Shown: one piece after another, positions 1 to 64,000 of the stretch
Layout: every line of letters begins with the position of its first letter
How positions within the stretch are numbered: position 1 is the first letter of the stretch
Assembly (NCBI RefSeq): GCF_056746865.1
Contig: NZ_CM163382.1
Length of the DNA stretch: 64,000 nt
Direction: 5' to 3' (one strand)
Notes under the pieces: generated by a model
Databases searched by the model: none
What the model saw: only the letters and a program-made list of their open reading frames with translations
Told to the model about the DNA's origin: nothing
Made by a program: the position numbers and the translations under genes

Positions 1-40
1 TCGATGTCAGCAGGTAGGCAAACCACCATTCTAAGGTCAT
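1..40 (-). CDS. rhtB: Threonine/homoserine lactone exporter RhtB, 5' end only (start codon at 38-40, gene runs off the window edge)
   Basis: Reverse-complement of bases 1-40 translates MTLEWWFAYLLTS, matching the RhtB N-terminus; divergent from pldB as in E. coli. Confidence 0.6.
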   Translation of the reverse strand, partial: MTLEWWFAYLLTS

Positions 41-150
41 GATGAACTCCCGGTGTGTCTATTTTTGTGCCACAATACGCTACTGTCGCAGCGTTGTGTC
101 AGGCACGCTTAAAAAAACGATTTTACGTGGTTTAAGAGGCAGATTACCCG

Positions 151-1173
151 ATGTTTCAGCAGCAAAAAGACTGGGAAACAAGAGAAAACGCGTTTGCTGC
201 TTTTACCATGGGACCGCTGACTGATTTCTGGCGTCAGCGAGATGAAGCAGAGTTTACTGGTGTGGATGACATTCCGGTGCGCTTTGTCCGTTTTCGCGCA
301 CAGCACCATGACCGGGTGGTAGTCATCTGCCCGGGGCGTATTGAGAGCTACGTAAAATATGCGGAACTGGCCTACGACCTGTTCCATTTGGGGTTTGATG
401 TCTTAATCATCGACCATCGCGGGCAGGGACGTTCCGGTCGCCTGTTAGCCGATCCGCATCTCGGGCATGTTAATCGCTTTAATGATTATGTTGATGATCT
501 GGCGGCATTCTGGCAACAGGAGGTTCAGCCCGGTCCGTGGCGTAAACGCTTTATACTGGCGCACTCGATGGGCGGTGCGATCTCCACATTATTTCTGCAA
601 CGCCATCCAGGTGTATGTGACGCCATTGCGCTAACTGCGCCAATGTTTGGGATCGTGATTCGTATGCCGTCATTTATGGCACGGCAGATCCTCAACTGGG
701 CCGAAGCGCATCCACGTTTCCGCGATGGCTATGCAATAGGCACCGGGCGCTGGCGCGCGTTGCCGTTTGCTATCAACGTACTGACCCACAGCAGACAGCG
801 ATATCGACGTAACTTACGCTTTTATGCTGATGACCCAACGATTCGCGTCGGTGGGCCGACCTACCATTGGGTACGCGAAAGTATTCTGGCTGGCGAACAG
901 GTGTTAGCCGGTGCGGGTGATGACGCCACGCCAACGCTTCTCTTACAAGCTGAAGAGGAACGCGTGGTGGATAACCGCATGCATGACCGTTTTTGTGAAC
1001 TCCGCACCGCTGCGGGCCATCCTGTCGAAGGAGGACGGCCGTTGGTAATTAAAGGTGCGTACCATGAGATCCTTTTTGAAAAGGACGCAATGCGCTCAGT
1101 CGCGCTCCACGCTATCGTTGATTTTTTCAACAGGCATAACTCACCCAGCGGAAACCGCTCTACAGAGGTTTAA
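151..1173 (+). CDS. pldB: Lysophospholipase L2
   Basis: 340-aa ORF with alpha/beta-hydrolase HSMGG motif; sequence and size match E. coli PldB. Confidence 0.93.
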   Translation: MFQQQKDWETRENAFAAFTMGPLTDFWRQRDEAEFTGVDDIPVRFVRFRAQHHDRVVVICPGRIESYVKYAELAYDLFHLGFDVLIIDHRGQGRSGRLLADPHLGHVNRFNDYVDDLAAFWQQEVQPGPWRKRFILAHSMGGAISTLFLQRHPGVCDAIALTAPMFGIVIRMPSFMARQILNWAEAHPRFRDGYAIGTGRWRALPFAINVLTHSRQRYRRNLRFYADDPTIRVGGPTYHWVRESILAGEQVLAGAGDDATPTLLLQAEEERVVDNRMHDRFCELRTAAGHPVEGGRPLVIKGAYHEILFEKDAMRSVALHAIVDFFNRHNSPSGNRSTEV

Positions 1174-1180
1174 ATTTCTT

Positions 1181-1981
1181 ATGTACCAGGTTGTTGCGTC
1201 TGATTTAGATGGCACGTTACTTTCTCCCGACCATACGTTATCCCCTTACGCCAAAGAAACTCTGAAGCTGCTCACCGCGCGCGGCATCAACTTTGTGTTT
1301 GCGACCGGTCGTCACCACGTTGATGTGGGGCAAATTCGCGATAATTTGGAGATTAAGTCTTACATGATTACCTCCAATGGCGCGCGCGTTCACGATCTGG
1401 ATGGCAATCTGATTTTTGCTCATAACCTGGATCGCGACATTGCCAGCGATCTGTTTGGCGTAGTCAACGACAATCCGGACATCATTACTAACGTTTATCG
1501 CGACGACGAATGGTTTATGAATCGCCATCGCCCGGAAGAGATGCGCTTTTTTAAAGAAGCGGTGTTCAAATATGCGCTGTATGAGCCTGGATTACTGGAG
1601 CCGGAAGGCGTCAGCAAAGTGTTCTTCACCTGCGATTCCCATGAACAACTGCTGCCGCTGGAGCAGGCGATTAACGCTCGCTGGGGCGATCGCGTCAACG
1701 TCAGTTTCTCTACCTTAACCTGTCTGGAAGTGATGGCGGGCGGCGTGTCGAAAGGCCATGCGTTGGAAGCAGTGGCGAAGAAACTGGGCTACAGCCTGAA
1801 GGATTGTATTGCGTTTGGTGACGGGATGAACGACGCCGAAATGCTGTCGATGGCGGGGAAAGGCTGCATTATGGGCAGTGCGCACCAACGGCTGAAAGAT
1901 CTGCATCCGGAGCTGGAAGTGATTGGTACTAACGCCGAGGACGCAGTGCCGCATTATCTGCGTAAGCTCTATTTATCGTAA
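1181..1981 (+). CDS. yigL: HAD-family sugar-phosphate phosphatase YigL
   Basis: ORF track 1055-1981 begins inside pldB; real start is the ATG at 1181 (MYQVVASDLDGTLL, HAD motif I DxDGT), 7 nt after the pldB stop; 266 aa. Confidence 0.9.
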   Translation: MYQVVASDLDGTLLSPDHTLSPYAKETLKLLTARGINFVFATGRHHVDVGQIRDNLEIKSYMITSNGARVHDLDGNLIFAHNLDRDIASDLFGVVNDNPDIITNVYRDDEWFMNRHRPEEMRFFKEAVFKYALYEPGLLEPEGVSKVFFTCDSHEQLLPLEQAINARWGDRVNVSFSTLTCLEVMAGGVSKGHALEAVAKKLGYSLKDCIAFGDGMNDAEMLSMAGKGCIMGSAHQRLKDLHPELEVIGTNAEDAVPHYLRKLYLS

Positions 1982-2056
1982 TCGTTCTTTATTTGGTCAG
2001 TTGTCAACCTGATACTTCGCTACAATGGATACTCGTTAATCAAAGAGTTTTCCATT

Positions 2057-2956
2057 GTGGCGCTACTTATCATCACCACGATTCTGTGGGCCTTCTCCTT
2101 TAGCTTTTATGGCGAGTACCTTGCGGGGCACGTCGATAGCTATTTTGCGGTGCTGGTGCGCGTTGGCCTGGCGGCACTCGTTTTTCTGCCGTTTCTGCGT
2201 ACCCGTGGCAATAGCCTGAAAACGGTCGGCCTGTATATGCTGGTGGGCGCGATGCAGCTCGGCGTGATGTATATGCTGAGTTTTCGCGCCTATCTCTACC
2301 TGACGGTCTCCGAGCTGCTGCTGTTCACCGTACTGACGCCGCTCTACATCACGTTGATTTATGACATCATGAGTCAGCGCCGTCTGCGCTGGGGCTATGC
2401 TTTTAGCGCCTTGTTGGCGGTGATTGGTGCCGGGATTATTCGCTATGATCAGGTCACCGACCACTTCTGGACTGGCCTGCTGCTGGTGCAGCTCTCCAAT
2501 ATCACTTTTGCCATCGGCATGGTGGGTTACAAACGTCTGATGGAAACTCGCCCGATGCCGCAGCATAACGCCTTTGCGTGGTTCTATCTTGGCGCGTTCC
2601 TGGTGGCGGTGATTGCATGGTTCTTGCTGGGAAATGCGCAGAAAATGCCACAAACCACGCTGCAATGGGGCATTCTGGTGTTTCTTGGCGTGGTGGCTTC
2701 CGGGATTGGCTACTTTATGTGGAACTACGGCGCAACCCAAGTAGACGCCGGAACGCTGGGCATTATGAATAATATGCACGTTCCGGCAGGGCTGCTGGTA
2801 AACCTGGCTATCTGGCACCAACAGCCGCACTGGCCAACGTTTATTACAGGCGCGCTGGTGATCCTGGCCTCACTGTGGGTGCATCGTAAGTGGGTCGCTC
2901 CGCGCTCTTCACAAACGGCAGATGATCGCAGGCGTGATTGCGCGCTGAGCGAATAA
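2057..2956 (+). CDS. yigM: Inner-membrane EamA/DMT-family transporter (biotin uptake, BioP)
   Basis: 299-aa hydrophobic ORF with GTG start; matches E. coli YigM. Confidence 0.85.
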
Positions 2957-3797
2957 ACGCTTCTGTAATCGGCTGACGCTGCTCGCCATCACGCACGGCG
3001 GCGTACAGTCGGCTCCACAAGCCTTCGCCCAGGGTTTTGGTCACCACCAGACCCTGGCGTTCAAAACTCTCCACCACCCAATGCGGTAGTGCGGCAATAC
3101 CCATCCGTGCGGCAACCATCTGAATCAACAATAAGGTGTTATCGACGCTTTTCAGTGACGGGCTGATGCCTGCTGGCTGAAGAAAATGCCGCCAGACATC
3201 CAGTCGACTACGCTGCACCGGATAAATCAACAGCGTCTCGCTGGCGAGATCTTCCGGTGTAATACGCGTTTTCGCCGCCAGTGGATGGTCAGGTGCCAAT
3301 ACCAGACGCACTTCATAATCGAACATCGGCGAATAATGCAGGCCACTGCGCGGCAGAATATCGGACGTCATTACCAGATCCAGCTCTCCCTGTTGCAAGG
3401 CGGGCTGCGGGTCAAATGTCACGCCCGATTTAAAGTCCATCTCGACCTGCGGCCAGTTCTTATGGAAATTTTCTAACGCGGGCGTCAGCCACTGAATACA
3501 GCTATGGCACTCAATGGCGATGCGCAGACGCGTCTGCTGCGGTTCATTGCAGGCTTGCAGTGCCTGGCTAATTTGTGGCAGCACCTGGTTTGCCAGTTGC
3601 AACAGGATTTCTCCCTGCGGTGTAAAGCGAAGCGGCTGGCTCTTACGCACAAATAGCCGGAAGCCAAGGCGTTGTTCCAGATCGCTAAACTGGTGAGATA
3701 GGGCGGATTGCGTCTGATGCAACGTCGCCGCAGCGGCTGCGAGAGAGCCGCAGTTCCGCAACGCTTGTAGCGTTTTCAGGTGTTTTACTTCGATCAT
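2844..3797 (-). CDS. metR: LysR-type transcriptional activator MetR
   Basis: 317-aa ORF with N-terminal HTH ([23 protein letters not shown]) and LysR substrate domain; divergent from metE. Confidence 0.95.
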
Positions 3798-4032
3798 GAA
3801 AGTCCTTCACTTCGGCATGAATAATTTGCGCTTGAGGAATATACAGTAACCGCCAATTATGGATGTGTAAACATCTGGACGGCTAAAATCCTTCGTCTTT
3901 TAAATTTATGGTGCGTTGGCTGCGTTTCTTCACCCCGGTCACTTACTTCAGTAAGCTCCCGGGGATGAATAAACTTGCCGCCTTCCCTAAATTCAAAATC
4001 CATAGGATTTACATATAATTAGAGGAAGAGAA
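3798..4032. promoter_or_regulatory. metR/metE divergent promoter region (expected to hold MetR and MetJ operator sites)
   Basis: 235-bp intergenic region between divergent metR and metE; individual met-boxes not confidently resolved by eye. Confidence 0.5.
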
Positions 4033-6294
4033 ATGACAATATTGAATCACACCCTCGGTTTCCCTCGCGTTGGCCTGCGTCGCGAGCTGAAAAAAGCGCA
4101 AGAGAGTTATTGGGCGGGGAACTCCACGCGTGAAGAACTGCTGGCAGTAGGGCGTGAACTGCGTGCCCGTCACTGGGATCAACAAAAGCAGGCGGGTATC
4201 GACCTGCTGCCGGTGGGCGATTTTGCCTGGTACGATCATGTACTGACCACCAGTCTGCTGCTGGGTAATGTTCCGCCACGTCATCAGAACAAAGATGGTT
4301 CGGTAGATATCGACACCCTGTTCCGTATTGGTCGTGGACGTGCGCCGACTGGCGAACCTGCGGCGGCAGCGGAAATGACCAAATGGTTTAACACCAACTA
4401 TCACTACATGGTGCCGGAGTTCGTTAAAGGCCAGCAGTTCAAACTGACCTGGACGCAGCTGCTGGAGGAAGTGGACGAGGCGCAGGCGCTGGGCCACAAG
4501 GTGAAACCTGTGCTGCTGGGGCCGGTTACCTACCTATGGCTTGGGAAAGTGAAAGGTGAACAGTTTGACCGCCTGAGCCTGCTAAACGACATTCTGCCGG
4601 TTTATCAGCAAGTACTGGCAGAACTGGCAAAACGCGGCATTGAGTGGGTACAGATCGACGAACCCGCACTGGTACTGGAACTACCGCAGGCGTGGCTGGA
4701 CGCATACAAACCCGCTTACGACGCGCTTCAGGGCCAGGTGAAACTGCTGCTGACTACCTATTTTGAAGGCGTAACGCCAAATCTCGACACGATTACTGCG
4801 CTGCCTGTTCAGGGGCTGCATGTGGACCTTGTACATGGTAAAGATGACGTTGCTGAACTGCACAAGCGTCTGCCTTCAGACTGGCTACTGTCTGCGGGTC
4901 TTATCAATGGTCGTAACGTCTGGCGCGCCGATCTTACCGAGAAATATGCGCAAATTAAGGACATTGTCGGCAAACGTGATTTGTGGGTGGCATCTTCCTG
5001 CTCGTTGCTGCACAGCCCCATCGACCTGAGCGTGGAAACGCGTCTTGATGCAGAAGTGAAAAGCTGGTTTGCCTTCGCCCTACAAAAATGCCATGAACTG
5101 TCACTGCTGCGCGATGCGCTGAACAGTGGTGATACGGCAGCTCTGGCAGAGTGGAGCGCCCCGATTCAGGCGCGTCGTCACTCAACCCGCGTACATAATC
5201 CGGCAGTAGAAAAGCGTCTGGCGGCGATCACCGCTCAGGACAGTCAGCGTGCGAATGTCTATGAAGTGCGTGCTGAAGCCCAGCGTGCGCGTTTTAAACT
5301 CCCAGCATGGCCGACCACCACGATTGGTTCTTTCCCGCAAACTACGGAAATTCGTACCCTGCGTCTGGATTTCAAAAAGGGTAATCTCGACGCTAACAAC
5401 TACCGCACGGGCATTGCGGAACATATCAAGCAGGCCATTGTTGAGCAGGAACGTTTGGGACTGGATGTGCTGGTACATGGCGAGGCTGAGCGTAATGACA
5501 TGGTGGAATACTTTGGCGAGCACCTCGACGGTTTTGTCTTTACGCAAAACGGTTGGGTACAGAGCTACGGTTCCCGCTGCGTGAAGCCACCGATTGTTAT
5601 TGGTGACGTTAGCCGCCCGGCACCGATTACCGTGGAGTGGGCAAAATATGCGCAATCCCTGACTGATAAACCGGTGAAAGGGATGTTGACCGGCCCAGTG
5701 ACCATTCTCTGCTGGTCGTTCCCGCGTGAAGATGTCAGCCGTGAAACCATCGCCAAACAAATTGCGCTGGCGCTGCGTGATGAAGTCGCGGACCTGGAAG
5801 CCGCTGGAATTGGCATCATTCAGATTGATGAACCGGCGCTGCGCGAAGGTTTACCGCTGCGTCGTAGCGACTGGGATGCATATCTCCAGTGGGGCGTCGA
5901 GGCTTTCCGTATCAACGCCGCCGTGGCGAAAGATGACACACAAATCCACACTCACATGTGTTACTGCGAGTTCAACGACATCATGGATTCGATTGCGGCG
6001 CTGGACGCAGACGTCATCACCATCGAAACCTCGCGTTCCGACATGGAGTTGCTGGAGTCGTTTGAAGAGTTTGATTATCCAAATGAAATCGGTCCTGGCG
6101 TCTATGACATTCACTCGCCAAACGTACCGAGCGTAGAATGGATTGAAGCCTTGCTGAAGAAAGCGGCAAAACGCATTCCGGCAGAGCGCCTGTGGGTCAA
6201 CCCGGACTGTGGCCTGAAAACGCGCGGCTGGCCAGAAACCCGCGCGGCACTGGCGAACATGGTGCAGGCGGCGCAGAATTTGCGTCGGGGGTAA
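4033..6294 (+). CDS. metE: Cobalamin-independent methionine synthase
   Basis: 753-aa ORF starting [29 protein letters not shown]; matches E. coli MetE. Confidence 0.97.
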
Positions 6295-6298
6295 ATCC

Positions 6299-6330
6299 AA
6301 ACCGGGTGGTAATACCACCCGGTCTTTTCT
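6299..6330. terminator. Bidirectional rho-independent terminator between convergent metE and ysgA
   Basis: Perfect inverted repeat ccgggtgg-taata-ccacccgg flanked by A-run upstream and T-run downstream. Confidence 0.7.
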
Positions 6331-6332
6331 CA

Positions 6333-7148
6333 TTACAGCGACTTCTTCCCACCATACCGCTTAAACCACTCCAGCATACGCTGCCAGCCGTCTTTCGCAG
6401 ATTCGGCATGATAGCTCGGGCGATAATCAGCGTTGAATGCATGTCCGGCATCCGGGTACACGATAATCTCTGCTTTCGCATTAGCAGCCCGCAGCGCCTG
6501 GCGCATCGTTTCAACGCTCTCCTGCGGAATGCTGTTATCCTGACCACCATATAAGCCGAGAACCGGCGCGTTAAGATCGGTTGCGATATCAACAGGTTGT
6601 TTCGGTGAATTCAGCGACTTATCGCCCGTCAGTTTGCCGTACCATGCCACCGCCGCTTTCAGTTGCGGGTTATGCGCAGCATACAGCCAGGTGATACGTC
6701 CACCCCAGCAGAATCCGGTGATCATTAAACGATGAACATCGCCGCCGTTGCGGGAAGCCCAACTGGCGACATGATCGAGATCGGCCAGCACCTGCGAGTC
6801 AGGCACTTTTGCTACCAGACCGCTAAGTAACGTGGGGATATCGGCAAAATCATTCGGATCGCCTTCGCGGAAGTAAAGTTCAGGAGCGATAGCCAGATAC
6901 CCCTCCAGCGCCAGACGGCGACAAATGTCGCGGATATGTTCATGCACGCCAAAAATTTCCTGCACTACAATGACCACTGGCAGTGGGCCATCGCTTTGCT
7001 TTGGTCTGGCATGGTAAGCAGGCATGTTATCCCCTTGTGAAGGGATAGAGGTGAAGCCCGCCACAATCGCGTCGTCCGGGGTCTGAACGATGGTCGAAGC
7101 TAGAGGCGATGCAGCAGGTGCAAATCCAGATTGTTGTGTTGTTGCCAT
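6333..7148 (-). CDS. ysgA: Dienelactone hydrolase-family protein (putative carboxymethylenebutenolidase)
   Basis: ORF 6333-7214; likely start at internal ATG 7146-7148 (MATTQQSG...), 271 aa; GFCWGG nucleophile elbow typical of the family. Confidence 0.8.
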   Translation of the reverse strand: MATTQQSGFAPAASPLASTIVQTPDDAIVAGFTSIPSQGDNMPAYHARPKQSDGPLPVVIVVQEIFGVHEHIRDICRRLALEGYLAIAPELYFREGDPNDFADIPTLLSGLVAKVPDSQVLADLDHVASWASRNGGDVHRLMITGFCWGGRITWLYAAHNPQLKAAVAWYGKLTGDKSLNSPKQPVDIATDLNAPVLGLYGGQDNSIPQESVETMRQALRAANAKAEIIVYPDAGHAFNADYRPSYHAESAKDGWQRMLEWFKRYGGKKSL

Positions 7149-7267
7149 GGTATTCTCCGTACCCTTATAAAAATGTTGCGCAATGTTAACTATAGTCAGC
7201 ATGCAACAAATCACATTGCCTGAATCGGCTCATCTTTTATGCAGTCCTGCAGAATGAAGAGTGATTT

Positions 7268-7336
7268 ATGTGATTTGCATCACTTTTGGCGGGTAAATTT
7301 ATGCAACGCATTTTCGTCATGGTGATGAGTATCACG
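7268..7336 (+). promoter_or_regulatory. udp promoter region with two CRP-like sites (TGTGAtttgcaTCACt at about 7270-7285; GGTGAtgagtaTCACG at 7321-7336)
   Basis: Two matches to the CRP consensus TGTGA-N6-TCACA about 50 bp apart, upstream of udp; consistent with known CRP/CytR control of udp. Confidence 0.6.
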
Positions 7337-7409
7337 AAAAAATGTTAAACCCTTCGGTAAAGTGTCTTTTTGCTTCTTCTGACTAAACCGATTCACAGAG
7401 GAGTTGTAT

Positions 7410-8171
7410 ATGTCCAAGTCTGATGTTTTTCATCTCGGCCTCACTAAAAACGATTTACAAGGGGCTACGCTTGCCATCGTCCCTGGCGACCCGGATCGTG
7501 TGGAAAAGATCGCCGCGCTGATGGATAAGCCGGTTAAGCTGGCATCTCACCGCGAATTCACCACCTGGCGTGCAGAGCTGGATGGTAAACCTGTTATCGT
7601 CTGCTCTACCGGTATCGGCGGCCCGTCTACCTCTATTGCTGTTGAAGAGCTGGCACAGCTGGGCATTCGCACCTTCCTGCGTATCGGTACAACGGGCGCT
7701 ATTCAGCCGCATATTAATGTTGGCGATGTTCTGGTTACCACGGCGTCTGTTCGTCTGGATGGCGCGAGCCTGCACTTCGCACCGCTGGAATTCCCGGCTG
7801 TCGCTGATTTCGAATGTACGACTGCGCTGGTTGAGGCTGCGAAATCCATCGGCGCGACGACTCACGTTGGCGTGACGGCTTCTTCTGATACCTTCTACCC
7901 AGGTCAGGAACGTTACGATACTTACTCTGGTCGCGTAGTTCGTCACTTTAAAGGTTCTATGGAAGAGTGGCAGGCGATGGGCGTAATGAACTATGAAATG
8001 GAATCTGCAACCCTGCTGACCATGTGTGCAAGTCAGGGCCTACGTGCCGGTATGGTAGCGGGTGTTATCGTTAACCGCACCCAGCAAGAGATCCCGAATG
8101 CTGAGACGATGAAACAAACTGAAAGCCAAGCGGTGAAAATCGTGGTGGAAGCGGCGCGTCGTCTGCTGTAA
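7410..8171 (+). CDS. udp: Uridine phosphorylase
   Basis: ORF track starts at a TTG at 7404; canonical start is ATG 7410 ([11 protein letters not shown]...), 253 aa. Confidence 0.95.
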
Positions 8172-8188
8172 TCCTCTTCTCCTGTCTG

Positions 8189-8215
8189 AAGGCCGACGCG
8201 TTCGGCCTTTTGTAT
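8189..8215 (+). terminator. Rho-independent terminator after udp
   Basis: Hairpin aaggccgaacg/cgttcggcctt followed by a T-run. Confidence 0.75.
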
Positions 8216-8311
8216 TTTTGCGTAGCGCCTCGCAGGAAATGCCTTTCCAACTGGACGTTTGTACAGCACAATTCTATTTTGTGCGGGTAAGTTGTTGCGT
8301 CAGGAGGCGTT

Positions 8312-9739
8312 GTGGATTTCTCAATCATGGTTTACGCAGTTATTGCGTTGGTGGGTGTGGCAATTGGCTGGCTGTTTGCCAGTTATCAACATGCGCAGCA
8401 AAAAGCCGAGCAATTAGCTGAACGTGAAGAGATGGTCGCGGAGTTAAGCGCGGCAAAACAACAAATTACTCAAAGCGAGCACTGGCGCGCTGAGTGCGAG
8501 TTACTCAATAACGAAGTGCGCAGCCTGCAAAGTATTAACACCTCTCTGGAGGCCGATCTGCGTGAGGTGACCACGCGGATGGAAGCCGCACAGCAACACG
8601 CTGACGATAAAATTCGCCAGATGATTAACAGCGAGCAGCGCCTCAGTGAGCAGTTTGAAAACCTCGCCAACCGTATTTTTGAGCACAGCAATCGCCGGGT
8701 TGATGAGCAAAACCGTCAGAGTCTGAACAGCCTGTTGTCGCCGCTACGTGAACAACTGGACGGTTTCCGCCGTCAGGTTCAGGACAGCTTTGGTAAAGAA
8801 GCACAAGAACGCCATACCCTGACCCACGAAATTCGCAATCTCCAGCAGCTCAACGCGCAAATGGCCCAGGAAGCGATCAACCTGACGCGCGCGCTGAAAG
8901 GCGACAATAAAACCCAGGGCAACTGGGGCGAGGTAGTATTGACGCGGGTGCTGGAGGCTTCCGGTCTGCGTGAAGGGTATGAATATGAAACCCAGGTCAG
9001 CATCGAAAATGACGCCCGCTCGCGGATGCAGCCGGATGTCATCGTGCGGTTGCCGCAGGGAAAAGATGTGGTGATCGACGCCAAAATGACGCTGGTCGCC
9101 TATGAACGCTATTTCAACGCCGAAGATGACTACACCCGCGAAAGCGCGCTACAGGAACATATCGCGTCGGTGCGTAACCATATCCGTTTGCTGGGACGCA
9201 AAGATTATCAACAGCTGCCGGGGCTGCGAACCCTGGATTACGTGCTGATGTTTATTCCCGTTGAACCCGCTTTTTTACTGGCGCTTGACCGCCAGCCGGA
9301 GCTGATCACCGAAGCGTTGAAAAACAATATCATGCTGGTTAGCCCGACTACGCTGCTGGTGGCGCTGCGCACTATCGCCAACCTGTGGCGTTATGAGCAT
9401 CAAAGCCGCAACGCCCAGCAAATCGCCGATCGTGCCAGCAAGCTGTACGACAAGATGCGTTTGTTCATCGATGACATGTCCGCGATTGGTCAAAGTCTCG
9501 ACAAAGCGCAGGATAACTACCGCCAGGCAATGAAAAAACTCTCTTCAGGTCGCGGAAATGTGCTGGCGCAGGCAGAAGCGTTTCGCGGTTTAGGGGTAGA
9601 AATTAAACGCGAGATTAATCCGGATTTGGCTGAACAGGCGGTGAGCCAGGATGAAGAGTATCGACTGCGGTCGGTTCCGGAGCAGCCGAATGATGAAGCT
9701 TATCAACGCGATGATGAATATAATCAGCAGTCGCGCTAG
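8312..9739 (+). CDS. rmuC: DNA recombination protein RmuC
   Basis: 475-aa ORF with N-terminal TM helix and long coiled-coil region; matches E. coli RmuC (YigN). Confidence 0.9.
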   Translation: MDFSIMVYAVIALVGVAIGWLFASYQHAQQKAEQLAEREEMVAELSAAKQQITQSEHWRAECELLNNEVRSLQSINTSLEADLREVTTRMEAAQQHADDKIRQMINSEQRLSEQFENLANRIFEHSNRRVDEQNRQSLNSLLSPLREQLDGFRRQVQDSFGKEAQERHTLTHEIRNLQQLNAQMAQEAINLTRALKGDNKTQGNWGEVVLTRVLEASGLREGYEYETQVSIENDARSRMQPDVIVRLPQGKDVVIDAKMTLVAYERYFNAEDDYTRESALQEHIASVRNHIRLLGRKDYQQLPGLRTLDYVLMFIPVEPAFLLALDRQPELITEALKNNIMLVSPTTLLVALRTIANLWRYEHQSRNAQQIADRASKLYDKMRLFIDDMSAIGQSLDKAQDNYRQAMKKLSSGRGNVLAQAEAFRGLGVEIKREINPDLAEQAVSQDEEYRLRSVPEQPNDEAYQRDDEYNQQSR

Positions 9740-9833
9740 CCCATTGGGGGTAGTTAAGCCGGGTAGAAATCTAGGGCATCGACGCCCAATCTGTTACACT
9801 TCTGGAACAATTTTTTGATGAGCAGGCATTGAG

Positions 9834-10589
9834 ATGGTGGATAAGTCACAAGAAACGACGCACTTTGGTTTTCAGACCGTCGCGAAGGAACAAAAAGCGG
9901 ATATGGTCGCTCACGTTTTCCATTCCGTGGCATCAAAATACGATGTCATGAATGATTTGATGTCATTCGGTATTCATCGTTTGTGGAAGCGATTCACGAT
10001 TGATTGCAGCGGCGTACGCCGCGGGCAGACCGTGCTGGATCTGGCTGGTGGCACCGGCGACCTGACAGCGAAATTCTCCCGCCTGGTCGGAGAAACTGGC
10101 AAAGTGGTCCTTGCTGATATCAATGAATCCATGCTCAAAATGGGACGCGAGAAGCTGCGTAATATCGGTGTGATTGGCAACGTTGAGTATGTTCAAGCGA
10201 ACGCTGAGGCGCTGCCGTTCCCGGATAACACCTTTGATTGCATCACCATTTCGTTTGGTCTGCGTAACGTCACCGACAAAGATAAAGCACTGCGTTCAAT
10301 GTATCGCGTGCTGAAACCCGGCGGCCGCCTGCTGGTGCTTGAGTTCTCGAAGCCGATTATCGAGCCGCTGAGCAAAGCCTATGATGCATACTCCTTCCAT
10401 GTGCTGCCGCGTATTGGCTCACTGGTCGCGAACGACGCCGACAGCTATCGTTATCTGGCAGAATCCATCCGTATGCATCCCGATCAGGATACCCTGAAAG
10501 CCATGATGCAGGATGCCGGATTCGAAAGTGTCGACTACTACAATCTGACGGCAGGGGTTGTGGCGTTGCATCGTGGTTATAAGTTCTGA
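9834..10589 (+). CDS. ubiE: Ubiquinone/menaquinone C-methyltransferase
   Basis: 251-aa ORF with SAM-binding motif LDLAGGTGD; matches UbiE. Confidence 0.95.
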
Positions 10590-10602
10590 CAGGAGACCGG
10601 AA

Positions 10603-12845
<2,243 letters not shown>

Positions 12846-12923
12846 TTTTTTCATCGCTCAAGGCGGGCCGTGTAACGTATAATGCGGCCTTGTTTAATCA
12901 TCATCTACCACAGAGGAACATGT

Positions 12924-13193
12924 ATGGGTGGTATCAGTATTTGGCAGTTATTGATTATTGCCGTCATCGTTGTACTGCTTTTTGGCACCAAAAAGCTCGG
13001 CTCCATCGGTTCCGATCTTGGTGCGTCGATCAAAGGCTTTAAAAAAGCAATGAGCGATGATGAACCAAAGCAGGATAAAACCAGTCAGGATGCTGATTTT
13101 ACTGCGAAAACTATCGCCGATAAGCAGGCGGATACGAATCAGGAACAGGCTAAAACAGAAGACGCGAAGCGCCACGATAAAGAGCAGGTGTAA
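12924..13193 (+). CDS. tatA: Twin-arginine translocase subunit TatA
   Basis: Start at ATG 12924 ([27 protein letters not shown]...), 89 aa. Confidence 0.95.
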
Positions 13194-13196
13194 TCC

Positions 13197-13712
13197 GTGT
13201 TTGATATCGGTTTTAGCGAACTGCTATTGGTATTCATCATCGGCCTCGTCGTTCTGGGGCCGCAACGACTGCCTGTGGCGGTAAAAACGGTCGCGGGCTG
13301 GATTCGCGCGTTGCGTTCACTGGCGACAACGGTGCAGAACGAACTGACCCAGGAGTTAAAACTCCAGGAGTTTCAGGACAGTCTGAAAAAGGTTGAAAAG
13401 GCGAGCCTCACTAACCTGACGCCCGAACTGAAAGCGTCGATGGATGAACTACGCCAGGCCGCGGAGTCGATGAAGCGTTCCTACGTTGCAAACGATCCTG
13501 AAAAGGCGAGCGATGAAGCGCACACCATCCATAACCCGGTGGTGAAAGACAATGAAGCTGCGCATGAAGGCGTAACGCCTGCCGCTGCACAAACGCAGGC
13601 CAGTTCGCCGGAACAGAAGCCAGAAACCACGCCAGAGCCGGTGGTAAAACCTGCTGCGGACGCTGAACCGAAAACCGCTGCACCTTCCCCTTCGTCGAGT
13701 GATAAACCGTAA
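13197..13712 (+). CDS. tatB: Twin-arginine translocase subunit TatB
   Basis: 171-aa ORF, GTG start, [26 protein letters not shown]... Confidence 0.95.
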
Positions 13713-13714
13713 AC

Positions 13715-14491
13715 ATGTCTGTAGAAGATACTCAACCGCTTATCACGCATCTGATTGAGCTGCGTAAGCGTCTGCTGAACTGCATTATCGCGGTGATCGT
13801 GATATTCCTGTGTCTGGTCTATTTCGCCAATGACATCTATCACCTGGTATCCGCGCCATTGATCAAGCAGTTGCCGCAAGGTTCAACGATGATCGCCACC
13901 GACGTGGCCTCACCGTTCTTTACGCCGATCAAGCTGACCTTTATGGTGTCGCTGATTCTGTCAGCGCCGGTGATTCTCTATCAGGTGTGGGCGTTTATCG
14001 CCCCAGCGCTGTATAAGCATGAACGTCGCCTGGTGGTGCCGCTGCTGGTTTCCAGCTCTCTGTTGTTTTATATCGGCATGGCGTTCGCCTACTTTGTGGT
14101 CTTTCCGCTGGCATTTGGCTTCCTTGCCAATACCGCGCCGGAAGGGGTACAGGTATCCACCGACATCGCCAGCTATTTAAGCTTCGTTATGGCGCTGTTT
14201 ATGGCGTTTGGTGTCTCCTTTGAAGTGCCGGTGGCAATAGTGCTGCTGTGCTGGATGGGGATTACCTCGCCAGAAGACTTACGCAAAAAACGCCCGTATG
14301 TGCTGGTTGGTGCATTCGTTGTCGGGATGCTGCTGACACCGCCGGATGTCTTCTCGCAAACGCTGTTGGCGATCCCGATGTACTGCCTGTTTGAAATCGG
14401 TGTCTTCTTCTCACGCTTTTACGTTGGTAAGGGTCGAAACCGAGAAGAAGAAAACGACGCTGAAGCAGAAAGCGAAAAAACTAAAGAATAA
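13715..14491 (+). CDS. tatC: Twin-arginine translocase subunit TatC
   Basis: 258-aa polytopic membrane ORF immediately after tatB. Confidence 0.95.
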
Positions 14492-14532
14492 ACTCAACCG
14501 CCCGTCAGGGCGGTTGTCATATGGAGTTCAGG

Positions 14533-15845
<1,313 letters not shown>

Positions 15846-15966
15846 TTACGCTAAGTTAATTATATTCCCCAGTTTGCGTTATACCGTCAGAGTTCACGCT
15901 AATTTAACAAATTTACAGCATCGCAAAGATGAACGCCGTATAATGGGCGCAGATTAAGAGGCTACA

Positions 15967-17460
15967 ATGGACGCCATGAAATATAACGATTTACGCGACT
16001 TCTTGACGCTGCTTGAACAGCAGGGTGAGCTAAAACGTATCACGCTCCCGGTGGATCCGCATTTGGAAATCACTGAAATTGCTGACCGTACTTTGCGTGC
16101 CGGTGGGCCTGCGCTGTTGTTCGAAAACCCTAAAGGCTACTCGATGCCGGTGCTGTGCAACCTGTTCGGTACGCCAAAGCGCGTGGCGATGGGCATGGGG
16201 CAGGAAGATGTTTCTGCGCTGCGTGAAGTCGGTAAATTATTAGCCTTTCTCAAGGAACCTGAACCGCCAAAAGGTTTTCGCGACCTGTTTGATAAACTGC
16301 CGCAGTTTAAGCAGGTATTGAACATGCCGACAAAGCGACTGCGTGGTGCGCCCTGCCAACAAAAAATCGTCTCTGGCGATGACGTCGATCTCAATCGCAT
16401 TCCCATTATGACCTGCTGGCCGGAAGACGCCGCGCCGCTGATTACCTGGGGGTTGACCGTGACGCGTGGCCCGCATAAAGAGCGGCAGAATCTGGGTATT
16501 TATCGTCAACAGCTAATTGGTAAAAACAAACTGATTATGCGCTGGTTGTCGCATCGCGGCGGCGCGCTGGATTTCCAGGAGTGGTGTGCGGCGCATCCGG
16601 GCGAACGTTTCCCGGTTTCTGTGGCGCTGGGTGCTGATCCCGCCACAATTCTCGGTGCAGTCACCCCCGTTCCAGATACGCTTTCAGAGTATGCGTTTGC
16701 CGGATTGCTGCGCGGCACCAAGACCGAAGTGGTGAAGTGTATCTCCAATGACCTTGAAGTGCCCGCCAGTGCGGAGATTGTGCTGGAAGGGTATATCGAA
16801 CAAGGCGAAACTGCGCCGGAAGGGCCGTATGGCGACCACACCGGTTACTATAACGAAGTCGATAGTTTCCCGGTATTTACTGTGACGCATATTACCCAGC
16901 GTGAAGATGCGATTTATCATTCCACCTATACCGGGCGTCCGCCGGATGAACCTGCGGTACTGGGCGTGGCGTTGAACGAAGTGTTTGTGCCGATTCTGCA
17001 AAAACAGTTCCCGGAAATTGTCGATTTTTACCTGCCGCCGGAAGGCTGCTCTTATCGCCTGGCGGTAGTGACGATCAAAAAACAGTACGCCGGACACGCG
17101 AAGCGCGTCATGATGGGCGTCTGGTCGTTCTTACGCCAGTTTATGTACACTAAATTTGTGATCGTTTGCGATGATGACGTCAACGCACGCGACTGGAACG
17201 ATGTGATTTGGGCGATTACTACCCGTATGGACCCGGCGCGGGATACTGTTCTGGTAGAAAATACGCCTATTGATTATCTGGATTTTGCCTCGCCTGTGTC
17301 CGGGCTGGGTTCAAAAATGGGGCTGGATGCCACGAATAAATGGCCAGGGGAAACCCAGCGTGAATGGGGACGTCCCATCAAAAAAGATCCGGATGTTGTC
17401 GCGCATATTGACGCCATCTGGGATGAACTGGCTATTTTTAACAACGGTAAAAGCGCCTGA
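15967..17460 (+). CDS. ubiD: 3-octaprenyl-4-hydroxybenzoate decarboxylase
   Basis: 497-aa ORF matching UbiD. Confidence 0.95.
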
Positions 17461-17505
17461 TGCGCGTTTGTTTTGCCCTATTTATCGATCCGACAGAGAA
17501 AGCGC

Positions 17506-18207
17506 ATGACAACCTTAAGCTGTAAAGTGACCTCGGTAGAAGCTATCACGGATACCGTATACCGTGTCCGAATCGTACCAGACGCGGCCTTTTCTTTTCG
17601 TGCTGGTCAGTATTTGATGGTAGTGATGGATGAGCGTGACAAACGTCCGTTCTCAATGGCTTCGACGCCGGATGAAAAAGGGTTTATCGAGCTGCATATT
17701 GGCGCTTCTGAAATCAACCTTTACGCGAAAGCAGTCATGGACCGCATCCTCAAAGATCATCAAATCGTGGTCGATATTCCCCACGGAGAAGCGTGGCTGC
17801 GCGATGATGAAGAACGTCCAATGATTCTCATCGCGGGCGGCACCGGGTTCTCTTATGCGCGCTCGATTTTGCTGACGGCGCTGGCGCGTAACCCAAACCG
17901 TGATATCACCATTTACTGGGGCGGGCGTGAAGAGCAGCATCTTTATGATCTCTCCGAGCTTGAGGCGCTTTCGCTTAAGCATCCTGGTCTGCAAGTGGTG
18001 CCGGTGGTTGAACAACCGGAAGCGGGCTGGCGTGGGCGTACTGGCACTGTGTTAACGGCGGTATTGCAGGATCACGGTACGCTGGCAGAGCATGATATCT
18101 ATATTGCCGGACGTTTTGAGATGGCGAAAATTGCCCGTGACCTGTTTTGCAGTGAGCGTAATGCGCGGGAAGATCGCCTGTTTGGCGATGCGTTTGCATT
18201 TATCTGA
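17506..18207 (+). CDS. fre: NAD(P)H-flavin reductase
   Basis: Start at ATG 17506 ([21 protein letters not shown]...), 233 aa; RPFS flavin-binding motif. Confidence 0.93.
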
Positions 18208-18280
18208 GATATAAAAAACCCGCCCCTGACAGGCGGGAAGAACGGCAACTAAAACTTTATTCAGTGGCATTTAGATCTAT

Positions 18281-18388
18281 GTCGCATCCGGCAATTGGTG
18301 CACGATGCCTGATGCGACGCTGGCGCGTCTTATCAGGCCTACATTGGTGCCGGATCGGTAGACCGGATAAGGCGTTCACGCCGCATTC
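18281..18388. repeat. REP/BIME cluster between convergent fre and fadA
   Basis: Repeated GCCTGATGCGACGC and GCCGGATaaggcgttcacgccgcATCCGGC-type palindromic units. Confidence 0.75.
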
Positions 18389-18397
18389 GGTAAGTGG

Positions 18398-19570
<1,173 letters not shown>

Positions 19571-21760
19571 TTAAGCCGTTTTCAGGTCGCCAACCGGACG
19601 GGCTGGCTCAACCGGGGGATAGTACGGTTCGTTATGACGCGCTTTATTACGCAGACCTTCCGGCACTTCGTACAGTGGGCCGAGGTGCTGATATTGCTGT
19701 GCCATATCGAGGTATTTTGCGCTACCGAGGGTGTCCAGCCAGCGGAACGCGCCACCGTGGAACGGAGGGAAACCCAGGCCGTAGACCAGCGCCATATCCG
19801 CTTCTGCCGGAGTGGCGATAATGCCTTCTTCCAGACAGCGCACCACTTCGTTGACCATCGGGATCATCATGCGGGCGATAATCTCTTCTTCGCTGAAATC
19901 GCGCTTCGGCTGGCTCACTTCTGCCAGCAGGTCGTCAACAGCGGCGTCTTCTTCTTTCTTCGGCTTACCTTTGCTGTCTTCTTTATAACGCCAGAAACCG
20001 AGGCCGTTCTTCTGACCAAAGCGGTTGGCATCAAACAGCGCGTCGATGGCATCGCGATAATCTTTCTGCATCCGCTGCGGGAAGCCTGCTGCCATGACAG
20101 CCTGGGCATGATGCGCGGTGTCAATGCCCACAACGTCCAGCAGATATGCCGGACCCATCGGCCAGCCAAACTGTTTTTCCATCACTTTGTCGATCTTGCG
20201 GAAATCCGCGCCGTCGCGCAGCAACTGGCTGAATCCGGCGAAGTAGGGGAACAGTACACGGTTAACGAAGAAGCCGGGGCAGTCGTTGACCACAATCGGC
20301 GTCTTTCCCATCTTGCTCGCCCATGCGACGACTTTCGCGATGGTTTCGTCGGAGCTTTTCTCGCCGCGAATAATTTCTACCAACGGCATCCGGTGCACCG
20401 GGTTAAAGAAGTGCATCCCGCAGAAGTTTTCCGGGCGTTCCAGCGCGTTGGCCAGTTCGCTGATAGGAATGGTTGAAGTGTTAGACGCCAGCACGGTATC
20501 CGGGCGTACTTTTTGTTCGGTTTCTGCCAGTACGGCTTTTTTCACTTTCGGGTTTTCGACAACCGCTTCTACCACAATATCCACGCGGTCAAACCCGGCG
20601 TAGTCGAGCGTTGGGTGGATTGTAGAGATCACGCCAGCCAGTTTCAGACCATCGATCTTGCCGCGCTCAAGCTGCTTGTTCAGCAGTTTCGCGGCTTCGG
20701 TCATGCCGAGGGTTAACGACTTGTCGTTGATATCTTTCATGACAACCGGCACGCCTTTCCACGCAGACTGGTAAGCGATGCCGCCGCCCATAATGCCTGC
20801 GCCCAGCACAGCGGCCTGTTTTGGGGTTTCAACGTCTTTGGTGAGTTTCTTCGCTTTGCCTTTTACATATTGATCGTTAAGGAAAATGCCGACCAGTGCG
20901 CGAGCTTCGTTGGTATGCGCCAGCGGGACAAAACTTTTGTTTTCCAGATTTAAGGCTTCTTCACGACCAAAACGGGCCGCCGCTTCAATGGTTTTTACTG
21001 CGGTGATGGGGGCCGGATAATGTTTCCCCGCCGTTTGTGCGACCATCCCTTTAGCGATGGTGAAACTCATGGTGGCTTCAATCTTGCTCAGTTTTAGCGG
21101 TTCCAGCTTCGGCTGACGTTTCGCTTTCCAGTCGAGGTCGCCGTTAATGGCCTGGCGTAAAATCGCCATCGCCCCTTCAACCAGTTTTTCTGCTTTGACT
21201 ACACCATCCACCAGACCGATTTTCAGCGCCTGATCCGCGCCGACATCTTTACCGGCGGCAATGATTTCCAGCGCACTGTCAGCGCCCAGCATACGTGGCA
21301 TACGTACAGAACCGCCAAAGCCCGGCATGATGCCCAGTTTGGTTTCCGGCAGACCGATGCGCAGATCCGGCGTCGCCAGACGATAATCGGTCGCCAGCAC
21401 GCATTCGCAGCCACCGCCCAGCGCATAGCCGTTGACGGCAGCAATGGTCGGCACCGGCAGATCTTCCAGGCGATTAAACACGCTATTGGCAAAGTGCAGC
21501 CACTGACTTAACTGTTCTTCAGGAACGAGGAACAGAGACAAAAATTCGGTGATATCAGCACCGACGATAAAGGCTGCTTTGTTCGAACGCAGCAGCAGCC
21601 CTTTTAGATCTGATTGCTGTTCCAGCACGCCGATGGCCTCGCCGAGGCTGGCGACGGTGGCAGTGTCGAGTTTATTAACTGAACCTGGGGCATCAAATAC
21701 CAGTTCGGCAATGCCATCTTCCAGCCAGTCAAGGTACAGGGTGTCGCCTTTGTAAAGCAT
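19571..21760 (-). CDS. fadB: Fatty-acid oxidation complex alpha subunit (enoyl-CoA hydratase / 3-hydroxyacyl-CoA dehydrogenase)
   Basis: ORF 19571-21886; true start at ATG 21758-21760 ([20 protein letters not shown]...), 729 aa. Confidence 0.95.
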
Positions 21761-21785
21761 GTCAGTCTCCTGAATCCGCAAGGTG

Positions 21786-21802
21786 ATCTGGTCGTACCAG
21801 AT
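21786..21802. promoter_or_regulatory. FadR operator of the fadBA promoter
   Basis: Perfect palindrome ATCTGGT-CGT-ACCAGAT 26 bp upstream of the fadB start; matches the known FadR site. Confidence 0.8.
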
Positions 21803-21949
21803 GCATCGAAGTGTGTATTTTGTGTTAAAAATATGCAAATAAAATATTAAAGAAATGCCGATCTGATCACGCTCGGCAGAAATCACGCTCTGGATGAACG
21901 ATGTGCTAAGATGCGGAGACTTAAGGTCAAAAAAACAGAAGGGTAAAAA

Positions 21950-23281
21950 ATGGAATCACTGGCCTCACTCTATAAAAATCATATAGCTACCTTACAAGAA
22001 CGGACTCGCGATGCGCTGGCGCGCTTCAAGCTGGATGCGTTACTTATTCACTCCGGCGAACTGTTCAACGTTTTTCTCGACGATCATCCCTATCCGTTTA
22101 AAGTGAATCCGCAATTCAAAGCGTGGGTGCCGGTAACTCAGGTGCCAAACTGCTGGCTGTTGGTGGATGGCGTGAACAAGCCGAAACTGTGGTTTTATCT
22201 GCCGGTTGATTACTGGCACAACGTCGAACCGCTGCCGACCTCCTTCTGGACTGAAGATGTAGAAGTGATCGCGCTGCCGAAAGCCGATGGCATTGGTAGC
22301 CTGCTGCCTGCTGCGCGCGGGAATATCGGTTATATCGGTCCGGTGCCGGAGCGTGCGCTGCAACTGGGTATTGAGGCCAGCAATATCAACCCGAAAGGGG
22401 TGATCGACTACCTGCATTACTACCGCTCCTTCAAAACCGAGTACGAACTGGCCTGTATGCGTGAAGCGCAGAAAATGGCGGTCAACGGTCATCGCGCGGC
22501 AGAAGAAGCGTTCCGTTCTGGCATGAGCGAGTTCGATATCAATATTGCCTATCTGACCGCGACCGGTCATCGTGATACCGACGTACCTTACAGCAACATT
22601 GTGGCGCTTAACGAACACGCTGCGGTGTTGCATTACACCAAACTGGACCACCAGGCACCGGAAGAGATGCGCAGCTTCCTGCTGGATGCCGGGGCCGAAT
22701 ATAACGGCTATGCGGCTGACCTGACCCGTACCTGGTCGGCAAAAAGCGATAACGACTACGCACAGCTGGTGAAAGACGTAAATGATGAACAACTGGCGCT
22801 GATCGCCACCATGAAAGCAGGCGTCAGCTATGTGGATTACCACATCCAGTTCCATCAGCGCATCGCCAAATTGCTGCGTAAACATCAAATCATCACCGAT
22901 ATGAGTGAAGAAGCGATGGTCGAAAACGATCTCACCGGACCGTTTATGCCGCACGGTATCGGTCATCCGCTGGGCCTGCAGGTGCATGACGTAGCTGGCT
23001 TTATGCAAGATGATAGCGGTACGCACCTCGCGGCACCGGCAAAATATCCGTACCTGCGCTGCACCCGTATTCTCCAGCCGGGCATGGTGTTAACCATCGA
23101 ACCGGGTATTTACTTCATTGAATCGCTGCTGGCACCGTGGCGTGAAGGGCAGTTCAGCAAGCACTTCAACTGGCAGAAAATTGAAGCACTGAAACCGTTC
23201 GGCGGCATTCGTATCGAAGACAACGTGGTGATCCACGAAAACAACGTGGAAAACATGACCCGGGATCTGAAACTGGCGTGA
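21950..23281 (+). CDS. pepQ: Xaa-Pro dipeptidase (prolidase)
   Basis: 443-aa M24-family ORF matching PepQ. Confidence 0.95.
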
Positions 23282-23895
23282 TGGAAAGCTGGTTAATTCC
23301 TGCGGCACCAGTCACGGTCGTTGAAGAGATCAAAAAGAGCCGCTTCATAACGATGTTGGCGCATACCGATGGCGTTGAGGCGGCGAAAGCGTTTGTTGAA
23401 TCGGTGCGGGCAGAACACCCCGATGCCCGCCACCATTGCGTGGCGTGGGTGGCGGGTGCGCCGGATGATTCTCAACAGCTCGGTTTCTCTGACGACGGGG
23501 AACCGGCGGGAACGGCCGGTAAACCGATGCTCGCCCAACTAATGGGCAGCGGCGTCGGGGAAATTACCGCTGTGGTGGTGCGCTACTACGGCGGCATATT
23601 GCTTGGTACCGGTGGGTTAGTGAAAGCGTATGGCGGCGGCGTGAATCAGGCGCTGCGCCAGCTAACGACCCAACGCAAGACGCCATTAACCGAATATACT
23701 TTGCAATGTGAATATAGTCAGTTAACCGGCATTGAAGCGTTGCTGGGGCAGTGTGACGGCAAAATTATCAACAGTGATTATCAGGCATTCGTTCTGCTGC
23801 GGGTGGCGCTTCCGGCGGCGAAAGTGGCTGAATTTTCCGCAAAGCTGGCGGATTTTAGCCGTGGTTCATTGCAATTGTTAGCGATTGAAGAATAA
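23281..23895 (+). CDS. yigZ: IMPACT-family protein YigZ
   Basis: ORF 23278-23895; ATG at 23281 overlaps the pepQ stop (TGATG); about 204 aa. Confidence 0.85.
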   Translation: MESWLIPAAPVTVVEEIKKSRFITMLAHTDGVEAAKAFVESVRAEHPDARHHCVAWVAGAPDDSQQLGFSDDGEPAGTAGKPMLAQLMGSGVGEITAVVVRYYGGILLGTGGLVKAYGGGVNQALRQLTTQRKTPLTEYTLQCEYSQLTGIEALLGQCDGKIINSDYQAFVLLRVALPAAKVAEFSAKLADFSRGSLQLLAIEE

Positions 23896-23933
23896 TCCCC
23901 ACTTCGTTTTGCAGAACTAAGGAAGCGGCAGAG

Positions 23934-25385
23934 ATGCATTTTCGCGCCATTACCCGAATCGTTGGACTACTGGTCATCTTATTTTCAGGGACCATGATTA
24001 TCCCTGGGCTGGTAGCACTCATCTACCGGGATGGAGCGGGCCGCGCTTTTACCCAGACCTTTTTTGTCGCCCTCGCCATTGGCTCTATACTGTGGTGGCC
24101 GAACCGCAAAGAGAAGGGCGAACTGAAATCCCGTGAGGGGTTTCTGATAGTGGTGCTGTTCTGGACCGTGCTGGGTAGCGTCGGTGCGCTCCCTTTTATC
24201 TTCTCGGAAAGCCCGAACCTCACGATTACCGATGCGTTTTTTGAATCTTTCTCTGGCCTGACCACCACGGGGGCCACTACGCTGGTGGGGCTGGATTCGC
24301 TCCCTCACGCCATCCTCTTTTATCGCCAGATGCTGCAATGGTTTGGCGGGATGGGGATCATCGTGTTGGCGGTTGCGATACTGCCTATCCTCGGCGTGGG
24401 TGGGATGCAGCTCTATCGCGCAGAAATGCCCGGCCCACTGAAAGATAACAAAATGCGCCCGCGAATTGCGGAAACGGCGAAAACCCTGTGGTTGATTTAT
24501 GTCTTGCTGACCGTCGCCTGTGCGCTGGCGTTGTGGTTTGCCGGAATGGATGCCTTTGATGCCATCGGCCATAGCTTTGCGACTATCGCTATTGGCGGCT
24601 TCTCGACACATGATGCCAGTATCGGTTATTTCGACAGCCCGACTATTAACACTATCATTGCTATCTTCCTGCTGATCTCCGGCTGTAACTACGGTCTGCA
24701 CTTTTCACTGTTAAGTGGGCGTAGTCTGAAGGTTTATTGGCGCGATCCGGAATTTCGCATGTTTATCGGCGTACAGTTTACGCTGGTGGTTATTTGTACA
24801 CTCGTACTGTGGTTTCATAATGTCTACAGTTCGGCGCTGATGACAATTAACCAGGCGTTTTTCCAGGTGGTATCGATGGCGACAACCGCCGGGTTTACGA
24901 CTGACAGCATTGCCCGCTGGCCGCTCTTTTTGCCGGTACTGCTTTTATGTTCAGCTTTTATCGGCGGTTGCGCCGGGTCAACGGGCGGTGGCCTGAAAGT
25001 GATCCGCATCCTGCTGCTGTTTAAGCAGGGGAACCGTGAGCTGAAACGACTGGTGCATCCGAACGCCGTCTATAGCATTAAGCTGGGGAATCGCGCACTG
25101 CCGGAACGTATCCTCGAAGCCGTTTGGGGATTTTTCTCCGCCTATGCATTGGTGTTTATTGTCAGTATGCTGGCGATTATCGCCACGGGCGTGGATGACT
25201 TTTCTGCCTTTGCCTCGGTTGTTGCGACATTGAATAACCTGGGGCCAGGGCTTGGCGTGGTTGCTGATAACTTTACCAGTATGAACCCGGTGGCTAAATG
25301 GATCCTGATTGCCAACATGCTGTTTGGTCGTCTCGAGGTCTTTACATTGCTGGTGCTCTTTACCCCGACTTTCTGGCGTGAATGA
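23934..25385 (+). CDS. trkH: Potassium uptake protein TrkH
   Basis: 483-aa polytopic membrane ORF matching TrkH. Confidence 0.95.
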   Translation: MHFRAITRIVGLLVILFSGTMIIPGLVALIYRDGAGRAFTQTFFVALAIGSILWWPNRKEKGELKSREGFLIVVLFWTVLGSVGALPFIFSESPNLTITDAFFESFSGLTTTGATTLVGLDSLPHAILFYRQMLQWFGGMGIIVLAVAILPILGVGGMQLYRAEMPGPLKDNKMRPRIAETAKTLWLIYVLLTVACALALWFAGMDAFDAIGHSFATIAIGGFSTHDASIGYFDSPTINTIIAIFLLISGCNYGLHFSLLSGRSLKVYWRDPEFRMFIGVQFTLVVICTLVLWFHNVYSSALMTINQAFFQVVSMATTAGFTTDSIARWPLFLPVLLLCSAFIGGCAGSTGGGLKVIRILLLFKQGNRELKRLVHPNAVYSIKLGNRALPERILEAVWGFFSAYALVFIVSMLAIIATGVDDFSAFASVVATLNNLGPGLGVVADNFTSMNPVAKWILIANMLFGRLEVFTLLVLFTPTFWRE

Positions 25386-25396
25386 TGGAGTAATAC

Positions 25397-25942
25397 GTGA
25401 AAACATTAATTCTTTTCTCAACAAGGGACGGACAAACGCGCGAGATTGCCTCCTACCTGGCTTCGGAACTGAAAGAACTGGGGATCCAGGCGGATGTCGC
25501 CAATGTGCACCGCATTGAAGAACCACAGTGGGAAAACTACGACCGTGTGGTCATTGGTGCTTCTATTCGCTATGGTCACTACCACTCTGCGTTCCAGGAG
25601 TTTGTCAAAAAGCATGCGACGCGACTGAATTCGATGCCGAGCGCCTTTTACTCCGTAAACCTGGTGGCGCGTAAACCTGAGAAGCGTACTCCACAGACCA
25701 ACAGCTACGCGCGGAAGTTTCTGATGAGTTCACAATGGCGTCCCGATCGCTGCGCGGTCATTGCCGGGGCGCTGCGTTACCCACGTTATCGCTGGTACGA
25801 CCGTTTTATGATCAAGCTAATTATGAAGATGTCAGGCGGTGAAACGGATACGCGCAAAGAAGTTGTCTATACCGATTGGGAGCAGGTGGCGAATTTCGCC
25901 CGAGAAATCGCCCATTTAACCGACAAACCGACGCTGAAATAA
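25397..25942 (+). CDS. hemG: Protoporphyrinogen IX dehydrogenase (flavodoxin-like)
   Basis: 181-aa ORF with GTG start, [22 protein letters not shown]... Confidence 0.93.
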
Positions 25943-25949
25943 GCATAAA

Positions 25950-26020
25950 GAATAAAAAATGCGCGGTCAGAAAATTATTTTAAATTTCCTCTTGTCAGGC
26001 CGGAATAACTCCCTATAATG
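25950..26020 (+). promoter_or_regulatory. rrnA P1 promoter with AT-rich UP element (-35 TTGTCA 25992-25997, -10 TATAAT 26014-26019)
   Basis: Canonical rrn P1 sequence cttgtcaggccggaataactccctataatgcgccacc preceded by an A/T-rich tract. Confidence 0.85.
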
Positions 26021-26104
26021 CGCCACCACTGACACGGAACAACGGCAAACACGCCGCCGGGTCAGCGGGGTTCTCCTGAGAATCTCAACAGGGAAAAGCA
26101 AAAA

Positions 26105-26140
26105 AATGCTTGACTCTGTAGCGGGAAAGCGTATTATGCA
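26105..26140 (+). promoter_or_regulatory. rrnA P2 promoter (-35 TTGACT 26110-26115, -10 TATTAT 26132-26137)
   Basis: Canonical rrn P2 sequence ttgactctgtagcgggaaagcgtattatgcacacc. Confidence 0.8.
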
Positions 26141-26174
26141 CACCCCGCGCCGCTGAGAAAAAGCGAAGCGGCAC

Positions 26175-26187
26175 TGCTCTTTAACAA
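26175..26187 (+). promoter_or_regulatory. rrn leader boxA antitermination element
   Basis: TGCTCTTTAACAA in the leader; a second boxA-like TGCTCTTTAAAAA lies in the spacer at about 28188-28200. Confidence 0.8.
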
Positions 26188-26318
26188 TTTATCAGACAAT
26201 CTGTGTGGGCACTCGAAGATACGGATTCTTAACGTCGCAAGACGAAAAATGAATACCAAGTCTCAAGAGTGAACACGTAATTCATTACGAAGTTTAATTC
26301 TTTGAGCATCAAACTTTT

Positions 26319-27860
<1,542 letters not shown>

Positions 27861-27928
27861 CCTTAAAGAATCGTTCTTTGAAGTGCTCACACAGATTGTC
27901 TGATGAAAATGAGCAGTAAAACCTCTAC

Positions 27929-28005
<77 letters not shown>

Positions 28006-28047
28006 AATTTGCACCGCAAATTTGAAGAGGTTTTAACTACATGTTAT

Positions 28048-28123
28048 GGGGCTATAGCTCAGCTGGGAGAGCGCCTGCTTTGCACGCAGGAGGTCTGCGG
28101 TTCGATCCCGCATAGCTCCACCA
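28048..28123 (+). tRNA. alaT: tRNA-Ala (TGC anticodon)
   Basis: GGGGCTATAGCTCAGCTGGGAGAGC...CTTTGCA...GCTCCACCA in the 16S-23S spacer. Confidence 0.95.
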
Positions 28124-28306
28124 TCTCTGTAGTGATTAAATAAAAAATACTTCAGAGTGTACCTGCAAAGGTTCACTGCGAAGTTTTGCTCTTTAAAAAT
28201 CTGGATCAAGCTGAAAATTGAAACACTGAACAACGAAAGTTGTTCGTGAGTCTCTCAAATTTTCGCAACACGATGATGAATCGAAAGAAACATCTTCGGG
28301 TTGTGA

Positions 28307-31208
<2,902 letters not shown>

Positions 31209-31300
31209 ACAACGCCGAAGCTGTTTTGGCGGATTGAGAGAAGATTTTCAGCCTGATACAGATTAAATCAGAACGCAGAAGCGGTCTGATAAACAGAATT

Positions 31301-31420
31301 TGCCTGGCGGCCTTAGCGCGGTGGTCCCACCTGACCCCATGCCGAACTCAGAAGTGAAACGCCGTAGCGCCGATGGTAGTGTGGGGTCTCCCCATGCGAG
31401 AGTAGGGAACTGCCAGGCAT
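31301..31420 (+). rRNA. rrfA: 5S ribosomal RNA
   Basis: TGCCTGGCGGCC...GGGAACTGCCAGGCAT, 120 nt. Confidence 0.97.
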
Positions 31421-31430
31421 CAAATTAAGC

Positions 31431-31460
31431 AGAAGGCCATCCGTCAGGATGGCCTTTTTG
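31431..31460 (+). terminator. rrnA operon rho-independent terminator
   Basis: Hairpin aaggccatcc-gtca-ggatggcctt followed by TTTTT. Confidence 0.85.
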
Positions 31461-31520
31461 CGCTGGAGCAGAAGAAGGCCGGATGCGACGCTGGCTGCGT
31501 CTGATCCAGCCTACTCTTGC

Positions 31521-32048
31521 TTATCCGTCCTGATTTTGCATCCACTCCACCACAAAATCAGCCAGCCCCCCAACATCATTAATATCCAGTAACGCGACAT
31601 CAAGATTAAGTGACACATCACTGGCTACAGCAATAACATGTCTGTCTATCACTAATTCTTCCGGTCGATGTCCGGCTCCATCGCGAAAAAGCACAATCTT
31701 TGCGATCTCTTCATGCTTAAACCCTTCGACCAGAATCAAATCCAGCTTTGAGGTATCCATTCGACTTGCGAGAAAATGTAGATCCAGCTCTTCTTCGTCT
31801 GGTGTTTCCGTCATCAAGGCCCATCGCTGCTGGCTGGCAACGATGGTTTGTGCCGCGCCAGCCTTGCGCAGCTCATAGCTATCTTTGCCCGGTTTATCAA
31901 CATCCATATCATGGTGCGTATGCTTAATCAGCCCTGGACGGATCCCTCTGGCGCATAATGCCGGGATCAGTTTTTTCAGCAGCGTAGTTTTTCCAGTGCC
32001 GCTCCACGCGGCAAAGGCGAGTAACGGTATCATCGTTTTTCCTGCCAT
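31521..32048 (-). CDS. mobB: Molybdopterin-guanine dinucleotide biosynthesis adapter protein MobB (P-loop GTPase)
   Basis: 175-aa ORF with Walker A (SGTGKTTL); overlaps the mobA 3' end by 19 nt. Confidence 0.9.
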
Positions 32049-32614
32049 CGGGCAAGCTCCTCTGGCGTATTCACGTTAATAAATGCATCTTTATTATCGC
32101 TGAAATCAACCGCATGACCGCCAGCCAGACGCATAAATGCCATTACCCGGCGTTCTCCTGCTTGCAGATATTCCAGTAATAAAGGCTCAATTGCGCGGTT
32201 TACCAGAGCAATAGTCGGGTGATCGCGTTCACCGTCGTGGACCCACACGACAGGTGCCTCTTTGCGCTGATGATTAAGCCGGGCTGCTAAATCAGGGGGA
32301 ATGTAAGGCGTATCGCACGGACAAAACAAAAACCACTCCCCCGTTTCCTGCTGCATTACTGAAAGCATTCCTGCCAGAGGGCCTGGGTAATCCGCAAGTG
32401 AATCTTCAATCACTTTCAGACCGCTTGCCTGATAGATTTCCTGATGACGATTGGCATTAACCACGACGTGCGAGAGCTGCGTCATAAGCGCGTCAGCGAC
32501 ATGTTGCCACAGCGGTTTGCCGTTTAATTCAAGCAATCCTTTATCTACGCCGCCCATTCGTCTGGCTTTACCGCCCGCCAGCACAACGCCTGTTATCGTC
32601 GTCATCAGATTCAC
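32030..32614 (-). CDS. mobA: Molybdenum cofactor guanylyltransferase MobA
   Basis: 194-aa [25 protein letters not shown]... matching MobA. Confidence 0.93.
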
Positions 32615-32683
32615 CGATATCGCCTCTTTTATTGTGGGATTGACCCTGCTAACGTGTCTGTCTCAAGAGTAAGGAGCATTACT

Positions 32684-32953
32684 ATGAAATGTAAACGTCT
32701 GAATGAAGTTATTGAACTCCTCCAGCCAGCCTGGCAAAAAGAGCCAGACCTTAACCTGCTGCAATTTTTGCAGAAACTGGCGAAAGAGTCAGGTTTTGAC
32801 GGCGAACTGGCGGATTTGACGGATGACATTCTGATCTATCATCTGAAAATGCGTGATTCCGCGAAAGATGCGGTGATCCCGGGTTTGCAGAAAGATTATG
32901 AAGAAGATTTCAAAACGGCGCTGTTACGCGCTCGCGGCGTAATTAAAGAGTAA
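32684..32953 (+). CDS. yihD: DUF1040 family protein YihD
   Basis: Start at ATG 32684 ([18 protein letters not shown]...) with AAGGAG SD 8 nt upstream; 89 aa. Confidence 0.85.
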
Positions 32954-33029
32954 AAGCTTGTAAGCGGCGCCACCAAAATCATCGTGAAATGATATCCTTC
33001 ATCATTCGTAATGTTTTCCGGATGATGGG

Positions 33030-34016
33030 ATGAACAACAGCGCTTTTACTTTCCAGACACTACACCCGGATACCATCATGGATGCTCTATTTGAGCAAGG
33101 GATCCGGGTGGATTCCGGTCTTACCCCGCTTAACAGCTATGAAAACCGTGTCTATCAATTTCAGGACGAAGATCGTCGACGTTTTGTCGTCAAATTTTAT
33201 CGCCCTGAACGTTGGACAGCCGATCAAATCCTCGAAGAACATCAATTTGCGTTGCAGCTGGTTAACGATGAAGTTCCGGTCGCAGCGCCTGTGGCCTTTA
33301 ACGGTCAGACTTTATTGAATCATCAGGGATTTTATTTCGCTGTTTTTCCAAGCGTCGGTGGTCGCCAGTTCGAAGCTGATAATATCGATCAGATGGAAGC
33401 GGTTGGGCGTTATTTAGGGCGTATGCATCAGACGGGGCGCAAACAGCTTTTTATCCATCGCCCGACCATCGGTCTGAATGAATATCTCATTGAGCCTCGC
33501 AAGCTGTTTGAGGACGCTACACTGATACCTTCCGGGTTGAAAGCGGCATTCCTGAAAGCGACAGATGAGCTGATCGCCGCCGTTACAGCACACTGGCGGG
33601 AAGATTTCACCGTTCTGCGGCTACATGGAGACTGCCACGCCGGTAATATCCTCTGGCGCGATGGTCCAATGTTTGTTGATCTGGATGATGCACGTAATGG
33701 TCCAGCCGTTCAGGATTTGTGGATGTTGCTCAATGGCGATAAAGCCGAGCAGCGGATGCAACTGGAAACTATTATTGAAGCTTATGAAGAATTTAGCGAG
33801 TTCGACACCGCTGAAATCGGACTGATTGAACCTTTACGCGCCATGCGTTTGGTTTATTATCTTGCCTGGCTGATGCGGCGTTGGGCTGATCCCGCGTTCC
33901 CGAAAAATTTCCCGTGGTTAACCGGGGAAGATTACTGGCTGCGACAGACGGCGACTTTTATAGAACAGGCAAAAGTTCTACAAGAACCCCCTTTGCAATT
34001 AACACCTATGTATTAA
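33030..34016 (+). CDS. srkA: Stress response Ser/Thr kinase SrkA (YihE)
   Basis: 328-aa ORF with kinase catalytic motif HGDCHAGNILW; matches YihE/SrkA. Confidence 0.92.
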   Translation: MNNSAFTFQTLHPDTIMDALFEQGIRVDSGLTPLNSYENRVYQFQDEDRRRFVVKFYRPERWTADQILEEHQFALQLVNDEVPVAAPVAFNGQTLLNHQGFYFAVFPSVGGRQFEADNIDQMEAVGRYLGRMHQTGRKQLFIHRPTIGLNEYLIEPRKLFEDATLIPSGLKAAFLKATDELIAAVTAHWREDFTVLRLHGDCHAGNILWRDGPMFVDLDDARNGPAVQDLWMLLNGDKAEQRMQLETIIEAYEEFSEFDTAEIGLIEPLRAMRLVYYLAWLMRRWADPAFPKNFPWLTGEDYWLRQTATFIEQAKVLQEPPLQLTPMY

Positions 34017-34032
34017 TCGGAGAGAGTAGATC

Positions 34033-34659
34033 ATGAAAAAGATTTGGCTGGCGCTGGCTGGTTTAGTTTTAGCGTTTAGCGCATCGGCGGCGCAGTATGA
34101 AGATGGTAAACAGTACACTACCCTGGAAAAACCAGTTGCTGGCGCGCCGCAAGTGCTGGAGTTTTTCTCTTTCTTCTGCCCGCACTGCTATCAGTTTGAA
34201 GAAGTTCTGCATATTTCTGATAACGTGAAGAAAAAACTGCCGGAAGGCGTGAAGATGACTAAATACCACGTCAACTTCATGGGTGGTGACCTGGGCAAAG
34301 ATCTGACTCAGGCATGGGCAGTGGCGATGGCACTGGGCGTGGAAGACAAAGTCACTGTTCCGCTGTTTGAAGGCGTACAGAAAACCCAGACCATTCGTTC
34401 AGCATCTGATATCCGCGATGTATTTATCAACGCAGGTATTAAAGGTGAAGAGTACGACGCGGCGTGGAACAGCTTCGTGGTGAAATCCCTGGTCGCTCAG
34501 CAGGAAAAAGCTGCAGCTGACGTGCAATTGCGTGGCGTTCCGGCGATGTTTGTTAACGGTAAATATCAGCTGAATCCGCAGGGTATGGATACCAGCAATA
34601 TGGATGTTTTTGTTCAGCAGTATGCTGATACGGTGAAATATCTGTCCGAGAAAAAATAA
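34033..34659 (+). CDS. dsbA: Periplasmic thiol:disulfide oxidoreductase DsbA
   Basis: 208-aa ORF with signal peptide and CPHC active site ([12 protein letters not shown]). Confidence 0.97.
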
Positions 34660-34676
34660 TTCAATGTAAATTACAT

Positions 34677-34707
34677 AAAGCCCGTGAATATTCACGGGCT
34701 TTTTTTA
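34677..34707 (+). terminator. Rho-independent terminator after dsbA
   Basis: Hairpin aagcccgtgaa-tattcacgggctt followed by TTTTTTT. Confidence 0.8.
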
Positions 34708-34813
34708 TTATTTAATAAATATAAATACATTCTGATAATGCATCCTGCCGCTGGACATTATTTCAGCATAAGTGGATATTCAAAGTTTTGCTGTTTTATC
34801 AGGGAATATTTAT

Positions 34814-36244
34814 ATGATACGTAAGTCAGCTACAGGTGTTATTGTTGCGTTAGCCGTAATCTGGGGTGGTGGCACATGGTACACAGGTACGCAAATTCAG
34901 CCTGGTGTCGAAAAGTTTATTAAAGATTTTAACGATGCTAAAAAGAAAGGTGAACATGCCTGCGATATGACGTTAAGTTATAAAAACTTTGACAAAGGCT
35001 TTTTTAATTCTCATTTTCAAATGCAAATAACATTTGATAACGGTGCACCCGATCTCAATATCAAGCCAGGCCAGAAAGTTGCATTTGATGTGGATGTTGA
35101 GCACGGTCCGTTGCCCATCACAATGTTAATGCGTGGTAATGTCATCCCCGCACTGGCAGCGGCAAAAGTGAACTTAGTGAATAATGAACTGACACAACCG
35201 CTATTTATCGCCGCGAAAAATAAATCGCCCGTGGAAGCGACATTGCGATTCGCGTTTGGTGGCTCATTCTCTACGACATTAGATGTTGCCCCTGCAGAGT
35301 ATGGAAAGTTTTCTTTTGGTGAGGGCCAGTTTACTTTTAATGGTGATGGTAGTTCATTGTCTAACCTGGATATTGAAGGCAAAGTCGAAGATATTGTTCT
35401 GCAATTATCACCAATGAACAAAGTAACGGCAAAAAGTTTTACCATTGATTCTCTGGCGCGATTAGAAGAAAAGAAATTTCCGGTTGGTGAAAGCGAGTCG
35501 AAATTTAATCAGATTAACATTATCAATCACGGGGAAGACGTTGCCCAAATCGATGCTTTCGTTGCAAAAACCAGGCTGGATCGCGTTAAAGACAAAGATT
35601 ATATCAATGTCAATCTGACCTACGAACTTGATAAGTTAACAAAAGGGAATCAGCAACTCGGTAGTGGTGAGTGGTCATTGATTGCTGAATCTATTGATCC
35701 CTCAGCAGTGCGCCAATTTATCATCCAGTATAACATTGCGATGCAGAAGCAGCTTGCTGCACACCCTGAGTTAGCAAACGATGAAGTTGCTCTGCAAGAA
35801 GTGAATGCTGCATTGTTCAAAGAGTATTTACCGTTATTACAAAAAAGTGAGCCGACCATTAAACAACCGGTAAGATGGAAGAATGCACTCGGCGAACTAA
35901 ATGCCAATCTGGATATCAGTATTGCCGACCCAGCCAAATCCTCATCATCCACAAACAAAGATATTAAATCGCTCAATTTTGATGTGAAGTTACCGCTTAA
36001 TGTCGTCACAGAAACCGCAAAACAGCTTAATTTATCTGAAGGAATGGATGCTGAAAAAGCGCAAAAGCGGGCTGATAAACAAATCAGCGGGATGATGACA
36101 TTAGGTCAGATGTTTCAGTTAATCACGATTGACAACAATACCGCCTCGCTGCAACTGCGTTATACACCGGGTAAAGTTGTTTTTAACGGACAGGAAATGA
36201 GCGAAGAAGAATTTATGTCTCGTGCCGGACGTTTTGTTCATTAA
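34814..36244 (+). CDS. yihF: DUF945 family protein YihF, N-terminal signal/TM segment, function unknown
   Basis: ORF 34772-36244; likely start ATG 34814 (MIRKSATGVIVALAVIWGGGTWYTG...), 476 aa. Confidence 0.85.
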   Translation: MIRKSATGVIVALAVIWGGGTWYTGTQIQPGVEKFIKDFNDAKKKGEHACDMTLSYKNFDKGFFNSHFQMQITFDNGAPDLNIKPGQKVAFDVDVEHGPLPITMLMRGNVIPALAAAKVNLVNNELTQPLFIAAKNKSPVEATLRFAFGGSFSTTLDVAPAEYGKFSFGEGQFTFNGDGSSLSNLDIEGKVEDIVLQLSPMNKVTAKSFTIDSLARLEEKKFPVGESESKFNQINIINHGEDVAQIDAFVAKTRLDRVKDKDYINVNLTYELDKLTKGNQQLGSGEWSLIAESIDPSAVRQFIIQYNIAMQKQLAAHPELANDEVALQEVNAALFKEYLPLLQKSEPTIKQPVRWKNALGELNANLDISIADPAKSSSSTNKDIKSLNFDVKLPLNVVTETAKQLNLSEGMDAEKAQKRADKQISGMMTLGQMFQLITIDNNTASLQLRYTPGKVVFNGQEMSEEEFMSRAGRFVH

Positions 36245-36251
36245 AATACTC

Positions 36252-36279
36252 ACTCGCCTCTGCTCATTCAGAGGCGAGT
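36252..36279. terminator. Bidirectional terminator hairpin between convergent yihF and yihG
   Basis: Inverted repeat actcgcctctg-ctcatt-cagaggcgagt with A/T-rich flanks on both sides. Confidence 0.65.
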
Positions 36280-36284
36280 AAAAC

Positions 36285-37217
36285 TTACTTATTCTGACGC
36301 TGTGATGACATCAACGACGTCAGAAGTCGGTCTTTTTCCTGCCACAGTGAGTTCAGCCATTGCTGAAAATGGCGCTTAAAGCTTTTGTCATTGATGTAGT
36401 CGCCATGTAACTCATCGGCAATAGGCTGTAAATCCACATGTACGACAATTCGCGTCAGTTTACCGCTTAACATATCGAAGAACGGCTGACGGTTATTGTC
36501 CGGATAACATAGCGTAACATTAAGCAGTTTATCGAATTGTTTACCCAGTACATTTAGCGCCATCGCAATGCCTGCCGCCTTTGGTGGCAACAAGTTTTGA
36601 AAAGTGGAGTGCGTTTGCTGATGTTTTTCTTGCGTGAAACGGGAGCCTTCAACGAAATTAACAATGGTGGTGGGATGCAGGCGAAACTTTTCACAAGAAC
36701 GCCGAGTAGTTTCAACATCTTTACCACGTCTCTCCGGATGACGTAATAAATAAGCGCGGGAATAACGCTTCATAAACGGCATATCCAGCGCCCAGCATGC
36801 CAGGCCAAGAAAAGGCACCCAGGCCAGCTGCTGCTTGAGGAAATATTTATTCATCGGAATGTGCTTACGAAACAGCACGCACAGTACGACAATATCTGCC
36901 CAACTACGGTGGTTACAAATAAGCAGATACCAGTTTTTCTTACTTAACCCTTCCAGCCCGTGAACTTCCCATTGCAGGTGTGGGTTCAAATGCAGTAATA
37001 CCGCCAGACCTTCACACCAGCAATACATCATAAAATCACAAAAACGCGAAACCTTTCGCCAAATGACTGGCACAGGAAGCAATAGTTTTACAATCCCGGC
37101 AATGATGATCGGGACGGAGCAAAAAATAGTGACCAAAATGGTCAATACGATACTCAGCAAAAGGGTTATCGCAGCGAGTATTCTCGTCATAATGAATTTA
37201 TTCAAAAAGTTAGCCAT
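36285..37217 (-). CDS. yihG: PlsC-family acyltransferase YihG (membrane)
   Basis: ORF 36285-37241; probable start at 37215-37217 ([16 protein letters not shown]...), 310 aa; HxxxxD acyltransferase motif (CNHRSWAD). Confidence 0.82.
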
Positions 37218-37448
37218 AGACAGTGCGCTAAAGAAGCGCAAGGCGCAGATTTTAGCAGAAAACGACCCAAATAACGGATGATCCTTAAGGAGAAAAATAA
37301 TTCATATCTATCCACATTAGAAAAAATCCCATCATCTCAATTATTAGGGATGGTCTTATTTTTAACTTCATGAAAAACAAAGACAAACATCATGCTGTAA
37401 AAAGCATGATAATAAATTAAAAGCGATGTAAATAATTTATGCACAAAG

Positions 37449-37457
37449 TTATCCACA
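37449..37457 (+). promoter_or_regulatory. DnaA box (TTATCCACA) in the polA promoter region
   Basis: Perfect 9-mer TTATCCACA about 125 bp upstream of polA; a second near-match TCTATCCACA at 37307-37316. Confidence 0.65.
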
Positions 37458-37580
37458 TGACGATTTGCGAGCGATCCAGAAGATCTACAAAAGATTTTCA
37501 CGAAAAGCGGTGAAAAACTCATGTTTTCATCCTGTCTGTGGCATCCTTTACCCATAATCTGATAAACAGGCACGGACATT

Positions 37581-40367
37581 ATGGTTCAGATCCCCCAAAA
37601 TCCACTTATCCTTGTAGATGGTTCATCTTATCTTTATCGCGCATATCACGCGTTTCCCCCGCTGACTAACAGCGCAGGCGAGCCGACCGGTGCGATGTAT
37701 GGTGTCCTCAACATGCTGCGCAGTCTGATCATGCAATATAAACCGACGCATGCAGCGGTGGTCTTTGACGCCAAGGGAAAAACCTTTCGTGATGAACTGT
37801 TTGAACATTACAAATCACATCGCCCGCCAATGCCGGACGATCTGCGTGCACAAATCGAACCCTTGCACGCGATGGTTAAAGCGATGGGACTGCCGCTGCT
37901 GGCGGTTTCTGGCGTAGAAGCGGACGACGTTATCGGTACTCTGGCGCGGGAAGCCGAAAAAGCCGGGCGTCCGGTGCTGATCAGCACTGGCGATAAAGAT
38001 ATGGCGCAGCTGGTGACGCCAAATATTACGCTTATCAATACCATGACGAATACCATCCTCGGCCCGGAAGAGGTGGTGAATAAGTACGGCGTGCCGCCAG
38101 AACTGATCATCGACTTCCTGGCGCTGATGGGTGACTCCTCTGATAACATCCCTGGCGTACCGGGCGTCGGTGAAAAAACCGCGCAGGCATTGCTGCAAGG
38201 TCTTGGCGGACTGGATACGCTGTATGCCGAGCCAGAAAAAATTGCTGGGTTGAGCTTCCGTGGCGCGAAAACAATGGCAGCGAAGCTCGAGCAAAACAAA
38301 GAAGTTGCTTATCTCTCATACCAGCTGGCGACGATTAAAACCGACGTTGAACTGGAGCTGACCTGTGAACAACTGGAAGTGCAGCAACCGGCGGCGGAAG
38401 AGTTGTTGGGGCTGTTCAAAAAGTATGAGTTCAAACGCTGGACTGCTGATGTCGAAGCGGGCAAATGGTTACAGGCTAAAGGGGCGAAACCCGCAGCCAG
38501 GCCGCAGGAAACCAGTGTTGCAGACGAAGCGCCAGAAGTGACGGCAACGGTGATTTCTTATGACAACTACGTCACCATCCTTGATGAAGAAACACTGAAA
38601 GCGTGGATTGCGAAGCTGGAAAAAGCGCCAGTATTTGCATTTGATACCGAAACCGACAGCCTCGATAACATCTCTGCCAACCTGGTCGGGCTTTCTTTTG
38701 CTATCGAGCCAGGCGTAGCGGCATATATTCCGGTTGCTCATGATTATCTTGATGCGCCCGATCAAATCTCTCGCGAGCGTGCACTCGAGTTGCTAAAACC
38801 GTTGCTGGAAAATGAAAAGGCGCTGAAGGTCGGGCAAAACCTGAAATACGACCGCGGTATTCTGGCGAATTACGGAATTGAGCTGCGTGGGATTGCGTTT
38901 GATACCATGCTGGAGTCCTACATTCTCAATAGCGTTGCCGGGCGTCACGATATGGACAGCCTCGCGGAACGTTGGTTGAAGCACAAAACCATCACTTTTG
39001 AAGAGATTGCGGGTAAAGGCAAAAATCAACTGACCTTTAACCAGATTGCCCTCGAAGAGGCCGGACGTTACGCCGCCGAAGATGCGGATGTCACCTTGCA
39101 GTTGCATCTGAAAATGTGGCCGGATCTGCAAAAACACAAAGGGCCGTTGAACGTCTTCGAGAATATCGAAATGCCGCTGGTGCCGGTGCTTTCACGCATT
39201 GAACGTAACGGTGTGAAGATCGATCCGAAAGTGCTGCACAATCATTCTGAAGAGCTCACTCTTCGTCTGGCTGAGCTGGAAAAGAAAGCGCATGAAATTG
39301 CAGGTGAGGAGTTTAACCTTTCCTCCACCAAGCAGTTGCAAACCATTCTGTTTGAAAAACAGGGAATTAAACCGCTGAAGAAAACGCCGGGTGGCGCGCC
39401 GTCAACGTCGGAAGAGGTACTGGAAGAACTGGCGCTGGACTATCCGTTGCCAAAAGTGATTCTGGAGTATCGTGGTCTGGCGAAGCTGAAATCGACCTAC
39501 ACCGACAAGCTGCCGCTGATGATCAACCCGAAAACCGGGCGTGTACATACCTCTTATCACCAGGCAGTAACTGCAACGGGACGTTTATCGTCAACCGATC
39601 CTAACCTGCAAAACATTCCGGTGCGTAACGAAGAAGGTCGTCGTATCCGCCAGGCGTTTATTGGGCCAGAGGATTATGTGATTGTCTCGGCGGACTACTC
39701 GCAGATTGAACTGCGCATTATGGCGCATCTCTCGCGTGACAAAGGCTTGCTGACCGCATTCGCGGAAGGAAAAGATATCCACCGGGCTACGGCGGCAGAA
39801 GTGTTTGGTTTGCCACTGGAAACCGTCACCAGCGAGCAACGCCGTAGCGCGAAAGCGATCAACTTTGGTCTGATTTATGGCATGAGTGCTTTCGGTCTGG
39901 CGCGGCAATTGAACATTCCACGTAAAGAAGCGCAGAAGTACATGGACCTTTACTTCGAACGCTACCCTGGCGTGCTGGAGTATATGGAACGCACCCGTGC
40001 TCAGGCGAAAGAGCAGGGCTACGTTGAAACACTGGACGGACGCCGTCTGTATCTGCCGGATATCAAATCCAGCAATGGTGCTCGTCGTGCAGCGGCTGAA
40101 CGTGCAGCCATTAACGCGCCAATGCAGGGAACCGCCGCCGACATTATCAAACGGGCGATGATTGCCGTTGATGCGTGGCTACAGGCTGAGCAACCGCGTG
40201 TGCGTATGATCATGCAGGTACACGATGAACTGGTATTTGAAGTTCATAAAGATGATGTCGATGCCGTCGCGAAGCAGATTCATCAACTGATGGAAAACTG
40301 TACCCGTCTGGATGTGCCGTTGCTGGTGGAAGTGGGGAGTGGCGAAAACTGGGATCAGGCGCACTAA
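37581..40367 (+). CDS. polA: DNA polymerase I
   Basis: 928-aa [28 protein letters not shown]... with 5'-3' exo, 3'-5' exo and polymerase domains. Confidence 0.98.
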
Positions 40368-40514
40368 GATTCGCCTGAACATGCCCTTTTTTCGTAAGTA
40401 AGCAACATAAGCTGTCACGTTTTGTGATGGCTATTAGAAATTCCTATGCAACAACTGAAAAAAAATTACAAAAAGTGCTTTCTGAACTGAACAAAAAAGA
40501 GTAAAGTTAGTCGC

Positions 40515-40623
40515 GTAGGGTACAGAGGTAAGATGTTCTATCTTTCAGACCTTTTACTTCACGTAATCGGATTTGGCTGAATATTTTAGCCGCCCCAGTC
40601 AGTAATGACTGGGGCGTTTTTTA
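40515..40623 (+). ncRNA. spf: Spot 42 small regulatory RNA
   Basis: GTAGGGTACAGAGGTAAGATGTTCTATCTTTCAGACCTTTTACTTCACGTAATCGGATTTGGCTG... ending in terminator GCCCCAGTCAGTAATGACTGGGGCGTTTTTT; recognised by sequence. Confidence 0.92.
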
Positions 40624-40647
40624 TTGGGCGAAAGAAAAGCTCTGTAA

Positions 40648-40730
40648 TGCCTGATGCGCCCTGTTTATCAGGCCAACGGTAGAAGTGTAATCTATTGAAT
40701 TTACGGGCCGGATACGCCACATCCGGCACA
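40648..40730. repeat. REP/BIME elements between spf and engB
   Basis: GCCTGATGCGCCctgtttATCAGGCC and GCCGGATacgccacATCCGGC palindromic units. Confidence 0.7.
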
Positions 40731-40748
40731 AGCATTAAGGCAAGAAAA

Positions 40749-41381
40749 TTATTCGCCGTCCTGCGTTTCTTCTACAGGCTGCATCTCGCTAAACCAGGTA
40801 TCCAGTTTCTGCCGCAGCTTGTCCACGCCTTGTTTCTTCAGTGAAGAGAACGTTTCAACCTGCACATCACCGTTAAACGCCAGCACCGCTTCACGCACCA
40901 TATTCAATTGCGCTTTACGTGCGCCGCTTGCCAGTTTGTCCGCTTTGGTCAGCAGCACCAGCACGGCGATATTGCTGTCTACCGCCCACTCAATCATCTG
41001 CTGATCCAAATCTTTCAGCGGATGGCGAATATCCATTAGCACCACCAGACCTTGCAGGCTCTGACGTTTTTCGAGGTATTCGCCGAGCGCGCGCTGCCAT
41101 TTGCGCTTCATCTCTTCCGGGACTTCCGCGTAGCCATAGCCGGGCAAGTCAACCAGACGCTTGCCGTCAGCCACTTCAAACAGGTTGATAAGCTGGGTGC
41201 GCCCTGGGGTTTTTGAGGTCCGCGCCAGGCTTTTCTGGTTAGTCAGCGTGTTCAGCGCGCTGGATTTACCTGCGTTGGAACGGCCTGCAAAAGCCACTTC
41301 AATTCCGGTATCGGAAGGTAAGTGGCGAATATCAGGCGCACTCATCACAAAATGCGTCTGTTGATAATTCAAATTAGTCAA
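40749..41381 (-). CDS. engB: Ribosome biogenesis GTPase EngB (YihA)
   Basis: 210-aa ORF with G1 motif GRSNAGKSS; matches YihA/EngB. Confidence 0.93.
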
Positions 41382-41651
41382 AGCGGTCGTCTCCGTCAGT
41401 CAAAGCTTTGCGGCGATTATACCTGAACCATAATAAAAGGCGGATTTTTCGGCGTGAGCGTTGTAAGTAAAAGCCATACGCTTTGTGAGACATTGCCGAT
41501 AGTCTTTATGCGAAATAGCAGAGAAAATTCTGCGATGCATGTCAAATAAGCTATATAAATCAGTTAATTGCTTTTATATAAAACTCTGAAAATGTGCAAA
41601 TACTGATGGCGGTTGATTGTTTGTTTAAAGCAAAGGCGTAAAGTAGCACCC

Positions 41652-41896
41652 ATAGAGCGAGGACGCTAACAGGAACAATGACTCAGGATGAGGGTCAGGA
41701 GCGCCAGGAGGCGAAGACAGAGGATTGTCAGGAAGACAAACGTCCGGAGACGTAATTAAACGGAAATGGAATCAACACGGATTGTTCCGGCTAATGGAAA
41801 AACAGGGTGTGTTGGCGGCCTGCAAGGATTGTAAGACCCGTTAAGGGTTATGAGTCAGGAAAAAAGGCGACAGAGTAATCTGTCGCCTTTTTTCTT
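41652..41896 (+). ncRNA. csrC: CsrC small RNA (CsrA-sequestering)
   Basis: ATAGAGCGAGGACGCTAACAGGAACAATGACTCAGGATGAGGGTCAGGAGCGCCAGGAGG...; dense AGGA/CAGGA motifs; intrinsic terminator GGCGACAGAGTAATCTGTCGCCTTTTTT at 3' end. Confidence 0.88.
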
Positions 41897-41962
41897 TGCT
41901 TGCTTTCTGTTAGATTCCGCCGCAAATCTATACTGAATAAAACGGCTAAAAGACGAACCATT

Positions 41963-42472
41963 ATGAAACCATCATCTTCAAACTCACGCAGCAAAGGTCA
42001 TGCAAAAGCGCGTCGAAAAACACGCGAGGAGCTGGATCAGGAAGCTCGTGACCGTAAGCGTCAGAAAAAACGTCGTGGTCATGCGCCGGGCAGCCGCGCA
42101 GCGGGCGGTAACACCACGTCAGGCAGCAAAGGCCAGAACGCACCGAAAGATCCACGTATTGGCAGTAAAACCCCTATTCCATTGGGCGTGACTGAAAAAG
42201 TCACCAAACAGCACAAACCGAAGAGTGAGAAACCTATGCTTTCACCGCAGGCGGAGTTGGAATTACTGGAAACGGATGAGCGTCTGGATGCGCTGCTGGA
42301 ACGTCTGGAAGCAGGCGAAACCCTGAGTGCCGAAGAGCAATCCTGGGTGGATGCCAAACTGGATCGTATTGATGAGTTGATGCAGAAACTCGGCCTCTCT
42401 TATGACGATGACGAAGAAGAGGAAGAAGACGAGAAGCAAGAAGACATGATGCGTCTGCTGCGGGGCAACTAA
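41963..42472 (+). CDS. yihI: Der GTPase-activating protein YihI
   Basis: Start ATG 41963 ([20 protein letters not shown]...), 169 aa, basic N-terminus and acidic C-terminus. Confidence 0.88.
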
Positions 42473-42660
42473 CGGATTGCCGCCGTGGGCCTTCCCGTTC
42501 TGCTGATAACCCTTCCGGTTATATGTTATCTGGTGTGGTTATTCGTTAAACTACAGCGGTTGTCGCGGCGACAAAAGTGGCTGCGCAACCGGCTGATGAC
42601 CCGAAACGGGCATCCGCCGGTACGCCGTAGCCGCCAGAGACGCCATCGGAAGGAGTGAGC

Positions 42661-44034
42661 ATGTCTGTACAGCAAATCGACTGGGATCTGGCCCTGATCC
42701 AGAAATATAACTATTCCGGGCCACGATACACCTCGTACCCGACCGCGCTGGAGTTTTCAGAAGACTTCGGCGAACAGGCGTTTTTACAAGCCGTGGCGCG
42801 CTATCCTGAGCGTCCATTATCTCTCTACGTACATATTCCGTTCTGCCATAAGCTTTGTTACTTCTGCGGTTGCAATAAGATTGTTACTCGCCAGCAGCAC
42901 AAGGCCGATCAGTATCTGGACGCGCTGGAGCAAGAAATCGTCCATCGTGCACCGCTGTTCGCCGGGCGTCACGTCAGCCAATTGCACTGGGGCGGTGGTA
43001 CGCCGACGTATCTGAACAAAGCGCAAATCAGCCGTCTGATGAAGCTGCTGCGCGAAAACTTCCAGTTCAATGCCGATGCGGAGATTTCGATCGAAGTCGA
43101 TCCGCGTGAAATCGAACTGGATGTACTCGATCATTTACGCGCCGAGGGCTTTAATCGCCTGAGCATGGGCGTGCAGGACTTCAACAAAGAAGTGCAACGT
43201 CTGGTTAACCGCGAGCAGGATGAAGAGTTCATCTTTGCACTGCTTAACCATGCGCGTGAGATTGGTTTTACCTCCACCAACATCGACCTGATTTACGGCC
43301 TGCCGAAACAGACGCCGGAGAGTTTCGCCTTTACCCTGAAACGCGTGGCGGAGCTGAACCCCGATCGTCTGAGTGTCTTCAACTACGCGCATCTGCCGAC
43401 CATTTTTGCTGCTCAGCGCAAAATCAAAGATGCTGACTTGCCGAGTCCGCAGCAAAAACTCGATATCCTGCAGGAAACCATCGCCTTCCTGACGCAATCG
43501 GGCTATCAGTTTATCGGTATGGATCACTTTGCTCGCCCGGATGACGAGCTGGCGGTGGCCCAGCGTGAAGGCGTGCTGCATCGTAACTTCCAGGGCTACA
43601 CCACTCAGGGCGATACCGATCTGCTGGGGATGGGCGTTTCCGCCATCAGCATGATTGGCGACTGCTACGCGCAGAACCAGAAAGAGTTGAAGCAGTACTA
43701 TCAGCAAGTGGATGAACAAGGCAATGCGCTGTGGCGTGGTATTGCGCTAACGCGTGATGACTGTATTCGCCGCGATGTGATTAAGTCGCTCATCTGCAAC
43801 TTCCGTCTGGATTTCGCCCCCATTGAGCAACAGTGGGATTTGCACTTCCCTGATTACTTTGCCGAAGATCTCAAGCTGCTCGCCCCGTTAGCAAAAGATG
43901 GGCTGGTGGATGTGGATGAGAAGGGGATTCAGGTGACGGCGAAAGGTCGCCTGCTTATCCGCAACATTTGCATGTGCTTTGATACCTATCTGCGCCAGAA
44001 AGCGCGGATGCAGCAGTTCTCTCGGGTGATTTAA
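42661..44034 (+). CDS. hemN: Oxygen-independent coproporphyrinogen III oxidase (radical SAM)
   Basis: ORF 42655-44034; ATG at 42661 gives 457 aa; CxxxCxxC radical-SAM motif (CHKLCYFCGC). Confidence 0.95.
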   Translation: MSVQQIDWDLALIQKYNYSGPRYTSYPTALEFSEDFGEQAFLQAVARYPERPLSLYVHIPFCHKLCYFCGCNKIVTRQQHKADQYLDALEQEIVHRAPLFAGRHVSQLHWGGGTPTYLNKAQISRLMKLLRENFQFNADAEISIEVDPREIELDVLDHLRAEGFNRLSMGVQDFNKEVQRLVNREQDEEFIFALLNHAREIGFTSTNIDLIYGLPKQTPESFAFTLKRVAELNPDRLSVFNYAHLPTIFAAQRKIKDADLPSPQQKLDILQETIAFLTQSGYQFIGMDHFARPDDELAVAQREGVLHRNFQGYTTQGDTDLLGMGVSAISMIGDCYAQNQKELKQYYQQVDEQGNALWRGIALTRDDCIRRDVIKSLICNFRLDFAPIEQQWDLHFPDYFAEDLKLLAPLAKDGLVDVDEKGIQVTAKGRLLIRNICMCFDTYLRQKARMQQFSRVI

Positions 44035-44100
44035 ATAGTGAATGGCGCTTCGTTTACAAAGTAGAAAACGAAAGCGCCATCAATGTGCTGAGAACAAGAT

Positions 44101-44192
44101 TGCCTGATGCGCTACGCTTATCAGGCCTACAAAACCTGTTGAAAATATTGCTTTTGTAGGCCGGATAAGGCGTTCACGCCGCATCCGGCATG
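44101..44192. repeat. REP/BIME elements downstream of hemN
   Basis: GCCTGATGCGCTACGCTTATCAGGCCTAC ... GCCGGATAAGGCGTTCACGCCGCATCCGGC. Confidence 0.75.
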
Positions 44193-44223
44193 AACAAAGA
44201 GCACTTCATCAGCAATCTGAAAC

Positions 44224-44334
44224 TCAACTAAACAGCCCAATCATTGCGGCACACAGCACGGCAGCAACGGCAGTTTGCGGTGTGTGGCTGTCAACTGCGC
44301 CACTCGATACCAGATTAATTATTGATTCCAGCAT
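44224..44334 (-). CDS. yshB: Small protein YshB (36 aa)
   Basis: Below the ORF-track size cutoff; minus-strand ATG 44332-44334 to TGA 44224-44226 encodes MLESIINLVSSGAVDSHTPQTAVAAVLCAAMIGLFS, matching the described E. coli small protein YshB. Confidence 0.6.
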   Translation of the reverse strand: MLESIINLVSSGAVDSHTPQTAVAAVLCAAMIGLFS

Positions 44335-44445
44335 AACGACTCTCCCCGTTTTCCGGGCAAGATCATACTGAACTTATCGGAACAGTAAAGCGCAAAATAC
44401 CAGCAATTTGCGCTCAATAATCAATCTTTACACACAAGCCGTGAA

Positions 44446-45855
44446 TCACTCCATCCCCAGCTCTTTTAACTTACGCGTCAGAGTGTTGCGGCCCCAGCCG
44501 AGTAGCCGCGCCGCTTCCTGTTTATGCCCCTGCGTATGTCGCAATGCGGTTGTCAGTAAAGTCCGCTCCAGCTCAGGCTGCGCTTCGGAAAGCAGATTTT
44601 GATGACCGGAACGCAGCGCCCTGTCTGCCCACTGCGCTAACAGCGTCGCCCAACTGTCCGGTTGCATATGCGAAGTACTCTCCGCAACCGTTGACTCAAA
44701 CAGTTCGCTGGGCAAATCCTGAATCAACACTTCCTGTCCGGCAGCCATCACCGTTAGCCAGCGACAGGTGTTTTCCAGCTGGCGTACGTTACCCGGCCAT
44801 GCCAGACGCGTCAGCGCGGCTTCGGTTTCCGGATGCAGCAACTTCGCTTCTACGCCCAGCTCGCGCGCGGCAACCTGTAAAAAATGACGTGCCAGACGGG
44901 GAATATCTTCCCGACGCTCACGCAGTGGCGGCAGATGAACGCGGATGACGTTCAGGCGGTGGAACAGATCCTCACGGAACTTACCTTCCTGCACCCGCTG
45001 TTCAAGATTCTGGTGAGTGGCAGCGATAATCCGCACATCCACTTTCACCGGCGCATAGCCGCCAACGCGATAAAACTGACCGTCTGCCAGCACGCGCAGC
45101 AAACGCGTCTGCACATCCAGCGGCATATCACCAATTTCGTCGAGAAATAACGTGCCGCCATCGGCCTGTTCAAAACGCCCCTGACGAATGGTGTTCGCGC
45201 CAGTAAACGCGCCTTTCTCGTGACCAAACAGTTCTGATTCGATCAAATCCTTCGGGATAGCCGCCATATTCAGCGCGATAAATGGCGCTTTGGCTCGCGG
45301 ACTGTGGCGATGCAGGGCATGAGCGACCAGTTCTTTACCGGTGCCGGATTCGCCGTTAATCAGCACGCTAATAGAAGAACGCGAAAGCCGACCGATAATA
45401 CGGAACACGTCCTGCATGGCTGGCGCTTCGCCGATGATATCGGTCGTTGGGCCGTTAAGCTGAACATTACGCGGCTGCTGCTGTTCCTGGTAATGACTGA
45501 TGGCGCGCTCAACCAGCGCGACGGCTTCGTCGATATCAAACGGTTTGGGCAGATAATCAAACGCCCCTTGTTGATAGGCGCTGACGGCAGCATCCAGATC
45601 GGAATGTGCGGTCATAATGATGACCGGAAGCATCGGATGGCGCTGTTTAATCTGCTTGAGCAGCGCCAGCCCGTCCATTCCCGGCATACGGATATCTGAA
45701 AGCAGCACATCCGGCGTTTTGCTCGCCAGCGCCTCCAGTACCTCCGCGCCGTTCTCAAATGTCGTACAGGTTAAACCCGCTCCAGCGAGCGCACGTTCAA
45801 GCACCCAACGGATGGAACTATCGTCATCGACTACCCAGACTATCCCTCGTTGCAT
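44446..45855 (-). CDS. glnG: Nitrogen regulation response regulator NtrC (sigma54 activator)
   Basis: ORF 44446-45915; true start ATG 45853-45855 ([23 protein letters not shown]...), 469 aa; GAFTGA motif present. Confidence 0.95.
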
Positions 45856-45866
45856 AAACGTCACCT

Positions 45867-46916
45867 TTATTTCCTGATAGGCAGGTAAACCGAGAACTCG
45901 GTATGACCTGGCCAACTGGTAAATTCAATTTTGCCTGAATGCTGATCAATCAAATTACGGGCGATGGATAAGCCAAGCCCGGTGCCACCTTCGCGGCCGC
46001 TGACCATCGGGTAAAACAGCGTATCCTGCAAATGAGGCGGAATACCTGGCCCGTTATCTTCCACATCAATTCGCGCCGCCAGCCGATAACGCTCGCCGTG
46101 TAAGGTCAGTTGGAAAGCTGTGCGGGTACGCAGAATGATTTCACCACCCTCTGGCCCCAGCGCCTGTAGCGCATTGCGCACAATATTCAGGAGCACTTGC
46201 TCAATTTGATCCGGGTCGTGCGCCAGTTCCGGCAGGCTGGGGTCGTAATCACGAATCAACCGCACGTTGTCCGGCAGTTCCATCGACACCAGCGTCACCA
46301 CGCGTTCAGCCACTTTATGAATACTTTCGGTAACGCGCGTACCGGGCAGTTGCGGTCCCAACAGACGGTCGACCAGATTTCGCAGCCGGTCCGCCTGTTC
46401 GATAATAACTTTGGTATATTCGAGTAGTGACGGGTCAGGTAATGCTTTGCTGAGCAGCTGCGCCGCGCCACGTAAACCGCCAAGCGGATTTTTAATCTCA
46501 TGTGCCAGGCCGCGCACTAAATCACGGGCAGCAACCTGCTGGGCGTGCTGTAGCTGTTCCTGACTTAAGCGGCGCTGGTTATCCATCGGTGCCATCTCCA
46601 GCAGGATCATGCCGTCCGGCATACGCTGGGCCGTCACAGAAAGGATATGCGAGCGCCCGTCGATGACCAGCGTCACTTCGTTATCGGTAAAACCTTGCCC
46701 CGCCTCCAGACTTTCTTGCATCAGCTCGATATTTAATGAGAAGTAGCTCAACAGTTCCGGTAACGGTGTACCAAACAATTTGCGGGAGCTTTGGGCGAGC
46801 AGTTGTTGCGCGGCGGGGTTGGCGTAATGGATCGCCAGGTTGTCATCGATTAACAAAATACTGTTAATCAGCGAGTTGAGGATCTGCCCAGCATCGGGCT
46901 GCGTGCCTGTTGCCAT
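45867..46916 (-). CDS. glnL: Nitrogen regulation sensor histidine kinase NtrB
   Basis: 349-aa ORF with H-box ([12 protein letters not shown]) matching NtrB. Confidence 0.95.
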
Positions 46917-46937
46917 AAAGCAGTCTCCTGAACAGGT

Positions 46938-46954
46938 TGCACCATTTTAGTGCA
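46938..46954. promoter_or_regulatory. NtrC binding site overlapping the glnL promoter
   Basis: Palindrome TGCACCATTTTAGTGCA (NtrC consensus TGCACC-N5-GGTGCA) 22 bp upstream of the glnL start. Confidence 0.7.
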
Positions 46955-47049
46955 TTATAGCTTTTTACGGATAAAAAGCGCGAAGCATCAGAGAATTGAC
47001 GGAGAAAAAAGCCCATGCAGAGATGGGCTGAAAGTTTCCACGGCAACTA

Positions 47050-47075
47050 AATCCCGGCGTTGTTGCGCCGGGTAG
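47050..47075 (-). terminator. glnA terminator hairpin
   Basis: Inverted repeat cccggcg-ttgttg-cgccggg just downstream of the glnA stop on the minus strand. Confidence 0.65.
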
Positions 47076-47089
47076 TACAACTTCAACTA

Positions 47090-48499
47090 TTAGACGCTGT
47101 AGTACAGCTCAAACTCTACCGGATGCGGAGTCATACGCACGCGGTCATCTTCTTCGCGACGCAGAGCGATGTACGCATCGATCGCTTCATCAGTGAACAC
47201 GCCACCGGCTTTCAGGAACTCGCGGTCCAGATCCAGTTCGTTCAGTGCTTCTTCCAGAGAGCCTGCAACTTGTGGGATCTCTTTCGCTTCTTCTGGCGGC
47301 AGGTCATACAGGTTTTTGTCCATGGCTTCGCCCGGATGGATCTTGTTCTTGATACCATCAAGACCGGCCATCAGCAGGGCAGCAAAGCACAGGTACGGGT
47401 TAGCCGCCGGATCCGGGAAACGTACTTCGATACGACGTGCTTTCGGAGAAGAAACCACCGGAATACGGATAGACGCAGAACGGTTGCGTGCAGAGTAAGC
47501 CAGCATTACCGGTGCTTCGTAGCCCGGGACCAGACGCTTATAAGAGTTGGTGGTCGGGTTTGCCAGGGCGTTAATCGCTTTAGCGTGTTTGATTACGCCG
47601 CCAATGTAGTACAGCGCCTGCTCAGACAGACCTGCGTATTTGTCGCCTGCGAACAGGTTAACGCCGTTTTTAGACAGAGACATGTGGCAGTGCATACCGG
47701 AGCCGTTATCACCGAACATCGGTTTTGGCATAAAGGTCGCGGTTTTACCGAAGCGGTGCGCTACGTTGTGCACAACATATTTGTAGATCTGAATTTCGTC
47801 AGCTTTTTTGGTCATGGTATTGAAGCGGGTAGCCACTTCGTTCTGACCAGCAGTCGCTACTTCGTGGTGATGGGCTTCAACCACCAGACCCATCTGTTCC
47901 ATCACCAGACACATTTCAGAACGAATATCCTGAGCAGAGTCTACCGGCGGAACCGGGAAGTAACCGCCTTTCACTGCCGGACGGTGACCTTTGTTACCAC
48001 CTTCGTATTGGGTGGAGGAGTTCCATGCGCCTTCGATATCGTCGATAGCAACGTGGGAACCGGAGATAGAAGATCCGAAACGGATGTCATCGAACAGGAA
48101 GAATTCAGGTTCTGGCCCGAACAGTACGGTGTCGGCAATGCCAGTGGAACGCAGGTAATCTTCGGCGCGCTTCGCAATAGAGCGCGGGTCACGGTCATAG
48201 CCTTGCAGGGTGCCAGGTTCAAGGATGTCGCAACGGATAATCAGGGTAGAATCGGCGAAGAACGGGTCAATCACTGCGGTGGACGCGTCTGGCATCAGCA
48301 CCATGTCGGATTCGTTAATGCCTTTCCAGCCGCCAATCGAGGAGCCGTCAAACATTTTGCCTTCTTCGAAGAATTCAGCATTCACCTGATGAGCAGGGAT
48401 AGTGACGTGCTGTTCTTTACCTTTGGTATCGGTGAAGCGCAAATCAACAAACTTCACTTCGTGCTCGTTCAGCATCGTCAGTACGTGTTCAGCGGACAT
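47090..48499 (-). CDS. glnA: Glutamine synthetase
   Basis: 469-aa [38 protein letters not shown]... matching GlnA. Confidence 0.98.
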
Positions 48500-48582
48500 A
48501 CTTTAACTCTCCTGGATTGGTCATGGTCGTCGTGGTAACGAAATCTGCAATTATTTTGGCCGTGTCGCCGTAAAAAAGATAA

Positions 48583-48720
48583 AGCGAAATCTGTGCCAAC
48601 TTTTAAATTGCCCCTAAAAGGCGTTATCATGCTTAACATCGTGCAAAAGGGCTGCACCATGATATGAATGTTGCACCAATATAGTGCTTCAATGGAAACA
48701 TTAAGCACCATATTGGTGCA
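48583..48720 (-). promoter_or_regulatory. glnAp2 sigma54 promoter (TTGGCACAGATTTCGCT at 48583-48599, minus strand) with upstream NtrC enhancer sites (48672-48687 and 48705-48720)
   Basis: -24 GG / -12 GC element on the glnA strand; palindromes TGCACCAATATAGTGC and GCACCATATTGGTGCA further upstream. Confidence 0.8.
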
Positions 48721-48871
48721 ATGACCTTTGGATAACCCTTTTTATGCTCCGTGAAAGCGATCACAAAGGGACTCTGCAATACTTGTTTGCGGAGGATGTT
48801 TGTGATCCTGTTTTGTAGTGCGATTAATCCGTGTACAATAACGCGCTATTTCTAATGCCTGAGGCAAAGTT

Positions 48872-50695
48872 GTGATCGAAAAATTGCGTAATATCGCCAT
48901 CATCGCGCACGTAGACCATGGTAAAACCACCCTGGTAGACAAGCTGCTCCAACAATCCGGTACGTTCGACTCTCGTGCCGAAACCCAAGAGCGCGTGATG
49001 GACTCCAACGATTTGGAGAAAGAGCGTGGGATTACCATCCTCGCGAAAAACACCGCTATCAAATGGAATGATTACCGTATCAACATCGTTGATACCCCGG
49101 GGCACGCCGACTTCGGTGGTGAAGTTGAACGTGTAATGTCCATGGTAGACTCAGTGCTGCTGGTGGTTGACGCATTTGACGGCCCGATGCCGCAAACGCG
49201 CTTCGTAACCAAAAAAGCGTTTGCTTACGGCCTGAAGCCGATTGTTGTTATCAACAAAGTTGACCGCCCTGGCGCGCGTCCTGATTGGGTTGTGGATCAG
49301 GTATTCGATCTGTTCGTTAACCTCGACGCGACCGACGAGCAGCTGGACTTCCCGATCGTTTACGCTTCTGCGCTGAACGGTATCGCGGGTCTGGACCACG
49401 AAGATATGGCGGAAGACATGACCCCGCTGTATCAGGCGATTGTTGACCACGTTCCTGCGCCGGACGTTGACCTTGACGGTCCGTTCCAGATGCAGATTTC
49501 TCAGCTCGATTACAACAGCTATGTTGGCGTTATCGGCATTGGCCGCATCAAGCGCGGTAAAGTGAAGCCGAACCAGCAGGTCACTATCATCGATAGCGAA
49601 GGCAAAACCCGTAACGCGAAAGTCGGTAAAGTGCTGGGCCACCTCGGTCTGGAACGTATTGAAACCGATCTGGCGGAAGCTGGCGATATCGTGGCGATCA
49701 CGGGCCTGGGCGAACTGAACATTTCTGACACCGTTTGCGACACGCAAAACGTTGAAGCGCTGCCGGCACTCTCCGTTGATGAGCCGACCGTTTCTATGTT
49801 CTTCTGCGTTAACACCTCGCCGTTCTGCGGTAAAGAAGGTAAGTTCGTAACGTCTCGTCAGATCCTGGATCGTCTGAACAAAGAACTGGTACACAACGTT
49901 GCGCTGCGCGTAGAAGAAACCGAAGACGCCGATGCGTTCCGCGTTTCTGGTCGTGGCGAACTGCACCTGTCTGTTCTTATCGAAAACATGCGTCGTGAAG
50001 GTTTCGAACTGGCGGTATCCCGTCCGAAAGTAATCTTCCGTGAAATCGACGGTCGTAAACAAGAGCCGTATGAAAACGTGACGCTGGACGTTGAAGAACA
50101 GCATCAGGGTTCTGTGATGCAGGCGCTGGGCGAACGTAAAGGCGACCTGAAAAACATGAATCCAGACGGTAAAGGCCGCGTACGTCTCGACTACGTGATC
50201 CCAAGCCGTGGTCTGATTGGCTTCCGTTCTGAGTTCATGACCATGACTTCCGGTACTGGTCTGCTGTACTCCACCTTCAGCCACTACGACGACGTACGTC
50301 CGGGTGAAGTGGGTCAGCGTCAGAACGGCGTACTGATCTCTAACGGTCAGGGTAAAGCGGTAGCGTTCGCGCTGTTCGGTCTGCAGGATCGCGGTAAGCT
50401 GTTCCTCGGTCACGGTGCAGAAGTTTACGAAGGTCAGATTATCGGTATTCACAGCCGCTCTAACGACCTGACTGTAAACTGCCTGACCGGTAAGAAACTG
50501 ACCAACATGCGTGCTTCCGGTACTGACGAAGCCGTTGTTCTGGTTCCGCCTATCCGCATGACTCTGGAACAAGCTCTGGAGTTCATCGATGATGACGAAC
50601 TGGTAGAAGTGACTCCAACCTCTATCCGTATTCGTAAACGTCACCTGACGGAAAACGATCGTCGCCGTGCCAACCGCGCACCGAAAGACGATTAA
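48872..50695 (+). CDS. typA: Ribosome-associated translational GTPase BipA/TypA
   Basis: 607-aa ORF with GTG start and G1 motif [10 protein letters not shown]; EF-G-like. Confidence 0.96.
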
Positions 50696-50711
50696 TTTCG
50701 TTTTTCAGTCA

Positions 50712-50748
50712 TAAAAAACCTGCCATTGCTGGCAGGTTTTTTTTTACC
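50712..50748 (+). terminator. Rho-independent terminator after typA
   Basis: Hairpin acctgccagcaatggcaggt followed by TTTTTTTTT. Confidence 0.85.
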
Positions 50749-50911
50749 TGTCGTGAGCGCACACCAATGCGAGTATCTCCCTTATAAGTCTGTGATTACG
50801 TCAATAGAGAGCTTTGTCACAATTATCTGCAAAGTCATACACCGTTAATTGCTTTCTTTTTTGGCGTAAGCGTAAGATGCTTCATCTGGTTTAAACCAAA
50901 AGGATTAAACA

Positions 50912-51622
50912 ATGGCGGAGAATCAATCCACCGTAGAAAATGCAAAAGAGAAACTGGATCGGTGGTTGAAAGATGGCATCACCACGCCGGGTGGAAAACT
51001 CCCTTCAGAAAGAGAGCTGGGAGAACTGCTGGGCATTAAACGTATGACGCTGCGCCAGGCGTTGTTGAACCTCGAGGCAGAATCCAAAATCTTCCGTAAG
51101 GATCGTAAGGGGTGGTTCGTGACCCAGCCGCGATTTAATTACAGTCCGGAGCTGTCAGCGAGCTTTCAGCGGGCCGCAATTGAGCAAGGACGAGAGCCTT
51201 CCTGGGGGTTTACCGAGAAAAACCGTACCAGCGATATTCCCGAGACGCTCGCGCCACTGATTGCAGTGACACCATCAACTGAACTCTATCGCATCACCGG
51301 CTGGGGGGCGCTGGAAGGACATAAAGTTTTCTATCACGAAACATATATTAATCCTGAAGTTGCTCCGGGTTTTATTGAACAACTTGAAAACCACTCATTT
51401 TCTGCAGTCTGGGAAAAGTGCTACCAAAAAGAGACGGTAGTAAAAAAATTGATTTTCAAACCCGTCAGAATGCCGGGCGATATCAGCAAGTATCTTGGCG
51501 GTTCTGTGGGTATGCCAGCGATCTTAATTGAAAAGCATCGCGCCGACCAGCAAGGCAATATTGTCCAGATAGATATTGAATATTGGCGATTTGAGGCCGT
51601 AGACCTCATCATTAATCTGTAG
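50912..51622 (+). CDS. yihL: GntR-family transcriptional regulator YihL
   Basis: 236-aa ORF with N-terminal wHTH (LPSERELGELLGIKRMTLRQAL) and UTRA-like C-terminus. Confidence 0.88.
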   Translation: MAENQSTVENAKEKLDRWLKDGITTPGGKLPSERELGELLGIKRMTLRQALLNLEAESKIFRKDRKGWFVTQPRFNYSPELSASFQRAAIEQGREPSWGFTEKNRTSDIPETLAPLIAVTPSTELYRITGWGALEGHKVFYHETYINPEVAPGFIEQLENHSFSAVWEKCYQKETVVKKLIFKPVRMPGDISKYLGGSVGMPAILIEKHRADQQGNIVQIDIEYWRFEAVDLIINL

Positions 51623-51629
51623 GTGTTTT

Positions 51630-53871
<2,242 letters not shown>

Positions 53872-53972
53872 TAAGTTTTAACTCATACGCAGTTAATAAA
53901 ACCATTCGATATGAATGGTCGGTATCTTATTGCCTTTAAAACAGTGATTTTAAAAATCGCTTAGGGGATGTT

Positions 53973-55238
53973 ATGCTCACGAAAAAGAAATGGGCGTTAT
54001 TTAGTCTATTAACATTGTGTGGCGGTACAATTTATAAATTACCGTCGCTGAAAGATGCGTTTTATATCCCGATGCAGGAATATTTCCATTTGACCAATGG
54101 TCAAATTGGTAATGCTATGTCGGTAAACTCATTTGTCACGACAGTGGGCTTTTTTCTGTCTATTTATTTTGCCGATAAACTACCGCGCAGATACACCATG
54201 TCATTCTCACTCATTGCGACAGGATTACTGGGTGTTTATTTGACGACAATGCCGGGATATTGGGGCATCCTCTTTGTCTGGGCGCTATTTGGCGTTACTT
54301 GCGACATGATGAACTGGCCGGTCTTGCTCAAGTCGGTAAGTCGATTGGGCAATAGCGAACAACAAGGTCGGTTGTTTGGCTTCTTCGAAACAGGGCGTGG
54401 CATTGTCGATACCGTGGTGGCATTTTCTGCGTTGGCAGTATTTACCTGGTTTGGCAGTGGCTTATTGGGTTTTAAAGCAGGCATCTGGTTCTATTCCCTT
54501 ATTGTGATTGCCGTAGGCATTATCATTTTCTTTGTTCTGAATGACAAAGAAGAGGCACCGTCCGTTGAGGTGAAAAAAGAAGACGGAGCATCGAAAAACA
54601 CCAGTATGACCTCGGTGCTGAAAGACAAAACTATCTGGCTTATCGCTTTCAACGTCTTCTTCGTTTACGCGGTTTACTGTGGCCTGACATTCTTCATTCC
54701 ATTCCTGAAAAACATCTATCTATTGCCCGTTGCGCTGGTGGGGGCTTACGGCATCATTAACCAATACTGTCTGAAAATGATTGGTGGACCGATTGGTGGC
54801 ATGATTTCAGATAAGATCCTGAAATCGCCGAGTAAATATCTATGCTACACCTTTATCATCAGTACCGCTGCGCTCGTACTGTTGATTATGCTGCCGCACG
54901 AAAGTATGCCGGTATATTTAGGGATGGCATGTACGCTGGGCTTTGGCGCGATAGTCTTTACACAGCGAGCCGTATTTTTTGCACCTATCGGCGAAGCAAA
55001 AATTGCTGAAAATAAAACAGGCGCGGCGATGGCGTTGGGTAGCTTTATTGGTTACGCCCCGGCGATGTTCTGCTTCAGTCTGTATGGCTACATTCTGGAT
55101 TTAAATCCGGGGATTATTGGCTACAAAATTGTGTTTGGCATTATGGCCTGCTTCGCATTCTGTGGTGCGGTGGTTTCCGTAATGCTGGTTAAGCGTATTA
55201 GCCAACGTAAGAAAGAGATGCTGGCGGCTGAAGCTTGA
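53973..55238 (+). CDS. yihN: MFS-family transporter YihN
   Basis: 421-aa polytopic membrane ORF. Confidence 0.88.
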   Translation: MLTKKKWALFSLLTLCGGTIYKLPSLKDAFYIPMQEYFHLTNGQIGNAMSVNSFVTTVGFFLSIYFADKLPRRYTMSFSLIATGLLGVYLTTMPGYWGILFVWALFGVTCDMMNWPVLLKSVSRLGNSEQQGRLFGFFETGRGIVDTVVAFSALAVFTWFGSGLLGFKAGIWFYSLIVIAVGIIIFFVLNDKEEAPSVEVKKEDGASKNTSMTSVLKDKTIWLIAFNVFFVYAVYCGLTFFIPFLKNIYLLPVALVGAYGIINQYCLKMIGGPIGGMISDKILKSPSKYLCYTFIISTAALVLLIMLPHESMPVYLGMACTLGFGAIVFTQRAVFFAPIGEAKIAENKTGAAMALGSFIGYAPAMFCFSLYGYILDLNPGIIGYKIVFGIMACFAFCGAVVSVMLVKRISQRKKEMLAAEA

Positions 55239-55243
55239 TTAAT

Positions 55244-55321
55244 GGCCGGATGTGGCTTAATCCGGCCAACGGAAACCGTATCAACCGTAGGCCGGATAAG
55301 GCGTTTTCGCCGCATCCGGCA
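55244..55321. repeat. REP elements between convergent yihN and ompL
   Basis: GGCCGGATgtggcttaATCCGGCC and GCCGGATAAGGCGTTTTCGCCGCATCCGGC palindromic units. Confidence 0.75.
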
Positions 55322-55329
55322 GTTTTACA

Positions 55330-56022
55330 TCAGAAGAAATACTTCGTCCCGATACGAATCTGGTTTTGCTCGCGGTGGTACGGTTCGACATTACGATCTA
55401 ACCAGCGTAATTCGAAATAAGGGAGCCAGTGTTCATTAATGCGATAACGGAAGGTGTTAGTGATTTCCCAGTGATGATCTTTTCCATTGCTGCTATTAAA
55501 GTCATTTACTCGCATGAAGTAATGTGGTTCAAATGTATAGGAGAATTTCTCGGTGATTTTAAAATTCCAGTAGGTGCCAACTTCATAGGTGTCGTTATTA
55601 TCCAATTCGCCGTTCAAATCTGTAGAGCTGTAATTATTATGGTTATAGCGATTACGCACCGTCAGGTTAAACCACGGAGTAAATTTGTAGTTAACATCCA
55701 GATAAACGGCACCACCCGAACCGATACTCTTGTCATTAATTAAGCCACCGGGCTGGATGGTTAATTTATCGGTTGGTTTAAATAAAGGATACCAACCTTC
55801 AATTTCATTATAGCCATGTTTGAGTTCATCTTCTCGCTGAAAGGTGTAGGTATTGGTTAACATAATACCCGCGCCCATATCGAAGTTATAACCCACGCGT
55901 AGCATAACTTCGCCCTGATCGGAGGCGAGATTATATGCCTCCCTGTTTTCGACGTATGCGCCAGCAAATACCGAGGCAGAGGTCAGAGAGGATAATAGAA
56001 TTATTGCATTAATCTTTTTCAT
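55330..56022 (-). CDS. ompL: Outer-membrane porin OmpL
   Basis: ORF 55330-56088; start ATG 56020-56022 (MKKINAIILLSSLTSASVFA signal peptide), 230 aa; C-terminal aromatic residue (F). Confidence 0.88.
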   Translation of the reverse strand: MKKINAIILLSSLTSASVFAGAYVENREAYNLASDQGEVMLRVGYNFDMGAGIMLTNTYTFQREDELKHGYNEIEGWYPLFKPTDKLTIQPGGLINDKSIGSGGAVYLDVNYKFTPWFNLTVRNRYNHNNYSSTDLNGELDNNDTYEVGTYWNFKITEKFSYTFEPHYFMRVNDFNSSNGKDHHWEITNTFRYRINEHWLPYFELRWLDRNVEPYHREQNQIRIGTKYFF

Positions 56023-56088
56023 AATAAGTCCATTTTTAAACGTAGGGAGGCCGCCACCCACCAGGATGGAAATAGCGGCTATTGACAT

Positions 56089-57492
56089 TTATAACGTTAC
56101 GGAAGCCGTTTTTTCTTCTGTCGCCATCTCTTTATTTTTGCGTTGGTTGATTTCCTCAATAATCAATGCAAACCGTTTTTCATTGAGTGTGTAAAAGAAT
56201 CCCATCGTTAATGCAGCAATAATTGCCAGCGCACAAGGCCAGATAAAAATGAGCTGACGCAAACCCTGTAATGTCGCATCACTTTGCGCGATGTTGGGAA
56301 CATAACCGATTTGCGTCAGCATAATGCCTGGCAAGAAGCCAGCAAGTGCGGCAGAAATTTTACGAAAGAAGGTATAACCGGTATAAACAGAACCTTCGGC
56401 ACGAATACCGGTTTTCCATTCACCGTAATCTACGGTATCTGGTACCAGCGCCCAGTTCAGGCTGTTCACAAAGGCCGTGCCAAAAAAGGCGACACAAGAG
56501 AACATGACAAAAGTGAAAGAGTTACTTCCCCAGAAATAATTCAGGATATCACCAACCGCCCATAGCACCATGCCAGCTAAATAAACCTGTTTTTTACCAA
56601 AACATTTTACAGTTAATGGCACCAGTAATACGCCGACGAGGATACATCCCATACTGAAAAATCCCATCCACGACAATAAATTAATATCATTCAGCACATA
56701 TTGGGTGTAATAGACCTGAATCGCCAGTTTGATATTAAATGCCGCCAGGGTACACAGGTTAGCAATGCACAAAACCAGCAATGGCGGATTACGAAATATC
56801 GCGCAAAAAGATTTGAGAATACTGGCTTTATGTCCGGTTGGCGCTGTGTCCACATAATGCTCTTTGACGCCTCTGTAGCACAGCATCATAAAAATAAAGC
56901 CACCAATGGAGAACATCAGTGCCGCGCAGGCATAACCGACGGTGGAGTCAGAAAAAAGCGACTGCAACGGAATAAACGCCACGGTACAAATCAATAGCCC
57001 TATGGTTGCACCACCCTGGCGGTAAGCCGCGAGCTGCGCGCGCTCATTCGGGTTTTTGGTAATGGCCGGGATCATCGCGCCATACGAGCAGTTCATCAGA
57101 CTGTATGAAAGCCCAAACATCATAAACAGTGCTGTGGCAATCGTCGTTTTAACCGGCAAACTAAAAGTGGTGGCGATAAACTGGAGCGTTGCAATTAACG
57201 CCGCCGGAACCGCTGCGTATAAAATAAACGGCCTGAACTTTCCTTTAGGCCCAATATTTTTCCGCGAATCGAGTAAAAATCCGGTGAGCATATCGGTAAA
57301 CGCGGTAAAAAACTTCGCCACCAGAAAGATAATCCCGCCATAGTAAGCAGGCATCCCTAATTCATCGGTATAAAATTTGAGGAGATACAGAGTGCCGATG
57401 CTAAGCATTAAATTCGAACCGACGTCGCCCATGCCATAGGCGATTTTTTCCCGCAGATTCAGTTTTAATGTCAGTGGATTATGGTCAGACAT
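56089..57492 (-). CDS. yihO: GPH-family (glycoside-pentoside-hexuronide:cation) transporter YihO, putative sulfoquinovose or sulfonated-sugar importer
   Basis: ORF 56089-57498; start ATG 57490-57492 (MSDHNPLTLKL...), 467 aa. Confidence 0.88.
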   Translation of the reverse strand: MSDHNPLTLKLNLREKIAYGMGDVGSNLMLSIGTLYLLKFYTDELGMPAYYGGIIFLVAKFFTAFTDMLTGFLLDSRKNIGPKGKFRPFILYAAVPAALIATLQFIATTFSLPVKTTIATALFMMFGLSYSLMNCSYGAMIPAITKNPNERAQLAAYRQGGATIGLLICTVAFIPLQSLFSDSTVGYACAALMFSIGGFIFMMLCYRGVKEHYVDTAPTGHKASILKSFCAIFRNPPLLVLCIANLCTLAAFNIKLAIQVYYTQYVLNDINLLSWMGFFSMGCILVGVLLVPLTVKCFGKKQVYLAGMVLWAVGDILNYFWGSNSFTFVMFSCVAFFGTAFVNSLNWALVPDTVDYGEWKTGIRAEGSVYTGYTFFRKISAALAGFLPGIMLTQIGYVPNIAQSDATLQGLRQLIFIWPCALAIIAALTMGFFYTLNEKRFALIIEEINQRKNKEMATEEKTASVTL

Positions 57493-57532
57493 AATCACTC
57501 CTTATAACGCCCCGCAGGGCGTTGTTTATTAT

Positions 57533-58918
57533 TTATTCCGTGCGTTTACGGGCTTCTATTTCTTCAACAATGCGGACGTACATTTTCTCGTTCAGACTGT
57601 AGAAACAACCCATCGCAACAATGGTGACTACCGCCAGTGCGCTTGGGTAGATGAAGATCAGCTGGCGTAAACCTTCGATGGTATGGTCAGCCTGGGCGAC
57701 GTTTGGCACATAGCCGATTTGCGTCAGCATCCAGCCTGGGAAGAAACCAGCCAGCGCCTGAGAAACTTTGCGAAAGAAGGTGAAACCGGTGTAGACCGTC
57801 CCTTCCGAACGCACGCCGGTGCGCCATTCGCCATATTCCACGGTGTCGGAAATCAGCGCCCAGTTCAGGCTGTTAACAAACGCTGAGCCGAAGAATGCCA
57901 GGCAGGAGAACGTCACGAAGCTGACCGAACCGCCGCCAAAGAAATAGTTGAGCAGATCGCCAAGCACCCAAATCAGCAGGCCGCCGATATAGACCTTCTT
58001 CTTACCAAAACGTCTGACTGCGCCAGGCATCAGGAACACGCCGATGAAAATACAGCCCATGCTGAAAAATCCCATATATGACAACAGGATGGGATCGTTA
58101 AGCACGTACTGGGTGTAATAAACCTGAATGGCGAGCTTGACGTTAAACGCCCCTAAGGTGCAGAGGTTAGCAATACACAGAATGAACAGCGGGCGGTTAC
58201 CGGCAATTGCGCGGAAAGATTGCAACAGGCCAGGCTTTTGCGCCGGATTGGTAGGTTGGGTTTCGACATAACGCTCTTTCACGCCCGAGTAGCAGATCCA
58301 CATAAACAGCAGGCCGAACAGTGAAAACAGCGTGGCAGCGAAGATATAGCCAATTTGCTGATTACCTTCGATAAGATTCATAACCGGCACGAATCCCACC
58401 GTACACAGCAGCAGGCCCAGCGTAGCGCCGCCCTGACGCCATGCCGCCAGTGAGGCGCGCTCGTTGGGATTTTTGGTGATGGCAGGCACCATTGCGCCGT
58501 AGGAACAGTTCATCATGCTGAAAAACAGTCCATAAAGCATAAACAGGATAGTGGCCATCACCGTTTTACCGGTGACATCGAACGGCGTACCGATAAAGTT
58601 GGCGATCGCCAGTAAGGTAACCGGGAATGACGCATACAGAATAAAAGGACGGAACTTACCTTTTGGACCGATCTTGCGTCGGGAATCCAACATGATGCCG
58701 GTTCCCATATCGGTAAAGGCGGTAAAGAATTTCGAGATCAAAAAGATAATGCCGCCATAGGTACCAGGTAGCCCCAGAACGTCGGTATAAAACTTCAAAA
58801 GATAAAGCGTACCAATATCCAGCAGGATGTTAGAGGCCAGGTCGCCAATACCGTAAGAGAGTTTCTCTTTAAAGGGCAGGCGTAAAGTTGCTGGATCTTC
58901 CGTTGTGATGTGACTCAT
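57533..58918 (-). CDS. yihP: GPH-family transporter YihP, paralog of YihO
   Basis: ORF 57533-58951; probable start ATG 58916-58918 (MSHITTEDPATLRL...), about 461 aa; shares long conserved blocks with YihO. Confidence 0.85.
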   Translation of the reverse strand: MSHITTEDPATLRLPFKEKLSYGIGDLASNILLDIGTLYLLKFYTDVLGLPGTYGGIIFLISKFFTAFTDMGTGIMLDSRRKIGPKGKFRPFILYASFPVTLLAIANFIGTPFDVTGKTVMATILFMLYGLFFSMMNCSYGAMVPAITKNPNERASLAAWRQGGATLGLLLCTVGFVPVMNLIEGNQQIGYIFAATLFSLFGLLFMWICYSGVKERYVETQPTNPAQKPGLLQSFRAIAGNRPLFILCIANLCTLGAFNVKLAIQVYYTQYVLNDPILLSYMGFFSMGCIFIGVFLMPGAVRRFGKKKVYIGGLLIWVLGDLLNYFFGGGSVSFVTFSCLAFFGSAFVNSLNWALISDTVEYGEWRTGVRSEGTVYTGFTFFRKVSQALAGFFPGWMLTQIGYVPNVAQADHTIEGLRQLIFIYPSALAVVTIVAMGCFYSLNEKMYVRIVEEIEARKRTE

Positions 58919-58963
58919 CGATGTTCTCCCTTTGCCCATGAGTTTCCCCACGGGCGAATGTGA

Positions 58964-61000
58964 TTAGATGCTTTTTAACGACGCGAACAGTGCCGCCCAT
59001 TCGCTATCGGCGCGATAAAAGACCGGCGGCTTGCCGATGGGCGCATTAACGGTCACTTCCCCGCCCCGGAACGCTTCACCCGTCCAGGCGTGCACCCAGT
59101 TATCCTCCGGCAGATAGAGCGTCCAGTCGCTACGGCCTTCTTCATGCACCGGAGCGACCAGAATGTCGCGACCTAACAGGTACTGATATTTCAGGGTGTA
59201 AGTGTGCGCATCGTCTTCGTAATGCAGGAACAGCGGGCGCATGACCGGCAGACCGGACTTCGCATTCAGCGCGACGGCCTCTTTCAGGTAAGGTTTCAGG
59301 GTGGTGAAGACGGTGGTCATACGGGCAAAATGGGCGATAGTTTCCGCGTCGCCGTCAAACTGCCAGTTGTCGCCCGGACGGTTGCCTTCGTGGGTGCGCA
59401 TCATCGGCGTGAAGGCGCTGAAATCACACCAGCGCAGTAGCAGCTCTTTGCTGCGCTTCATCTCAAACAGGGTGGTGTAACCGCCAATGTCGCTGTGATG
59501 CAGGCCATGTCCGGTCATTGCCAGCGACAGCGCCGCCGGGACAACCGACGCCAGGCCATCGTCCAGACTCCAGTCGACGTTCTGGTCACCCGCCCACATC
59601 ATGGTGGAGTATTTCTGGCTACCGGTAGAACCGGCGCGCATAAAGAAAAGGATCTCGCCGAGCTTGCCCGTTTCTTCAAGGGCTTCGTAGTTACATTTCG
59701 CCCACAGCGCTGGCCAGGCGTTATGCATAATCTCCGCGCTGACGCCGTTATGCAGGTACGTGTCGGTGGGCAGATACTCGCCGAAGTCAGCCATCCAGCC
59801 GCCGCAGCCAAGTTCAATCATGTTCTTTTTGATCACTTCCTTGAACCAGGCGTAGGCTTCTGGATTGGTGAGGTCGACAACGCCGCCATAGAACTCGCCA
59901 AACTCCACCAGATAGTCGCCGCCAGAGGCATCTTTTGCCAGATAACCGCGCTTTGCCGCCTCTTCGCAGAGATCTTTATCGCTGGCGACATACGGGTTGA
60001 TATAGGCCAGGAACTGCACGCCCTCTTTGTTCCACTGCTTAATACGTGAGTCCAGTTGCGGATAGTTTTCGCTGTTCCACTTCCAGTTCCACATTACGCG
60101 TTTGCCAAAAGAGGTCATACGGATCCCGGACCAGTCCTGCGCCCAGATGCCGTTAACCTTCACACCCGCGTTACGCATGGTGTCCAGTTTCTTCTGACAC
60201 ACTTCCGTCCCGCCCTGAATGCCGAGCGTTACCCCGTCATAAATCCAGTCGGGCAGTTCTGGCTGGCGTCCCAGCAGGGCAGTTAATTTTTCCAGCAGGG
60301 AGATGTATGTATCAGCACATTCAAAACGCAGCGTTGCTTTGTCTTCCCACAGCGCCAGTTCATGGTATTCCGGGGCGCTAAAGTCGAAGTTCATGTAGCA
60401 ACTGTTATCAACATGGCAGTAATACTTCTGCGTGCTGACAAACGTAGGCTGTGGGAAGAAAGTCCAGTAATAGTCGCCGCCCGCGTTCTCTTTGCAGTCG
60501 GCCTGCCAGGTGACATAGGTTTGCTTGTTGCGACCAACGCCTTGTTCACTGGTCCATAGCGGGAACGGTTTGCCGCGCAGATCGAAGTAGGAAAACTGTT
60601 CGCCGCAGCCGTAGATATGGTCCTCTGGTTGAGCGGCAAGGCGCAGCCAGATGCGGTTGTGGTTAAGGTTGTCGTTTTGTAGTTCCAGCAATAAACGGCC
60701 CTGATCGTCGGCAGAGATATTCAGCGTGGCGCTAATGTCAGAACCACGGCTGAAATGGATTAACCAACCATCCGGTGACTGGCTGACGGTAGCGTCGGTG
60801 AGCGCAATCTTCTCCTGCAATTTATCTTTAATGCTGAAATTACCGCGGAACATATCGATATCCGCTATACCTGAGCCAATCCATAAACAAGGATTATCTT
60901 TACTATGGGTTAAAATAAGACGGCCCTGAAAACGTAGGGTAAGACTGTCGTTATTCTGATGAAATTGAAAATCTAATAACTGTGGGCGTGGCGTATCCAT
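58964..61000 (-). CDS. yihQ: Sulfoquinovosidase (GH31 alpha-glycosidase)
   Basis: 678-aa ORF matching YihQ. Confidence 0.92.
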   Translation of the reverse strand: MDTPRPQLLDFQFHQNNDSLTLRFQGRLILTHSKDNPCLWIGSGIADIDMFRGNFSIKDKLQEKIALTDATVSQSPDGWLIHFSRGSDISATLNISADDQGRLLLELQNDNLNHNRIWLRLAAQPEDHIYGCGEQFSYFDLRGKPFPLWTSEQGVGRNKQTYVTWQADCKENAGGDYYWTFFPQPTFVSTQKYYCHVDNSCYMNFDFSAPEYHELALWEDKATLRFECADTYISLLEKLTALLGRQPELPDWIYDGVTLGIQGGTEVCQKKLDTMRNAGVKVNGIWAQDWSGIRMTSFGKRVMWNWKWNSENYPQLDSRIKQWNKEGVQFLAYINPYVASDKDLCEEAAKRGYLAKDASGGDYLVEFGEFYGGVVDLTNPEAYAWFKEVIKKNMIELGCGGWMADFGEYLPTDTYLHNGVSAEIMHNAWPALWAKCNYEALEETGKLGEILFFMRAGSTGSQKYSTMMWAGDQNVDWSLDDGLASVVPAALSLAMTGHGLHHSDIGGYTTLFEMKRSKELLLRWCDFSAFTPMMRTHEGNRPGDNWQFDGDAETIAHFARMTTVFTTLKPYLKEAVALNAKSGLPVMRPLFLHYEDDAHTYTLKYQYLLGRDILVAPVHEEGRSDWTLYLPEDNWVHAWTGEAFRGGEVTVNAPIGKPPVFYRADSEWAALFASLKSI

Positions 61001-61204
61001 AAATAATCTCCATAGAGTTGAGAACGAGGTTGTTTCCTTCCTGTTATTGTTATTACAGGCTTATGTAAAATGATTCTCATAAAACTGATATATATAAACT
61101 TTAAAGAAGCTGAGCTGTTTTTAACTTAATAAATTGATGATACATAACGTTGCCTTTAGCGAGTGAAATGTTCTTCAATGATTTTGACTGCTAATCAATA
61201 CAAG

Positions 61205-62116
61205 TTATTTTCTCTGTCCGTAAATATTAAAAAACAGGCGGTGTGTTTTTCCGGGTTGCAGTAATATTAAATCGGTGCCGGAATTAAACGCATCAGGCGG
61301 GCAACTCATAGGTTCAACTGCCAGTCCCTGACGCTGTAATTTTTCACCGCTATAAACCTGCACCCAGGGTTGATCGCAACAGAGGCTCACCGAAAGCAAA
61401 TGCTGTGGATGGGTAATGGTCATTTCCCACAGGTCATTAGCGGTTTTAAAGGTATGGTCTATTTTTGTCGCGGCTATTTTTGTCGCCCGCGTGAAATTTA
61501 AATTCAGCTCATCAACGTGGTGAAGCGTTGTCGGATTTGCGTGCTCATCGACGGCATAAACCTGTTCTGCCGGAAGCTGGAAAAGATAGTCATCAACAGA
61601 TGTTAAGTTGCAGGTTAAATAAGGATGAATACCCACACCATAAGGTGCGGTCACAGTACCAATATTCTGGCTTGCGATCTCAACGGAAAGGCCCGTGCGA
61701 GCGTTGAGCGAATAAACAACCTGCGAAGCCAGCATAAACGGATAGCCGTAACTGGGCGGCAGAAAAGCTGTCAGGGTAACGCTGGTGGCGGTTAATTCGC
61801 TAATTTGCCAGTCACGCCAGGCAAGCAGCCCGTGAATAGCGGCTTTTGAACTATGTTCATTAATGGGTAACTGATAGTCCTGCCCCTGATAGCGGTAACA
61901 GCCGTTGGCGATCCGGTTCGGCCACGGAATAAGCACTTTACCCAGATGCGCCAGCGGCATCTCTTCGGGTTTGTGCGGGATGACTAAATGACAACCCTGA
62001 AAGGTTAATTCAGCCAGACCAGCACCAACCGTCACGATAGTCGCGTGATAATCCCCCGCGGCAAGTGAAACGGTTTGTCCACTGCAATGCATGTTGGTGA
62101 TTTGCATACGAGGCAC
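61205..62116 (-). CDS. yihR: Aldose-1-epimerase family protein (sulfoquinovose mutarotase)
   Basis: 303-aa ORF (annotated length may differ by a few N-terminal codons). Confidence 0.85.
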   Translation of the reverse strand: MPRMQITNMHCSGQTVSLAAGDYHATIVTVGAGLAELTFQGCHLVIPHKPEEMPLAHLGKVLIPWPNRIANGCYRYQGQDYQLPINEHSSKAAIHGLLAWRDWQISELTATSVTLTAFLPPSYGYPFMLASQVVYSLNARTGLSVEIASQNIGTVTAPYGVGIHPYLTCNLTSVDDYLFQLPAEQVYAVDEHANPTTLHHVDELNLNFTRATKIAATKIDHTFKTANDLWEMTITHPQHLLSVSLCCDQPWVQVYSGEKLQRQGLAVEPMSCPPDAFNSGTDLILLQPGKTHRLFFNIYGQRK

Positions 62117-62174
62117 CTTTATTGAATAACGACATACCCGGCATGTAGCCTGATATGCCGTTATTTCAGCTCAG

Positions 62175-63416
62175 TTATTTCGCGTTAATGTCCAGCAGGC
62201 CTGCGGCAACAGCCGGTGCCAGACCAGGGGCTAACGGGATACGCGGGATCACCAGGCAATGCAGCAGGTGATAAATATCCTGTTTGCCGTCCCAGACTTT
62301 CGTGGTGACTTTATTGTCCGCATCCAGCTCCTGCCACCAGGAACCATTTTCATAGTCCATCAGGTACTTAATGCAGTAGTCCCACCATGTCTGATACCAG
62401 GTTTCATACTGGCGATCGCCGGTGACGGTGTAGAGCGCGTAAGCCGTACCCATCGCTTCGACGATAGGCCAACGCACACGTTCGCGAACCACCGGTTTGC
62501 CTTCCCAGTCAACGGTATAAACAATCCCGTCCGCGCCATCGGGTGCCCAGGCATCGCGCACGGTGGCGTTAAATAGACCTTTGGCATCTTCTAGCAGCCA
62601 GGCAGGCGGCTGTTCACAACGGGCTTCCAGGGCCGCGTGGATGTGCAGCATTAAACGGCCCCATTCGATCCAGTGGCCCGGCGTGCCACCGAATGCGCGG
62701 AAGCGGTGCGCCGGGTTATCTTTGTTGTAATCCGGCAGCGGATTCCACTGGGTATCGAAGTGCTCGTTAACGCGATAATGATTATTTCTGGCGACGTCGT
62801 GGATAATCACGGAAGCCACGCGAATCGCGCGATCCAGCCATTTTTTGTCGTGCGTTACGTCATAAACAATCAGGAAGGCTTCCACCGCGTGCATGTTGGC
62901 ATTGCCGCCGCGGTACTCTTCGGTTTTGCTGAAGGCTTCGTCCCACGACTCCAGGCACATCTGCTCTTCTTCACTCCAGAAATATTTTTCAATAATTTCA
63001 ATGGTGTAATCGAGCAGCTTGCGTGCTTCCGGGTGACCGGTAGTGACGGCACTGGCGGCACCCAGCAGAGCAAAGAAGTGTTGATAGCCTTGTTTGGAGG
63101 CATCCACCACGCCCTCGTCATTCACGCAGGCATACCAGCCGCCATATTTTTTATCGCGCAGTGCGCCATTCATGGCTTTGATACCGTGATCAACCAACGA
63201 GTAAGCGCCAGGGCGGCCCATCGCCGCAGCAACGGAATAAACGTGCAGCATACGGGCGGTGATCCACAGATGCGTGCCCATCTCTTCTTTGATTTGCCCT
63301 TTATTGCCCAGCCAGCCAAAGCCAGTCGGCACTACGGCATTCTTACCAAAATCAAAGATGCGATCGGTTTCCTGTTCCAGCCAGCGGTTGTGACTTAAGG
63401 TGTTAAACCATTTCAT
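62175..63416 (-). CDS. yihS: Sulfoquinovose isomerase (AGE/N-acyl-glucosamine-epimerase fold)
   Basis: 413-aa ORF matching YihS. Confidence 0.92.
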
Positions 63417-63431
63417 TTTTGTATCCCCATC

Positions 63432-64000
63432 TTAACGGCGTTTAGCCATCATTTCGTCGACGATATCGCCAAGTTGTTGTAATTTCGGTGCGCAAACGTC
63501 ACGCAGCATCAGCTCGTTGTCTGGTAAACCGACAACCGATGCCCAGACGGCACGACCAGCCAGGAAGCCCGATGCACCCGCTGTCATTGCCACGCGTACG
63601 GCACGCGGGAACAGTTTTTCGTCGACACCGGAAGAAAGTATCACCCACGGCATATTGATATGGTCATTCAGACGTTGTGAAGCACTGAGAAGCTCTTGTT
63701 GCGGACCTTTACCGTAAAGCGGCATTTCAACTTTGTAGAGGTCAGCGCCACTGTCGCCCAGCTCTTTGGCAGCATCGATGATCGCTTGTTCGCGATCGAA
63801 TTTATCGCCACGACGTGGTGGGCGGACGACTGGCTCAATAATGCTTACCAGGCCGTGTGAGTGGCACAGTTCGTTAAACTCTTTCACCATATCCAGACGT
63901 TGCTGCGCATCTTCATCACTACGCCACAGCACCAGCAGTTTTAAGGCTTTGCCACCGTCTTGTTTGATTTGTAGCGGATTGATTTTGCGGTCAATGACCA
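63432..64000 (-). CDS. yihT: 6-deoxy-6-sulfofructose-1-phosphate aldolase YihT, C-terminal part only (gene runs off the window edge)
   Basis: Minus-strand frame is open from 63432 to the window edge (...[38 protein letters not shown]...); ORF-track entry starts at an internal GTG. Confidence 0.85.

What the first reader, a model, noticed from the sequence alone, without database searches (positions are those of the whole stretch)
1055..1200. pldB-yigL junction: tight coupling and a reported sRNA (SgrS) target region
yigL starts 7 nt after the pldB stop, so the two are almost certainly co-transcribed. The pldB-yigL transcript has been reported to be stabilised by SgrS base-pairing within the pldB 3' coding region; this places that site in the last part of pldB here, but I cannot pinpoint the exact pairing from sequence alone.
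Basis: established knowledge. Interest (0 to 1): 0.3.

Follow-up and report, generated by a model that had tools for sequence, protein, structure and literature searches.

The report
Known SgrS pairing site in pldB-yigL

Summary
pldB is at 151-1173 and yigL at 1181-1981, on the same strand, 7 nt apart. No promoter-like or terminator-like site lies between them.

SgrS nt 168-179 (GUGUGACUGAGU) forms 12 contiguous base pairs with window 1094-1105 (GCUCAGUCGCGC). An IntaRNA-like calculation gives about -13.5 kcal/mol; the next best site in 700-1400 is -7.9. A second short helix (SgrS 184-188 with 1084-1088) extends the duplex to the published pldB +935-955, which is window 1085-1105. [quoted passage not shown]

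Energy alone is only moderately distinctive: 4 of 240 shuffles match it, and it ranks 4th in the 64-kb window. Conservation and the literature are what settle it.
- The site is present in all 43 Enterobacteriaceae-type loci among 80 Enterobacterales genomes.
- Variation inside it almost always preserves pairing.
- The cognate Klebsiella SgrS/pldB pair gives the same duplex.
- At least 4,129 of 5,426 complete E. coli genomes carry the surrounding 51 nt exactly.

Beyond the finding, window 1057-1105 is the most synonymously constrained stretch of pldB. It includes a conserved hairpin just 5' of the duplex. The site is absent from Yersinia, Serratia, Pectobacterium and other outgroups.

Verdict: already known, low interest.

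The parts
151..1173 (+). pldB CDS (lysophospholipase L2, 340 aa; TAA stop at 1171-1173)
   Evidence: ORF list; RefSeq annotation of identical genomes; NCBIfam NF008019, 660 bits
1174..1180 (+). 7-nt pldB-yigL spacer (AUUUCUU)
   Evidence: Sequence. The spacer length varies from 7 to about 60 nt in other Enterobacterales.
1181..1981 (+). yigL CDS (sugar/pyridoxal-phosphate phosphatase, HAD-IIB Cof type, 266 aa)
   Evidence: NCBIfam NF008213, 552 bits
1164..1167 (+). Probable yigL Shine-Dalgarno sequence (GAGG), 13 nt upstream of the ATG and inside the last pldB codons
   Evidence: Read directly from the sequence. This is an inference and was not tested.
1094..1105 (+). Core SgrS pairing site, 5'-GCUCAGUCGCGC-3'. 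It forms 12 contiguous pairs (9 Watson-Crick and 3 G.U) with SgrS nt 168-179. C1097 pairs with G176 and C1095 with G178.
   Evidence: IntaRNA-like dynamic programme: hybridisation -19.0, total -13.5 kcal/mol, top hit in 700-1400. Shuffles. Conservation. The cognate Klebsiella pair gives the same duplex.
1085..1105 (+). Published SgrS binding site, pldB +935-955, converted to window coordinates
   Evidence: PMC5286369, citing Papenfort 2013. The bipartite duplex, 1084-1088 plus 1094-1105, is reproduced by duplexfold: -25.8 kcal/mol here and -30.4 with the Salmonella-type GCC codon.
1098..1105 (+). Reported RNase E cleavage site (pldB +948-955) that the SgrS duplex occludes
   Evidence: Coordinates from PMC5286369. 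The site lies wholly inside the 12-bp duplex. Cleavage cannot be tested here.
1057..1093 (+). 5' flank under extreme synonymous constraint (GCGUACCAUGAGAUCCUUUUUGAAAAGGACGCAAUGC). It contains a 6-bp hairpin, 1070-1075 paired with 1080-1085, with loop UUGA.
   Evidence: Lowest synonymous entropy in the whole of pldB: 0.15 bits against a gene mean of 1.14. Codon table. The hairpin is 100% paired in 43 site-bearing taxa, with one U-A to C-G double change. Across 79 Enterobacterales, pair 1074-1081 reads UA 41, GC 16, CG 1, other 21. Its function is inferred.
1117..1131 (+). Small hairpin GUUGA-UUUUU-UCAAC with a U-rich loop, 12 nt 3' of the duplex
   Evidence: -4.6 kcal/mol. Pair 1119-1129 covaries: CG 20, UA 12, UG 4, other 7. 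Its function is unknown.
990..990 (+). Position matching the 5' end of the processed 'pldB-yigL species (-191 relative to the yigL ATG). It is the first U of a U5 tract.
   Evidence: The -191..+50 E. coli yigL RNA used in bioRxiv 10.1101/221978; sequence. Local codons are not unusually conserved. The conversion of this position to window coordinates is an inference.

Best explanation
This is the E. coli pldB-yigL operon, and it carries the experimentally established target site of the Hfq-dependent small RNA SgrS.

The mechanism below is taken from the literature and was not tested here. pldB and yigL are transcribed together. RNase E cuts inside pldB. In the published E. coli constructs the resulting 5' end is 191 nt upstream of the yigL ATG, which is about window 990. 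The resulting 'pldB-yigL fragment is no longer covered by ribosomes translating pldB. A further RNase E cut at pldB +948-955 (window 1098-1105) normally destroys it. Under glucose-phosphate stress, SgrR induces SgrS. The SgrS seed pairs with window 1085-1105 and covers that cleavage site. yigL mRNA therefore accumulates and more YigL phosphatase is made, without any change in translation initiation. YigL dephosphorylates the accumulated sugar phosphates so that they can be exported.

Shown here:
- the gene arrangement;
- the exact duplex (SgrS 168-179 with 1094-1105, plus a short second helix, SgrS 184-188 with 1084-1088);
- that this duplex is the energetically best one in the region;
- that it is conserved across Enterobacteriaceae, with variation that preserves pairing.

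Inferred, not shown: the nearly invariant 5' flank and its hairpin (1057-1093) belong to the same module, most plausibly as an RNase E and/or Hfq docking platform.
For: Gene order, identity and the 7-nt gap come.

SgrS was verified by Rfam RF00534 (228.8 bits). Its seed is identical in both E. coli sgrS alleles and in Klebsiella.

The energy scan gives SgrS 168-179 with 1094-1105 at a total of -13.5 kcal/mol. The runner-up is -7.9. The shuffle mean is -7.0 with sd 1.9, and 4 of 240 shuffles are as good. The site ranks 4th of all sites on both strands of the 64-kb window; the three better-scoring candidates were not examined further.

The predicted site coincides with the published one. pldB +935-955 is the SgrS site and +948-955 the RNase E site (PMC5286369). 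The mechanism is described in PMC4021124 and PMC4098024. Activation of E. coli yigL fusions at low SgrS levels is reported in bioRxiv 10.1101/221978.

Conservation: the site is present in 43 of 80 Enterobacterales loci, covering all the Escherichia, Salmonella, Citrobacter, Enterobacter, Klebsiella, Kluyvera, Raoultella and Kosakonia-type genomes. At the four 4-fold-degenerate positions inside the duplex, 11 of 12 variant states keep pairing (A1098G, C1101U, G1104A). Neighbouring 4-fold sites vary freely, transversions included.

The O157:H7 polymorphism C1101U turns a G-C pair into G.U. G1104A variants break the local mini-hairpin but strengthen SgrS pairing.

The cognate K. pneumoniae SgrS and pldB give the identical top-ranked duplex at -13.0 kcal/mol.

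A genome 100% identical to the window over 1-2400 (strain 118UI) carries sgrR-sgrS. The 51-nt element matches in 5,424 of 5,426 complete E. coli genomes, and at least 4,129 of them carry it exactly.
Against: Thermodynamics alone is not decisive. About 2% of shuffles do as well, and three other places in the window score slightly better.

In vitro binding of SgrS to yigL RNA is reported as barely detectable (bioRxiv 10.1101/221978).

The reported cleavage site, AGUCGCGC, is not the AU-rich sequence typical of RNase E sites. That typical preference is stated from general knowledge and was not checked here.

The primary paper (Papenfort et al. 2013, PMC4151517) is not held in the library. Its coordinates were therefore taken second-hand.

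No transcript, cleavage or Hfq data can be generated with these tools.

My interaction calculator is a self-written IntaRNA-like heuristic, not IntaRNA itself.
Confidence: 0.9

Rival explanations
1. The complementarity is a chance match, and SgrS does not regulate yigL through this sequence in this strain.
For: 4 of 240 dinucleotide shuffles reach the same energy. Three other sites in the 64-kb window score slightly better. In vitro binding is reported as weak.
Against: The site coincides with the experimentally mapped one. It is conserved at synonymous positions across at least 10 genera, with changes that preserve pairing. The same duplex ranks top for the cognate Klebsiella pair. The sequence here is identical to that of E. 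coli strains in which activation was measured.
Confidence: 0.03
2. SgrS activates yigL by opening an inhibitory structure around the yigL ribosome-binding site (anti-antisense translational activation), not by blocking RNase E.
For: In the MFE fold of 990-1230, 1083-1091 pairs with 1192-1201 in early yigL codons, a GACGCAA/UUGCGUC match. SgrS binding would compete with that helix.
Against: The fold is no more stable than shuffles (z = -0.46). Position 1089 varies among A, U and C. In the one outgroup compared, Salmonella arizonae, C at 1089 faces an unchanged U at 1195, so there is no sign of compensation; this was not tabulated across taxa. The site lies 76-96 nt upstream of the ATG. The literature states that activation is independent of translation (PMC4021124).
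Confidence: 0.03
3. The strong nucleotide conservation of 1057-1105 reflects an overlapping reading frame: an ATG at 1064 in the yigL frame, giving an N-terminally extended YigL or an upstream ORF. On this view it is not an RNA-level element.
For: In E. coli the frame from ATG 1064 is open into yigL. This is the source of the mechanical 308-aa ORF at 1055-1981. An AAGGUG lies 6 nt upstream. 39 of 43 site-bearing taxa keep the frame open for at least 28 codons.
Against: The frame ends at different places and in different registers relative to yigL: in-frame, 8 to 15 nt before the ATG, or +23/+28 inside yigL. It is closed at codon 14 in 4 site-bearing taxa. The start codon is ACG in two Citrobacter genomes. 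Its predicted peptide is not conserved beyond residue 14. pldB third positions vary freely from 1107 onward.
Confidence: 0.03
4. The constrained 5' flank (1057-1093) serves a factor unrelated to SgrS, such as another small RNA, CsrA, or a DNA-level site. It is merely adjacent to the SgrS site.
For: The flank is more invariant than the duplex itself. It contains a GGA motif and a near-palindrome. A related hairpin with a G-C pair at 1074-1081 exists in Yersinia and Serratia, which lack the SgrS site.
Against: The invariant form (CUU...AAG) occurs in all 43 taxa that have the SgrS site and in none of those that lack it. RNase E crosslinking is reported just 5' of the cleavage site and overlapping the SgrS site (PMC5286369). 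The second helix of the SgrS duplex reaches into it, at 1084-1088.
Confidence: 0.12

Closest known systems
SgrS-'pldB-yigL interaction of Salmonella and E. coli (Papenfort et al. 2013, Cell 153:426; summarised in PMC4021124, PMC4098024 and PMC5286369)
   Same: Same genes, same position (pldB +935-955) and same SgrS seed nucleotides. The 12-nt core is identical to the Salmonella arizonae and K. pneumoniae sequences. This window is simply an instance of it.
   Different: Nothing material. In E. coli the Ala codon at 1087-1089 is GCA rather than the GCC of the Salmonella arizonae locus compared here (L025). The second helix is therefore 5 bp instead of 7 bp, and the hybrid is about 4.6 kcal/mol weaker.
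RydC-cfa mRNA activation
   Same: This is the other described case in which an Hfq-dependent sRNA stabilises an mRNA by masking an RNase E site far upstream of the start codon, independently of translation (PMC4021124, PMC6354806).
   Different: A different sRNA and a different target. The cfa site lies in a 5' UTR of a primary transcript, not in the coding region of an upstream cistron that must first be processed.
SgrS-ptsG repression
   Same: It uses the same conserved SgrS region, including G176 and G178 (PMC4021124). It also depends on Hfq and belongs to the same stress regulon.
   Different: ptsG pairing covers the ribosome-binding site and represses translation, leading to RNase E-dependent decay. 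At pldB the duplex lies 76-96 nt from the yigL AUG and protects the mRNA. The pldB duplex also uses nt 168-173, which lie outside the 13-nt invariant core CUGAGUAuUGGUG (PMC2760817; Rfam consensus).

Membership tests
SgrS target site on 'pldB-yigL mRNA | [quoted passage not shown] | tested here: met
   12 contiguous pairs between SgrS 168-179 and 1094-1105, with C1097-G176 and C1095-G178. Total energy is -13.5 kcal/mol, the best in 700-1400.
SgrS target site on 'pldB-yigL mRNA | Located at pldB +935-955, in the 3' coding region upstream of yigL | tested here: met
   pldB starts at 151, so +935-955 is window 1085-1105. The predicted bipartite duplex spans 1084-1105.
SgrS target site on 'pldB-yigL mRNA | sgrR-sgrS present in the same genome | tested here: met
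   Met by proxy. Strain 118UI, which is 100% identical to window 1-2400, carries sgrR and sgrT/sgrS. 5,399 of 5,426 E. coli genomes carry sgrS. The window itself does not contain sgrS.
SgrS target site on 'pldB-yigL mRNA | Site conserved in the species where the mechanism was demonstrated (Salmonella, E. coli) | tested here: met
   The core is identical in Salmonella arizonae, E. coli K-12-like strains and O157:H7, with one G-C to G.U change in O157:H7.
SgrS target site on 'pldB-yigL mRNA | RNase E-generated 5'-monophosphate intermediate, and an RNase E cleavage site under the duplex | not testable with these tools
   Supported only by the literature. It needs 5' RACE and in vitro cleavage assays.
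SgrS target site on 'pldB-yigL mRNA | Hfq-dependent, translation-independent increase in yigL mRNA and YigL protein | not testable with these tools
   Literature only (PMC4021124; bioRxiv 10.1101/221978).
Dicistronic pldB-yigL operon | Same strand, short spacer, and no intervening terminator or promoter | tested here: met
   7-nt spacer. The consensus scan found no promoter-like site and only two terminator-like matches, neither of them between the genes.
Dicistronic pldB-yigL operon | A single transcript covering both genes | not testable with these tools
   Reported in the literature.
YigL (HAD-IIB Cof-type sugar/pyridoxal-phosphate phosphatase) | Full-length match to the equivalog model above its curated cut-off | tested here: met
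   NF008213 at 551.7 bits against a cut-off of 386.
PldB (lysophospholipase L2) | Full-length match to the equivalog model above its curated cut-off | tested here: met
   NF008019 at 660.4 bits against a cut-off of 362.

The most novel reading that the evidence does not exclude
The SgrS duplex may be only the 3' third of a larger cis-element of about 75 nt (window 1057-1131). That element would comprise a nearly invariant hairpin-containing 5' flank, which is the most synonymously constrained part of pldB, together with a covarying U-loop hairpin 3' of the site. On this reading the element acts as the RNase E/Hfq docking platform that makes this weak duplex a high-priority SgrS target in vivo. 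The whole module would be an innovation of Enterobacteriaceae in the strict sense. It is absent from Yersinia, Serratia, Pectobacterium, Dickeya, Hafnia, Erwinia and Pantoea, even though those genera have SgrS and a pldB-yigL operon. I could not check whether the primary paper already describes this flank.
Probability: 0.3. Interest if true: 0.35.

Novelty: already known. Interest (0 to 1): 0.15.

Why it matters
The SgrS-yigL case is the founding example of a small RNA that activates a gene by blocking RNase E on a decay intermediate. Recognising the site in a raw window shows that the annotation logic works, but it adds nothing new.

Two by-products are modestly useful.

1. A base-resolution map in window coordinates, with evidence that natural variation preserves pairing.
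2. The observation that the strongest synonymous constraint in pldB lies just 5' of the duplex, and that the site is confined to one family of Enterobacterales.

The first of these could help explain why yigL is a high-priority target in vivo despite very weak binding in vitro. The second suggests that reviews extrapolating the regulation to Yersinia should be checked.

Tried and rejected
1. RNA.duplexfold on full-length SgrS against 900-1200 gave meaningless duplexes of about 220 nt at -130 kcal/mol, because it ignores intramolecular structure. I replaced it with a self-written IntaRNA-like programme that adds hybridisation energy and accessibility.

2. The primary paper could not be read by DOI or PMC id. 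Its coordinates were taken from PMC5286369.

3. RNAalifold on 79 sequences did not recover the hairpins. Support for them rests on named-structure pair counts and is modest, with only two covarying pairs.

4. The MFE fold of the processed RNA, 990-1230, is no more stable than shuffles (z = -0.46). No global structure is claimed.

5. An overlapping-ORF explanation for the synonymous constraint was rejected.

6. An internal promoter for yigL was considered. There is no sigma-70-like match. The sigma-54-like match at 1210-1225 lies inside yigL, and the motif count is not above chance.

Proteus gave no Rfam SgrS hit next to its SgrR homologue. Absence of regulation in those genera is therefore inferred only from loss of the E. 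coli-type site.

8. The -191 processing position shows no special codon conservation.
Full report
**Observation.** The window's first 2.4 kb is E. coli chromosome. It is 100% identical to several complete genomes, strain 118UI among them, and is present in 5,425 of 5,426 complete E. coli genomes. RefSeq annotates rhtB, pldB, yigL and bioP under the match.

pldB is the 340-aa ORF at 151-1173 and ends in TAA at 1171-1173. yigL begins at ATG 1181 and ends at 1981. NCBIfam equivalog models confirm both proteins well above their cut-offs.

A consensus scan finds no promoter-like site in 1-2200 and no terminator-like site between the genes. This agrees with the dicistronic pldB-yigL mRNA described in the literature (PMC4021124, PMC4098024).

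**Obtaining SgrS.** sgrS is not in the window; the Rfam scan of all 64 kb does not find it. I recovered it from E. coli K-12, where Rfam RF00534 scores it at 228.8 bits over its full length. I also recovered it from strain 118UI, whose genome is identical to the window across the query.

E. coli has two sgrS alleles. They differ in the 3' part of sgrT and in the spacer and terminator sequences. The stretch CAUCAUGUGUGACUGAGUAUUGGUGU is identical in both.

**Locating the pairing.** No interaction-prediction binaries were available, and plain duplexfold on full-length RNAs is uninformative. I therefore wrote an IntaRNA-like dynamic programme. It sums nearest-neighbour hybridisation energy and the opening energies of both RNAs, taken from ViennaRNA unpaired probabilities.

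Scanning full-length SgrS against window 700-1400, the best interaction is SgrS nt 168-179 (5'-GUGUGACUGAGU-3') with window 1094-1105 (5'-GCUCAGUCGCGC-3'). It has 12 contiguous pairs, three of them G.U. Hybridisation energy is -19.0 and total energy -13.5 kcal/mol, with either sgrS allele. The runner-up is -7.9. C1097 and C1095 pair with G176 and G178. Mutating those two SgrS residues abolishes ptsG regulation (PMC4021124).

A second short helix, SgrS 184-188 with 1084-1088, gives a bipartite hybrid of -25.8 kcal/mol. With the Salmonella-type GCC codon at 1087-1089 this helix grows to 7 bp and the hybrid reaches -30.4.

**Agreement with the published site.** Waters et al. (PMC5286369) cite Papenfort et al. 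2013 and state that SgrS binds pldB at +935-955 and occludes an RNase E cleavage site at +948-955. With pldB starting at 151, these become window 1085-1105 and 1098-1105. The predicted bipartite duplex spans 1084-1105, and the cleavage site lies entirely under the 12-bp core.

The E. coli yigL RNA used by the Vanderpool laboratory runs from -191 to +50 relative to the yigL ATG (bioRxiv 10.1101/221978). That places the processed 5' end at about window 990, the first U of a U5 tract.

**Is it more than chance?** On energy alone, only moderately.
- In 240 dinucleotide-preserving shuffles of 900-1200, the best energy averages -7.0 (sd 1.9), against -12.1 for the real sequence in the same context. 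Four shuffles do as well.
- Across both strands of the whole 64-kb window, the site ranks 4th. I did not examine the three better-scoring candidates further.

This is the usual limit of sRNA target prediction. The verdict rests on conservation and on the experimental literature.

**Conservation.** A scan of one genome per species for YigL relatives returned 80 Enterobacterales loci. The motif GCGCUCAGUCGCGC is present in 43 of them: Escherichia, Salmonella, Citrobacter, Enterobacter, Lelliottia, Kosakonia, Klebsiella, Raoultella, Kluyvera, Pluralibacter, Trabulsiella and others. In these, PldB reads MRSVAL.

The motif is absent from Yersinia, Serratia, Pectobacterium, Dickeya, Brenneria, Hafnia, Erwinia, Pantoea, Edwardsiella, Buttiauxella and others, where PldB usually reads MRAEAL.

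Within the 38 distinct site-bearing sequences, the four 4-fold-degenerate third positions inside the duplex show 12 variant states, and 11 of them keep pairing:
- A1098G turns U-A into U.G.
- C1101U turns G-C into G.U.
- G1104A turns U.G into U-A.

By contrast, the adjacent 4-fold sites 1089, 1107 and 1113 vary freely, transversions included.

Inside E. coli, the 51 nt at 1057-1107 match in 5,424 of 5,426 genomes. At least 4,129 carry them exactly, and some of the remaining 1,295 matches are truncated alignments rather than real differences. The variants I inspected were C1101U in O157:H7 and G1104A in one strain, and both preserve pairing.

G1104A breaks the local mini-hairpin 1092-1095/1102-1105 but strengthens the SgrS duplex. 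This points to the intermolecular pairing as the selected feature.

A K. pneumoniae chromosome filed in the plasmid database supplied a co-resident test. Its own SgrS (Rfam 156.8 bits, seed identical) and its own pldB give the same 12-bp duplex as the top hit, at -13.0 kcal/mol.

With E. coli SgrS, predicted seed-region energies average -12.0 kcal/mol for site-bearing loci and -6.0 for the others.

**Mechanism.** Only the anatomy is shown here; the steps come from the literature. RNase E processes the dicistronic mRNA inside pldB. The resulting 'pldB-yigL fragment is free of pldB-translating ribosomes and is normally degraded through a further RNase E cut. Under glucose-phosphate stress SgrS, induced by SgrR and chaperoned by Hfq, pairs over that cut site and stabilises the fragment. 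YigL synthesis rises without any change in translation initiation. YigL then dephosphorylates the accumulated sugar phosphates so that they can be exported (PMC4021124, PMC4098024, PMC5286369).

In E. coli reporter assays, yigL is a high-priority target that is activated at low SgrS levels, even though in vitro binding is barely detectable.

**Beyond the finding.** A codon-aligned scan of synonymous entropy across the whole pldB gene in the 42 site-bearing genomes shows one clear minimum. Codons 303-317 (window 1057-1105) fall as low as 0.15 bits, against a gene mean of 1.14. The next independent minimum, 0.49, is at the start codon.

The most invariant part is not the duplex but its 5' flank, CAUGAGAUCCUUUUUGAAAAGGAC (1063-1086). 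That flank can form a 6-bp hairpin, 1070-1075 with 1080-1085, at -4.4 kcal/mol.
- The hairpin is 100% paired in all 43 site-bearing sequences, with one U-A to C-G double change in Phytobacter that costs a Lys-to-Glu substitution.
- Across 79 Enterobacterales, pair 1074-1081 reads UA 41, GC 16, CG 1 and unpaired 21.

A second hairpin 12 nt downstream of the duplex, 1117-1121 with 1127-1131 and a U5 loop, covaries at one pair: CG 20, UA 12, UG 4, other 7.

The support for these structures is modest. RNAalifold does not call them, and the processed RNA as a whole is no more stable than shuffles.

Waters et al. report RNase E crosslinking just 5' of the cleavage site and overlapping the SgrS site. 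The most economical reading is therefore that the flank is part of the RNase E and/or Hfq recognition platform. That is inference.

I rejected an overlapping-ORF explanation. The frame opening at ATG 1064 ends at inconsistent places and in inconsistent registers. It has ACG in two Citrobacter genomes, is closed at codon 14 in four site-bearing taxa, and is not conserved beyond residue 14.

**Comparison with what is known, and novelty.** This is the published SgrS-'pldB-yigL interaction itself, not a relative of it. All sequence-testable defining features are met. The RNA-biochemical features cannot be tested here.

The nearest mechanistic analogue is RydC-cfa. The same SgrS seed represses ptsG by a different route.

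The pldB duplex uses six nucleotides of the 13-nt invariant SgrS core, CUGAGUAuUGGUG (PMC2760817), plus six nucleotides 5' of it that vary across the wider family (Rfam consensus). This fits the restriction of the target site to Enterobacteriaceae in the strict sense. One review lists the regulation under Yersinia SgrS (PMC6232918). The E. coli-type site is not present in the seven Yersinia genomes examined, although a different and weaker candidate exists at -60..-44 in four of them. I could not obtain cognate SgrS sequences to test it.

**Verdict.** The feature is already known, and interest is low at 0.15. The only possibly new elements are the strongly constrained flank and the phylogenetic boundary. 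I could not check either against the primary paper, which is not held.

Noticed in passing
window 1057-1093: This stretch has the lowest synonymous-codon entropy in the whole of pldB: 0.15 bits against a mean of 1.14 in 42 Enterobacteriaceae genomes. It lies immediately 5' of the SgrS duplex and contains a conserved 6-bp hairpin (1070-1085). One compensatory U-A to C-G change there costs a Lys-to-Glu substitution.
   Followed up: partly
window 1117-1131: A small hairpin, GUUGA-UUUUU-UCAAC, lies 12 nt 3' of the SgrS site, with covariation at pair 1119-1129 (CG 20, UA 12). Yersinia has a different hairpin, UUGCGC-U6-GCGCAA, at the equivalent position. The U-rich loop fits the RNase E preference R-N|W-U-U, which I state from general knowledge.
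   Followed up: partly
loci L041, L043, L045, L046, L048-L066 and L068-L082 (37 non-Enterobacteriaceae-type Enterobacterales and outliers): The E. coli-type SgrS site is absent from Yersinia, Serratia, Pectobacterium, Dickeya, Hafnia, Erwinia, Pantoea, Buttiauxella and others, although pldB-yigL synteny is kept. Four Yersinia species have a weaker candidate containing UCAGUC at -60..-44 from the yigL ATG. It was not tested with cognate SgrS.
   Followed up: partly
window 1064-1180: An ATG at 1064, with AAGGUG 6 nt upstream, opens a frame that in E. coli runs uninterrupted into yigL. This is the source of the mechanical 308-aa ORF at 1055-1981. It is not conserved in end point, register or start codon across genera, so it is probably not a gene.
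   Followed up: yes
window 1210-1225: A sigma-54-like sequence, TGGCACGTTACTTTCT, with one mismatch to TGGCAC-N5-TTGCW, lies inside yigL codons 10-15. It may account for the weak RpoN genomic-SELEX peak listed as 'pldB > yigL' in PMC8743547. The motif count in the window is not above chance (298 against about 330 expected).
   Followed up: partly
L001:1501-1727 and L002:23275-23500 (sgrS of K-12 and strain 118UI): E. coli carries two sgrS alleles: 3,230 genomes are at least 99% identical to K-12, and 2,157 are 80-90% identical. They differ in the sgrT 3' end, the spacer and the terminator, but the seed is identical. In strain 118UI, setA is missing downstream of sgrS, and leuD follows directly.
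   Followed up: partly
window 1-2400 compared with the collections: Only 254 of 5,425 E. coli genomes are at least 99% identical to this stretch; the rest are 95-99%. The species-representative genome with 100% YigL identity is labelled Escherichia albertii NBRC 107761 (L003), although its DNA differs from the window. The lineage of the window was not resolved.
   Followed up: no
window 10957-11208, 26319-31418, 40505-40623, 41652-41905, 48683-48790, 53054-53176(-): Rfam gathering-threshold hits elsewhere in the window are: Erse sRNA; a complete rRNA operon with two tRNAs and StyR-44; Spot 42; CsrC; ES222; and isrC.
   Followed up: no
PLSDB records CP125156.1, NZ_OL790811.1, NZ_OL790696.1, NZ_CP141089.1: Several records filed as plasmids in the plasmid collection are whole chromosomes of 4-5.4 Mb, from K. 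pneumoniae, Proteus mirabilis and E. coli. This was useful here as a source of a co-resident sgrS/pldB pair, but it is a database artefact worth knowing about.
   Followed up: yes

Follow-up and report, generated by a model that had tools for sequence, protein, structure and literature searches.

The yigM-metR locus

The window analysed here is a stretch of 64,000 nucleotides of contig NZ_CM163382.1 (NCBI RefSeq assembly GCF_056746865.1). Two of its open reading frames, yigM (bioP) and metR, lie on opposite strands with common 3' ends and form, by their ORF coordinates, a convergent overlapping pair (Table 1). A tail-to-tail overlap of 113 bp had been proposed from the letters of the window, and it was confirmed both by the ORF listing and by the RefSeq boundaries in two strains. 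The DNA of the window is from E. coli. In E. coli strain 118UI, which is 100% identical here, RefSeq/PGAP places bioP at 1558-2457 and metR at 2345-3298 of L001, leaving the boundaries unchanged. In K-12 MG1655 the genes are annotated at 4011076..4011975 (bioP) and 4011863..4012816 (metR), with the overlap at 4011863-4011975, again 113 bp. The yigM-metR region was found in 5425 of 5426 complete E. coli genomes. In K-12 the locus corresponds to b3827/b3828, and yigM was said to overlap metR substantially in a study by Côté et al. (2016, mBio, PMC5120140); the overlap as such is already annotated and published. The codon positions of the yigM and metR frames are paired 1-1, 2-3 and 3-2, which is the "phase 1" convergent arrangement, the commonest among overlaps of more than 4 nt according to one preprint.

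Table 1. Features of the yigM-metR overlap and its surroundings (positions in the window)
Feature	Position	Strand	Description
yigM/bioP CDS	2057-2956	+	ORF, 299 aa, GTG start
metR CDS	2844-3797	-	ORF, 317 aa, LysR-type regulator
yigM/metR convergent overlap	2844-2956 (113 bp)		YigM codons 263-299 and stop; MetR codons 281-317 and stop
metR stop (2844-2846) with in-frame back-up stop (2841-2843)	2841-2846	-	antisense of YigM F262-I263
Left segment	2844-2890		yigM-like evolution (end of TM10, ...ASLWVHRK); other strand carries the metR stop and MetR 303-317
Junction	2891-2908 (about 18 nt)		YigM W279-S284 opposite MetR S298-P302; constrained in both frames
Right segment	2909-2956		metR-like evolution; + strand carries YigM 285-299 and the yigM stop
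yigM stop TAA	2954-2956	+	antisense of MetR F281-I282 (TTT ATT)
Hairpin HP1	2969-3012	+ (yigM-sense RNA)	13 nt past the yigM stop, within metR codons ~262-277
C-rich, G-poor stretch	3000-3117	+ (yigM-sense RNA)	directly past HP1; putative rut-like tract

Both yigM and metR are real, conserved genes, as judged from their family models, the published genetics of biotin transport by yigM and a solved MetR structure (PDB 5fo5). YigM/BioP is a biotin transporter of the EamA/DMT type with ten helices; Ringlstetter and Finkenwirth et al. had already identified it as the transporter. Its Pfam EamA match extends up to residue 275 and its TIGR00950 match covers residues 11-273. Distant homologues of 280-296 aa could be aligned only to about residue 275-285. 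The AF2 model of YigM has a mean pLDDT of 87.7, which falls to 59 at residues 281-290 and to 46 at residues 291-299. In MetR, the Pfam domains HTH_1 and LysR_substrate reach residue 288, and the NCBIfam equivalog model NF011950 covers residues 1-317 of 317 with 741 bits against a cut-off of 382. The alignment of MetR with PDB 5fo5 and 4ab5 extends only to residue 296; 5fo5 is the solved MetR DNA-binding domain, and the structure of the regulatory domain of Neisseria MetR aligns up to the same residue. The AlphaFold model of MetR, built from a shallow alignment of 21 sequences, had a mean pLDDT of 42 and is uninformative on the tail.

Conservation of the overlap

The locus was compared in 80 species-representative genomes of Enterobacteriaceae, 79 of them evaluable, having MetR relatives of at least 90% identity; families beyond this sample were reached protein by protein. 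Of these 79 species, 73 share an overlap of exactly 113 bp; the other six have 116 bp (two species), 98 bp, 68 bp or a frameshifted yigM (two species). The overlap was also 113 bp in Yersinia frederiksenii, so that the comparison of ortholog C-termini, proposed as a check of both stops, places them at the same position in the 73 species and in Yersinia. In Pectobacterium and in a Dickeya-like contig the overlap was 95 bp and 98 bp, respectively, and the yigM stop was retained in both.

On parsimony, the overlap is most simply regarded as ancestral to Enterobacteriaceae, Yersiniaceae and Pectobacteriaceae and as lost at least twice, because an identical junction is common to Yersinia and Escherichia. 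The more distant yigM homologues (42-51% identity) do not adjoin metR and so provide no outgroup for this polarity.

At least two independent separations of the genes were found, one in the Serratia clade and one in Erwinia, with both genes retained each time. In Serratia marcescens a gap of 36 bp separates a YigM of 286 aa from a MetR of 314 aa, and the gap is 3 bp in Chania and 327 bp in Gibbsiella. In Erwinia toletana, yigM (287 aa) and metR (312 aa) are kept apart by a DUF1456 gene. Compared with Yersinia, Serratia has about 100 additional nt, located precisely at the junction that is constrained in both frames. These additional nt encode the new short C-terminus of YigM and the new tail of MetR and contain a hairpin spacer. 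Intergenic hairpins are present in the separated loci of both Serratia and Erwinia.

Natural YigM variants of 284-287 aa were found in one species of Enterobacteriaceae and in Salmonella lineages (284-285 aa in these two) as well as in the Serratia clade and Erwinia. MetR ranges from 311 to 318 aa across species. MetR that is not overlapped still keeps a tail of about 10-15 residues rich in Pro, Gly and Ala. The tail sequences of both proteins vary freely from genus to genus.

Constraint in the two reading frames

Nucleotide diversity per site was determined by codon position in 70 species and compared with control windows of the same size outside the overlap, where third positions had a diversity of 0.41 in yigM and 0.37 in metR. 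The overlap turned out to consist of three parts. In the left segment the third positions of yigM were as free as elsewhere (0.39), whereas those of metR had a diversity of 0.12, lower than in every metR control window. The second codon positions of MetR were as variable here as the synonymous sites of yigM, and MetR residues 303-317, with a mean conservation of 0.66 versus 0.96 for residues 1-302, are altered whenever yigM changes synonymously. In the right segment the relation is reversed. The third positions of metR had a diversity of 0.27 and its second positions, which are the third positions of yigM, one of 0.005-0.006; the second positions of YigM follow the metR wobble, and YigM residues 285-299 are passengers. 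The metR wobble diversity in this segment is somewhat low (0.27 versus 0.37, the 7th percentile of the control windows). Between the two lies the junction, where no codon position reaches a diversity of 0.1 (0.09 at yigM third and 0.08 at metR third positions) and both wobble classes are below 99.6-100% of the control windows. By the 70-species diversity, dual constraint was found only in these approximately 18 of the 113 nt and not across the whole overlap. Judged from these patterns, both tails of about 15 residues probably have little or no sequence-specific function, although the extreme C-terminus of YigM is perhaps not fully neutral.

This last point comes from the somewhat low metR wobble diversity of the right segment and from the codons at the yigM stop. 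The codons of MetR F281 and I282 face YigM E299 and its TAA stop, and both of their wobble sites are invariant in the 70 species. Among the 18 fully conserved Phe and Ile sites of MetR, only these two use a single codon in 70 of 70 species. In Serratia, which has no overlap, the I282 codon is ATC. On the other side, YigM codon 263 is restricted to ATT, ATC, CTT or CTC, which gives TAA or TGA as the stop of metR. The back-up stop of metR was found in 58 of 70 species, and two species terminate metR there, producing a MetR of 318 aa and an overlap of 116 bp. The overlap is apparently frozen at 113 bp because purifying selection holds the Phe-Ile codons of the partner gene. With the stops pinned in this way, selection for the overlap itself is unnecessary. 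Nor is the length of the overlap beyond chance once the conserved cores abut: in the long ORFs of the window this antisense phase has stops at about 5% of its codons, and the chance of 15 stop-free codons is about 0.46 for one tail and about 0.21 for both.

The 3' end of the bioP mRNA

The bioP mRNA must end inside metR, because no intergenic space is left for a terminator. A consensus scan of both strands of 2844-3100 for intrinsic terminators and promoters gave none close to either stop. An Rfam scan of 1900-4200 left the overlap empty, its sole match being a sub-threshold V_AS5 in the metR-metE spacer. The 3' ends of yigM and metR have no entry in the Term-seq tables of Adams et al. or in the TRS and SMRT-Cappable-seq supplements. 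The data of Adams et al. (2021, eLife, PMC7815308) do contain a region of Rho termination on the + strand, with its peak at 4011704 (window position 2685), a Rho score of 5.07 and p = 1.3e-12, although this call was made in 800-nt windows and is coarse, and its peak lies inside yigM and not after HP1. Reads across the region dropped from 98 to 21 without bicyclomycin and went from 300 to 326 with bicyclomycin (Adams et al. 2021, PMC7815308).

In E. coli, Rho-dependent 3' ends are made up of a stable stem-loop that has no U tract and a rut site directly downstream (Dar & Sorek 2018, PMC6061677). The sequence past the yigM stop matches this anatomy. The hairpin HP1 has a minimum free energy of -28.8 kcal/mol, with a z of -2.58 on the + strand versus -0.08 on the - strand in dinucleotide shuffles. 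It lacks a U tract and is followed by CCACAAGCC. The stretch 3000-3117 contains 38-40% C and 21-22% G (C/G 1.76-1.94). Across 50 species the HP1 helix was 94.5% paired, a count that is inflated because the species are related and one of their sequences served to derive the structure. Many single changes in the helix fit G-U pairs on the yigM-sense strand. A second hairpin at 3026-3059, terminator-like in E. coli, was also considered and was dropped, as Yersinia lacks it and its outer stem shows no conservation.

The folding of HP1 was assessed further by recoding, in which the MetR protein of each species was kept fixed, the codons were resampled and the fold was compared with that of the real sequence. 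With the overlap present, the recoding z was -1.9 in E. coli, -3.3 in Pectobacterium, -2.5 in the Dickeya-like contig and -3.1 and -3.4 in two runs for Yersinia, and its mean over 70 Enterobacteriaceae was -2.0. In the species without the overlap it was -0.6 in Serratia (-0.7 in the first run), -0.8 in Chania, +0.9 in Gibbsiella and +1.6 in Erwinia, a contrast that is thin, as it comes down to two independent losses (the Serratia clade and Erwinia). These four species share the MetR peptide at HP1 yet show no folding signal. When windows along the whole of metR were compared in 12 species, none had a lower mean z than that of HP1 (-2.23); the other windows averaged -0.19 ± 0.50, with a minimum of -1.52. 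No conserved structure was found in the 3' region of metR inside yigM, where the window adjacent to the stop had a mean z of -0.83, within the spread.

These results make HP1 a candidate for the 3' end of the bioP mRNA, or for a structure protecting it. The 3' end would then be made by Rho and protected by HP1, with both elements written in the synonymous sites of metR. It is possible, though we would not go so far as to call it probable, that about 160 nt of metR serve in three ways: they would encode MetR, specify on the antisense strand the last 16 residues of BioP, and carry in their synonymous sites a 3'-end module for bioP consisting of the hairpin at 2969-3012 and the rut-like tract. 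Selection on RNA structure would in this case shape the codons of the opposite strand and be relaxed when the genes separate.

Discussion

The observations are probably best explained by a genuine and old overlap that arose from abutting protein cores, with stops pinned by the partner gene, drifting tails and a likely Rho-dependent 3' end of the bioP mRNA. The YigM core would end at about W279-S284 and that of MetR at about R301-P302, the two cores sharing only about 18 nt of DNA. Beyond its core each frame would stay open for some 15 codons, reading the opposite strand of the partner's conserved end, up to a stop provided by TTY-ATY (Phe-Ile) in the partner, since its reverse is TAA or TGA. 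The tails would be translated with little or no sequence-specific role, and the bioP mRNA would finish inside metR, most likely in a Rho-dependent manner at HP1 followed by the rut-like stretch.

The fixed length and great age of the arrangement could be explained alternatively by a coupling of metR and bioP through their convergent or antisense transcripts, by interference, polymerase collision or cleavage of double-stranded RNA, tying the supply of methionine and SAM to the uptake of biotin. The original prediction had pointed to antisense transcription across each other's 3' coding region and to possible interference. The former holds: because the overlap is real, any mRNA for either full-length protein is necessarily antisense to the 3' coding region of the partner, and full-length mRNAs are complementary over at least 113 nt. 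Regulatory interference at bioP-metR is a possibility in whose favour we found nothing. A physiological link is conceivable, as SAM is consumed by biotin synthesis. The fixed length, however, is fully accounted for by the Phe-Ile codons of the partner, and the Serratia clade and Erwinia have split the genes and retained both. Read-through from yigM into metR in the yigM sense is curbed by Rho, and the metR 3' region inside yigM is devoid of conserved structure. The supplements of the p19/RNase III dsRNA capture list no dsRNA cluster for yigM/metR, and their tables name neither gene, which is weak evidence as expression may be low. A precedent for such coupling is the antisense cross-talk of the E. 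coli pair mscL-arfA (PMC10070815). This pair is likewise convergent, with transcripts overlapping at their 3' ends, and a regulatory antisense effect is reported for it there, whereas the comparative data for bioP-metR require none. On balance, we regard a coupling of the two genes as unlikely.

Very unlikely, in our opinion, is a function for both tails, with all 113 bp being truly dual coding and under selection in both frames. The conserved lengths of both ORFs would fit such a role, as would the invariance of YigM E299 and TAA at the expense of two MetR wobble sites and the persistence of the Pro/Gly/Ala-rich MetR tail where the overlap is gone. Against it, second positions in each tail (MetR in 2844-2890, YigM in 2909-2956) simply track the synonymous or wobble rate of the opposite gene, the tail sequences differ freely between genera, several lineages have fixed a YigM of 284-287 aa and a MetR of 311-314 aa, and model confidence in the YigM tail is low. 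The other explanation offered in the original prediction, that one C-terminus was mis-called, or more generally that a sequencing or annotation error only simulates an overlap, can hardly be right. It could appeal to the Pfam models, which end before the tails (at residue 275 in YigM and 288 in MetR). The stops, however, are read straight from the sequence, and no earlier in-frame stop exists in either the yigM or the metR frame; the RefSeq boundaries in K-12 and 118UI are identical, 73 of the 79 species agree, and the NCBIfam model covers MetR to its last residue. The mis-call is thus refuted.

The overlap that is explained here by abutting cores and pinned stops has close relatives among known systems. 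Convergent overlaps usually comprise a few nucleotides, and that of bioP-metR is much longer. With prokaryotic "phase 1" convergent overlaps that arise by extension of 3' ends it has in common the opposite strands, the meeting of 3' ends, the 1-1/2-3/3-2 pairing, weakly constrained tails and purifying selection on the partner frame. Unlike the usual pairs of this kind, it is conserved over several families of Enterobacterales, and a tail is contributed by both genes. With the Rho-dependent ends described by Dar & Sorek (PMC6061677) the bioP end shares a hairpin without a U tract, a C-rich and G-poor stretch next to it and termination sensitive to bicyclomycin (Adams et al. 2021). It differs from them in that the whole putative module would lie inside a convergent coding sequence, at synonymous sites. 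The K-12 pair of Côté et al. (2016, PMC5120140) does not differ from the present one, either in locus or in its 113 bp. What is added here to that study is the switch between frames, the stops held by Phe-Ile codons, the loci of the Serratia clade and Erwinia in which the overlap is resolved, and the hairpin.

Nothing at bioP-metR should surprise a specialist. The origin of the overlap is ordinary. The locus may serve as a textbook case of a long and deeply conserved overlap which can be explained without selection for overlapping. Of what is added here, only the hairpin and rut module merits a small experiment. If the idea is true, bioP would illustrate neatly, on a modest scale, how the 3'-end signal of an mRNA can be placed in the synonymous sites of a convergent gene. 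A practical consequence concerns mutants, since standard deletion of either gene harms the other, and knock-out phenotypes of metR and yigM need to be re-checked. A Keio-style ΔmetR loses YigM 270-299 and mimics a biotin-transport mutant. In the work of Côté et al. (2016, PMC5120140) ΔmetR did mimic ΔyigM in its synthetic lethality with bioA, its sensitivity to a BioA inhibitor in rich medium and its biotin uptake. According to the primer table of that study, the metR deletion keeps the last six metR codons and so loses the DNA for YigM 270-299, whereas the primer for the yigM deletion ends at window position 2822 and spares metR.

Conservation of the yigM end and of the hairpin that follows it

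The hairpin lying beyond the yigM stop, within metR, was found to be kept up at metR synonymous sites in all the species in which yigM and metR overlap. No such upkeep of the 2969-3012 hairpin at metR synonymous sites was found in Serratia, Chania, Gibbsiella and Erwinia, four species free of the overlap. Positions 2950-2957 (CGAATAAA) showed no variation among the 70 Enterobacteriaceae species compared, and only F281 (TTT) and I282 (ATT) were codon-invariant among the 18 conserved Phe/Ile sites of MetR, these two codons standing opposite YigM E299 and the TAA stop. This hints at selection on the extreme end of YigM or on the context of its stop.

Coordinates of features in the window and in yigM-metR loci of other genomes
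Feature	Coordinates	Strand	Remarks
Hairpin	2969-3012	+	Strand-specific; 13 nt 3' of yigM stop, within metR codons ~262-277
C-rich tract	3000-3117	+	Comes after hairpin 2969-3012
255-aa ORF	2063-2830	-	Antisense to nearly whole yigM, in codon-aligned antisense frame
G+C-rich hairpin, Serratia	L086 3362-3397		Directly 3' of yigM stop; -19.7 kcal/mol
G+C-rich hairpin, Erwinia	L087 3365-3409		Directly 3' of yigM stop; -25.4 kcal/mol, z -3.3

A published Rho-termination peak on the + strand maps to K-12 position 4011704 (window 2685), inside yigM and about 270 nt before its stop (Adams et al. 2021, PMC7815308). The peak was derived with 800-nt windows, and its offset from the stop may be a mere imprecision of these windows, or else the peak could reflect some premature termination within bioP (yigM).

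Other features of the region

The 255-aa ORF looks like a shadow ORF, without evidence for a gene. A weak match to the Rfam family V_AS5, a Vibrio antisense RNA, was obtained in the metR-metE intergenic region (3889-4007, - strand; 28.7 bits, E 0.002), falling under the gathering score of 96, and is probably a chance match.

Loci with separated or apparently damaged genes

Judged by their position, the Serratia and Erwinia hairpins are located where an intergenic terminator would sit. A palindromic REP-like unit (…CTCTCCCTGTGGGAGAGGG…GGGTGAGGGCCGCAACC…), repeated several times, fills the 327-bp yigM-metR spacer of Gibbsiella (L092 2862-3188).

The yigM gene appeared to be frameshifted in Enterobacter cloacae DSM 26481 (L018) and E. 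asburiae INSAq146 (L029), and carried internal stops in Kluyvera genomosp. 3 (L043), metR being intact in all three; these cases may be pseudogenes or assembly errors. In E. coli Z135-6 (hit H12, NZ_CP159632.1) the query was matched in two pieces with only 41% coverage, as in few E. coli genomes. The annotation at this place, given as 'hypothetical protein | LysR family transcriptional regulator | bioP', suggests a disruption of metR in this strain.

What the first reader, a model, noticed from the sequence alone, without database searches (positions are those of the whole stretch)
18281..18388. REP/BIME palindrome clusters at several convergent or operon-end junctions
Similar GCCTGATGCG / GCCGGATAAGGCG...CATCCGGC palindromic units recur at 18281-18388 (fre/fadA), 31476-31513 (after rrnA), 40648-40730 (spf/engB), 44101-44192 (after hemN) and 55244-55321 (yihN/ompL). 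They are non-coding structured repeats that can stabilise mRNA 3' ends and bind gyrase or IHF. They also explain intergenic sequence that would otherwise look like unannotated space.
Basis: seen in the sequence. Interest (0 to 1): 0.2.

Follow-up and report, generated by a model that had tools for sequence, protein, structure and literature searches.

The report
Ordinary E. coli REP/BIME repeats
The five listed intergenic stretches are ordinary, already catalogued copies of the E. coli REP/BIME palindromic repeat family, sitting where convergent genes meet, so the finding is correct but not new.

Summary
The window is an E. coli chromosome segment (rhtB to yihR), about 98% identical to K-12. 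It holds nine full REP units and one fragment, all inside the five listed intervals and none elsewhere. A strict REP regex gives 7 hits against 0.027 in shuffles. Units match the published Y and Z2 sequences at 34/35 and 36/37.

- **fre/fadA:** BIME-2 type (Z2 plus Y).
- **spf/yihA and hemN/yshB:** BIME-1 type (Z1, long linker, Y).
- **yihN/ompL:** atypical pair.
- **rrfA/mobB:** a single Z2-like REP.

All five sit at convergent gene junctions (5 of 9 convergent, 0 of 46 others). The K-12 counterparts of all five already appear in a published BIME table.

The functional claims are family knowledge. Site-level support exists only for gyrase: K-12-lineage cuts at fre/fadA and rrfA/mobB. IHF binding is unproven here.

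That is within the range reported to stall ribosomes.

BIME module number at fre/fadA varies between strains (1, 2 or 3). Verdict: real, ordinary and already known.

The parts
18277..18293 (-). Site A, fragment: head of a Y-type REP (TGCCGGATGCGAC). It is the remnant left where further Z2-Y modules sit in K-12.
   Evidence: nhmmer E=0.039. It forms an inverted repeat with 18306-18318 (I20). Aligned with the K-12 three-module allele.
18305..18342 (+). Site A, Z2-type REP (TGCCTGATGCGACGCTGGCGCGTCTTATCAGGCCTAC), with CTAC foot.
   Evidence: 36/37 to the published Z2 sequence. nhmmer E=1.8e-8. Median 11 places per E. coli genome.
18358..18392 (-). Site A, degenerate Y-type REP. It ends 5 nt before the fadA stop codon (18398-18400, minus strand). 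Together with the Z2 unit it forms one BIME-2 module in the fadBA 3' UTR, upstream of the fadBA terminator.
   Evidence: 31/35 to the published Y sequence. nhmmer E=4.9e-9. Distance to the stop codon.
18219..18237 (-). Intrinsic terminator hairpin plus T-run on the minus strand (CCCGCCTGTCAGGGGCGGG TTTTTT), downstream of the BIME for fadBA transcripts. It is context for the BIME, not a REP.
   Evidence: Terminator scan.
31477..31514 (+). Site B, solitary Z2-like REP with a Y-like head, a 1-nt insertion and a stem mismatch (GGCCGGATGCGACGCTGGCTGCGTCTGATCCAGCCTAC). It lies 6 nt after the mobB stop codon (31521-31523, minus strand) and 16 nt after the rrnA terminator hairpin (31437-31460).
   Evidence: nhmmer E=1.2e-6. 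RNA fold -26.1 kcal/mol, z=-4.9. K-12 orthologue. Present at 80% or more query coverage in 5280 of 5426 genomes.
40647..40676 (+). Site C, Z1-like REP (foot is CAAC rather than CTAC).
   Evidence: nhmmer E=9.3e-6. Aligned to the fepA-entD BIME-1.
40677..40705 (.). Site C, L-type linker containing TAATCTATTGAAT. Its reverse strand, ATTCAATAGATTA, is one mismatch from the IHF consensus WATCAANNNNTTR.
   Evidence: IHF scan. Aligned by eye with the fepA-entD linker CAATATATTGAAT.
40706..40728 (-). Site C, short Y-like REP (GCCGGATACGCCACATCCGGC) with no GTAG foot, 20 nt from the yihA/engB stop codon (40749-40751).
   Evidence: nhmmer E=0.005. Strict regex hit.
44101..44130 (+). Site D, Z1-type REP (TGCCTGATGCGCTACGCTTATCAGGCCTAC). 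It is identical to the Z1 unit of the fepA-entD BIME-1.
   Evidence: nhmmer E=4e-5.
44131..44155 (.). Site D, 25-nt linker (AAAACCTGTTGAAAATATTGCTTTT) between the CTAC and GTAG feet. It is a shorter variant of the BIME-1 L linker.
   Evidence: Alignment A1. No IHF match with 1 mismatch or fewer.
44156..44191 (-). Site D, consensus Y-type REP (GTAGGCCGGATAAGGCGTTCACGCCGCATCCGGCA).
   Evidence: 34/35 to the published Y sequence. nhmmer E=6e-11. 40 or more places per genome in 5425 of 5426 genomes.
55244..55270 (+). Site E, short REP (GGCCGGATGTGGCTTAATCCGGCCAAC) with a CAAC foot. It starts 5 nt after the yihN stop codon (55236-55238).
   Evidence: nhmmer E=6e-4. Regex hit. Distance.
55287..55321 (-). 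Site E, Y-type REP (32/35 to the published Y sequence). It ends 8 nt before the ompL stop codon (55330-55332, minus strand).
   Evidence: The whole 91-nt intergenic region folds at z=-5.5 on the plus strand and z=-4.9 on the minus strand. It contains no terminator-like site.

Best explanation
These are copies of the E. coli REP (palindromic unit) family, arranged as BIMEs.

**Classification**
- fre/fadA is a single-module BIME-2 (Z2 plus Y).
- spf/yihA and hemN/yshB are BIME-1-type (Z1, L linker, Y).
- yihN/ompL is an atypical pair.
- rrfA/mobB is a solitary Z2-like REP.

**Shown here**
- Family identity.
- Genome-wide dispersal.
- Exclusive placement at convergent gene ends.
- Strong predicted hairpins on the transcribed strands.
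- Strain-to-strain variation in module number.

**Inferred from published work on the family**
1. The elements are non-autonomous. They were spread and remodelled by the REP-associated Y1 transposase (TnpA_REP/RAYT, yafM in K-12, not in this window) and by recombination between repeats.
2. They are transcribed as part of the 3' UTRs of the flanking genes. For fadBA the BIME lies between the stop codon and the terminator. There the stem-loops block 3'-to-5' exonucleases and so set or stabilise mRNA 3' ends. At yihN/ompL the BIME is the only structured element between the two genes.
3. Where the REP begins 15 nt or less after a stop codon, it probably stalls the terminating ribosome and lowers output of that gene (Liang, Rudd and Deutscher 2015). 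This applies to fadA (5 nt), mobB (6 nt), yihN (5 nt) and ompL (8 nt).
4. As DNA, the BIME-2 at fre/fadA is a gyrase site. The BIME-1 linkers may bind IHF.
For: **Family identity**
- Regex: 7 hits against 0.027 expected.
- The profile scan finds only these sites.
- 34/35 and 36/37 identity to the published Y and Z2 sequences.
- Arms identical to the fepA-entD BIME-1.
- The definition in PMC3333891 is met.

**Copy number**
- Y unit: 40 or more places per genome, capped. Z2 unit: median 11. Both occur in 5425 of 5426 genomes.

**Placement**
- 5 of 9 convergent junctions against 0 of 46 other junctions, Fisher p=3.6e-5.

**Structure**
- RNA folding z-scores are -4.6 to -7.5 at four of five sites.
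- No REP unit is a terminator-like site.
- The fadBA terminator lies downstream of the BIME.

**Plasticity**
- K-12 has 3 Z2-Y modules at fre/fadA against 1 here, and a different composition at hemN/yshB.
- Span classes of about 400, 492 and 591 bp occur across genomes.
- This agrees with the statement in PMC3333891 that tandem BIME number varies by strain.

**Gyrase**
- The fadA-fre BIME-2 has 1 (RifCfx) and 3 (Oxo) cleavage sites, and the rrfA/mobB REP has 1 (Cfx), in W3110.
- BIME-2 elements are enriched for cleavage genome-wide.

**Translation**
- REPs fewer than 16 nt from a stop codon downregulate translation, as cited in PMC12306157.
- Distances measured here are 5-8 nt for four genes (with mobB corrected by reading).
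Against: - No site-level RNA or protein data exist for this strain.
- Site C folds only marginally better than shuffles (z=-1.5).
- IHF consensus support is weak. BIME-1 elements are depleted, not enriched, for gyrase cuts (3 observed against 9 expected).
- spf/yihA, hemN/yshB and yihN/ompL had zero gyrase cleavage sites in W3110.
- The window's fre/fadA allele has one module with a degenerate Y unit. Gyrase cuts Y units preferentially, so affinity may be lower than in K-12.
- Three units lack GTAG, which TnpA_REP requires for binding and cleavage. These copies are probably immobile relics.
- The primary paper of Liang et al. could not be read here. The 15-nt rule is therefore taken second-hand.
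Confidence: 0.95

Rival explanations
1. The palindromes are simply Rho-independent transcription terminators for the convergent genes. They are not members of a dispersed repeat family.
For: They are GC-rich hairpins at gene 3' ends, with strongly negative folding z-scores.
Against: - None of the REP units is followed by a T-run, and the terminator scan flags none of them.
- Separate canonical terminators lie next to them: fadBA at 18237-18219, spf at 40591-40616, and the rrnA hairpin at 31437-31460.
- The same sequences recur at tens of loci per genome.
Confidence: 0.02
2. The similarity among the five intervals is a chance resemblance of GC-rich palindromes.
For: Three units (C1, C2, E1) are short and diverged and lack the GTAG foot. 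Site C folds only marginally better than shuffles.
Against: - 7 strict hits against 0.027 in shuffles.
- nhmmer E-values down to 6e-11.
- Near-identity to published consensus sequences.
- The loci are listed in a published BIME table.
Confidence: 0.01
3. The intervals encode independent small RNAs or small proteins, and the palindromes are incidental.
For: REP-containing 3' UTRs can give rise to sRNAs. K-12 glnZ carries a REP, and PMC12306157 notes REPs within sRNAs.
Against: - No Rfam family reaches its gathering score in any of the five intervals.
- No gene is annotated there in 118UI or K-12.
- No promoter-like site was found at sites A or E.
- Indel variation in whole REP modules between strains is not the pattern expected of a coding sequence or a conserved sRNA.
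Confidence: 0.02

Closest known systems
E. coli REP / palindromic units (Y, Z1, Z2) organised as BIME-1, BIME-2 and atypical BIMEs (Gilson, Bachellier, Hofnung nomenclature; Ton-Hoang et al. 2012, PMC3333891)
   Same: - Sequence: 34/35 to Y and 36/37 to Z2, and the Z1 unit is identical to the fepA-entD copy.
- Imperfect palindrome with a GTAG/CTAC foot in 6 of 9 units.
- Inverse pairing with short or long linkers.
- Extragenic location at 3' ends of transcription units.
- High copy number.
- Strain-variable number of tandem modules.
   Different: Nothing of substance.
- This strain's alleles differ from K-12 in module number: 1 against 3 at fre/fadA, and a clean Z1-L-Y against a truncated Z1 plus extra Z2 at hemN/yshB.
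- Three units are short, diverged and lack GTAG.
- The site D linker is 25 nt, against 35 nt in the fepA-entD BIME-1.
RIP/RIB elements (BIME-1 with an IHF site in the L linker; Boccard and Prentki 1993; Oppenheim et al. 1993, cited from the reference lists)
   Same: Sites C and D have the Z1-linker-Y architecture. The site C linker shares the AAT..TATTGAAT core with the fepA-entD L linker.
   Different: The best IHF consensus match is 1 mismatch at site C. There is none with 1 mismatch or fewer at site D. IHF binding was not tested.
REPIN/RAYT systems (Bertels and Rainey 2011, PMC3116915; Nunvar et al. 2010, PMC2817692)
   Same: Inverted REP doublets that behave as non-autonomous elements associated with a single-copy Y1 transposase.
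   Different: No RAYT gene lies in this window. Mobility of these particular copies is not shown, and three units lack the GTAG needed by TnpA_REP.

Membership tests
E. coli REP (palindromic unit) family | 20-40 nt imperfect palindrome able to form a stem-loop | tested here: met
   Units are 26-38 nt. Stems are predicted at every unit, with z-scores of -4.6 to -7.5 at four of five sites. Site C is weaker, at z=-1.5.
E. coli REP (palindromic unit) family | Sequence match to the Y, Z1 or Z2 consensus | tested here: met
   - D2 is 34/35, E2 is 32/35 and A2 is 31/35 to the published Y sequence.
- A1 is 36/37 to the published Z2 sequence.
- D1 is identical to the Z1 unit of the fepA-entD BIME-1.
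- C1, C2, E1 and B1 are diverged variants, with nhmmer E-values from 1e-6 to 5e-3.
E. coli REP (palindromic unit) family | Conserved GTAG tetranucleotide 5' of the palindrome foot (CTAC in the inverse copy) | tested here: met
   Present in 6 of 9 units (A1, A2, B1, D1, D2, E2). Absent in C1 (CAAC), C2 and E1 (CAAC). It is met for the family at every site except C.
E. coli REP (palindromic unit) family | High copy number dispersed over the chromosome | tested here: met
   The Y unit has 40 or more places per genome (cap reached in 2921 records). The Z2 unit has a median of 11 places. Both occur in 5425 of 5426 genomes.
E. coli REP (palindromic unit) family | Extragenic location | tested here: met
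   All units lie between annotated genes. Genome-wide hits listed have no annotated feature beneath them.
BIME-2 | Alternating Z2 and Y units in inverse orientation with short linkers, often in tandem modules | tested here: met
   Site A is a Z2 unit (18305-18342, plus strand), a 15-nt linker and a Y unit (18358-18392, minus strand). K-12 has three such modules at the same locus. The locus is labelled BIME-2 'fadA>-<fre' in Sutormin et al. 2019, Table DS3.
BIME-2 | Preferential gyrase binding and cleavage | not testable with these tools
   Published Topo-seq in W3110 records 1 and 3 cleavage sites in the three-module K-12 allele. There are no data for this strain's one-module allele.
BIME-1 (RIP/RIB) | One Z1 and one Y unit in inverse orientation, separated by a long, conserved L linker, in single copy | tested here: met
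   - Site D: Z1, 25-nt linker, Y.
- Site C: Z1-like unit, 29-nt linker, short Y-like unit.
- Both align to the fepA-entD BIME-1.
- The K-12 counterpart of site C is listed as BIME-1 in Table DS3.
- The K-12 hemN/yshB allele is listed under BIME-2 because it carries an extra Z2 unit.
BIME-1 (RIP/RIB) | IHF binding site in the L linker | tested here: inconclusive
   Against the consensus WATCAANNNNTTR, site C has one 1-mismatch match (40700-40688). Site D has none with 1 mismatch or fewer. The background is 0.9 such matches per kb. The reference fepA-entD linker also has only a TTGAAT-type, 1-mismatch core (by eye).

The most novel reading that the evidence does not exclude
The most novel reading not excluded concerns the yihN/ompL junction. 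A single BIME fills the whole 91-nt gap between the two genes, with its arms starting 5 nt after one stop codon and 8 nt after the other. It could therefore act as a two-sided translational brake and 3'-end determinant, coupling the output of two convergent genes of the sulfoquinovose cluster. In the same spirit, contraction of the fre/fadA BIME-2 from three modules to one could measurably change gyrase recruitment and fadBA expression between lineages. Even if true, both would be applications of published REP mechanisms, not a new kind of element.
Probability: 0.15. Interest if true: 0.25.

Novelty: already known. Interest (0 to 1): 0.06.

Why it matters
It matters mainly for annotation. These elements account for all the sizeable convergent intergenic spacers in the window, and that space should not be mistaken for unannotated genes or sRNAs.

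They also mark four of the indel differences between this strain and K-12: fre/fadA, hemN/yshB, the glnA 3' UTR, and breakpoints at yihN/ompL in other strains. This is useful for strain typing and for interpreting alignment gaps.

The short distance from stop codon to REP gives a cheap, testable prediction of post-transcriptional down-tuning for fadA, mobB, yihN and ompL.

None of this changes current understanding of REP/BIME biology.

Tried and rejected
- **Rfam scan of the whole window.** No family covers the REP intervals, and the gathering-threshold scan returned no REP or BIME family. It served only to confirm spf, csrC and rrnA as neighbours.
- **Linker-only BLAST against 5426 genomes.** The aim was to test whether the L linkers are themselves a repeated family. 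Only the orthologous locus was found (median 1 place per genome). At this database size a diverged 34-37-mer cannot reach significance, so the result says nothing about L-motif homology. It does show that the site C and D linkers are present in 5419 and 5269 genomes.
- **Fetching four top hits of the Y unit to sample other BIMEs.** All four were the same locus (fepA-entD), so only one independent comparator was gained.
- **IHF consensus scan.** The result is weak and cannot support or refute IHF binding.
- **Reading Liang et al. 2015 and Boccard and Prentki 1993 directly.** Neither is held. Their claims are cited second-hand from PMC12306157 and PMC2817692.
- **The K-12 extra sequence at rrfA/mobB as BIME variation.** Rejected. 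It is the rrn T1 terminator and a 5S-like remnant, not a REP.
- **Collection scans for Salmonella and other genera.** The cost is not justified for a known family.

Full report
**What the window is.** A 1.1-kb probe around the finding matches 5425 of 5426 complete E. coli genomes and is 100% identical to strain 118UI and others. The whole window aligns to 118UI at 99.96-99.99%, apart from one IS3 copy in yihF that the window lacks. It aligns to K-12 MG1655 at about 95-99% over rhtB to yihR. Rfam independently places rrnA (16S, tRNA-Ile, tRNA-Ala, 23S, 5S), Spot 42 (40505-40623) and CsrC (41652-41905).

**Checking the observation.** The quoted strings are present at the quoted places. A strict, self-complementary REP frame (GCCKGAT, 6-26 nt, ATCMGGC) occurs 7 times. 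All hits fall inside the listed intervals, against a mean of 0.027 (maximum 1) in 300 dinucleotide-preserving shuffles.

A profile HMM built from the units and run over the window with all filters off recovers nine full units and one fragment:

| Site | Unit coordinates |
|---|---|
| A (fre/fadA) | 18277-18293 (fragment), 18305-18342, 18358-18392 |
| B (rrfA/mobB) | 31477-31514 |
| C (spf/yihA) | 40647-40676, 40706-40728 |
| D (hemN/yshB) | 44101-44130, 44156-44191 |
| E (yihN/ompL) | 55244-55270, 55287-55321 |

The next best hit anywhere else has E=0.6.

**What the units are.** Nunvar et al. (PMC2817692, Table 1) print the Y and Z2 REPs that flank the K-12 RAYT gene.
- Unit 44156-44190 matches Y at 34/35, 55287-55321 at 32/35 and 18358-18392 at 31/35.
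- The reverse complement of 18306-18342 matches Z2 at 36/37.
- Unit 44101-44130 is identical to the Z1 arm of the BIME-1 between fepA and entD. That locus was retrieved from an O157 genome as the top off-locus hit of the Y unit.

Ton-Hoang et al. (PMC3333891) define the family as follows:
- REPs are 30-40 nt imperfect palindromes with a conserved GTAG at the foot.
- There are three types, y, z1 and z2, mostly paired in inverse orientation.
- BIME-1 is z1 plus y with a long L linker, in single copy, and often carries an IHF site.
- BIME-2 is z2 plus y with short linkers, in tandem copies.
- Atypical BIMEs are chimeras of the two.

By those criteria the sites classify as:

| Site | Class |
|---|---|
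| A | one BIME-2 module plus a Y fragment |
| C, D | BIME-1 type |
| E | atypical pair (short REP plus Y) |
| B | solitary Z2-like REP with a 1-nt insertion and a stem mismatch |

Six of nine units carry GTAG/CTAC. C1, C2 and E1 do not.

**Copy number and prior annotation.** The 38-nt Y unit has 40 or more places per genome, with the per-record cap reached in 2921 records. The Z2 unit has a median of 11 places. Both occur in 5425 of 5426 genomes, and none of the listed rows has an annotated feature beneath the match.

Sutormin et al. 2019 (PMC6379681), Table DS3, lists BIME intervals in W3110. One is labelled fadA>-<fre. Four more map onto the K-12 counterparts of the other four sites. The sum of W3110 and MG1655 coordinates is 7637801-7637804 for each, as expected inside the W3110 inversion. 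All five loci are thus already catalogued.

**Placement.** Of 55 gene junctions in the window, 9 are convergent, 9 divergent and 37 co-directional. REPs occupy 5 of the convergent junctions and none of the others (Fisher p=3.6e-5). The four convergent junctions without REPs have overlapping genes or spacers of about 40 bp.

**Structure and transcripts.** On the transcribed strands the clusters fold far better than shuffles:

| Site and strand | z-score |
|---|---|
| A, minus | -4.6 |
| B, minus | -4.9 |
| D, plus | -5.0 |
| D, minus | -7.5 |
| E, plus | -5.5 |
| E, minus | -4.9 |
| C, minus | -1.5 (weak) |

- At D and E the minimum-energy fold pairs the two inverse REPs with each other across the linker.
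- No REP unit is terminator-like, because none has a T-run.
- For fadBA, a canonical terminator (18237 to 18219, minus strand) lies downstream of the BIME. The BIME is therefore inside the fadBA 3' UTR.
- At yihN/ompL the BIME is the only structured element in the 91-nt spacer.

**Distance to stop codons.** The REP envelope begins 5 nt after the fadA stop, 6 nt after mobB (the stop is at 31521-31523, read; one search used a coordinate one base off), 5 nt after yihN and 8 nt after ompL. The distance is 20 nt for yihA, 32 nt for yshB, 66 nt for hemN and 69 nt for fre.

[quoted passage not shown] Four genes here meet that criterion. This is an inference, since the primary paper could not be opened.

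**DNA-level roles.**
- Gyrase cleavage sites are enriched in BIME-2, mostly in y units, and increase with rifampicin.
- In W3110 the fre/fadA BIME-2 has 1 (RifCfx) and 3 (Oxo) sites and the rrfA/mobB REP has 1 (Cfx). The spf/yihA, hemN/yshB and yihN/ompL intervals have none.
- BIME-1 elements as a class are depleted for cuts, at 3 observed against 9 expected.
- For IHF, the consensus scan gives a single 1-mismatch site in the site C linker and nothing at site D, against a background of 0.9 per kb. IHF binding remains a family-level expectation only.

**Plasticity.**
- Three of the window-versus-K-12 alignment breaks fall on REP sequence. K-12 has three Z2-Y modules at fre/fadA (a 383-bp spacer against 193 bp). 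It has a truncated Z1 plus an extra Z2 and Y tail at hemN/yshB. It also carries a Y-type REP insert in the glnA 3' UTR that the window lacks.
- Across genomes the 401-nt fre/fadA query spans about 391-402, 481-493 or 591 bp, which corresponds to one, two or three modules.
- At yihN/ompL, some strains' matches break at the edges of the Y unit.
- This matches the published statement that tandem BIME number at a locus varies among strains. It also fits the proposal that RAYT/TnpA_REP drives BIME dynamics.

**Verdict.** The elements are textbook REP/BIME repeats that are already catalogued at these loci. Interest is low. The only additions are the per-site classification, the stop-codon proximity at four genes, the relic status of three GTAG-less units, and the strain-specific module counts.

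Noticed in passing
window 51987-53244 (Rfam hit at 53054-53176, minus strand): An IS3-family element (ISEc31 in the 118UI annotation) interrupts yihM and is absent from K-12. The Rfam 'isrC Hfq binding RNA' hit (150 bits) lies inside this IS, over the 5' part of its transposase gene. It is therefore IS sequence, not a free-standing sRNA gene.
   Followed up: partly
window 47029-47078 (glnA 3' UTR, the glnZ region): K-12 carries about 110 bp more here, including a Y-type REP (K-12 4056520-4056556). That REP is listed as a BIME-2 with gyrase cuts in W3110. The window instead has a different 40-nt segment with the hairpin CCCGGCGTTGTTGCGCCGGG, so this strain's GlnZ sRNA would differ in its variable region.
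   Followed up: partly
window 31419-31465 (rrnA distal end): K-12 has about 167 bp more between rrfA and the last hairpin, comprising a T1-type terminator and a 5S-like remnant. In the window, 5S rRNA is followed directly by a single hairpin plus T-run at 31437-31460. The terminator scan misses this hairpin, probably because it extends the stem into the T-run.
   Followed up: partly
window 62123-62164 (yihR/yihS spacer): K-12 carries a G-rich repeat of about 110 bp here (…GGGGAGAGGGTTAGGGAGAGGGG…) of a different dispersed-repeat type. The window lacks it and has a short unrelated spacer.
   Followed up: no
window 35721-35726 (yihF): The closest sequenced relative, strain 118UI, has an extra 2.2-kb IS3-family insertion in yihF (DUF945) that the window lacks. 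yihF is therefore intact here.
   Followed up: no
window 44040-44085: A long hairpin (GAATGGCGCTTCGTTT…AAACGAAAGCGCCATC) lies between the hemN stop codon and the BIME-1. It has no clear T-run on either strand and is conserved in K-12. Its role (hemN 3' end?) was not examined.
   Followed up: no
window 10957-11208 and 48683-48790: Rfam finds EsrE/'Erse' inside the 3' end of ubiJ, and 'ES222' in the glnA-typA divergent spacer. Both are strong full-length matches.
   Followed up: no

Follow-up and report, generated by a model that had tools for sequence, protein, structure and literature searches.

What is a perfect palindrome doing just upstream of fadB, and is it the element through which the fadBA operon is kept silent? 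The answer, which we hold to be almost certain, is that it is the FadR operator (OB) of the Escherichia coli fadBA operon, the site at which FadR represses transcription. The sequence identity, genomic context and conservation on which this reading rests were established in the present analysis, while binding, derepression and structure come from the literature on strain K-12. On direct reading, positions 21786-21802 of the window (the whole stretch of 64 kb that was analysed) are ATCTGGTCGTACCAGAT on the plus strand, and the fadB-sense reading of the minus strand is ATCTGGTACGACCAGAT. The two 7-bp arms, ATCTGGT and ACCAGAT, are exact reverse complements on either side of a 3-bp spacer that reads CGT on the plus strand, and the perfect 7+3+7 inverted repeat reported in an earlier note on this DNA is thus present. 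The annotation of 21786..21802 (minus strand) as the operator draws on this reading together with published identity, matrix scoring and conservation.

The A of the fadB ATG is at 21760 (minus strand), and 25 nucleotides separate this codon from the palindrome, whose nearest base is therefore -26, the distance of 26 bp upstream of the fadB start that had been given for it. The element is contained in the 189-bp gap (21761-21949) between the divergent fadB and pepQ genes, where the same note had placed it. Its core, CTGGTACGACCAG (21788..21800, minus strand), is the sole exact match in the 64-kb window to the FadR core consensus CTGGTNNGACCWG and holds the recognition triplets of both half-sites, with TGG at operator positions 4-6 and its complement CCA at positions 12-14. 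In the FadR-DNA structure, the TGG triplet of each half-site makes the base-specific contacts (PMC3592433).

The genes around the palindrome are those of the fad locus. The fadB coding sequence (19571..21760, minus strand, 729 aa), with which the repressed operon begins, was delimited from the open reading frame list and the RefSeq annotation of identical genomes, and its 2190 nt equal the length of K-12 b3846. The second gene of the operon, fadA (18398..19561, minus strand, 387 aa, from the open reading frame list), has 1164 nt and agrees in length and position with K-12 fadA b3845. The divergent neighbour of fadB is pepQ (21950-23281, plus strand). Between operator and start codon, a leader corresponding to +18 to +42 (21761..21785, minus strand) carries on direct reading the Shine-Dalgarno sequence AGGAG at 21767-21771, and its stretch CAGGAGAC is at least 95% conserved in an alignment of upstream regions, among the matches listed. 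A 501-bp stretch around the operator matches numerous complete E. coli chromosomes at 100% identity and was found in 5,425 of 5,426 complete E. coli genomes, in which the features annotated beneath it are fadB and pepQ. The gene assignment made in the earlier note is borne out both by the RefSeq annotation of these 100%-identical genomes and by the alignment to K-12, and the gene order in the equivalent region of K-12 MG1655 is fre-fadA-fadB / pepQ-yigZ-trkH. Across the 189-bp intergenic region, only four single-base differences from K-12 were observed and none of them falls in the operator. Two adjoin it upstream, at -3/-2 (GACTC in K-12, GATGC in the window), and the other two precede the -35 hexamer by approximately 5 and 10 bp, which places them at about -41 and -46 relative to the inferred start.

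The attribution of the palindrome to FadR stands on identity with a site that has been characterised biochemically. The 17-mer is base for base the published E. coli fadB operator, as had been recognised from the sequence. It is contained as an exact string in the EMSA probe fadBA-F (ACTTCGACTCATCTGGTACGACCAGATCACCTTGCGG; PMC4259882), which was shifted by wild-type FadR and not by the W60G mutant (PMC4259882). Extended by its flanking C at either end, it becomes the 19-mer CATCTGGTACGACCAGATC of a FadR-DNA crystal complex (PMC3592433), and the FadR-DNA structure PDB 1H9T has also been cited (PMC9329746). In K-12, deletion of fadR increased expression of a fadBA-lacZ fusion 5-10-fold (PMC3460868), and in another study it raised fadBA-lacZ more than 3-fold (PMC4259882). 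The K-12 operator OB shares with the window the 17-mer and its flanking Cs, the spacing from the ATG and the sequence of the 25-nt leader, along with the divergent pepQ gene and the -10, -35 and FIS-site sequences. It differs in the flank at -3/-2, which is CT in the K-12 probe and TG in this strain. The original DNase I footprint of FadR at the fadB operator was reportedly obtained by DiRusso et al. in 1992, and crystal structures of FadR-DNA complexes are said to have followed from Xu et al. and van Aalten et al. in 2001; PDB 1HW2 is a further entry for a FadR-DNA crystal structure.

When compared with the other FadR sites of E. coli, the fadB operator belongs to the same class and has features of its own. 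The sites of fadL, fadD, fadE, fadIJ, fadM, fadH, fabA, fabB and iclR are likewise 17 bp long with a CTGGT...ACC core, and those of the fad genes lie, like that of fadB, near the start codon and, according to a review, over or near the transcription start site (PMC9329746). Of the 12 E. coli FadR sites compared, that of fadB alone is a perfect 7+7 palindrome: both of its arms are perfect, whereas most of the others have one degenerate half. It also differs from them in its flanks, which are AT...AT and not aa...tt, and at position 8, where it has A in place of C. Accordingly, when set against the fuller 17-bp consensus aaCTGGTCnGACC(T/A)Gtt (PMC9329746), it shows one mismatch in the core, the A for C at position 8, and flanks that are AT/AT and not aa/tt.

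The position of the operator relative to the promoter depends on where transcription starts. In 2012, Feng and Cronan assigned the fadBA promoter positions -36 to -18 to TTGCATATTTTTAACACAA (PMC3460868), and transfer of this one paper's numbering to the window would place the start (+1) at 21802 on the minus strand, the first A of the operator. The operator would then span +1 to +17 of fadBA. A review describes the FadR site of fadBA as overlapping the transcription start (PMC9329746). By the same numbering (PMC3460868), the -10 hexamer is the weak CACACT at -13 to -8 (21810..21815, minus strand) and the -35 hexamer is TTGCAT at -36 to -31 (21833..21838, minus strand). Among the matches listed, CACACT was found at the -10 offset in 70 of 83 Enterobacterales loci and TTGCAT or TTGCAA at the -35 offset in 73 of 83; in the upstream alignment of listed matches, the -35 hexamer falls within a block that is at least 95% conserved. 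A consensus sigma-70 scan of 21700-22000 retrieved no promoter, CACACT being too weak for such a scan, and this fits a weak promoter, since its -10 is far from consensus and its expression is CRP-dependent (PMC3460868). The earlier suggestion that the site marks the fadBA promoter holds in so far as the operator adjoins the downstream edge of the promoter; the operator is not the promoter itself, the hexamers of which are located just upstream.

Other regulators act on the same promoter or have been proposed for it. The published putative FIS site TTGCATATTTTTAACACAA (21820..21838, minus strand; quoted in PMC3460868) is unchanged in the window. ArcA is reported to repress fadBA directly (PMC9329746, PMC3798270), and ArcA boxes are direct repeats spaced 11 bp apart (PMC3798270). 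A direct repeat of this kind, TGTGTA-ttttg-TGTTAA with 11 bp from centre to centre, was read directly at 21812..21828 on the plus strand, where it overlaps the -10 region, the spacer and the published putative FIS site. Its hexamers coincide with blocks that are at least 95% conserved among the matches listed, and the five bases between them are less so. The repeat at 21812-21828 looks like the ArcA box that would be expected for fadBA, an assignment of bases that we infer from the sequence.

A CRP-like element, CGTGATCAGATCGGCA, was observed further upstream (21856..21871, minus strand), with its centre at -61.5 relative to the inferred start of fadBA. Among the matches listed, its GTGATC is present in all 83 of the 83 Enterobacterales fadB upstream regions, and the centre of the 16-mer is exactly at -61.5 in 72 of the 83 loci. 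The left half reads TGTGA in 43 and CGTGA in 40 of these 83 listed loci; the right half (xxGCA or xxTCA) is a weak one, and in the E. coli copy only 6 of the 10 core positions agree. A centre at -61.5 is the classic position of a class I activator. Published work makes the fadBA operon dependent on CRP but reports no CRP site for it (PMC3460868; PMC9329746), and the GTGATC element is a candidate for the missing one. It could instead serve pepQ or another factor.

Two further elements were noticed in the intergenic region. The sequence TGcTAAGAT at 21904-21912 (plus strand), approximately 38 nt upstream of the pepQ ATG, resembles an extended -10 for pepQ, and in the Enterobacterales alignment, at whose far end it lies, its bases are conserved among the matches listed; the consensus promoter scan of 21700-22000 gave no -35 partner for it. 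In addition, the scan reported a terminator-like stem-loop, CGTTCATCCAGAGCG followed by TGATTTCTGC, upstream of the fadBA promoter at 21886-21900; it is oriented as fadB is, on the minus strand. Its stem is weak, with 5 pairs, and one such structure in the intergenic region compares with a mean of 0.3 in shuffled sequences; it is probably non-functional.

Within E. coli, the operator hardly varies. A 34-nt segment from -1 to +33 was found exactly in 5,414 of 5,426 complete genomes and with one mismatch in one more, and the 17-mer itself is therefore exact in at least 5,414 of the 5,426. With an identity of at least 95%, a 70-nt query covering the leader, the operator and the -10 region was recovered from 5,422 of the 5,426 genomes, and the matches resolved into two main haplotypes, one fully identical to the query (100%) and one at 97.1%. 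Each of the two is carried by roughly half of the complete E. coli genomes, and the adjoining operator is invariant. The polymorphic positions are -3/-2 (within 21803-21805), where K-12 has CT, the window TG and strain 65COLEC TT.

Conservation was then followed across species with loci chosen, in one genome per GTDB species, by a degenerate pattern for a FadB coding motif, the operator not being used in the selection. The motif scan yielded at least 120 loci, and the fadB ATG was at the expected offset in 119 of those listed. Among the matches listed, 87 loci had a FadB start reading ML and at least 60 nt of upstream sequence, and CTGGT-N3-ACCAG was present 24-28 nt before the ATG in 86 of them; the sole exception among these listed loci (L064) belongs to Psychrosphaera, of the Alteromonadales. 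The core was thus found at this distance in 86 of 86 listed Enterobacterales species, from genera that include Citrobacter, Enterobacter, Klebsiella, Salmonella, Kluyvera, Pantoea, Erwinia, Yersinia, Rahnella, Hafnia and Cedecea. No exact core was found in the 31 loci from Shewanella, Aeromonas, Idiomarina and other Alteromonadales among the matches listed, a few of which have a weaker FadR-like site elsewhere. In parallel, a published knockout primer for Salmonella Typhimurium contains the same operator at the same 25-nt distance, followed by a diverged leader.

The constraint lies on the arms and not on the spacer. Of the 86 listed species, 82 retain both arms, ATCTGGT and ACCAGAT, in full, and the spacer of the same 86 listed loci reads ATG in 43, ACG in 29, CAT in 11 and AAG in 3. 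Its distribution follows clades: E. coli, Klebsiella and Kluyvera have ACG, Citrobacter, Enterobacter and Pantoea share ATG, and Yersinia, Rahnella and Hafnia have CAT. As CAT and ATG are reverse complements of each other, the side on which the better half-site (GGTC/GACC) lies with respect to fadB changes between their groups. The three loci with an AAG spacer also have TA as right flank and come from two isolates labelled Enterobacter and one Pluralibacter metagenome-assembled genome. In an alignment of 82 distinct upstream sequences, among the matches listed, mean column identity was 0.94 for the operator, 0.84 for the leader, 0.70 for the region from -150 to -43 and 0.87 for the first 30 coding bases. 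The arms are under purifying selection.

Could this selection act on RNA and not, or not only, on DNA? If the start of transcription coincides with operator position 1, as the numbering in PMC3460868 suggests, the palindrome would be transcribed and could act mainly or additionally as a 5'-terminal hairpin of the fadBA mRNA, with 7 bp and a 3-nt loop, which we regard as unlikely. The minimum-free-energy fold of the 45-nt leader holds exactly this stem-loop. Among the matches listed, 82 of the 86 species keep AT...AT without change at the outer positions 1-2 and 16-17, positions at which a wide choice of bases is accepted in the other FadR sites of E. coli. 5'-terminal stem-loops are able to stabilise E. 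coli mRNAs against decay that depends on the 5' end. That the operator forms the first 17 nt of the fadBA transcript, and that its hairpin protects the message once FadR has gone, is accordingly conceivable and has little probability in our judgement; were it true, the hairpin could explain the invariant outer AT...AT, which is not conserved in the other FadR sites. However, the fold of the leader is ordinary for its composition (z = -1.04, with 32 of 200 shuffles folding as well), and a scan of 21650-22050 against Rfam gave no family match. No compensatory change was seen in the 86 loci among the matches listed; on the contrary, three listed species have TA instead of AT in the right arm with an unchanged left arm, which reduces the stem to 5 bp. 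In addition, the fadBA start is derived from published numbering, and binding of FadR at the DNA level already accounts for the conservation.

A second alternative keeps the palindrome as a DNA site and assigns it, instead of or besides FadR, to another GntR regulator of the FadR subfamily such as PdhR. The PdhR box AATTGGTnnnACCAATT is, like the fadB operator, an inverted repeat of 17-bp geometry with a GGT-N3-ACC core, and by our own count the palindrome matches 10 of the 14 specified positions of the box. This is as good as several sites given as PdhR targets in the available portions of the gSELEX table, and those portions of the study also report binding of PdhR to the promoters of fadE and fadIJ and, weakly, to those of fadM, fadL and fadH (PMC7660256). 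Nevertheless, the box differs from the operator at positions 2-3 and 15-16, which are TC/GA in the former and AT/AT in the latter. The same portions of the gSELEX table hold no entry for fadB, and pepQ is absent from the main text of that paper (PMC7660256). Direct FadR binding, a co-crystal and fadR-dependent derepression have all been documented for the exact sequence (PMC4259882, PMC3592433, PMC3460868), and a role of PdhR at this site is very improbable.

It remains to be asked what the palindrome is worth by itself. Perfect 7+3+7 inverted repeats are common: the window contains 8 of them, as compared with 3.9 expected naively and 4.0 +/- 1.8 in shuffled sequences, and the shape by itself is without significance and is not evidence of function. 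The content of the sequence is significant, and only the exact core match is informative. By our own arithmetic, approximately 0.015 exact matches to CTGGTNNGACCWG would be expected by chance per 64 kb on both strands; when one mismatch is allowed, the core consensus is not significant, at least two matches being found in 39 of 100 shuffles. That a chance palindrome without function is present here has a practically negligible probability and is refuted by conservation and by the published binding data, since the element has the exact sequence of an operator that was characterised by experiment, has no second core-consensus match beside it in the window, is invariant in at least 5,414 E. coli genomes and, among the matches listed, is present in 86 of 86 Enterobacterales while the flanking intergenic DNA diverges.

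Scoring with a position weight matrix for FadR, the check proposed in the earlier note, gave an outcome that depends on the training set. A 6-site matrix, trained on a tiny set from which fadB was left out (two sites each of fadL and fadD, and those of fabA and fabB; sites from PMC4259882), assigned the operator 8.9 bits, less than the 14.7 that shuffled windows reached at best on average. This matrix was discarded as undertrained, two of its sites being near-duplicates and most having degenerate right halves. A symmetrised 11-site matrix, also without fadB, combined the six published sites with five that we picked as the best site in each of five known FadR-regulated K-12 promoters: AAGTGGTCAGACCTCCT for fadE, ATCAGGTCAGACCACTT for fadI, AAGAGGTCATACCAGTT for fadM, AACTCATCCGACCACAT for fadH and AACTCATCGGATCAGTT for iclR. 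With this matrix, in which 5 of the 11 training sites are thus our own choice, the operator scored 15.3 bits and ranked first of 63,984 positions, the next best reaching 11.7. Its score falls within the range of the training sites (6.8-20.6 bits). The same 15.3 bits were attained somewhere in 22 of 200 dinucleotide-shuffled windows (11%), so that significance across the window is modest. The matrix evidence is supportive, but alone it would not establish the operator; the case is carried by the location in a 189-bp region upstream of a fad gene and by exact identity to a characterised site. Small matrices built from other sites under-score the fadB site because of its AT...AT flanks, its A at position 8 and the degenerate halves found elsewhere, and they can in this way wrongly reject the strongest FadR site.

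Another FadR-like sequence, CGCTGGTACGACCGTTT, was observed at 25790-25806 (plus strand), inside the open reading frame 25397-25942 downstream of trkH. It has the 11-nt core CTGGTACGACC in common with the fadB operator, scores about 11-12.6 bits, which is in the range of chance, and is probably coincidental.

Taken as the FadR operator, the palindrome suggests a simple mode of control. A dimer of FadR, a GntR-family winged-helix repressor, would bind both half-sites, reading TGG in each arm. With the operator at about +1 to +17, directly downstream of the weak -10, bound FadR would block RNA polymerase and keep fadBA off. Such steric exclusion of the polymerase is suggested by an operator that would begin at +1 just below the -10 hexamer. 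Long-chain acyl-CoA would then release FadR from DNA and allow fadB and fadA to be transcribed, and this transcription would in addition be subject to repression by ArcA and to dependence on CRP. Both the binding of FadR and its release by long-chain acyl-CoA have been documented for the identical K-12 sequence (PMC4259882, PMC3460868); fadR itself is not encoded in the 64-kb window.

The identification of the operator, which none of the observations contradicts, is thus correct, already known and, as a finding, ordinary. The fadB operator is a textbook site, for which a footprint has been reported and which has been gel-shifted, co-crystallised and reused in synthetic fatty-acid biosensors. 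A side observation is the fixed GTGATC at -61.5, which could be the CRP site reported as missing for the CRP-dependent fadBA promoter. The operator itself is carried unchanged in the window, where it anchors the annotation of the fadBA promoter, and its comparison among species documents how strictly the arms, and not the spacer, are conserved across Enterobacterales.

Follow-up and report, generated by a model that had tools for sequence, protein, structure and literature searches.

The DNA between yihG and polA most probably carries a known regulatory site of polA, its DnaA operator. This is a double DnaA box at 37437–37457 that binds DnaA, and bound DnaA has been reported to stimulate polA. 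The sequences flagged in the original prediction are real DnaA boxes. Binding of DnaA to the double box has already been described and mapped in living cells, and outside oriC, datA and DARS2 few DnaA sites are more strongly occupied. The site links the synthesis of DNA polymerase I (Okazaki-fragment processing, repair) to the initiator DnaA. The connection between DnaA and polA was published in 1997, and genome-wide confirmation followed in 2024; its confirmation from the raw sequence is new in nothing of principle. What is added is a module conserved at fixed spacing across three gammaproteobacterial orders, with a list of parts like that of datA. The conserved module and its resemblance to datA together offer a testable reason for an occupancy about ten times that of the equally good double box of nrdA.

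The yihG–polA intergenic region

The window, i.e. the whole stretch of 64 kb of E. coli chromosome that was analyzed, includes a 363-bp gap between the divergent genes yihG and polA (Table 1). The gap carries no annotated feature in the RefSeq annotation, and its GC content is 35.5% compared with 51.2% in the whole window. It was matched in 5,425 of the 5,426 complete E. coli genomes, the matches of 100% identity including strain 118UI. Two matches to the polA upstream region sit on records labelled as plasmids, and these may be either mis-assigned replicons or plasmid-borne chromosomal segments. In comparison to MG1655, the window shows four intergenic differences in the 363 bp, and the boxes are untouched by them.

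Table 1. Coordinates of the genes, DnaA boxes, conserved blocks and predicted elements of the yihG–polA region. Conservation percentages refer to the alignment of 27 Enterobacterales sequences.
Feature	Position	Strand	Remarks
yihG, YihG-type acyltransferase	ATG at 37217	-	Divergent from polA; RefSeq annotation
Distal single DnaA box CTATCCACA	37308..37316	+	One mismatch, at box position 1
Conserved block TATCCACA	37309-16		100%
Conserved block TAA	37363-65		93%
IHF-like motif TTTCATGAAGTTA (minus-strand reading)	37363..37375	-	Two mismatches to the consensus WATCAANNNNTTR in E. coli
Conserved block TGA	37371-73		99%
Double DnaA box, upstream half TTATGCACA	37437..37445	+	Fits TTWTNCACA; 3 bp 5' of the perfect box
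Conserved block CACAAA	37442-47		98%; first five bases of the upstream half vary between genera
Double DnaA box, downstream half, perfect TTATCCACA	37449..37457	+	Direct reading, pattern search
Conserved block TTATCCACA	37449-57		100%
GATC pair, 9 bp apart	37473-76 and 37482-85		Second within AGATCT (37481-86); just downstream of the double box
Putative extended -10 element TGgCATCCT	37539..37547	+	Hexamer CATCCT at 37542-47
Conserved block TGGCAT	37539-44		100% in Enterobacterales
Conserved block CTT	37546-48		
Conserved block TATG (start codon)	37580-83		
polA, DNA polymerase I, 928 aa	37581..40367	+	Regulated gene; ATG at 37581

Two terminator-like hairpins are present in the gap, one on the plus strand (37331–37354) and one on the minus strand (37411–37388). 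The former lies in a stretch that varies among E. coli genomes. It covers three of the differences from MG1655, and the remaining one is 14 bp downstream. As terminators both hairpins were taken as chance because of the polymorphic stretch and because they are not conserved between genera. The Rfam scan of the yihG–polA region gave only sub-threshold chance matches, and an RNA element was thus rejected. The known sRNAs of the window are all located elsewhere: Spot 42 (40505–40623) directly 3' of polA, CsrC (41652–41905), Erse (10957–11208), ES222 (48683–48790) and isrC (53054–53176).

DnaA boxes and chance expectation

Boxes were searched for with the 9-mer consensus TTATNCACA and its relaxed form TTWTNCACA. 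The original prediction had named two boxes in the AT-rich gap, a perfect one at 37449–37457 and a near-match at 37307–37316. Both are real and their positions were confirmed, the latter being a 10-mer, TCTATCCACA, that contains the 9-mer distal box at 37308–37316. The third box, TTATGCACA, had been missed, and this is the true partner of the perfect box. The two are co-oriented and, together with the spacer 'aag', join as tTTATGCACAaagTTATCCACAt. The distal box is without an adjacent partner, and in E. coli it precedes the start codon of yihG by 91 bp.

The perfect box is the only perfect copy of TTATCCACA in the window. At least one perfect box per 64 kb was found in 41 of 100 shuffles, and the window includes five matches to TTWTNCACA against 5.35 expected. 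Boxes with at most one mismatch number 30 in the window, three of them inside the 363-bp gap, and the double box has one mismatch among its 18 positions while the next best pair of the window has four. In 20,000 simulated sequences with the dinucleotide make-up of the gap itself, the probability of a perfect box was 0.003, that of at least three boxes with at most one mismatch 0.0004, and that of a double box with no more than one mismatch in total below 5e-5. The placement and company of the perfect box are therefore not due to chance, even though one such box per 64 kb is unremarkable.

Two weak pairs resemble a double box. One, 37198–37218 with four mismatches in total, overlaps the start codon of yihG, and the other, 37548–37568 with five, overlaps the surroundings of the predicted polA transcription start; both are probably chance occurrences in AT-rich DNA. 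A single TTATGCACA box at 26134–26142, which precedes the 16S rRNA gene of an rrn operon by about 185 bp, has no partner and is probably also a chance match.

In vivo occupancy and published regulation

The DnaA ChIP-seq analysis of MG1655 by Stringer, Fitzgerald and Wade (2024; PMC11317965) identified 16 bound regions. One of these, 'polA', is centered at 4,046,831 with 123-fold coverage over the control, and its motif tTTATGCACAaagTTATCCACAt is designated the polA "double DnaA box". The 21-mer is present at NC_000913.3 positions 4,046,822–4,046,842 (center 4,046,832) and is identical in the window. The peak center is thus 1 bp off the middle of the double box and 135 bp from the distal box. 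ChIP-seq data on this locus, which the original prediction had named as its check, are accordingly already published, with the peak on an identical sequence. They bear out the binding of the perfect box, but the unit to which DnaA binds is the double box with its adjacent halves and not the pair of boxes that had been named. The footnote to Table 1 of PMC11317965 refers to NC_000913.2; the motifs of polA, purH and datA fit the listed coordinates in NC_000913.3.

A double box was defined in PMC11317965 as two co-oriented boxes 2 or 3 bp apart. The polA site, with co-oriented halves and a 3-bp spacer, has this form and is named in Table 1 of that paper. At purH, binding was abolished when either half was mutated or when 1 bp was inserted between the halves; both halves and the spacing of 2–3 bp were thus needed at purH, and the authors concluded that DnaA binds as a dimer (PMC11317965). 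The coverage reported for purH was 124-fold against 123-fold for polA, and that for mioC, nrdA and dnaA 25-, 14- and 5-fold, respectively (PMC11317965). The sequence of the distal box, CTATCCACA, also occurs in DARS2, as the strong half of a double box there (PMC11317965, Table 1).

According to two papers citing Quinones et al. 1997 (Mol Microbiol 23:1193), DnaA activates polA, especially in stationary phase, and these citations support the DnaA-dependent modulation of polA that had been proposed. The size, direction and conditions of the effect are taken from such secondary citations, and its size and timing are uncertain. The further claim that polA expression is tied to the status of replication initiation appears weaker than was implied: in the proteomics of a datA/DARS1/DARS2 triple deletion, the DnaA regulon was essentially unchanged except for FliC, GlpD and NrdD (PMC12371093). 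Deletion of datA, DARS1 and DARS2 altered the bound fraction of DnaA and the activity of the dnaA promoter (PMC12371093). In a CRISPRi promoter screen the dnaA guide dropped out, and the screen hence holds no data for DnaA.

Conservation of the boxes upstream of polA

The comparison included 80 gammaproteobacterial polA loci, one genome per species, collected with the first 120 residues of PolA as the query. A perfect TTATCCACA was present upstream of polA in 53 of the 80 loci. In 30 of the 32 Enterobacterales the double box was found 95–200 bp before the polA ATG; its upstream half ends in CACA and is separated by 3 bp (aag, aac or gag) from a perfect TTATCCACA. It was also found in the sampled Vibrionaceae, Pseudoalteromonas, Shewanella, Rheinheimera and related genera, and those Vibrionaceae and Alteromonadales loci that carry TTATCCACA have kept the double box with its 3-bp spacer. 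The conservation of the upstream CACA and of the spacer is consistent with a need for both halves also at polA. In the Pasteurellales and in genomes of the Pseudomonas, Alcanivorax and Halomonas type, the double box was absent, the best pair within 500 bp having 4–8 mismatches.

The stink-bug symbiont Pantoea sp. Nvir has a decayed double box, TTATGTGCAaagTTCTCTACA, with five mismatches at the orthologous place, about -152 from the polA ATG. The decay would fit a reduced genome under relaxed selection.

The distal box is likewise conserved. In Enterobacterales it has the form (A/C)TATCCACA and is located 141–142 bp upstream of the perfect box, in Vibrionaceae it is TTGTCCACA at 142 bp, and in Alteromonadales TTTTCCACA or a similar sequence at 129–146 bp. 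When columns with at least 80% identity were counted as conserved in the alignment of 27 Enterobacterales sequences, about 18% of the intergenic columns were conserved, and they mark out the DnaA boxes, the core of the IHF-like motif and TGGCAT (Table 1). Within E. coli, 35-bp stretches with the double box and the distal box were identical in 5,388 and 5,406 of the 5,426 genomes, respectively, while a 35-bp stretch of the DNA between the boxes had a match in just 364.

The gene upstream of polA varies among the taxa, being a divergent YihG-type acyltransferase, a co-directional DsbA, a Vut_1 transporter or a DJ-1/PfpI-like protein. Since the upstream neighbor differs, the module is a feature of polA rather than of yihG.

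IHF-like block and GATC sites

The two conserved blocks between the distal box and the double box together read TAA-N5-TGA, which on the minus strand gives TCA-N5-TTA, the core of the IHF consensus; the flanks are not conserved. In many Enterobacterales and in Aliivibrio, the best match to the IHF consensus between the boxes is on the minus strand at an offset of -86 to -89, and in Alteromonadales on the plus strand at -73 to -76. Perfect consensus matches were found in 11 of 52 loci compared with about 1–2% per shuffled locus. The E. coli copy scores no better than shuffled sequences. The polA locus is not mentioned in the genome-wide IHF work that was consulted (Kasho 2021 with its supplements, the 2026 YgfZ paper), nor in a review of IHF and Fis. 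Binding of IHF upstream of polA may be inferred from the orthologous positions of the matches.

At least one GATC, usually as a pair, follows the perfect box at a distance of 10–37 bp, with shifting positions, in about 20 of 31 Enterobacterales. No GATC was found at the place just after the perfect box in the Alteromonadales loci. A role of these sites in Dam/SeqA control, or as a DnaA-ATP 6-mer, is conjectural.

Promoter prediction

The candidate -10 element of polA, TGGCATCCT, belongs to a motif TGGCAT(C/G/T)CT that is present in nearly all box-bearing loci of the three orders, in most of them 36–50 bp before the ATG. In the Pasteurellales and the Pseudomonas-type genomes this motif is missing, as are the boxes. 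A block TTC(A/G)T(G/C) is located 15 bp upstream of the TGGCAT motif. Read as an extended -10 element, the motif predicts a transcription start of polA at about 37554 and a leader of about 27 nt, and the perfect box would then be centered at about -101. The strict sigma-70 scan gave no site at the TGGCAT motif, and the polA locus is missing from the supplements of Kim 2012 and Ettwiller 2016, in which a start site was sought.

The distance from the box to the promoter motif ranges from 40 to 137 bp among the taxa. The offsets cluster at intervals of about 10–11 bp (R = 0.5, p ~0.004 on unique values; p = 0.06–0.16 once related offsets were collapsed). Activation that depends on helical phasing is no more than a suggestion, as the clustering is not significant after the collapsing of related offsets.

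Two other readings of the promoter were rejected. A promoter beside the double box, with the -35 element TTGCGA at 37465–70, has no acceptable -10 element at 15–18 bp, and the TTGCGA motif is missing outside a part of the Enterobacterales. A sigma-54 reading of TGGCAT is contradicted by the -12 element, the GC of which is lacking in E. coli and most other taxa.

Proposed mechanism and alternative explanations

In the proposed mechanism, the two co-oriented boxes 3 bp apart bind DnaA cooperatively in vivo, probably as a dimer also at polA. The double box is situated about 100 bp upstream of a weak, conserved promoter with a predicted extended -10 element, and bound DnaA would stimulate the transcription of polA, notably in stationary phase as reported in the citing papers. 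The combination of the distal box with an IHF-like site between the boxes suggests looping: a bend at the IHF-like site may allow DnaA on the distal box to join the complex on the double box, probably strengthening the latter. Carried to its full extent, this would be a three-part assembly module for DnaA, consisting of the distal box, the IHF bend and the double box with fixed spacing in Enterobacterales and Vibrionaceae. Such a module is put forward tentatively and is judged rather unlikely. If it were true, IHF-assisted looping would produce the unusually high occupancy by DnaA, and the module may act in the manner of datA by titrating or modifying DnaA near the origin, in addition to tuning polA.

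It is possible, though not probable, that the boxes are mainly a titration sink near oriC, buffering free DnaA with little effect on the transcription of polA. The 123-fold occupancy, comparable to that of purH and approaching those of datA and DARS2 (PMC11317965), agrees with this explanation, as does the location of polA in the origin-proximal zone of high DnaA-box density. The authors of PMC12371093 proposed that promoter boxes may also titrate DnaA, and they found the DnaA regulon unresponsive to altered DnaA-ATP or titration. However, the module stays with the polA promoter across the three orders despite the changes in neighboring genes, which a pure sink would not require, and activation of polA by DnaA has been reported in the papers citing Quinones et al. 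Titration and regulation of polA are compatible and not mutually exclusive.

Another explanation, which appears quite doubtful, is that the single box, IHF site and double box form an IHF-dependent assembly like those of datA or oriC, altering the nucleotide state or oligomerization of DnaA. The list of parts matches that of the minimal datA element, the polA boxes are all co-oriented, the IHF-like core is at a fixed offset and the spacing of 141–142 bp between the boxes is fixed. Against this stand the order of the parts relative to the orientation of the boxes, which is reversed in comparison to datA, the degenerate IHF-like site of E. coli, and the silence of the accessible genome-wide IHF papers on polA.

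That the distal box serves the divergent yihG instead of polA might be thought from its distance of just 91 bp to the yihG start codon in E. coli, but the spacing of 141–142 bp to the double box is kept also where dsbA or another gene replaces yihG, which makes this explanation very unlikely. Functionless chance matches in AT-rich DNA, a reading with which the window-wide counts agree (a perfect box in 41% of the shuffles and TTWTNCACA matches close to the expected number), are refuted by the probability of the double box under the local composition, the ChIP-seq occupancy and the conservation across three orders. The preferred reading is thus the DnaA operator of polA.

Comparison with known DnaA systems

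The polA site of E. coli K-12 (Quinones et al. 1997; PMC11317965) is at the same locus and has the same sequence, and the finding is identical with it. The accessible papers on the K-12 site do not refer to the distal box or to the IHF-like block, nor to conservation outside E. coli.

Among the other double boxes, purH resembles polA in that an imperfect upstream box is separated by 3 bp from a perfect TTATCCACA, and the ChIP enrichments of the two are nearly equal. They differ in that the need for both halves and their spacing has been demonstrated by mutation at purH only. At purH, the scan revealed no accompanying single box of at most one mismatch 141 bp away from the double box. Also nrdA and mioC have paired DnaA boxes that are located upstream of a promoter and bound cooperatively (PMC11317965). 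Their enrichments are far lower, 14-fold and 25-fold, and mioC is repressed and not activated.

Three boxes are essential in the DARS core. Box I of this core is reportedly inverted relative to boxes II and III. A DARS core at polA was rejected: the sole inverted candidate, TTATTTACA at 37427–35 on the minus strand, has two mismatches and its columns are not conserved.

In the minimal datA element, the hydrolysis of DnaA-ATP requires boxes 2, 7 and 3 as well as the IHF site. When datA of MG1655 was mapped, box 1 (ATATCCACA) was followed by the double box 7-2 (TTGTAAACAgagTTATCCACA) and then by boxes 3 and 4; between the double box and box 3, 56 bp past the former, there is a perfect IHF site on the minus strand. 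The double box is thus 5' of the IHF site at datA, while at polA it is 3' of the IHF-like site. The IHF site of datA is perfect while the E. coli polA copy has two mismatches, and hydrolysis is known for datA but not for polA. The two regions are alike in combining a double box that includes a perfect TTATCCACA, an IHF or IHF-like site on the minus strand and a co-oriented single box within about 150–200 bp.

What the first reader, a model, noticed from the sequence alone, without database searches (positions are those of the whole stretch)
40515..40623. Spot 42 (spf) sRNA immediately downstream of polA
A 109-nt sequence matching Spot 42, with its own terminator, sits in the polA-engB intergenic region. 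It is a CRP-repressed regulator of secondary carbon-source genes and explains most of the 380-bp polA-engB gap.
Basis: partly seen in the sequence, partly recalled or inferred. Interest (0 to 1): 0.3.

Follow-up and report, generated by a model that had tools for sequence, protein, structure and literature searches.

The report
Spot 42 (spf) small RNA gene

Summary
Window 40515-40623 (+) is the 109-nt spf gene for Spot 42 RNA. It scores 122.8 bits against Rfam RF00021 (threshold 80). It is 109/109 identical to E. coli K-12 spf and at least 99% identical in 5424 of 5426 complete E. coli genomes. It lies between polA and yihA/engB and ends in its own terminator (hairpin 40591-40616 plus T6). The three-hairpin fold is supported by compensatory changes across 49 distinct sequences from about 50 genera.

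- The published E. coli CRP site sits at 40420-40441, centred at -84.5. It does not overlap the promoter at 40460-40515.
- The RNA fills 29% of the 381-bp gap. The rest is the polA terminator, about 125 bp of spf regulatory DNA and a pair of REP elements.
- Spot 42 is now classed as a dual-function RNA. The 15-aa SpfP reading frame is intact at 40533-40580.

This is already known and of low interest. One side observation may be worth following: two related, deeply conserved blocks lie upstream of spf at about -121 and -58. The first falls inside a published Salmonella SirA ChIP-exo site. Their function is not established.

The parts
37581..40367 (+). polA (DNA polymerase I), the upstream neighbour
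   Evidence: A 928-aa ORF, the same length as K-12 polA b3863. polA lies upstream of spf in most Enterobacterales and Vibrionales loci.
40352..40392 (+). polA terminator: an imperfect hairpin spanning the polA stop codon, followed by U6
   Evidence: Fold of 40340-40400: -20.8 kcal/mol, z = -3.2, hairpin followed by UUUUUU. Inferred; not mapped experimentally here.
40394..40412 (+). Conserved upstream block (a), GTAAGTAAGCAACATAAGC, about -121 to -103; function unknown
   Evidence: Nearly invariant in an alignment of 23 sequences (the window plus 22 Enterobacterales genera). It stays at -120 to -122 from spf even where polA is 0.3-3 kb away, as in Photorhabdus. It lies inside the Salmonella SirA ChIP-exo site listed for spf (PMC4682653 S2 Table).
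40420..40441 (+). cAMP-CRP binding site of the spf promoter, centred at -84.5
   Evidence: Exact match to the published E. coli site TTTTGTGATGGCTATTAGAAAT (for the paper; for the match). It is the best CRP-core match in the spacer, with 2 of 10 mismatches. It is conserved at -84 in Enterobacteriaceae genera. As a pattern alone it is not above chance in the window.
40456..40477 (+). Conserved A-rich block (b), TGAAAAAAAATTACAAAAAGTG, -59 to -38; UP-element-like and related in sequence to block (a)
   Evidence: Conserved from Vibrio to E. coli. Matches 11 of 14 specified positions of the UP-element consensus. An UP-element role is inferred.
40480..40485 (+). Putative -35 hexamer TTCTGA (3 of 6 matches to consensus)
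   Evidence: Placed 16 bp upstream of the -10 hexamer. It aligns with TTTGCA in Serratia. Inferred; the consensus promoter scan found nothing.
40502..40507 (+). Putative -10 hexamer TAAAGT
   Evidence: Lies 7 nt upstream of the K-12-annotated 5' end. TA(A/G)AGT is conserved across the Enterobacterales genera aligned. Inferred.
40515..40623 (+). spf gene, Spot 42 RNA (109 nt; the K-12 RefSeq annotation extends to 40625)
   Evidence: Rfam RF00021 at 122.8 bits; 100% identical to K-12 b3864.
40524..40528 (+). Shine-Dalgarno-like AGAGG for spfP, paired within hairpin 1
   Evidence: Read directly from the sequence. The paper describes an SD and AUG sequestered in a stem-loop (PMC8916003).
40533..40580 (+). 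spfP coding sequence: 15 aa MFYLSDLLLHVIGFG plus a UGA stop
   Evidence: Translation. Corresponds to the K-12 spfP CDS b4837. The ATG is kept in 122 of 122 loci and the 15-aa length in 116.
40563..40574 (+). Single-stranded linker (nt 49-60, GUAAUCGGAUUU), corresponding to base-pairing region III; it includes the GGA that CsrA binds
   Evidence: Unpaired in both the MFE and centroid folds. It contains the GUA and GGA triplets whose mutation abolishes region III function (PMC5991649). The CsrA GGA site is described in PMC12612679.
40575..40591 (+). Hairpin 2 (nt 61-77)
   Evidence: Fold. Two pairs show compensatory changes, for example G-C to A-U in the Morganellaceae genera Proteus, Providencia, Morganella, Moellerella, Photorhabdus and Xenorhabdus.
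40591..40622 (+). Rho-independent terminator: hairpin plus T6
   Evidence: Terminator scan and perfect 11-nt inverted repeat. 8 of 10 pairs show compensatory changes across genera.
40649..40673 (.). REP element (shortened, GCCTGATGCG...TTATCAGGC)
   Evidence: REP-type palindrome search: 7 sites in the window (14 matches counting both strands) against 0.14 matches expected. Aligns with other REP pairs in the window.
40707..40727 (.). REP element in the opposite orientation, with a 9-bp shorter stem
40749..41381 (-). yihA (engB), ribosome-biogenesis GTPase; convergent downstream neighbour
   Evidence: A 210-aa ORF, the same length as K-12 yihA b3865. yihA is convergent downstream of spf in nearly all loci that extend that far.

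Best explanation
Window 40515-40623 is the E. coli spf gene. It is transcribed from its own promoter, which lies about 150 bp after polA. The core promoter is weak (-35 TTCTGA, -10 TAAAGT) and sits behind an A-rich UP-like block. Transcription ends at its own intrinsic terminator and gives the 109-nt Hfq-binding Spot 42 RNA. When glucose is scarce, cAMP-CRP binds the site at 40420-40441 and lowers spf transcription. When glucose is present, Spot 42 accumulates. It pairs through its single-stranded regions with mRNAs for the uptake and catabolism of non-preferred carbon sources (galK, srlA, fucI, nanT, gltA and others) and represses them. This forms a feed-forward loop with CRP. The same transcript is also a very short mRNA. 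The frame at 40533-40580 encodes the 15-aa protein SpfP, which binds CRP and blocks activation of some CRP-dependent promoters; SpfP is made more at high temperature. Shown here: identity, structure, synteny, presence of the CRP-site sequence and an intact ORF. Taken from the literature: CRP repression, Hfq dependence, the targets and SpfP function. Inferred: the promoter hexamers and the UP-element role.
For: Rfam RF00021 full-length hit at 122.8 bits against a gathering score of 80. 109/109 identity to K-12 spf, and at least 99% identity, single-copy, in 5424 of 5426 E. coli genomes. K-12 RefSeq annotates spf b3864 and spfP b4837 at the corresponding positions. Stable three-hairpin fold, z = -5.1, with a terminator. 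On 49 distinct sequences, 98.9% of cells are paired and 10 pairs carry compensatory changes; no shuffle of 500 reached this, and slid controls gave 38-52% paired. The polA-spf-yihA order is conserved in Enterobacterales and Vibrionales, and in the one Alteromonadales locus (Aliagarivorans) that held all three genes. The published CRP site sequence is present exactly at 40420-40441. The ORF translates to MFYLSDLLLHVIGFG. Function comes from PMC8916003, PMC5991649 and PMC12612679.
Against: Nothing here contradicts it. Three caveats apply. No expression data exist for this particular strain. The sigma-70 consensus scan found no promoter, so the promoter is placed by homology to K-12 and by conservation. 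The CRP-core pattern alone is not above chance in the window (20 matches against 26.5 expected), so the site rests on published binding work that I could read only second-hand (Polayes 1988 is not held).
Confidence: 0.97

Rival explanations
1. The locus is Spot 42 acting only as a non-coding base-pairing RNA. On this view the 15-codon frame is a by-product of RNA-level conservation and has no protein function in vivo at native expression levels.
For: The SD and AUG are buried in hairpin 1. The UGA stop lies in the structurally constrained 5' arm of hairpin 2, so the frame could be kept by RNA constraints alone. Early work concluded that Spot 42 is not an mRNA (summarised). The SpfP phenotypes were obtained by overexpression.
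Against: A chromosomally SPA-tagged SpfP was detected, and the protein binds CRP (PMC8916003). K-12 RefSeq now annotates the CDS. The ATG is kept in 122 of 122 loci and the 15-aa length in 116. Of 8 variable sites in codons 8-15, 4 are third positions and 3 of those are synonymous, even inside base-pairing region III. The numbers are small, and the sample was selected with a pattern that fixed nt 13-18 and 22-37; the ATG triplet was left free.
Confidence: 0.1
2. The RNA is not an independent gene but a polA 3'-UTR or read-through product, processed to about 109 nt.
For: It lies only 147 bp after the polA stop codon, on the same strand.
Against: A polA terminator hairpin plus U6 lies between them. 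A conserved -10 hexamer and upstream blocks keep fixed spacing to the spf 5' end. In Photorhabdus, Providencia, Proteus and Morganella, polA is 0.3-3.3 kb away, yet spf and its upstream block are unchanged. In Aeromonas, polA is not upstream at all.
Confidence: 0.01
3. The match is a chance resemblance, or the copy is decayed and non-functional.
For: None.
Against: E = 3.6e-24, 100% identity to the functional K-12 gene and conserved synteny.
Confidence: 0.005

Closest known systems
E. coli K-12 spf (b3864, Spot 42 RNA; Rfam RF00021) with spfP (b4837)
   Same: Identical 109-nt sequence, identical 15-aa ORF, the same neighbours (polA, yihA, csrC, yihI), the same CRP site sequence and the same terminator.
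   Different: Only the flanks differ from K-12. There is one extra C in the polA terminator (40384) and five substitutions in the REP region downstream of spf. None falls in the RNA or in DNA from the conserved block (a) up to the 5' end.
Spot 42 of Vibrionaceae and Aeromonas (for example Aliivibrio salmonicida, PMC3295665)
   Same: Nucleotides 1-41 are identical. The three-hairpin plan is the same. A 15-codon frame is kept (MFYLSDLLFHVIGLG in Vibrio...HVIECG in Aeromonas). yihA is convergent downstream, and polA is upstream in Vibrionales. The -58 A-rich block is also kept.
   Different: Hairpin 2 and the terminator differ through compensatory changes. The spacer to yihA is 0.5-1.2 kb and holds VSsrna24 in Aliivibrio, instead of 125 bp with REP elements. 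The E. coli-type CRP site and block (a) were not found by my patterns.
Other dual-function sRNAs of carbon metabolism (SgrS/SgrT, AzuCR, VcdRP)
   Same: Each is one transcript that both base-pairs with mRNAs and encodes a small protein acting in the same pathway. AzuCR and VcdRP are also CRP-repressed.
   Different: They are unrelated in sequence. [quoted passage not shown] In SgrST they are separate.

Membership tests
Spot 42 RNA (Rfam RF00021 / E. coli spf) | Scores at or above the curated gathering threshold of the covariance model over its full length | tested here: met
   122.8 bits against 80, model positions 1-115 of 115, E 3.6e-24.
Spot 42 RNA (Rfam RF00021 / E. coli spf) | Sequence identity to the experimentally characterised E. 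coli K-12 RNA, including the single-stranded base-pairing regions | tested here: met
   109/109 identical. The region III triplets GUA and GGA are present.
Spot 42 RNA (Rfam RF00021 / E. coli spf) | Three-hairpin secondary structure ending in a Rho-independent terminator with a U-tail | tested here: met
   MFE fold, z = -5.1. Terminator. 98.9% of cells paired and 10 pairs with compensatory changes over 49 sequences, above both the shuffled and the slid controls. Hairpin 1 is invariant, so it is neither supported nor contradicted by covariation.
Spot 42 RNA (Rfam RF00021 / E. coli spf) | Genomic context: between polA and yihA/engB, on the polA strand | tested here: met
   The context is conserved across about 50 genera.
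Spot 42 RNA (Rfam RF00021 / E. coli spf) | Transcription repressed by cAMP-CRP through a CRP site upstream of the promoter | tested here: inconclusive
   The published site sequence is present exactly at 40420-40441. Repression itself cannot be tested with sequence tools, and the pattern alone is not above chance.
Spot 42 RNA (Rfam RF00021 / E. coli spf) | Hfq-dependent base pairing with target mRNAs (galK and others) | not testable with these tools
   Known from the literature. Sequence identity makes it very likely.
Dual-function sRNA encoding SpfP | Intact SD-AUG-15 codons-UGA frame identical to K-12 spfP | tested here: met
   MFYLSDLLLHVIGFG* at 40533-40580, corresponding to K-12 b4837.
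Dual-function sRNA encoding SpfP | The peptide is translated and binds CRP | not testable with these tools
   Shown for K-12 in PMC8916003.
UvrY/SirA (GacA-type) regulated sRNA promoter (considered for upstream block a) | 18-bp inverted repeat TGTAAGN6CTTACA far upstream of the promoter | tested here: not met
   Block (a), CGTAAGTAAGCAACATAA, has only a left half-site, and the right half does not match. ChIP-exo enrichment at spf is reported, but regulation by SirA was not seen in Salmonella.

The most novel reading that the evidence does not exclude
The two related, deeply conserved blocks upstream of spf are block (a) at about -121 (GTAA-N-TAAGC-A/T-ACA) and block (b) at about -58 (TGTAAGTAAACTACAAAAA in Serratia, Rahnella and Hafnia; TGAAAAAAAATTACAAAAA in E. 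coli and Vibrio). They could be paired binding sites, about six helical turns apart, for a regulator of spf other than CRP. Candidates are UvrY/SirA, whose Salmonella ChIP-exo site covers block (a), or an unidentified factor. That would add a second transcriptional input, older than the enterobacterial CRP site, to a textbook sRNA.
Probability: 0.2. Interest if true: 0.35.

Novelty: already known. Interest (0 to 1): 0.08.

Why it matters
It matters little as a discovery. Spot 42 has been known since 1973, its targets since 2002-2011 and its peptide since 2022. The value here is corrective. The locus should be annotated as a dual-function gene (spf plus spfP). The CRP site should be placed at -84.5 rather than over the core promoter. 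The rest of the intergenic region should be assigned to the polA terminator, conserved spf upstream DNA and REP elements. Most of the RefSeq E. coli records listed carried no feature under this match, so flagging it is still useful for annotation.

Tried and rejected
- The sigma-70 consensus scan of 40300-40800 found no promoter. I placed the promoter by homology to the K-12 5' end and by conservation instead.
The best core matches there have 4 of 10 mismatches, which is background.
- I tried to show that the downstream segment is repetitive by BLAST against all E. coli genomes. The median was one place per genome. The test is uninformative, because 25-35-nt REP units cannot reach the E-value limit in a 28-Gb database. 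A REP-type palindrome search within the window replaced it: 7 sites (14 matches counting both strands) against 0.14 matches expected.
- The repeat finder with a minimum arm of 8 nt saw only the terminator, because the REP arms are 7 nt.
- A full UvrY/SirA 18-bp inverted repeat in block (a) is not present.
- CRP, Fis, IHF, ArcA, TyrR and DnaA consensus sequences were compared by eye with blocks (a) and (b). None fitted convincingly. No tool test was run for these, and they are not claimed.
- Polayes 1988, Beisel and Storz 2011, and Baekkedal and Haugen 2015 could not be read. The CRP site and the region definitions therefore come second-hand from PMC3295665, PMC5991649 and PMC8916003.

Full report
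**What is there.** Window 40515-40623 (+) reads GTAGGGTACAGAGGTAAGATGTTCTATCTTTCAGACCTTTTACTTCACGTAATCGGATTTGGCTGAATATTTTAGCCGCCCCAGTCAGTAATGACTGGGGCGTTTTTTA. A scan of the whole window against Rfam 15 gave a full-length match to RF00021 (Spot_42) at 40505-40623, scoring 122.8 bits against a gathering score of 80, with E = 3.6e-24. A permissive rescan of the intergenic region alone gave the same match, and nothing else came near its own threshold. The model begins 10 nt upstream of the mature 5' end, which explains the different start coordinate.

**Identity with the known gene.**
- Aligned to E. coli K-12 MG1655, every base from 40385 to 40639 is identical. This stretch covers the RNA, its promoter region and its terminator. 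The only differences in the 381-bp polA-yihA gap are one extra C at 40384 and five substitutions downstream of the gene.
- K-12 RefSeq annotates spf (b3864) at 4049899-4050009, which corresponds to window 40515-40625. It annotates spfP (b4837, 'dual-function small protein SpfP') at 4049917-4049964, which corresponds to window 40533-40580.
- The 109 nt occur once, at 99% identity or more, in 5424 of 5426 complete E. coli genomes.
- The window is therefore an E. coli chromosome segment. The best matches for the gap are 99.7% identical, to non-K-12 strains.
- Most of the RefSeq records listed carry no annotated feature under the match. That may be why the locus looked worth flagging.

**Anatomy of the RNA.**
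- The RNA folds into three hairpins (nt 1-48, 61-77 and 78-101) followed by a U-tail. The MFE is -40.6 kcal/mol against -23.1 ± 3.4 for shuffles (z = -5.1), and none of 200 shuffles folded as well.
- The terminator scan found one site in 40300-40800: the hairpin at 40591-40616 (11 pairs, 8 G-C) followed by TTTTTT.
- Nt 49-60 (window 40563-40574, GUAAUCGGAUUU) are unpaired. They contain the GUA and GGA triplets whose mutation abolishes region III function in E. coli and Salmonella (PMC5991649). The GGA is also the triplet bound by CsrA (PMC12612679).

**Comparative evidence.** One plain-DNA scan of the species-representative genome collection used GGTAAGNNNTTCTATCTTTCAGACC, with the start-codon triplet left free.
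- Nt 1-12, which the pattern did not constrain, are the same in all but one locus (Pantoea stewartii L026, which differs at the 5' end).
- Synteny is strong. polA ends about 150 nt upstream in most Enterobacteriaceae and about 180 nt upstream in Vibrio. yihA is convergent downstream in nearly all loci long enough to show it.
- On 49 distinct sequences, the E. coli structure is formed in 98.9% of cells. Ten pairs show compensatory double changes: 8 of 10 in the terminator and 2 of 7 in hairpin 2. No shuffle of 500 reached this, and sliding the 3' partner by 1-3 columns dropped pairing to 38-52%.
- Hairpin 1 is essentially invariant. Most of it was fixed by the search pattern, so it offers no covariation either way.

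**The coding function.**
- Window 40533-40580 translates to MFYLSDLLLHVIGFG followed by a stop.
- Aoyama et al. 2022 (PMC8916003) showed that this frame is translated, more so at 42-45 C. They also showed that SpfP binds CRP and blocks activation of some CRP-dependent promoters.
- In my sample the ATG is present in 122 of 122 loci and the frame is 15 codons long in 116. The exceptions are a UGA-to-UGU change in two Yersinia species and one Vibrio, a frameshift in Aliagarivorans, a diverged Bowmanella copy and one locus cut by a contig end.
- Of the eight variable sites in codons 8-15, four are third positions and three of those are synonymous (TTA/TTG, GTA/GTT, ATC/ATT). Two of the three synonymous sites (GTA/GTT, ATC/ATT) fall inside base-pairing region III.
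- This hints at protein-level constraint. The numbers are small, however, and the sample is biased by the search pattern.

**Regulatory DNA.**
- Hansen et al. 2012 (PMC3295665, citing Polayes 1988) give the E. coli spf CRP site as TTTTGTGATGGCTATTAGAAAT. That sequence occurs once in the window, at 40420-40441. Its 16-bp core is centred at -84.5 from the 5' end.
- It is the best CRP-core match between polA and spf, with 2 of 10 mismatches.
- As a bare pattern the site is not above chance in the window (20 matches against 26.5 expected). Its standing therefore rests on the published binding work.
- A TGTGA-N6-TNANA motif sits at -84 (-83 in two genera) in about a dozen Enterobacteriaceae genera plus one Pantoea locus, and at -74 in E. 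albertii, which has a 10-bp deletion. My pattern did not find it in Yersinia, Serratia, Erwinia, Photorhabdus, Vibrio or Aeromonas.
- The consensus promoter scan found nothing. By conservation and spacing I place the -10 hexamer at TAAAGT (40502-40507) and the -35 hexamer at TTCTGA (40480-40485), with a 16-bp spacer. The A-rich block at 40456-40477 matches 11 of 14 specified UP-element positions. These placements are inferences.

**What fills the rest of the gap.**
- The RNA is 109 of 381 bp (29%).
- Upstream lies a polA terminator: a hairpin spanning the stop codon plus U6, at 40352-40392, with z = -3.2.
- Then come about 125 bp of conserved spf upstream DNA.
- Downstream are two REP-type palindromes in opposite orientation, at 40649-40673 and 40707-40727. 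Such palindromes occur at 7 sites in the window (14 matches counting both strands) against 0.14 matches expected. This pair aligns with the REP pairs at 44.1 kb and 55.2 kb.

**Side observation.**
- Block (a), GTAAGTAAGCAACATAAGC at 40394-40412 (about -121 to -103), is nearly invariant across Enterobacterales. This includes genera that lack the CRP site.
- Block (a) keeps its distance to spf even where polA is 0.3-3 kb away. It therefore belongs to spf, not to polA.
- A related block sits at about -58. It reads TGTAAGTAAACTACAAAAA in Serratia, Rahnella and Hafnia, and TGAAAAAAAATTACAAAAA in E. coli and Vibrio.
- Zere et al. 2015 list spf among the strongest non-csrB/C ChIP-exo targets of UvrY/SirA. 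The 81-bp Salmonella site covers block (a) plus the CRP site, while the E. coli site spans -13 to +68 (PMC4682653).
- Block (a) has only a left half of the UvrY consensus TGTAAGN6CTTACA. SirA did not affect spf-lacZ in Salmonella (PMC7591399).
- What these blocks do is therefore open.

**Verdict.** This is the known Spot 42/spf gene, intact and identical to the K-12 copy. The CRP-site position, the 'most of the gap' statement and the omission of SpfP need correction. Novelty: already known. Interest: low.

Noticed in passing
window 40394-40412 and 40456-40474: Two related, deeply conserved blocks lie upstream of spf, at about -121 and -58 (consensus roughly TG(T/A)AA-N5-YTACA followed by A-rich sequence), about 64 bp apart. 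The first lies inside the Salmonella SirA ChIP-exo site reported for spf. The second overlaps the UP-element position and is conserved from Vibrio to E. coli. No known regulator's consensus fits convincingly.
   Followed up: partly
window 40649-40673 and 40707-40727; also 18307-18338, 44102-44189, 55245-55320: REP-type palindromes. The pair between spf and yihA is a shortened, BIME-like pair. The linker between them contains an IHF-like ATTCAATAGATTA on the minus strand, judged by eye only.
   Followed up: partly
window 41652-41905 (+): The CsrC sRNA (Rfam RF00084, 277.9 bits) lies just beyond yihA, about 1 kb from spf. Published work links the two: Spot 42 raises CsrC levels in Salmonella, and CsrA binds Spot 42.
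   Followed up: no
window 53054-53176 (-), 48683-48790 (+), 10957-11208 (+), 28191-28299 (+): Other Rfam gathering-score hits: isrC (150 bits), ES222 (133 bits), Erse (320 bits) and StyR-44 (125 bits, in the rRNA spacer just before the 23S gene). K-12 annotates no ncRNA in the interval I fetched (4056500-4064500), which by a constant offset from spf should include the isrC position. I did not align the window to it, so the window may differ from K-12 there.
   Followed up: partly
window 26319-31418 (+): A complete rRNA operon (16S, two tRNA genes, 23S, 5S) lies about 9 kb upstream of polA. K-12 has an rrn operon upstream of polA (from memory, rrnA with tRNA-Ile and tRNA-Ala); not checked here.
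   Followed up: no
E. coli genome collection: Two of the 5424 spf matches are on records labelled as plasmids, and 2 of 5426 complete genomes have no match. Most of the RefSeq records listed carry no annotated feature over spf.
   Followed up: no
L026 (Pantoea stewartii), L062 (Bowmanella), L115 (Aliagarivorans): Atypical spf copies. P. stewartii has a rearranged 5' end (TACAGAGGTACAGGTAAG...). Bowmanella keeps only nt 1-40 and then goes straight into a terminator. Aliagarivorans has a 1-nt deletion that breaks the SpfP frame.
   Followed up: no
L009 (Escherichia albertii), aligned to window 40460-40470: A 10-bp deletion (one helical turn) in the A-rich block moves the CRP site from -84.5 to -74.5 while keeping its helical phase.
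   Followed up: no

Follow-up and report, generated by a model that had tools for sequence, protein, structure and literature searches.

CsrC is one of two brakes on CsrA, the controller of glycogen storage, biofilm formation, motility and virulence, and the CsrC of Escherichia coli K-12 has reportedly been characterised since 2003, by Weilbacher et al. The RsmX, RsmY and RsmZ RNAs of Pseudomonas belong to the same Rfam clan as CsrC and follow the same decoy principle, which they direct against the CsrA homologue RsmA, with transcription driven by the orthologous GacS-GacA system. They are shorter than CsrC, differ from it in sequence family and genomic context and, to our knowledge, have no detectable sequence homology to the csrC locus. 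Much closer in design is CsrB (RF00018, clan CL00106), in which many GGA motifs in short hairpin loops likewise sequester CsrA dimers, and for which transcription also depends on BarA-UvrY and decay on CsrD/RNase E. CsrB differs from CsrC in being longer, with 22 GGA, in lying near syd rather than between yihA and yihI, in having a near-perfect palindrome, TGTGAGAGATCTCTTACA, as its UvrY site and in needing IHF for its transcription, which csrC does not. Sources differ on CsrB, which is credited with 18 binding sites (PMC8151843) or with 22 GGA sequences (PMC7652899); for CsrC, the published figure is 14 CsrA sites (PMC8151843).

Dimers of CsrA recognise GGA motifs carried in short hairpin loops (PMC7652899, PMC5027483, PMC8151843), and one RNA-binding face of a dimer can attach to each site that contains a GGA (PMC7652899, PMC5027483); according to this literature, a single molecule of CsrC therefore ties up several CsrA dimers, which antagonises CsrA in vivo and frees CsrA-repressed or CsrA-activated mRNAs from control (PMC7652899, PMC5027483). 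Phosphorylated UvrY activates CsrB and CsrC transcription, for csrC without IHF (PMC4682653, PMC7652899), and for their decay both RNAs require CsrD and RNase E, with glucose acting as the trigger through EIIA-Glc and CsrC having a short half-life (PMC7652899, PMC5027483). When either RNA is lost, the other becomes more abundant (PMC7652899, PMC5027483, PMC8151843). Homologues of csrC always adjoin yihA and yihI, the three genes being arranged as <- -> -> (Kulkarni et al. 2006, PMC1488887), and the UvrY site at csrC has been mapped by ChIP-exo and DNase I footprinting as TGTGAGACATTGCCGATA, with a TGTAAG 16 bp upstream (Zere et al. 2015, PMC4682653).

We analysed a 64-kb stretch of DNA, hereafter the window, in which positions 41652-41897 of the plus strand are, to judge from their sequence, almost certainly csrC, the Escherichia coli gene for the decoy sRNA CsrC. 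The gene and its neighbours are as follows.

40749-41381, minus strand: yihA (engB), the divergent upstream neighbour, recognised as an ORF, by NCBIfam TIGR03598 (YihA/YsxC, 252 bits against a cut-off of 124) and by the K-12 annotation
41652-41897, plus strand: csrC, predicted gene for the CsrC sRNA, 246 nt by the K-12 annotation (b4457), matching RF00084 and containing 14 GGA
41963-42472, plus strand: yihI, the co-oriented downstream neighbour, recognised by NCBIfam NF003560 (YihI, 169 bits against a cut-off of 90) and by the K-12 annotation

YihA/YsxC is the EngB family of GTPases, and the order yihA <- csrC -> yihI -> is present here as in K-12; the sequence-only reading, which had placed the stretch between engB and yihI, was right about both neighbours. 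Using cmscan with Rfam 15 on the whole window, run at the gathering threshold, we obtained a match to RF00084 (CsrC; gathering score 61) at 41652-41905 on the plus strand, covering positions 1-255 of the 255 of the model with 277.9 bits and E = 1.2e-87. Compared with csrC of K-12 MG1655 (b4457, NC_000913.3 4051036-4051281), window positions 41652-41897 are identical at 245 of 246 bases and have the same 5' end. The sequence-only reading had recognised CsrC and had named the Rfam scan as the way to check it; the full-length match, the near-identity to K-12 and an exact UvrY site upstream (described below) all uphold this identification. Its coordinates, 41652-41896, agree exactly with K-12 at the start and stop short at the end, by one base relative to K-12 (41897) and by nine relative to the Rfam match (41905). 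A permissive Rfam scan of 41400-42000 gave the same CsrC match again, together with sub-threshold matches to the Thr leader, miRNA models, STnc40 and others, all located on the terminator hairpin, which we rejected as chance matches to a generic hairpin.

The only mismatch between this csrC and that of K-12 is at 41795, with T here and A in K-12, just 5' of GGA number 12, where other genera have G, A or T; the substitution turns AAAGGAAAA into AAUGGAAAA and leaves the GGA unharmed. This T is a common natural allele, since 2515 of 5422 complete E. coli genomes have the 61-nt segment around it in exactly the form of the window. Three bases differ from K-12 over the 582 bp of the yihA-yihI intergenic region, two of them upstream of csrC (41411 and 41565). 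Locus, 5' end, the 14 GGA, terminator, and UvrY inverted repeat with its half-site are all the same as in K-12, and of 5426 complete E. coli genomes 5425 gave a megablast match to 41300-42100, in many cases with 100% identity. CsrC in its canonical place is already known, and there is nothing unusual about the present copy. Of the roughly 5400 matches to the csrC region, two come from records classed as plasmids, for which misassembly, a captured chromosomal fragment or mis-typed replicons are possible explanations.

In order to compare the locus across the Enterobacteriaceae, the family to which the comparison set is confined, species-representative genomes were scanned with a pattern of the most conserved csrC bases. 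This gave 42 loci from about 12 enterobacterial genera, among them Citrobacter, Salmonella, Escherichia, Pluralibacter, Pseudocitrobacter, Superficieibacter, Trabulsiella, Leclercia, Lelliottia, Yokenella and Enterobacter. In keeping with the published rule on gene order (PMC1488887), 39 of the 42 loci have yihA on the minus strand upstream of csrC and 41 have yihI on the plus strand downstream of it, the exceptions being cut by the locus ends. One of these loci (L041, CACSKA010000012.1) carries the label 'Chryseobacterium sp. 18061' and is a typical enterobacterial yihA-csrC-yihI locus, with a YihA about 90% identical to that of E. coli; it is nearly the same as the locus of 'Citrobacter sp. 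18056' from the same study, and the assembly is probably mislabelled or contaminated.

The stretch was also described by the sequence-only reading as lacking an ORF, and indeed it contains no long one: the longest is a 39-aa ORF with a TTG start at 41725-41844, the frame of which is not conserved. We nevertheless considered whether the stretch encodes a small protein, either by this ORF, which does exist, or by the longer 'hypothetical protein' predicted by PGAP. The RefSeq/PGAP record of strain 118UI holds a pseudo-CDS ('hypothetical protein; frameshifted; internal stop') inside csrC, at 1879-2045 of the extracted locus (L001), equivalent to 41678-41844 of the window, and leaves the ncRNA unannotated; a 'hypothetical protein' likewise underlies the match in many genomes (every one among the matches listed, in both BLAST searches), and the neighbouring Spot 42 is now annotated as a dual-function RNA with a small protein, SpfP. 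Against this, most of the 31 enterobacterial sequences aligned have a homologous span whose length is not divisible by 3, the frame meets a stop after 0-23 codons in 15 of the 31, with the start codon lost in two of those 15, and the TTG directly abuts GAGGA without a spacer, which leaves no usable Shine-Dalgarno spacing. PGAP itself flags its call as frameshifted with an internal stop. As the frame is not conserved, we reject both the 39-aa ORF and the PGAP pseudo-CDS, and consider a coding function highly improbable; the PGAP pseudogene within csrC looks like a widely propagated annotation artefact. A CDS-only view had been said to leave this gap unexplained, which is a fair description: K-12 has csrC annotated there, and a PGAP-style view either leaves the region unexplained or, as in the record of strain 118UI, fills it with a spurious frameshifted 'hypothetical protein' and no ncRNA.

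The 3' end of csrC carries the strong intrinsic terminator that the sequence-only reading had announced.

41857-41896, plus strand: intrinsic (Rho-independent) terminator found by a terminator scan, with an 18-bp stem (7 G-C pairs), a 4-nt loop and a T-run

The stem includes A6/U6 and partly buries GGA number 14, and in the 31-sequence alignment the corresponding helix 10 shows 99% pairing, most of it being invariant from genus to genus. The terminator region (41857-41900) is nearly symmetric, of the form A6-stem-loop-stem-T6, and is terminator-like on the minus strand too, where it gives a 41-bit partial CsrC match; it could act bidirectionally, and no convergent minus-strand gene lies downstream of it. 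This terminator bears on a second alternative, about as improbable as a coding function, in which the stretch is a 5' leader or a cis-regulatory element of yihI. Such a role would suit a stretch that is co-oriented with yihI and ends only 66 nt before its start codon, but the 18-bp stem and U-run, invariant across genera, stand between the two; moreover, K-12 annotates a separate ncRNA gene here, and an Rfam model made for a free-standing sRNA is matched from end to end. We would thus describe the CsrC of this window as an RNA predicted to be independently transcribed, terminated and non-coding.

A consensus promoter scan found no strong sigma-70 promoter in 41350-42000, and the promoter was located by phylogenetic footprinting, aligning positions -70 to +13 of 43 enterobacterial sequences. 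In these 43 sequences the TTG at 41617-41619 is invariant and the GTAAAGT at 41638-41644 nearly invariant, the rest of the upstream DNA being divergent, which pointed to the following elements.

41617-41622, plus strand: putative -35 element TTGTTT (-35 to -30), a weak match (3/6) separated from the -10 by a 16-nt spacer, proposed from the conserved TTG
41639-41644, plus strand: putative -10 hexamer TAAAGT (-13 to -8), proposed from its conservation, 7 nt upstream of the annotated 5' end

We infer that TTGTTT and TAAAGT would be the -35 and -10 of the csrC promoter; their spacing of 16 nt places the start at about 41652. The weak -35 and the lack of a strong sigma-70 match in the scanned region would fit an activator-dependent promoter. 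Further upstream, the arrangement published for UvrY can be recognised.

41462-41467, plus strand: TGTAAG half-site, 16 bp upstream of the UvrY inverted repeat, as in the published arrangement
41484-41501, plus strand: candidate UvrY-P site, an 18-nt imperfect inverted repeat, TGTGAGACATTGCCGATA (-168 to -151), an exact match to the published sequence and unique in the window

The pattern TGTAAG-N16-TGTGAGA occurs once in the window, at 41462-41490, and the UvrY site about 160 bp upstream of csrC thus appears, by its sequence, to be present. Among the related loci the strict motif TGTGAGA is found in 28 of 42, and the relaxed motif TGT[GA]AG[AG], at -200 to -130, in 36 of the 41 that are testable; the remaining five have TGTAGGA- or CGTGAGA-type variants at the same position.

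The upstream repeat also helps to separate csrC from its paralogue. The stretch could in principle be CsrB, or a generic member of the CsrB/Rsm clan, given that CsrB and CsrC share clan CL00106 and the GGA-in-loop design and that lower-scoring, overlapping clan matches are present in the scan, where they were suppressed. CsrC nevertheless scores best within the clan, its 277.9 bits spanning the whole model; csrB belongs to the syd neighbourhood, whereas the present locus is yihA-yihI, the repeat has the csrC form TGTGAGACATTGCCGATA rather than that of the palindrome at csrB, TGTGAGAGATCTCTTACA, and there are 14 GGA against the 22 reported for CsrB. This assignment therefore has even less to commend it than the two alternatives above, and we keep to the assignment as CsrC.

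The GGA motifs of csrC were located individually, and are numbered below from the 5' end.

41661, 41672, 41686, 41698, 41707, 41722, 41731, 41746, 41762, 41768, 41779, 41796, 41826 and 41858, plus strand: GGA motifs 1 to 14, in this order

On the plus strand of 41652-41896 there are exactly 14 GGA, where the sequence-only reading had counted roughly 13-14, and on the opposite strand two. Nine of the 14 stand in an AGGA context and six of these nine in CAGGA, in keeping with its description of most motifs as CAGGA/AGGA. A sliding window along the plus strand of the 64 kb gave a mean of 3.3 GGA per 245 nt (sd 1.9), and the csrC locus has the highest GGA count of any 245-nt stretch on either strand of the window. 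Dinucleotide-preserving shuffles of the stretch contained on average 8.8 GGA (sd 2.0), and at least 14 in 16 of 2000 cases; the excess over shuffles is moderate because the signal is in large part one of composition, the stretch being rich in purines (64% A+G). The excess beyond composition is real.

Folding of CsrC gave -90.4 kcal/mol, more stable than shuffled sequences (z = -5.84), and when the Rfam consensus structure was projected onto the window all 59 pairs were canonical. The main parts of this structure are the following.

41657-41752, plus strand: 5' cluster of short hairpins and linkers with GGA 1-8 (Rfam consensus structure)
41660-41663, 41685-41691, 41706-41709, 41720-41725 and 41745-41748, plus strand: loops of the 5' cluster (Rfam structure)
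41768-41810, plus strand: longer, bipartite central stem-loop (Rfam helices 6 and 7), with GGA 11 in a bulge and GGA 12 in the stem (Rfam structure)

In the Rfam consensus structure six motifs (GGA 1, 3, 5, 6, 8 and 13) are in hairpin loops and five (GGA 2, 4, 7, 9 and 10) in single-stranded linkers; GGA 11 is mostly in a bulge, GGA 12 in a stem and GGA 14 partly in the terminator stem. Burial of the motifs in stems, which the sequence-only reading had proposed to look for by counting GGA in the loops of the folded RNA, is thus confined to two of the 14, and the Boltzmann ensemble agrees, with a mean unpaired probability of 0.61 at GGA positions against 0.36 elsewhere. About 11-12 of the 14 GGA are predicted by these models to be exposed in CsrC. 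The 14 need not all be functional sites, as stems are predicted to take up two or three of them (GGA 12, GGA 14 and part of GGA 11).

The comparison with other genera adds to this picture. The homologous 250 nt or so contains 13-16 GGA in all 42 loci. As the search pattern fixes GGA 3-5, their conservation was left out of the evidence; of the 11 unconstrained motifs, 10 are kept within +-4 columns in at least 30 of 31 sequences, GGA 14, in the terminator stem, being variable (17 of 31). On the 31-sequence alignment the Rfam structure is 91.1% paired, against 39-47% when the partners are slid by 1-3 columns. The helices of the 5' cluster are 80-100% paired over the 31 sequences, with compensatory changes in helices 1 and 5, and in the central helices 6 and 7 pairing is found in 79-88% of cells, two pairs showing compensatory change. 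Altogether compensatory change occurs in five pairs, for example A-U/G-C at 16:14 in helix 1. The count of compensatory pairs in this alignment is not above that of shuffles, which reached it in 128 of 500 cases, as is to be expected of so narrow a phylogenetic set; the covariation in the CsrC alignment is real but weak, and gives the structure modest support.

The remaining alternative, a functionless purine-rich intergenic spacer with its GGA count due to chance, gains from composition alone an expected count of about 9, and is the least credible of all in view of the strand asymmetry of 14 to 2 and the window-wide maximum, the conservation of GGA positions, hairpins and terminator over about 12 genera while flanking intergenic DNA diverges, the fold z-score of -5.84 and the Rfam E-value of 1e-87.

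With the stretch taken as CsrC, a working model can be proposed from its sequence and predicted fold. The csrC unit would run from a conserved promoter to a strong intrinsic terminator, downstream of a UvrY site, and of the GGA motifs in its RNA about a dozen would be on display in the loops of short hairpins or in single-stranded linkers. Binding of CsrA, activation by UvrY and the route of decay may be carried over from the near-identical CsrC of K-12, from which the present RNA differs by one base.

One part of the 5' cluster can be drawn in two ways, as listed here.

41717-41728, plus strand: Rfam helix 4, GACA/UGUC, with GGA 6 in the loop (Rfam consensus)
41725-41739, plus strand: alternative hairpin UUGUC-AGGAA-GACAA, with GGA 7 in the loop (41730-41734), proposed from the alignment, the MFE fold and RNAalifold

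The two are mutually exclusive, as both use the UGUC at 41725-41728. The alternative hairpin is preferred by the MFE fold and by RNAalifold and is 97.4% paired in the alignment; six sequences show in it a compensatory swap from U-A to C-G, and they are exactly those in which helix 4 breaks, although the six probably represent a single evolutionary event. In the 31-sequence alignment the alternative hairpin is, as far as sequence comparison indicates, better supported than Rfam helix 4. We consider it a serious possibility, somewhat short of an even chance, that helix 4 is wrong or that it alternates with the hairpin at 41725-41739. If the two hairpins do interconvert, binding of CsrA at one site could decide which neighbouring GGA shows. 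This would be a refinement of a known RNA and not a new element, and the detail is only mildly new.

Other RNAs were found in the window in the course of the same analysis. The Spot 42 sRNA gene (spf) lies between polA and yihA, at 40505-40623 on the plus strand (RF00021, 122.8 bits), and K-12 now also has the small protein SpfP annotated inside it; with spf and csrC, the 1.6 kb between polA and yihI holds two well-known sRNAs. Full-length Rfam matches above the gathering score were also obtained for Erse (10957-11208, plus strand), ES222 (48683-48790, plus strand), isrC (53054-53176, minus strand) and StyR-44 (28191-28299, plus strand). The Erse match, of 319.5 bits, ends in UGA and may overlap a coding region, and the StyR-44 match lies in the spacer of an rRNA operon. 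This operon is complete and occupies 26319-31418 on the plus strand, with the 16S rRNA at 26319-27860, two tRNAs at 27929-28002 and 28048-28120 (both on the plus strand), the 23S rRNA at 28307-31208 and the 5S rRNA at 31303-31418.
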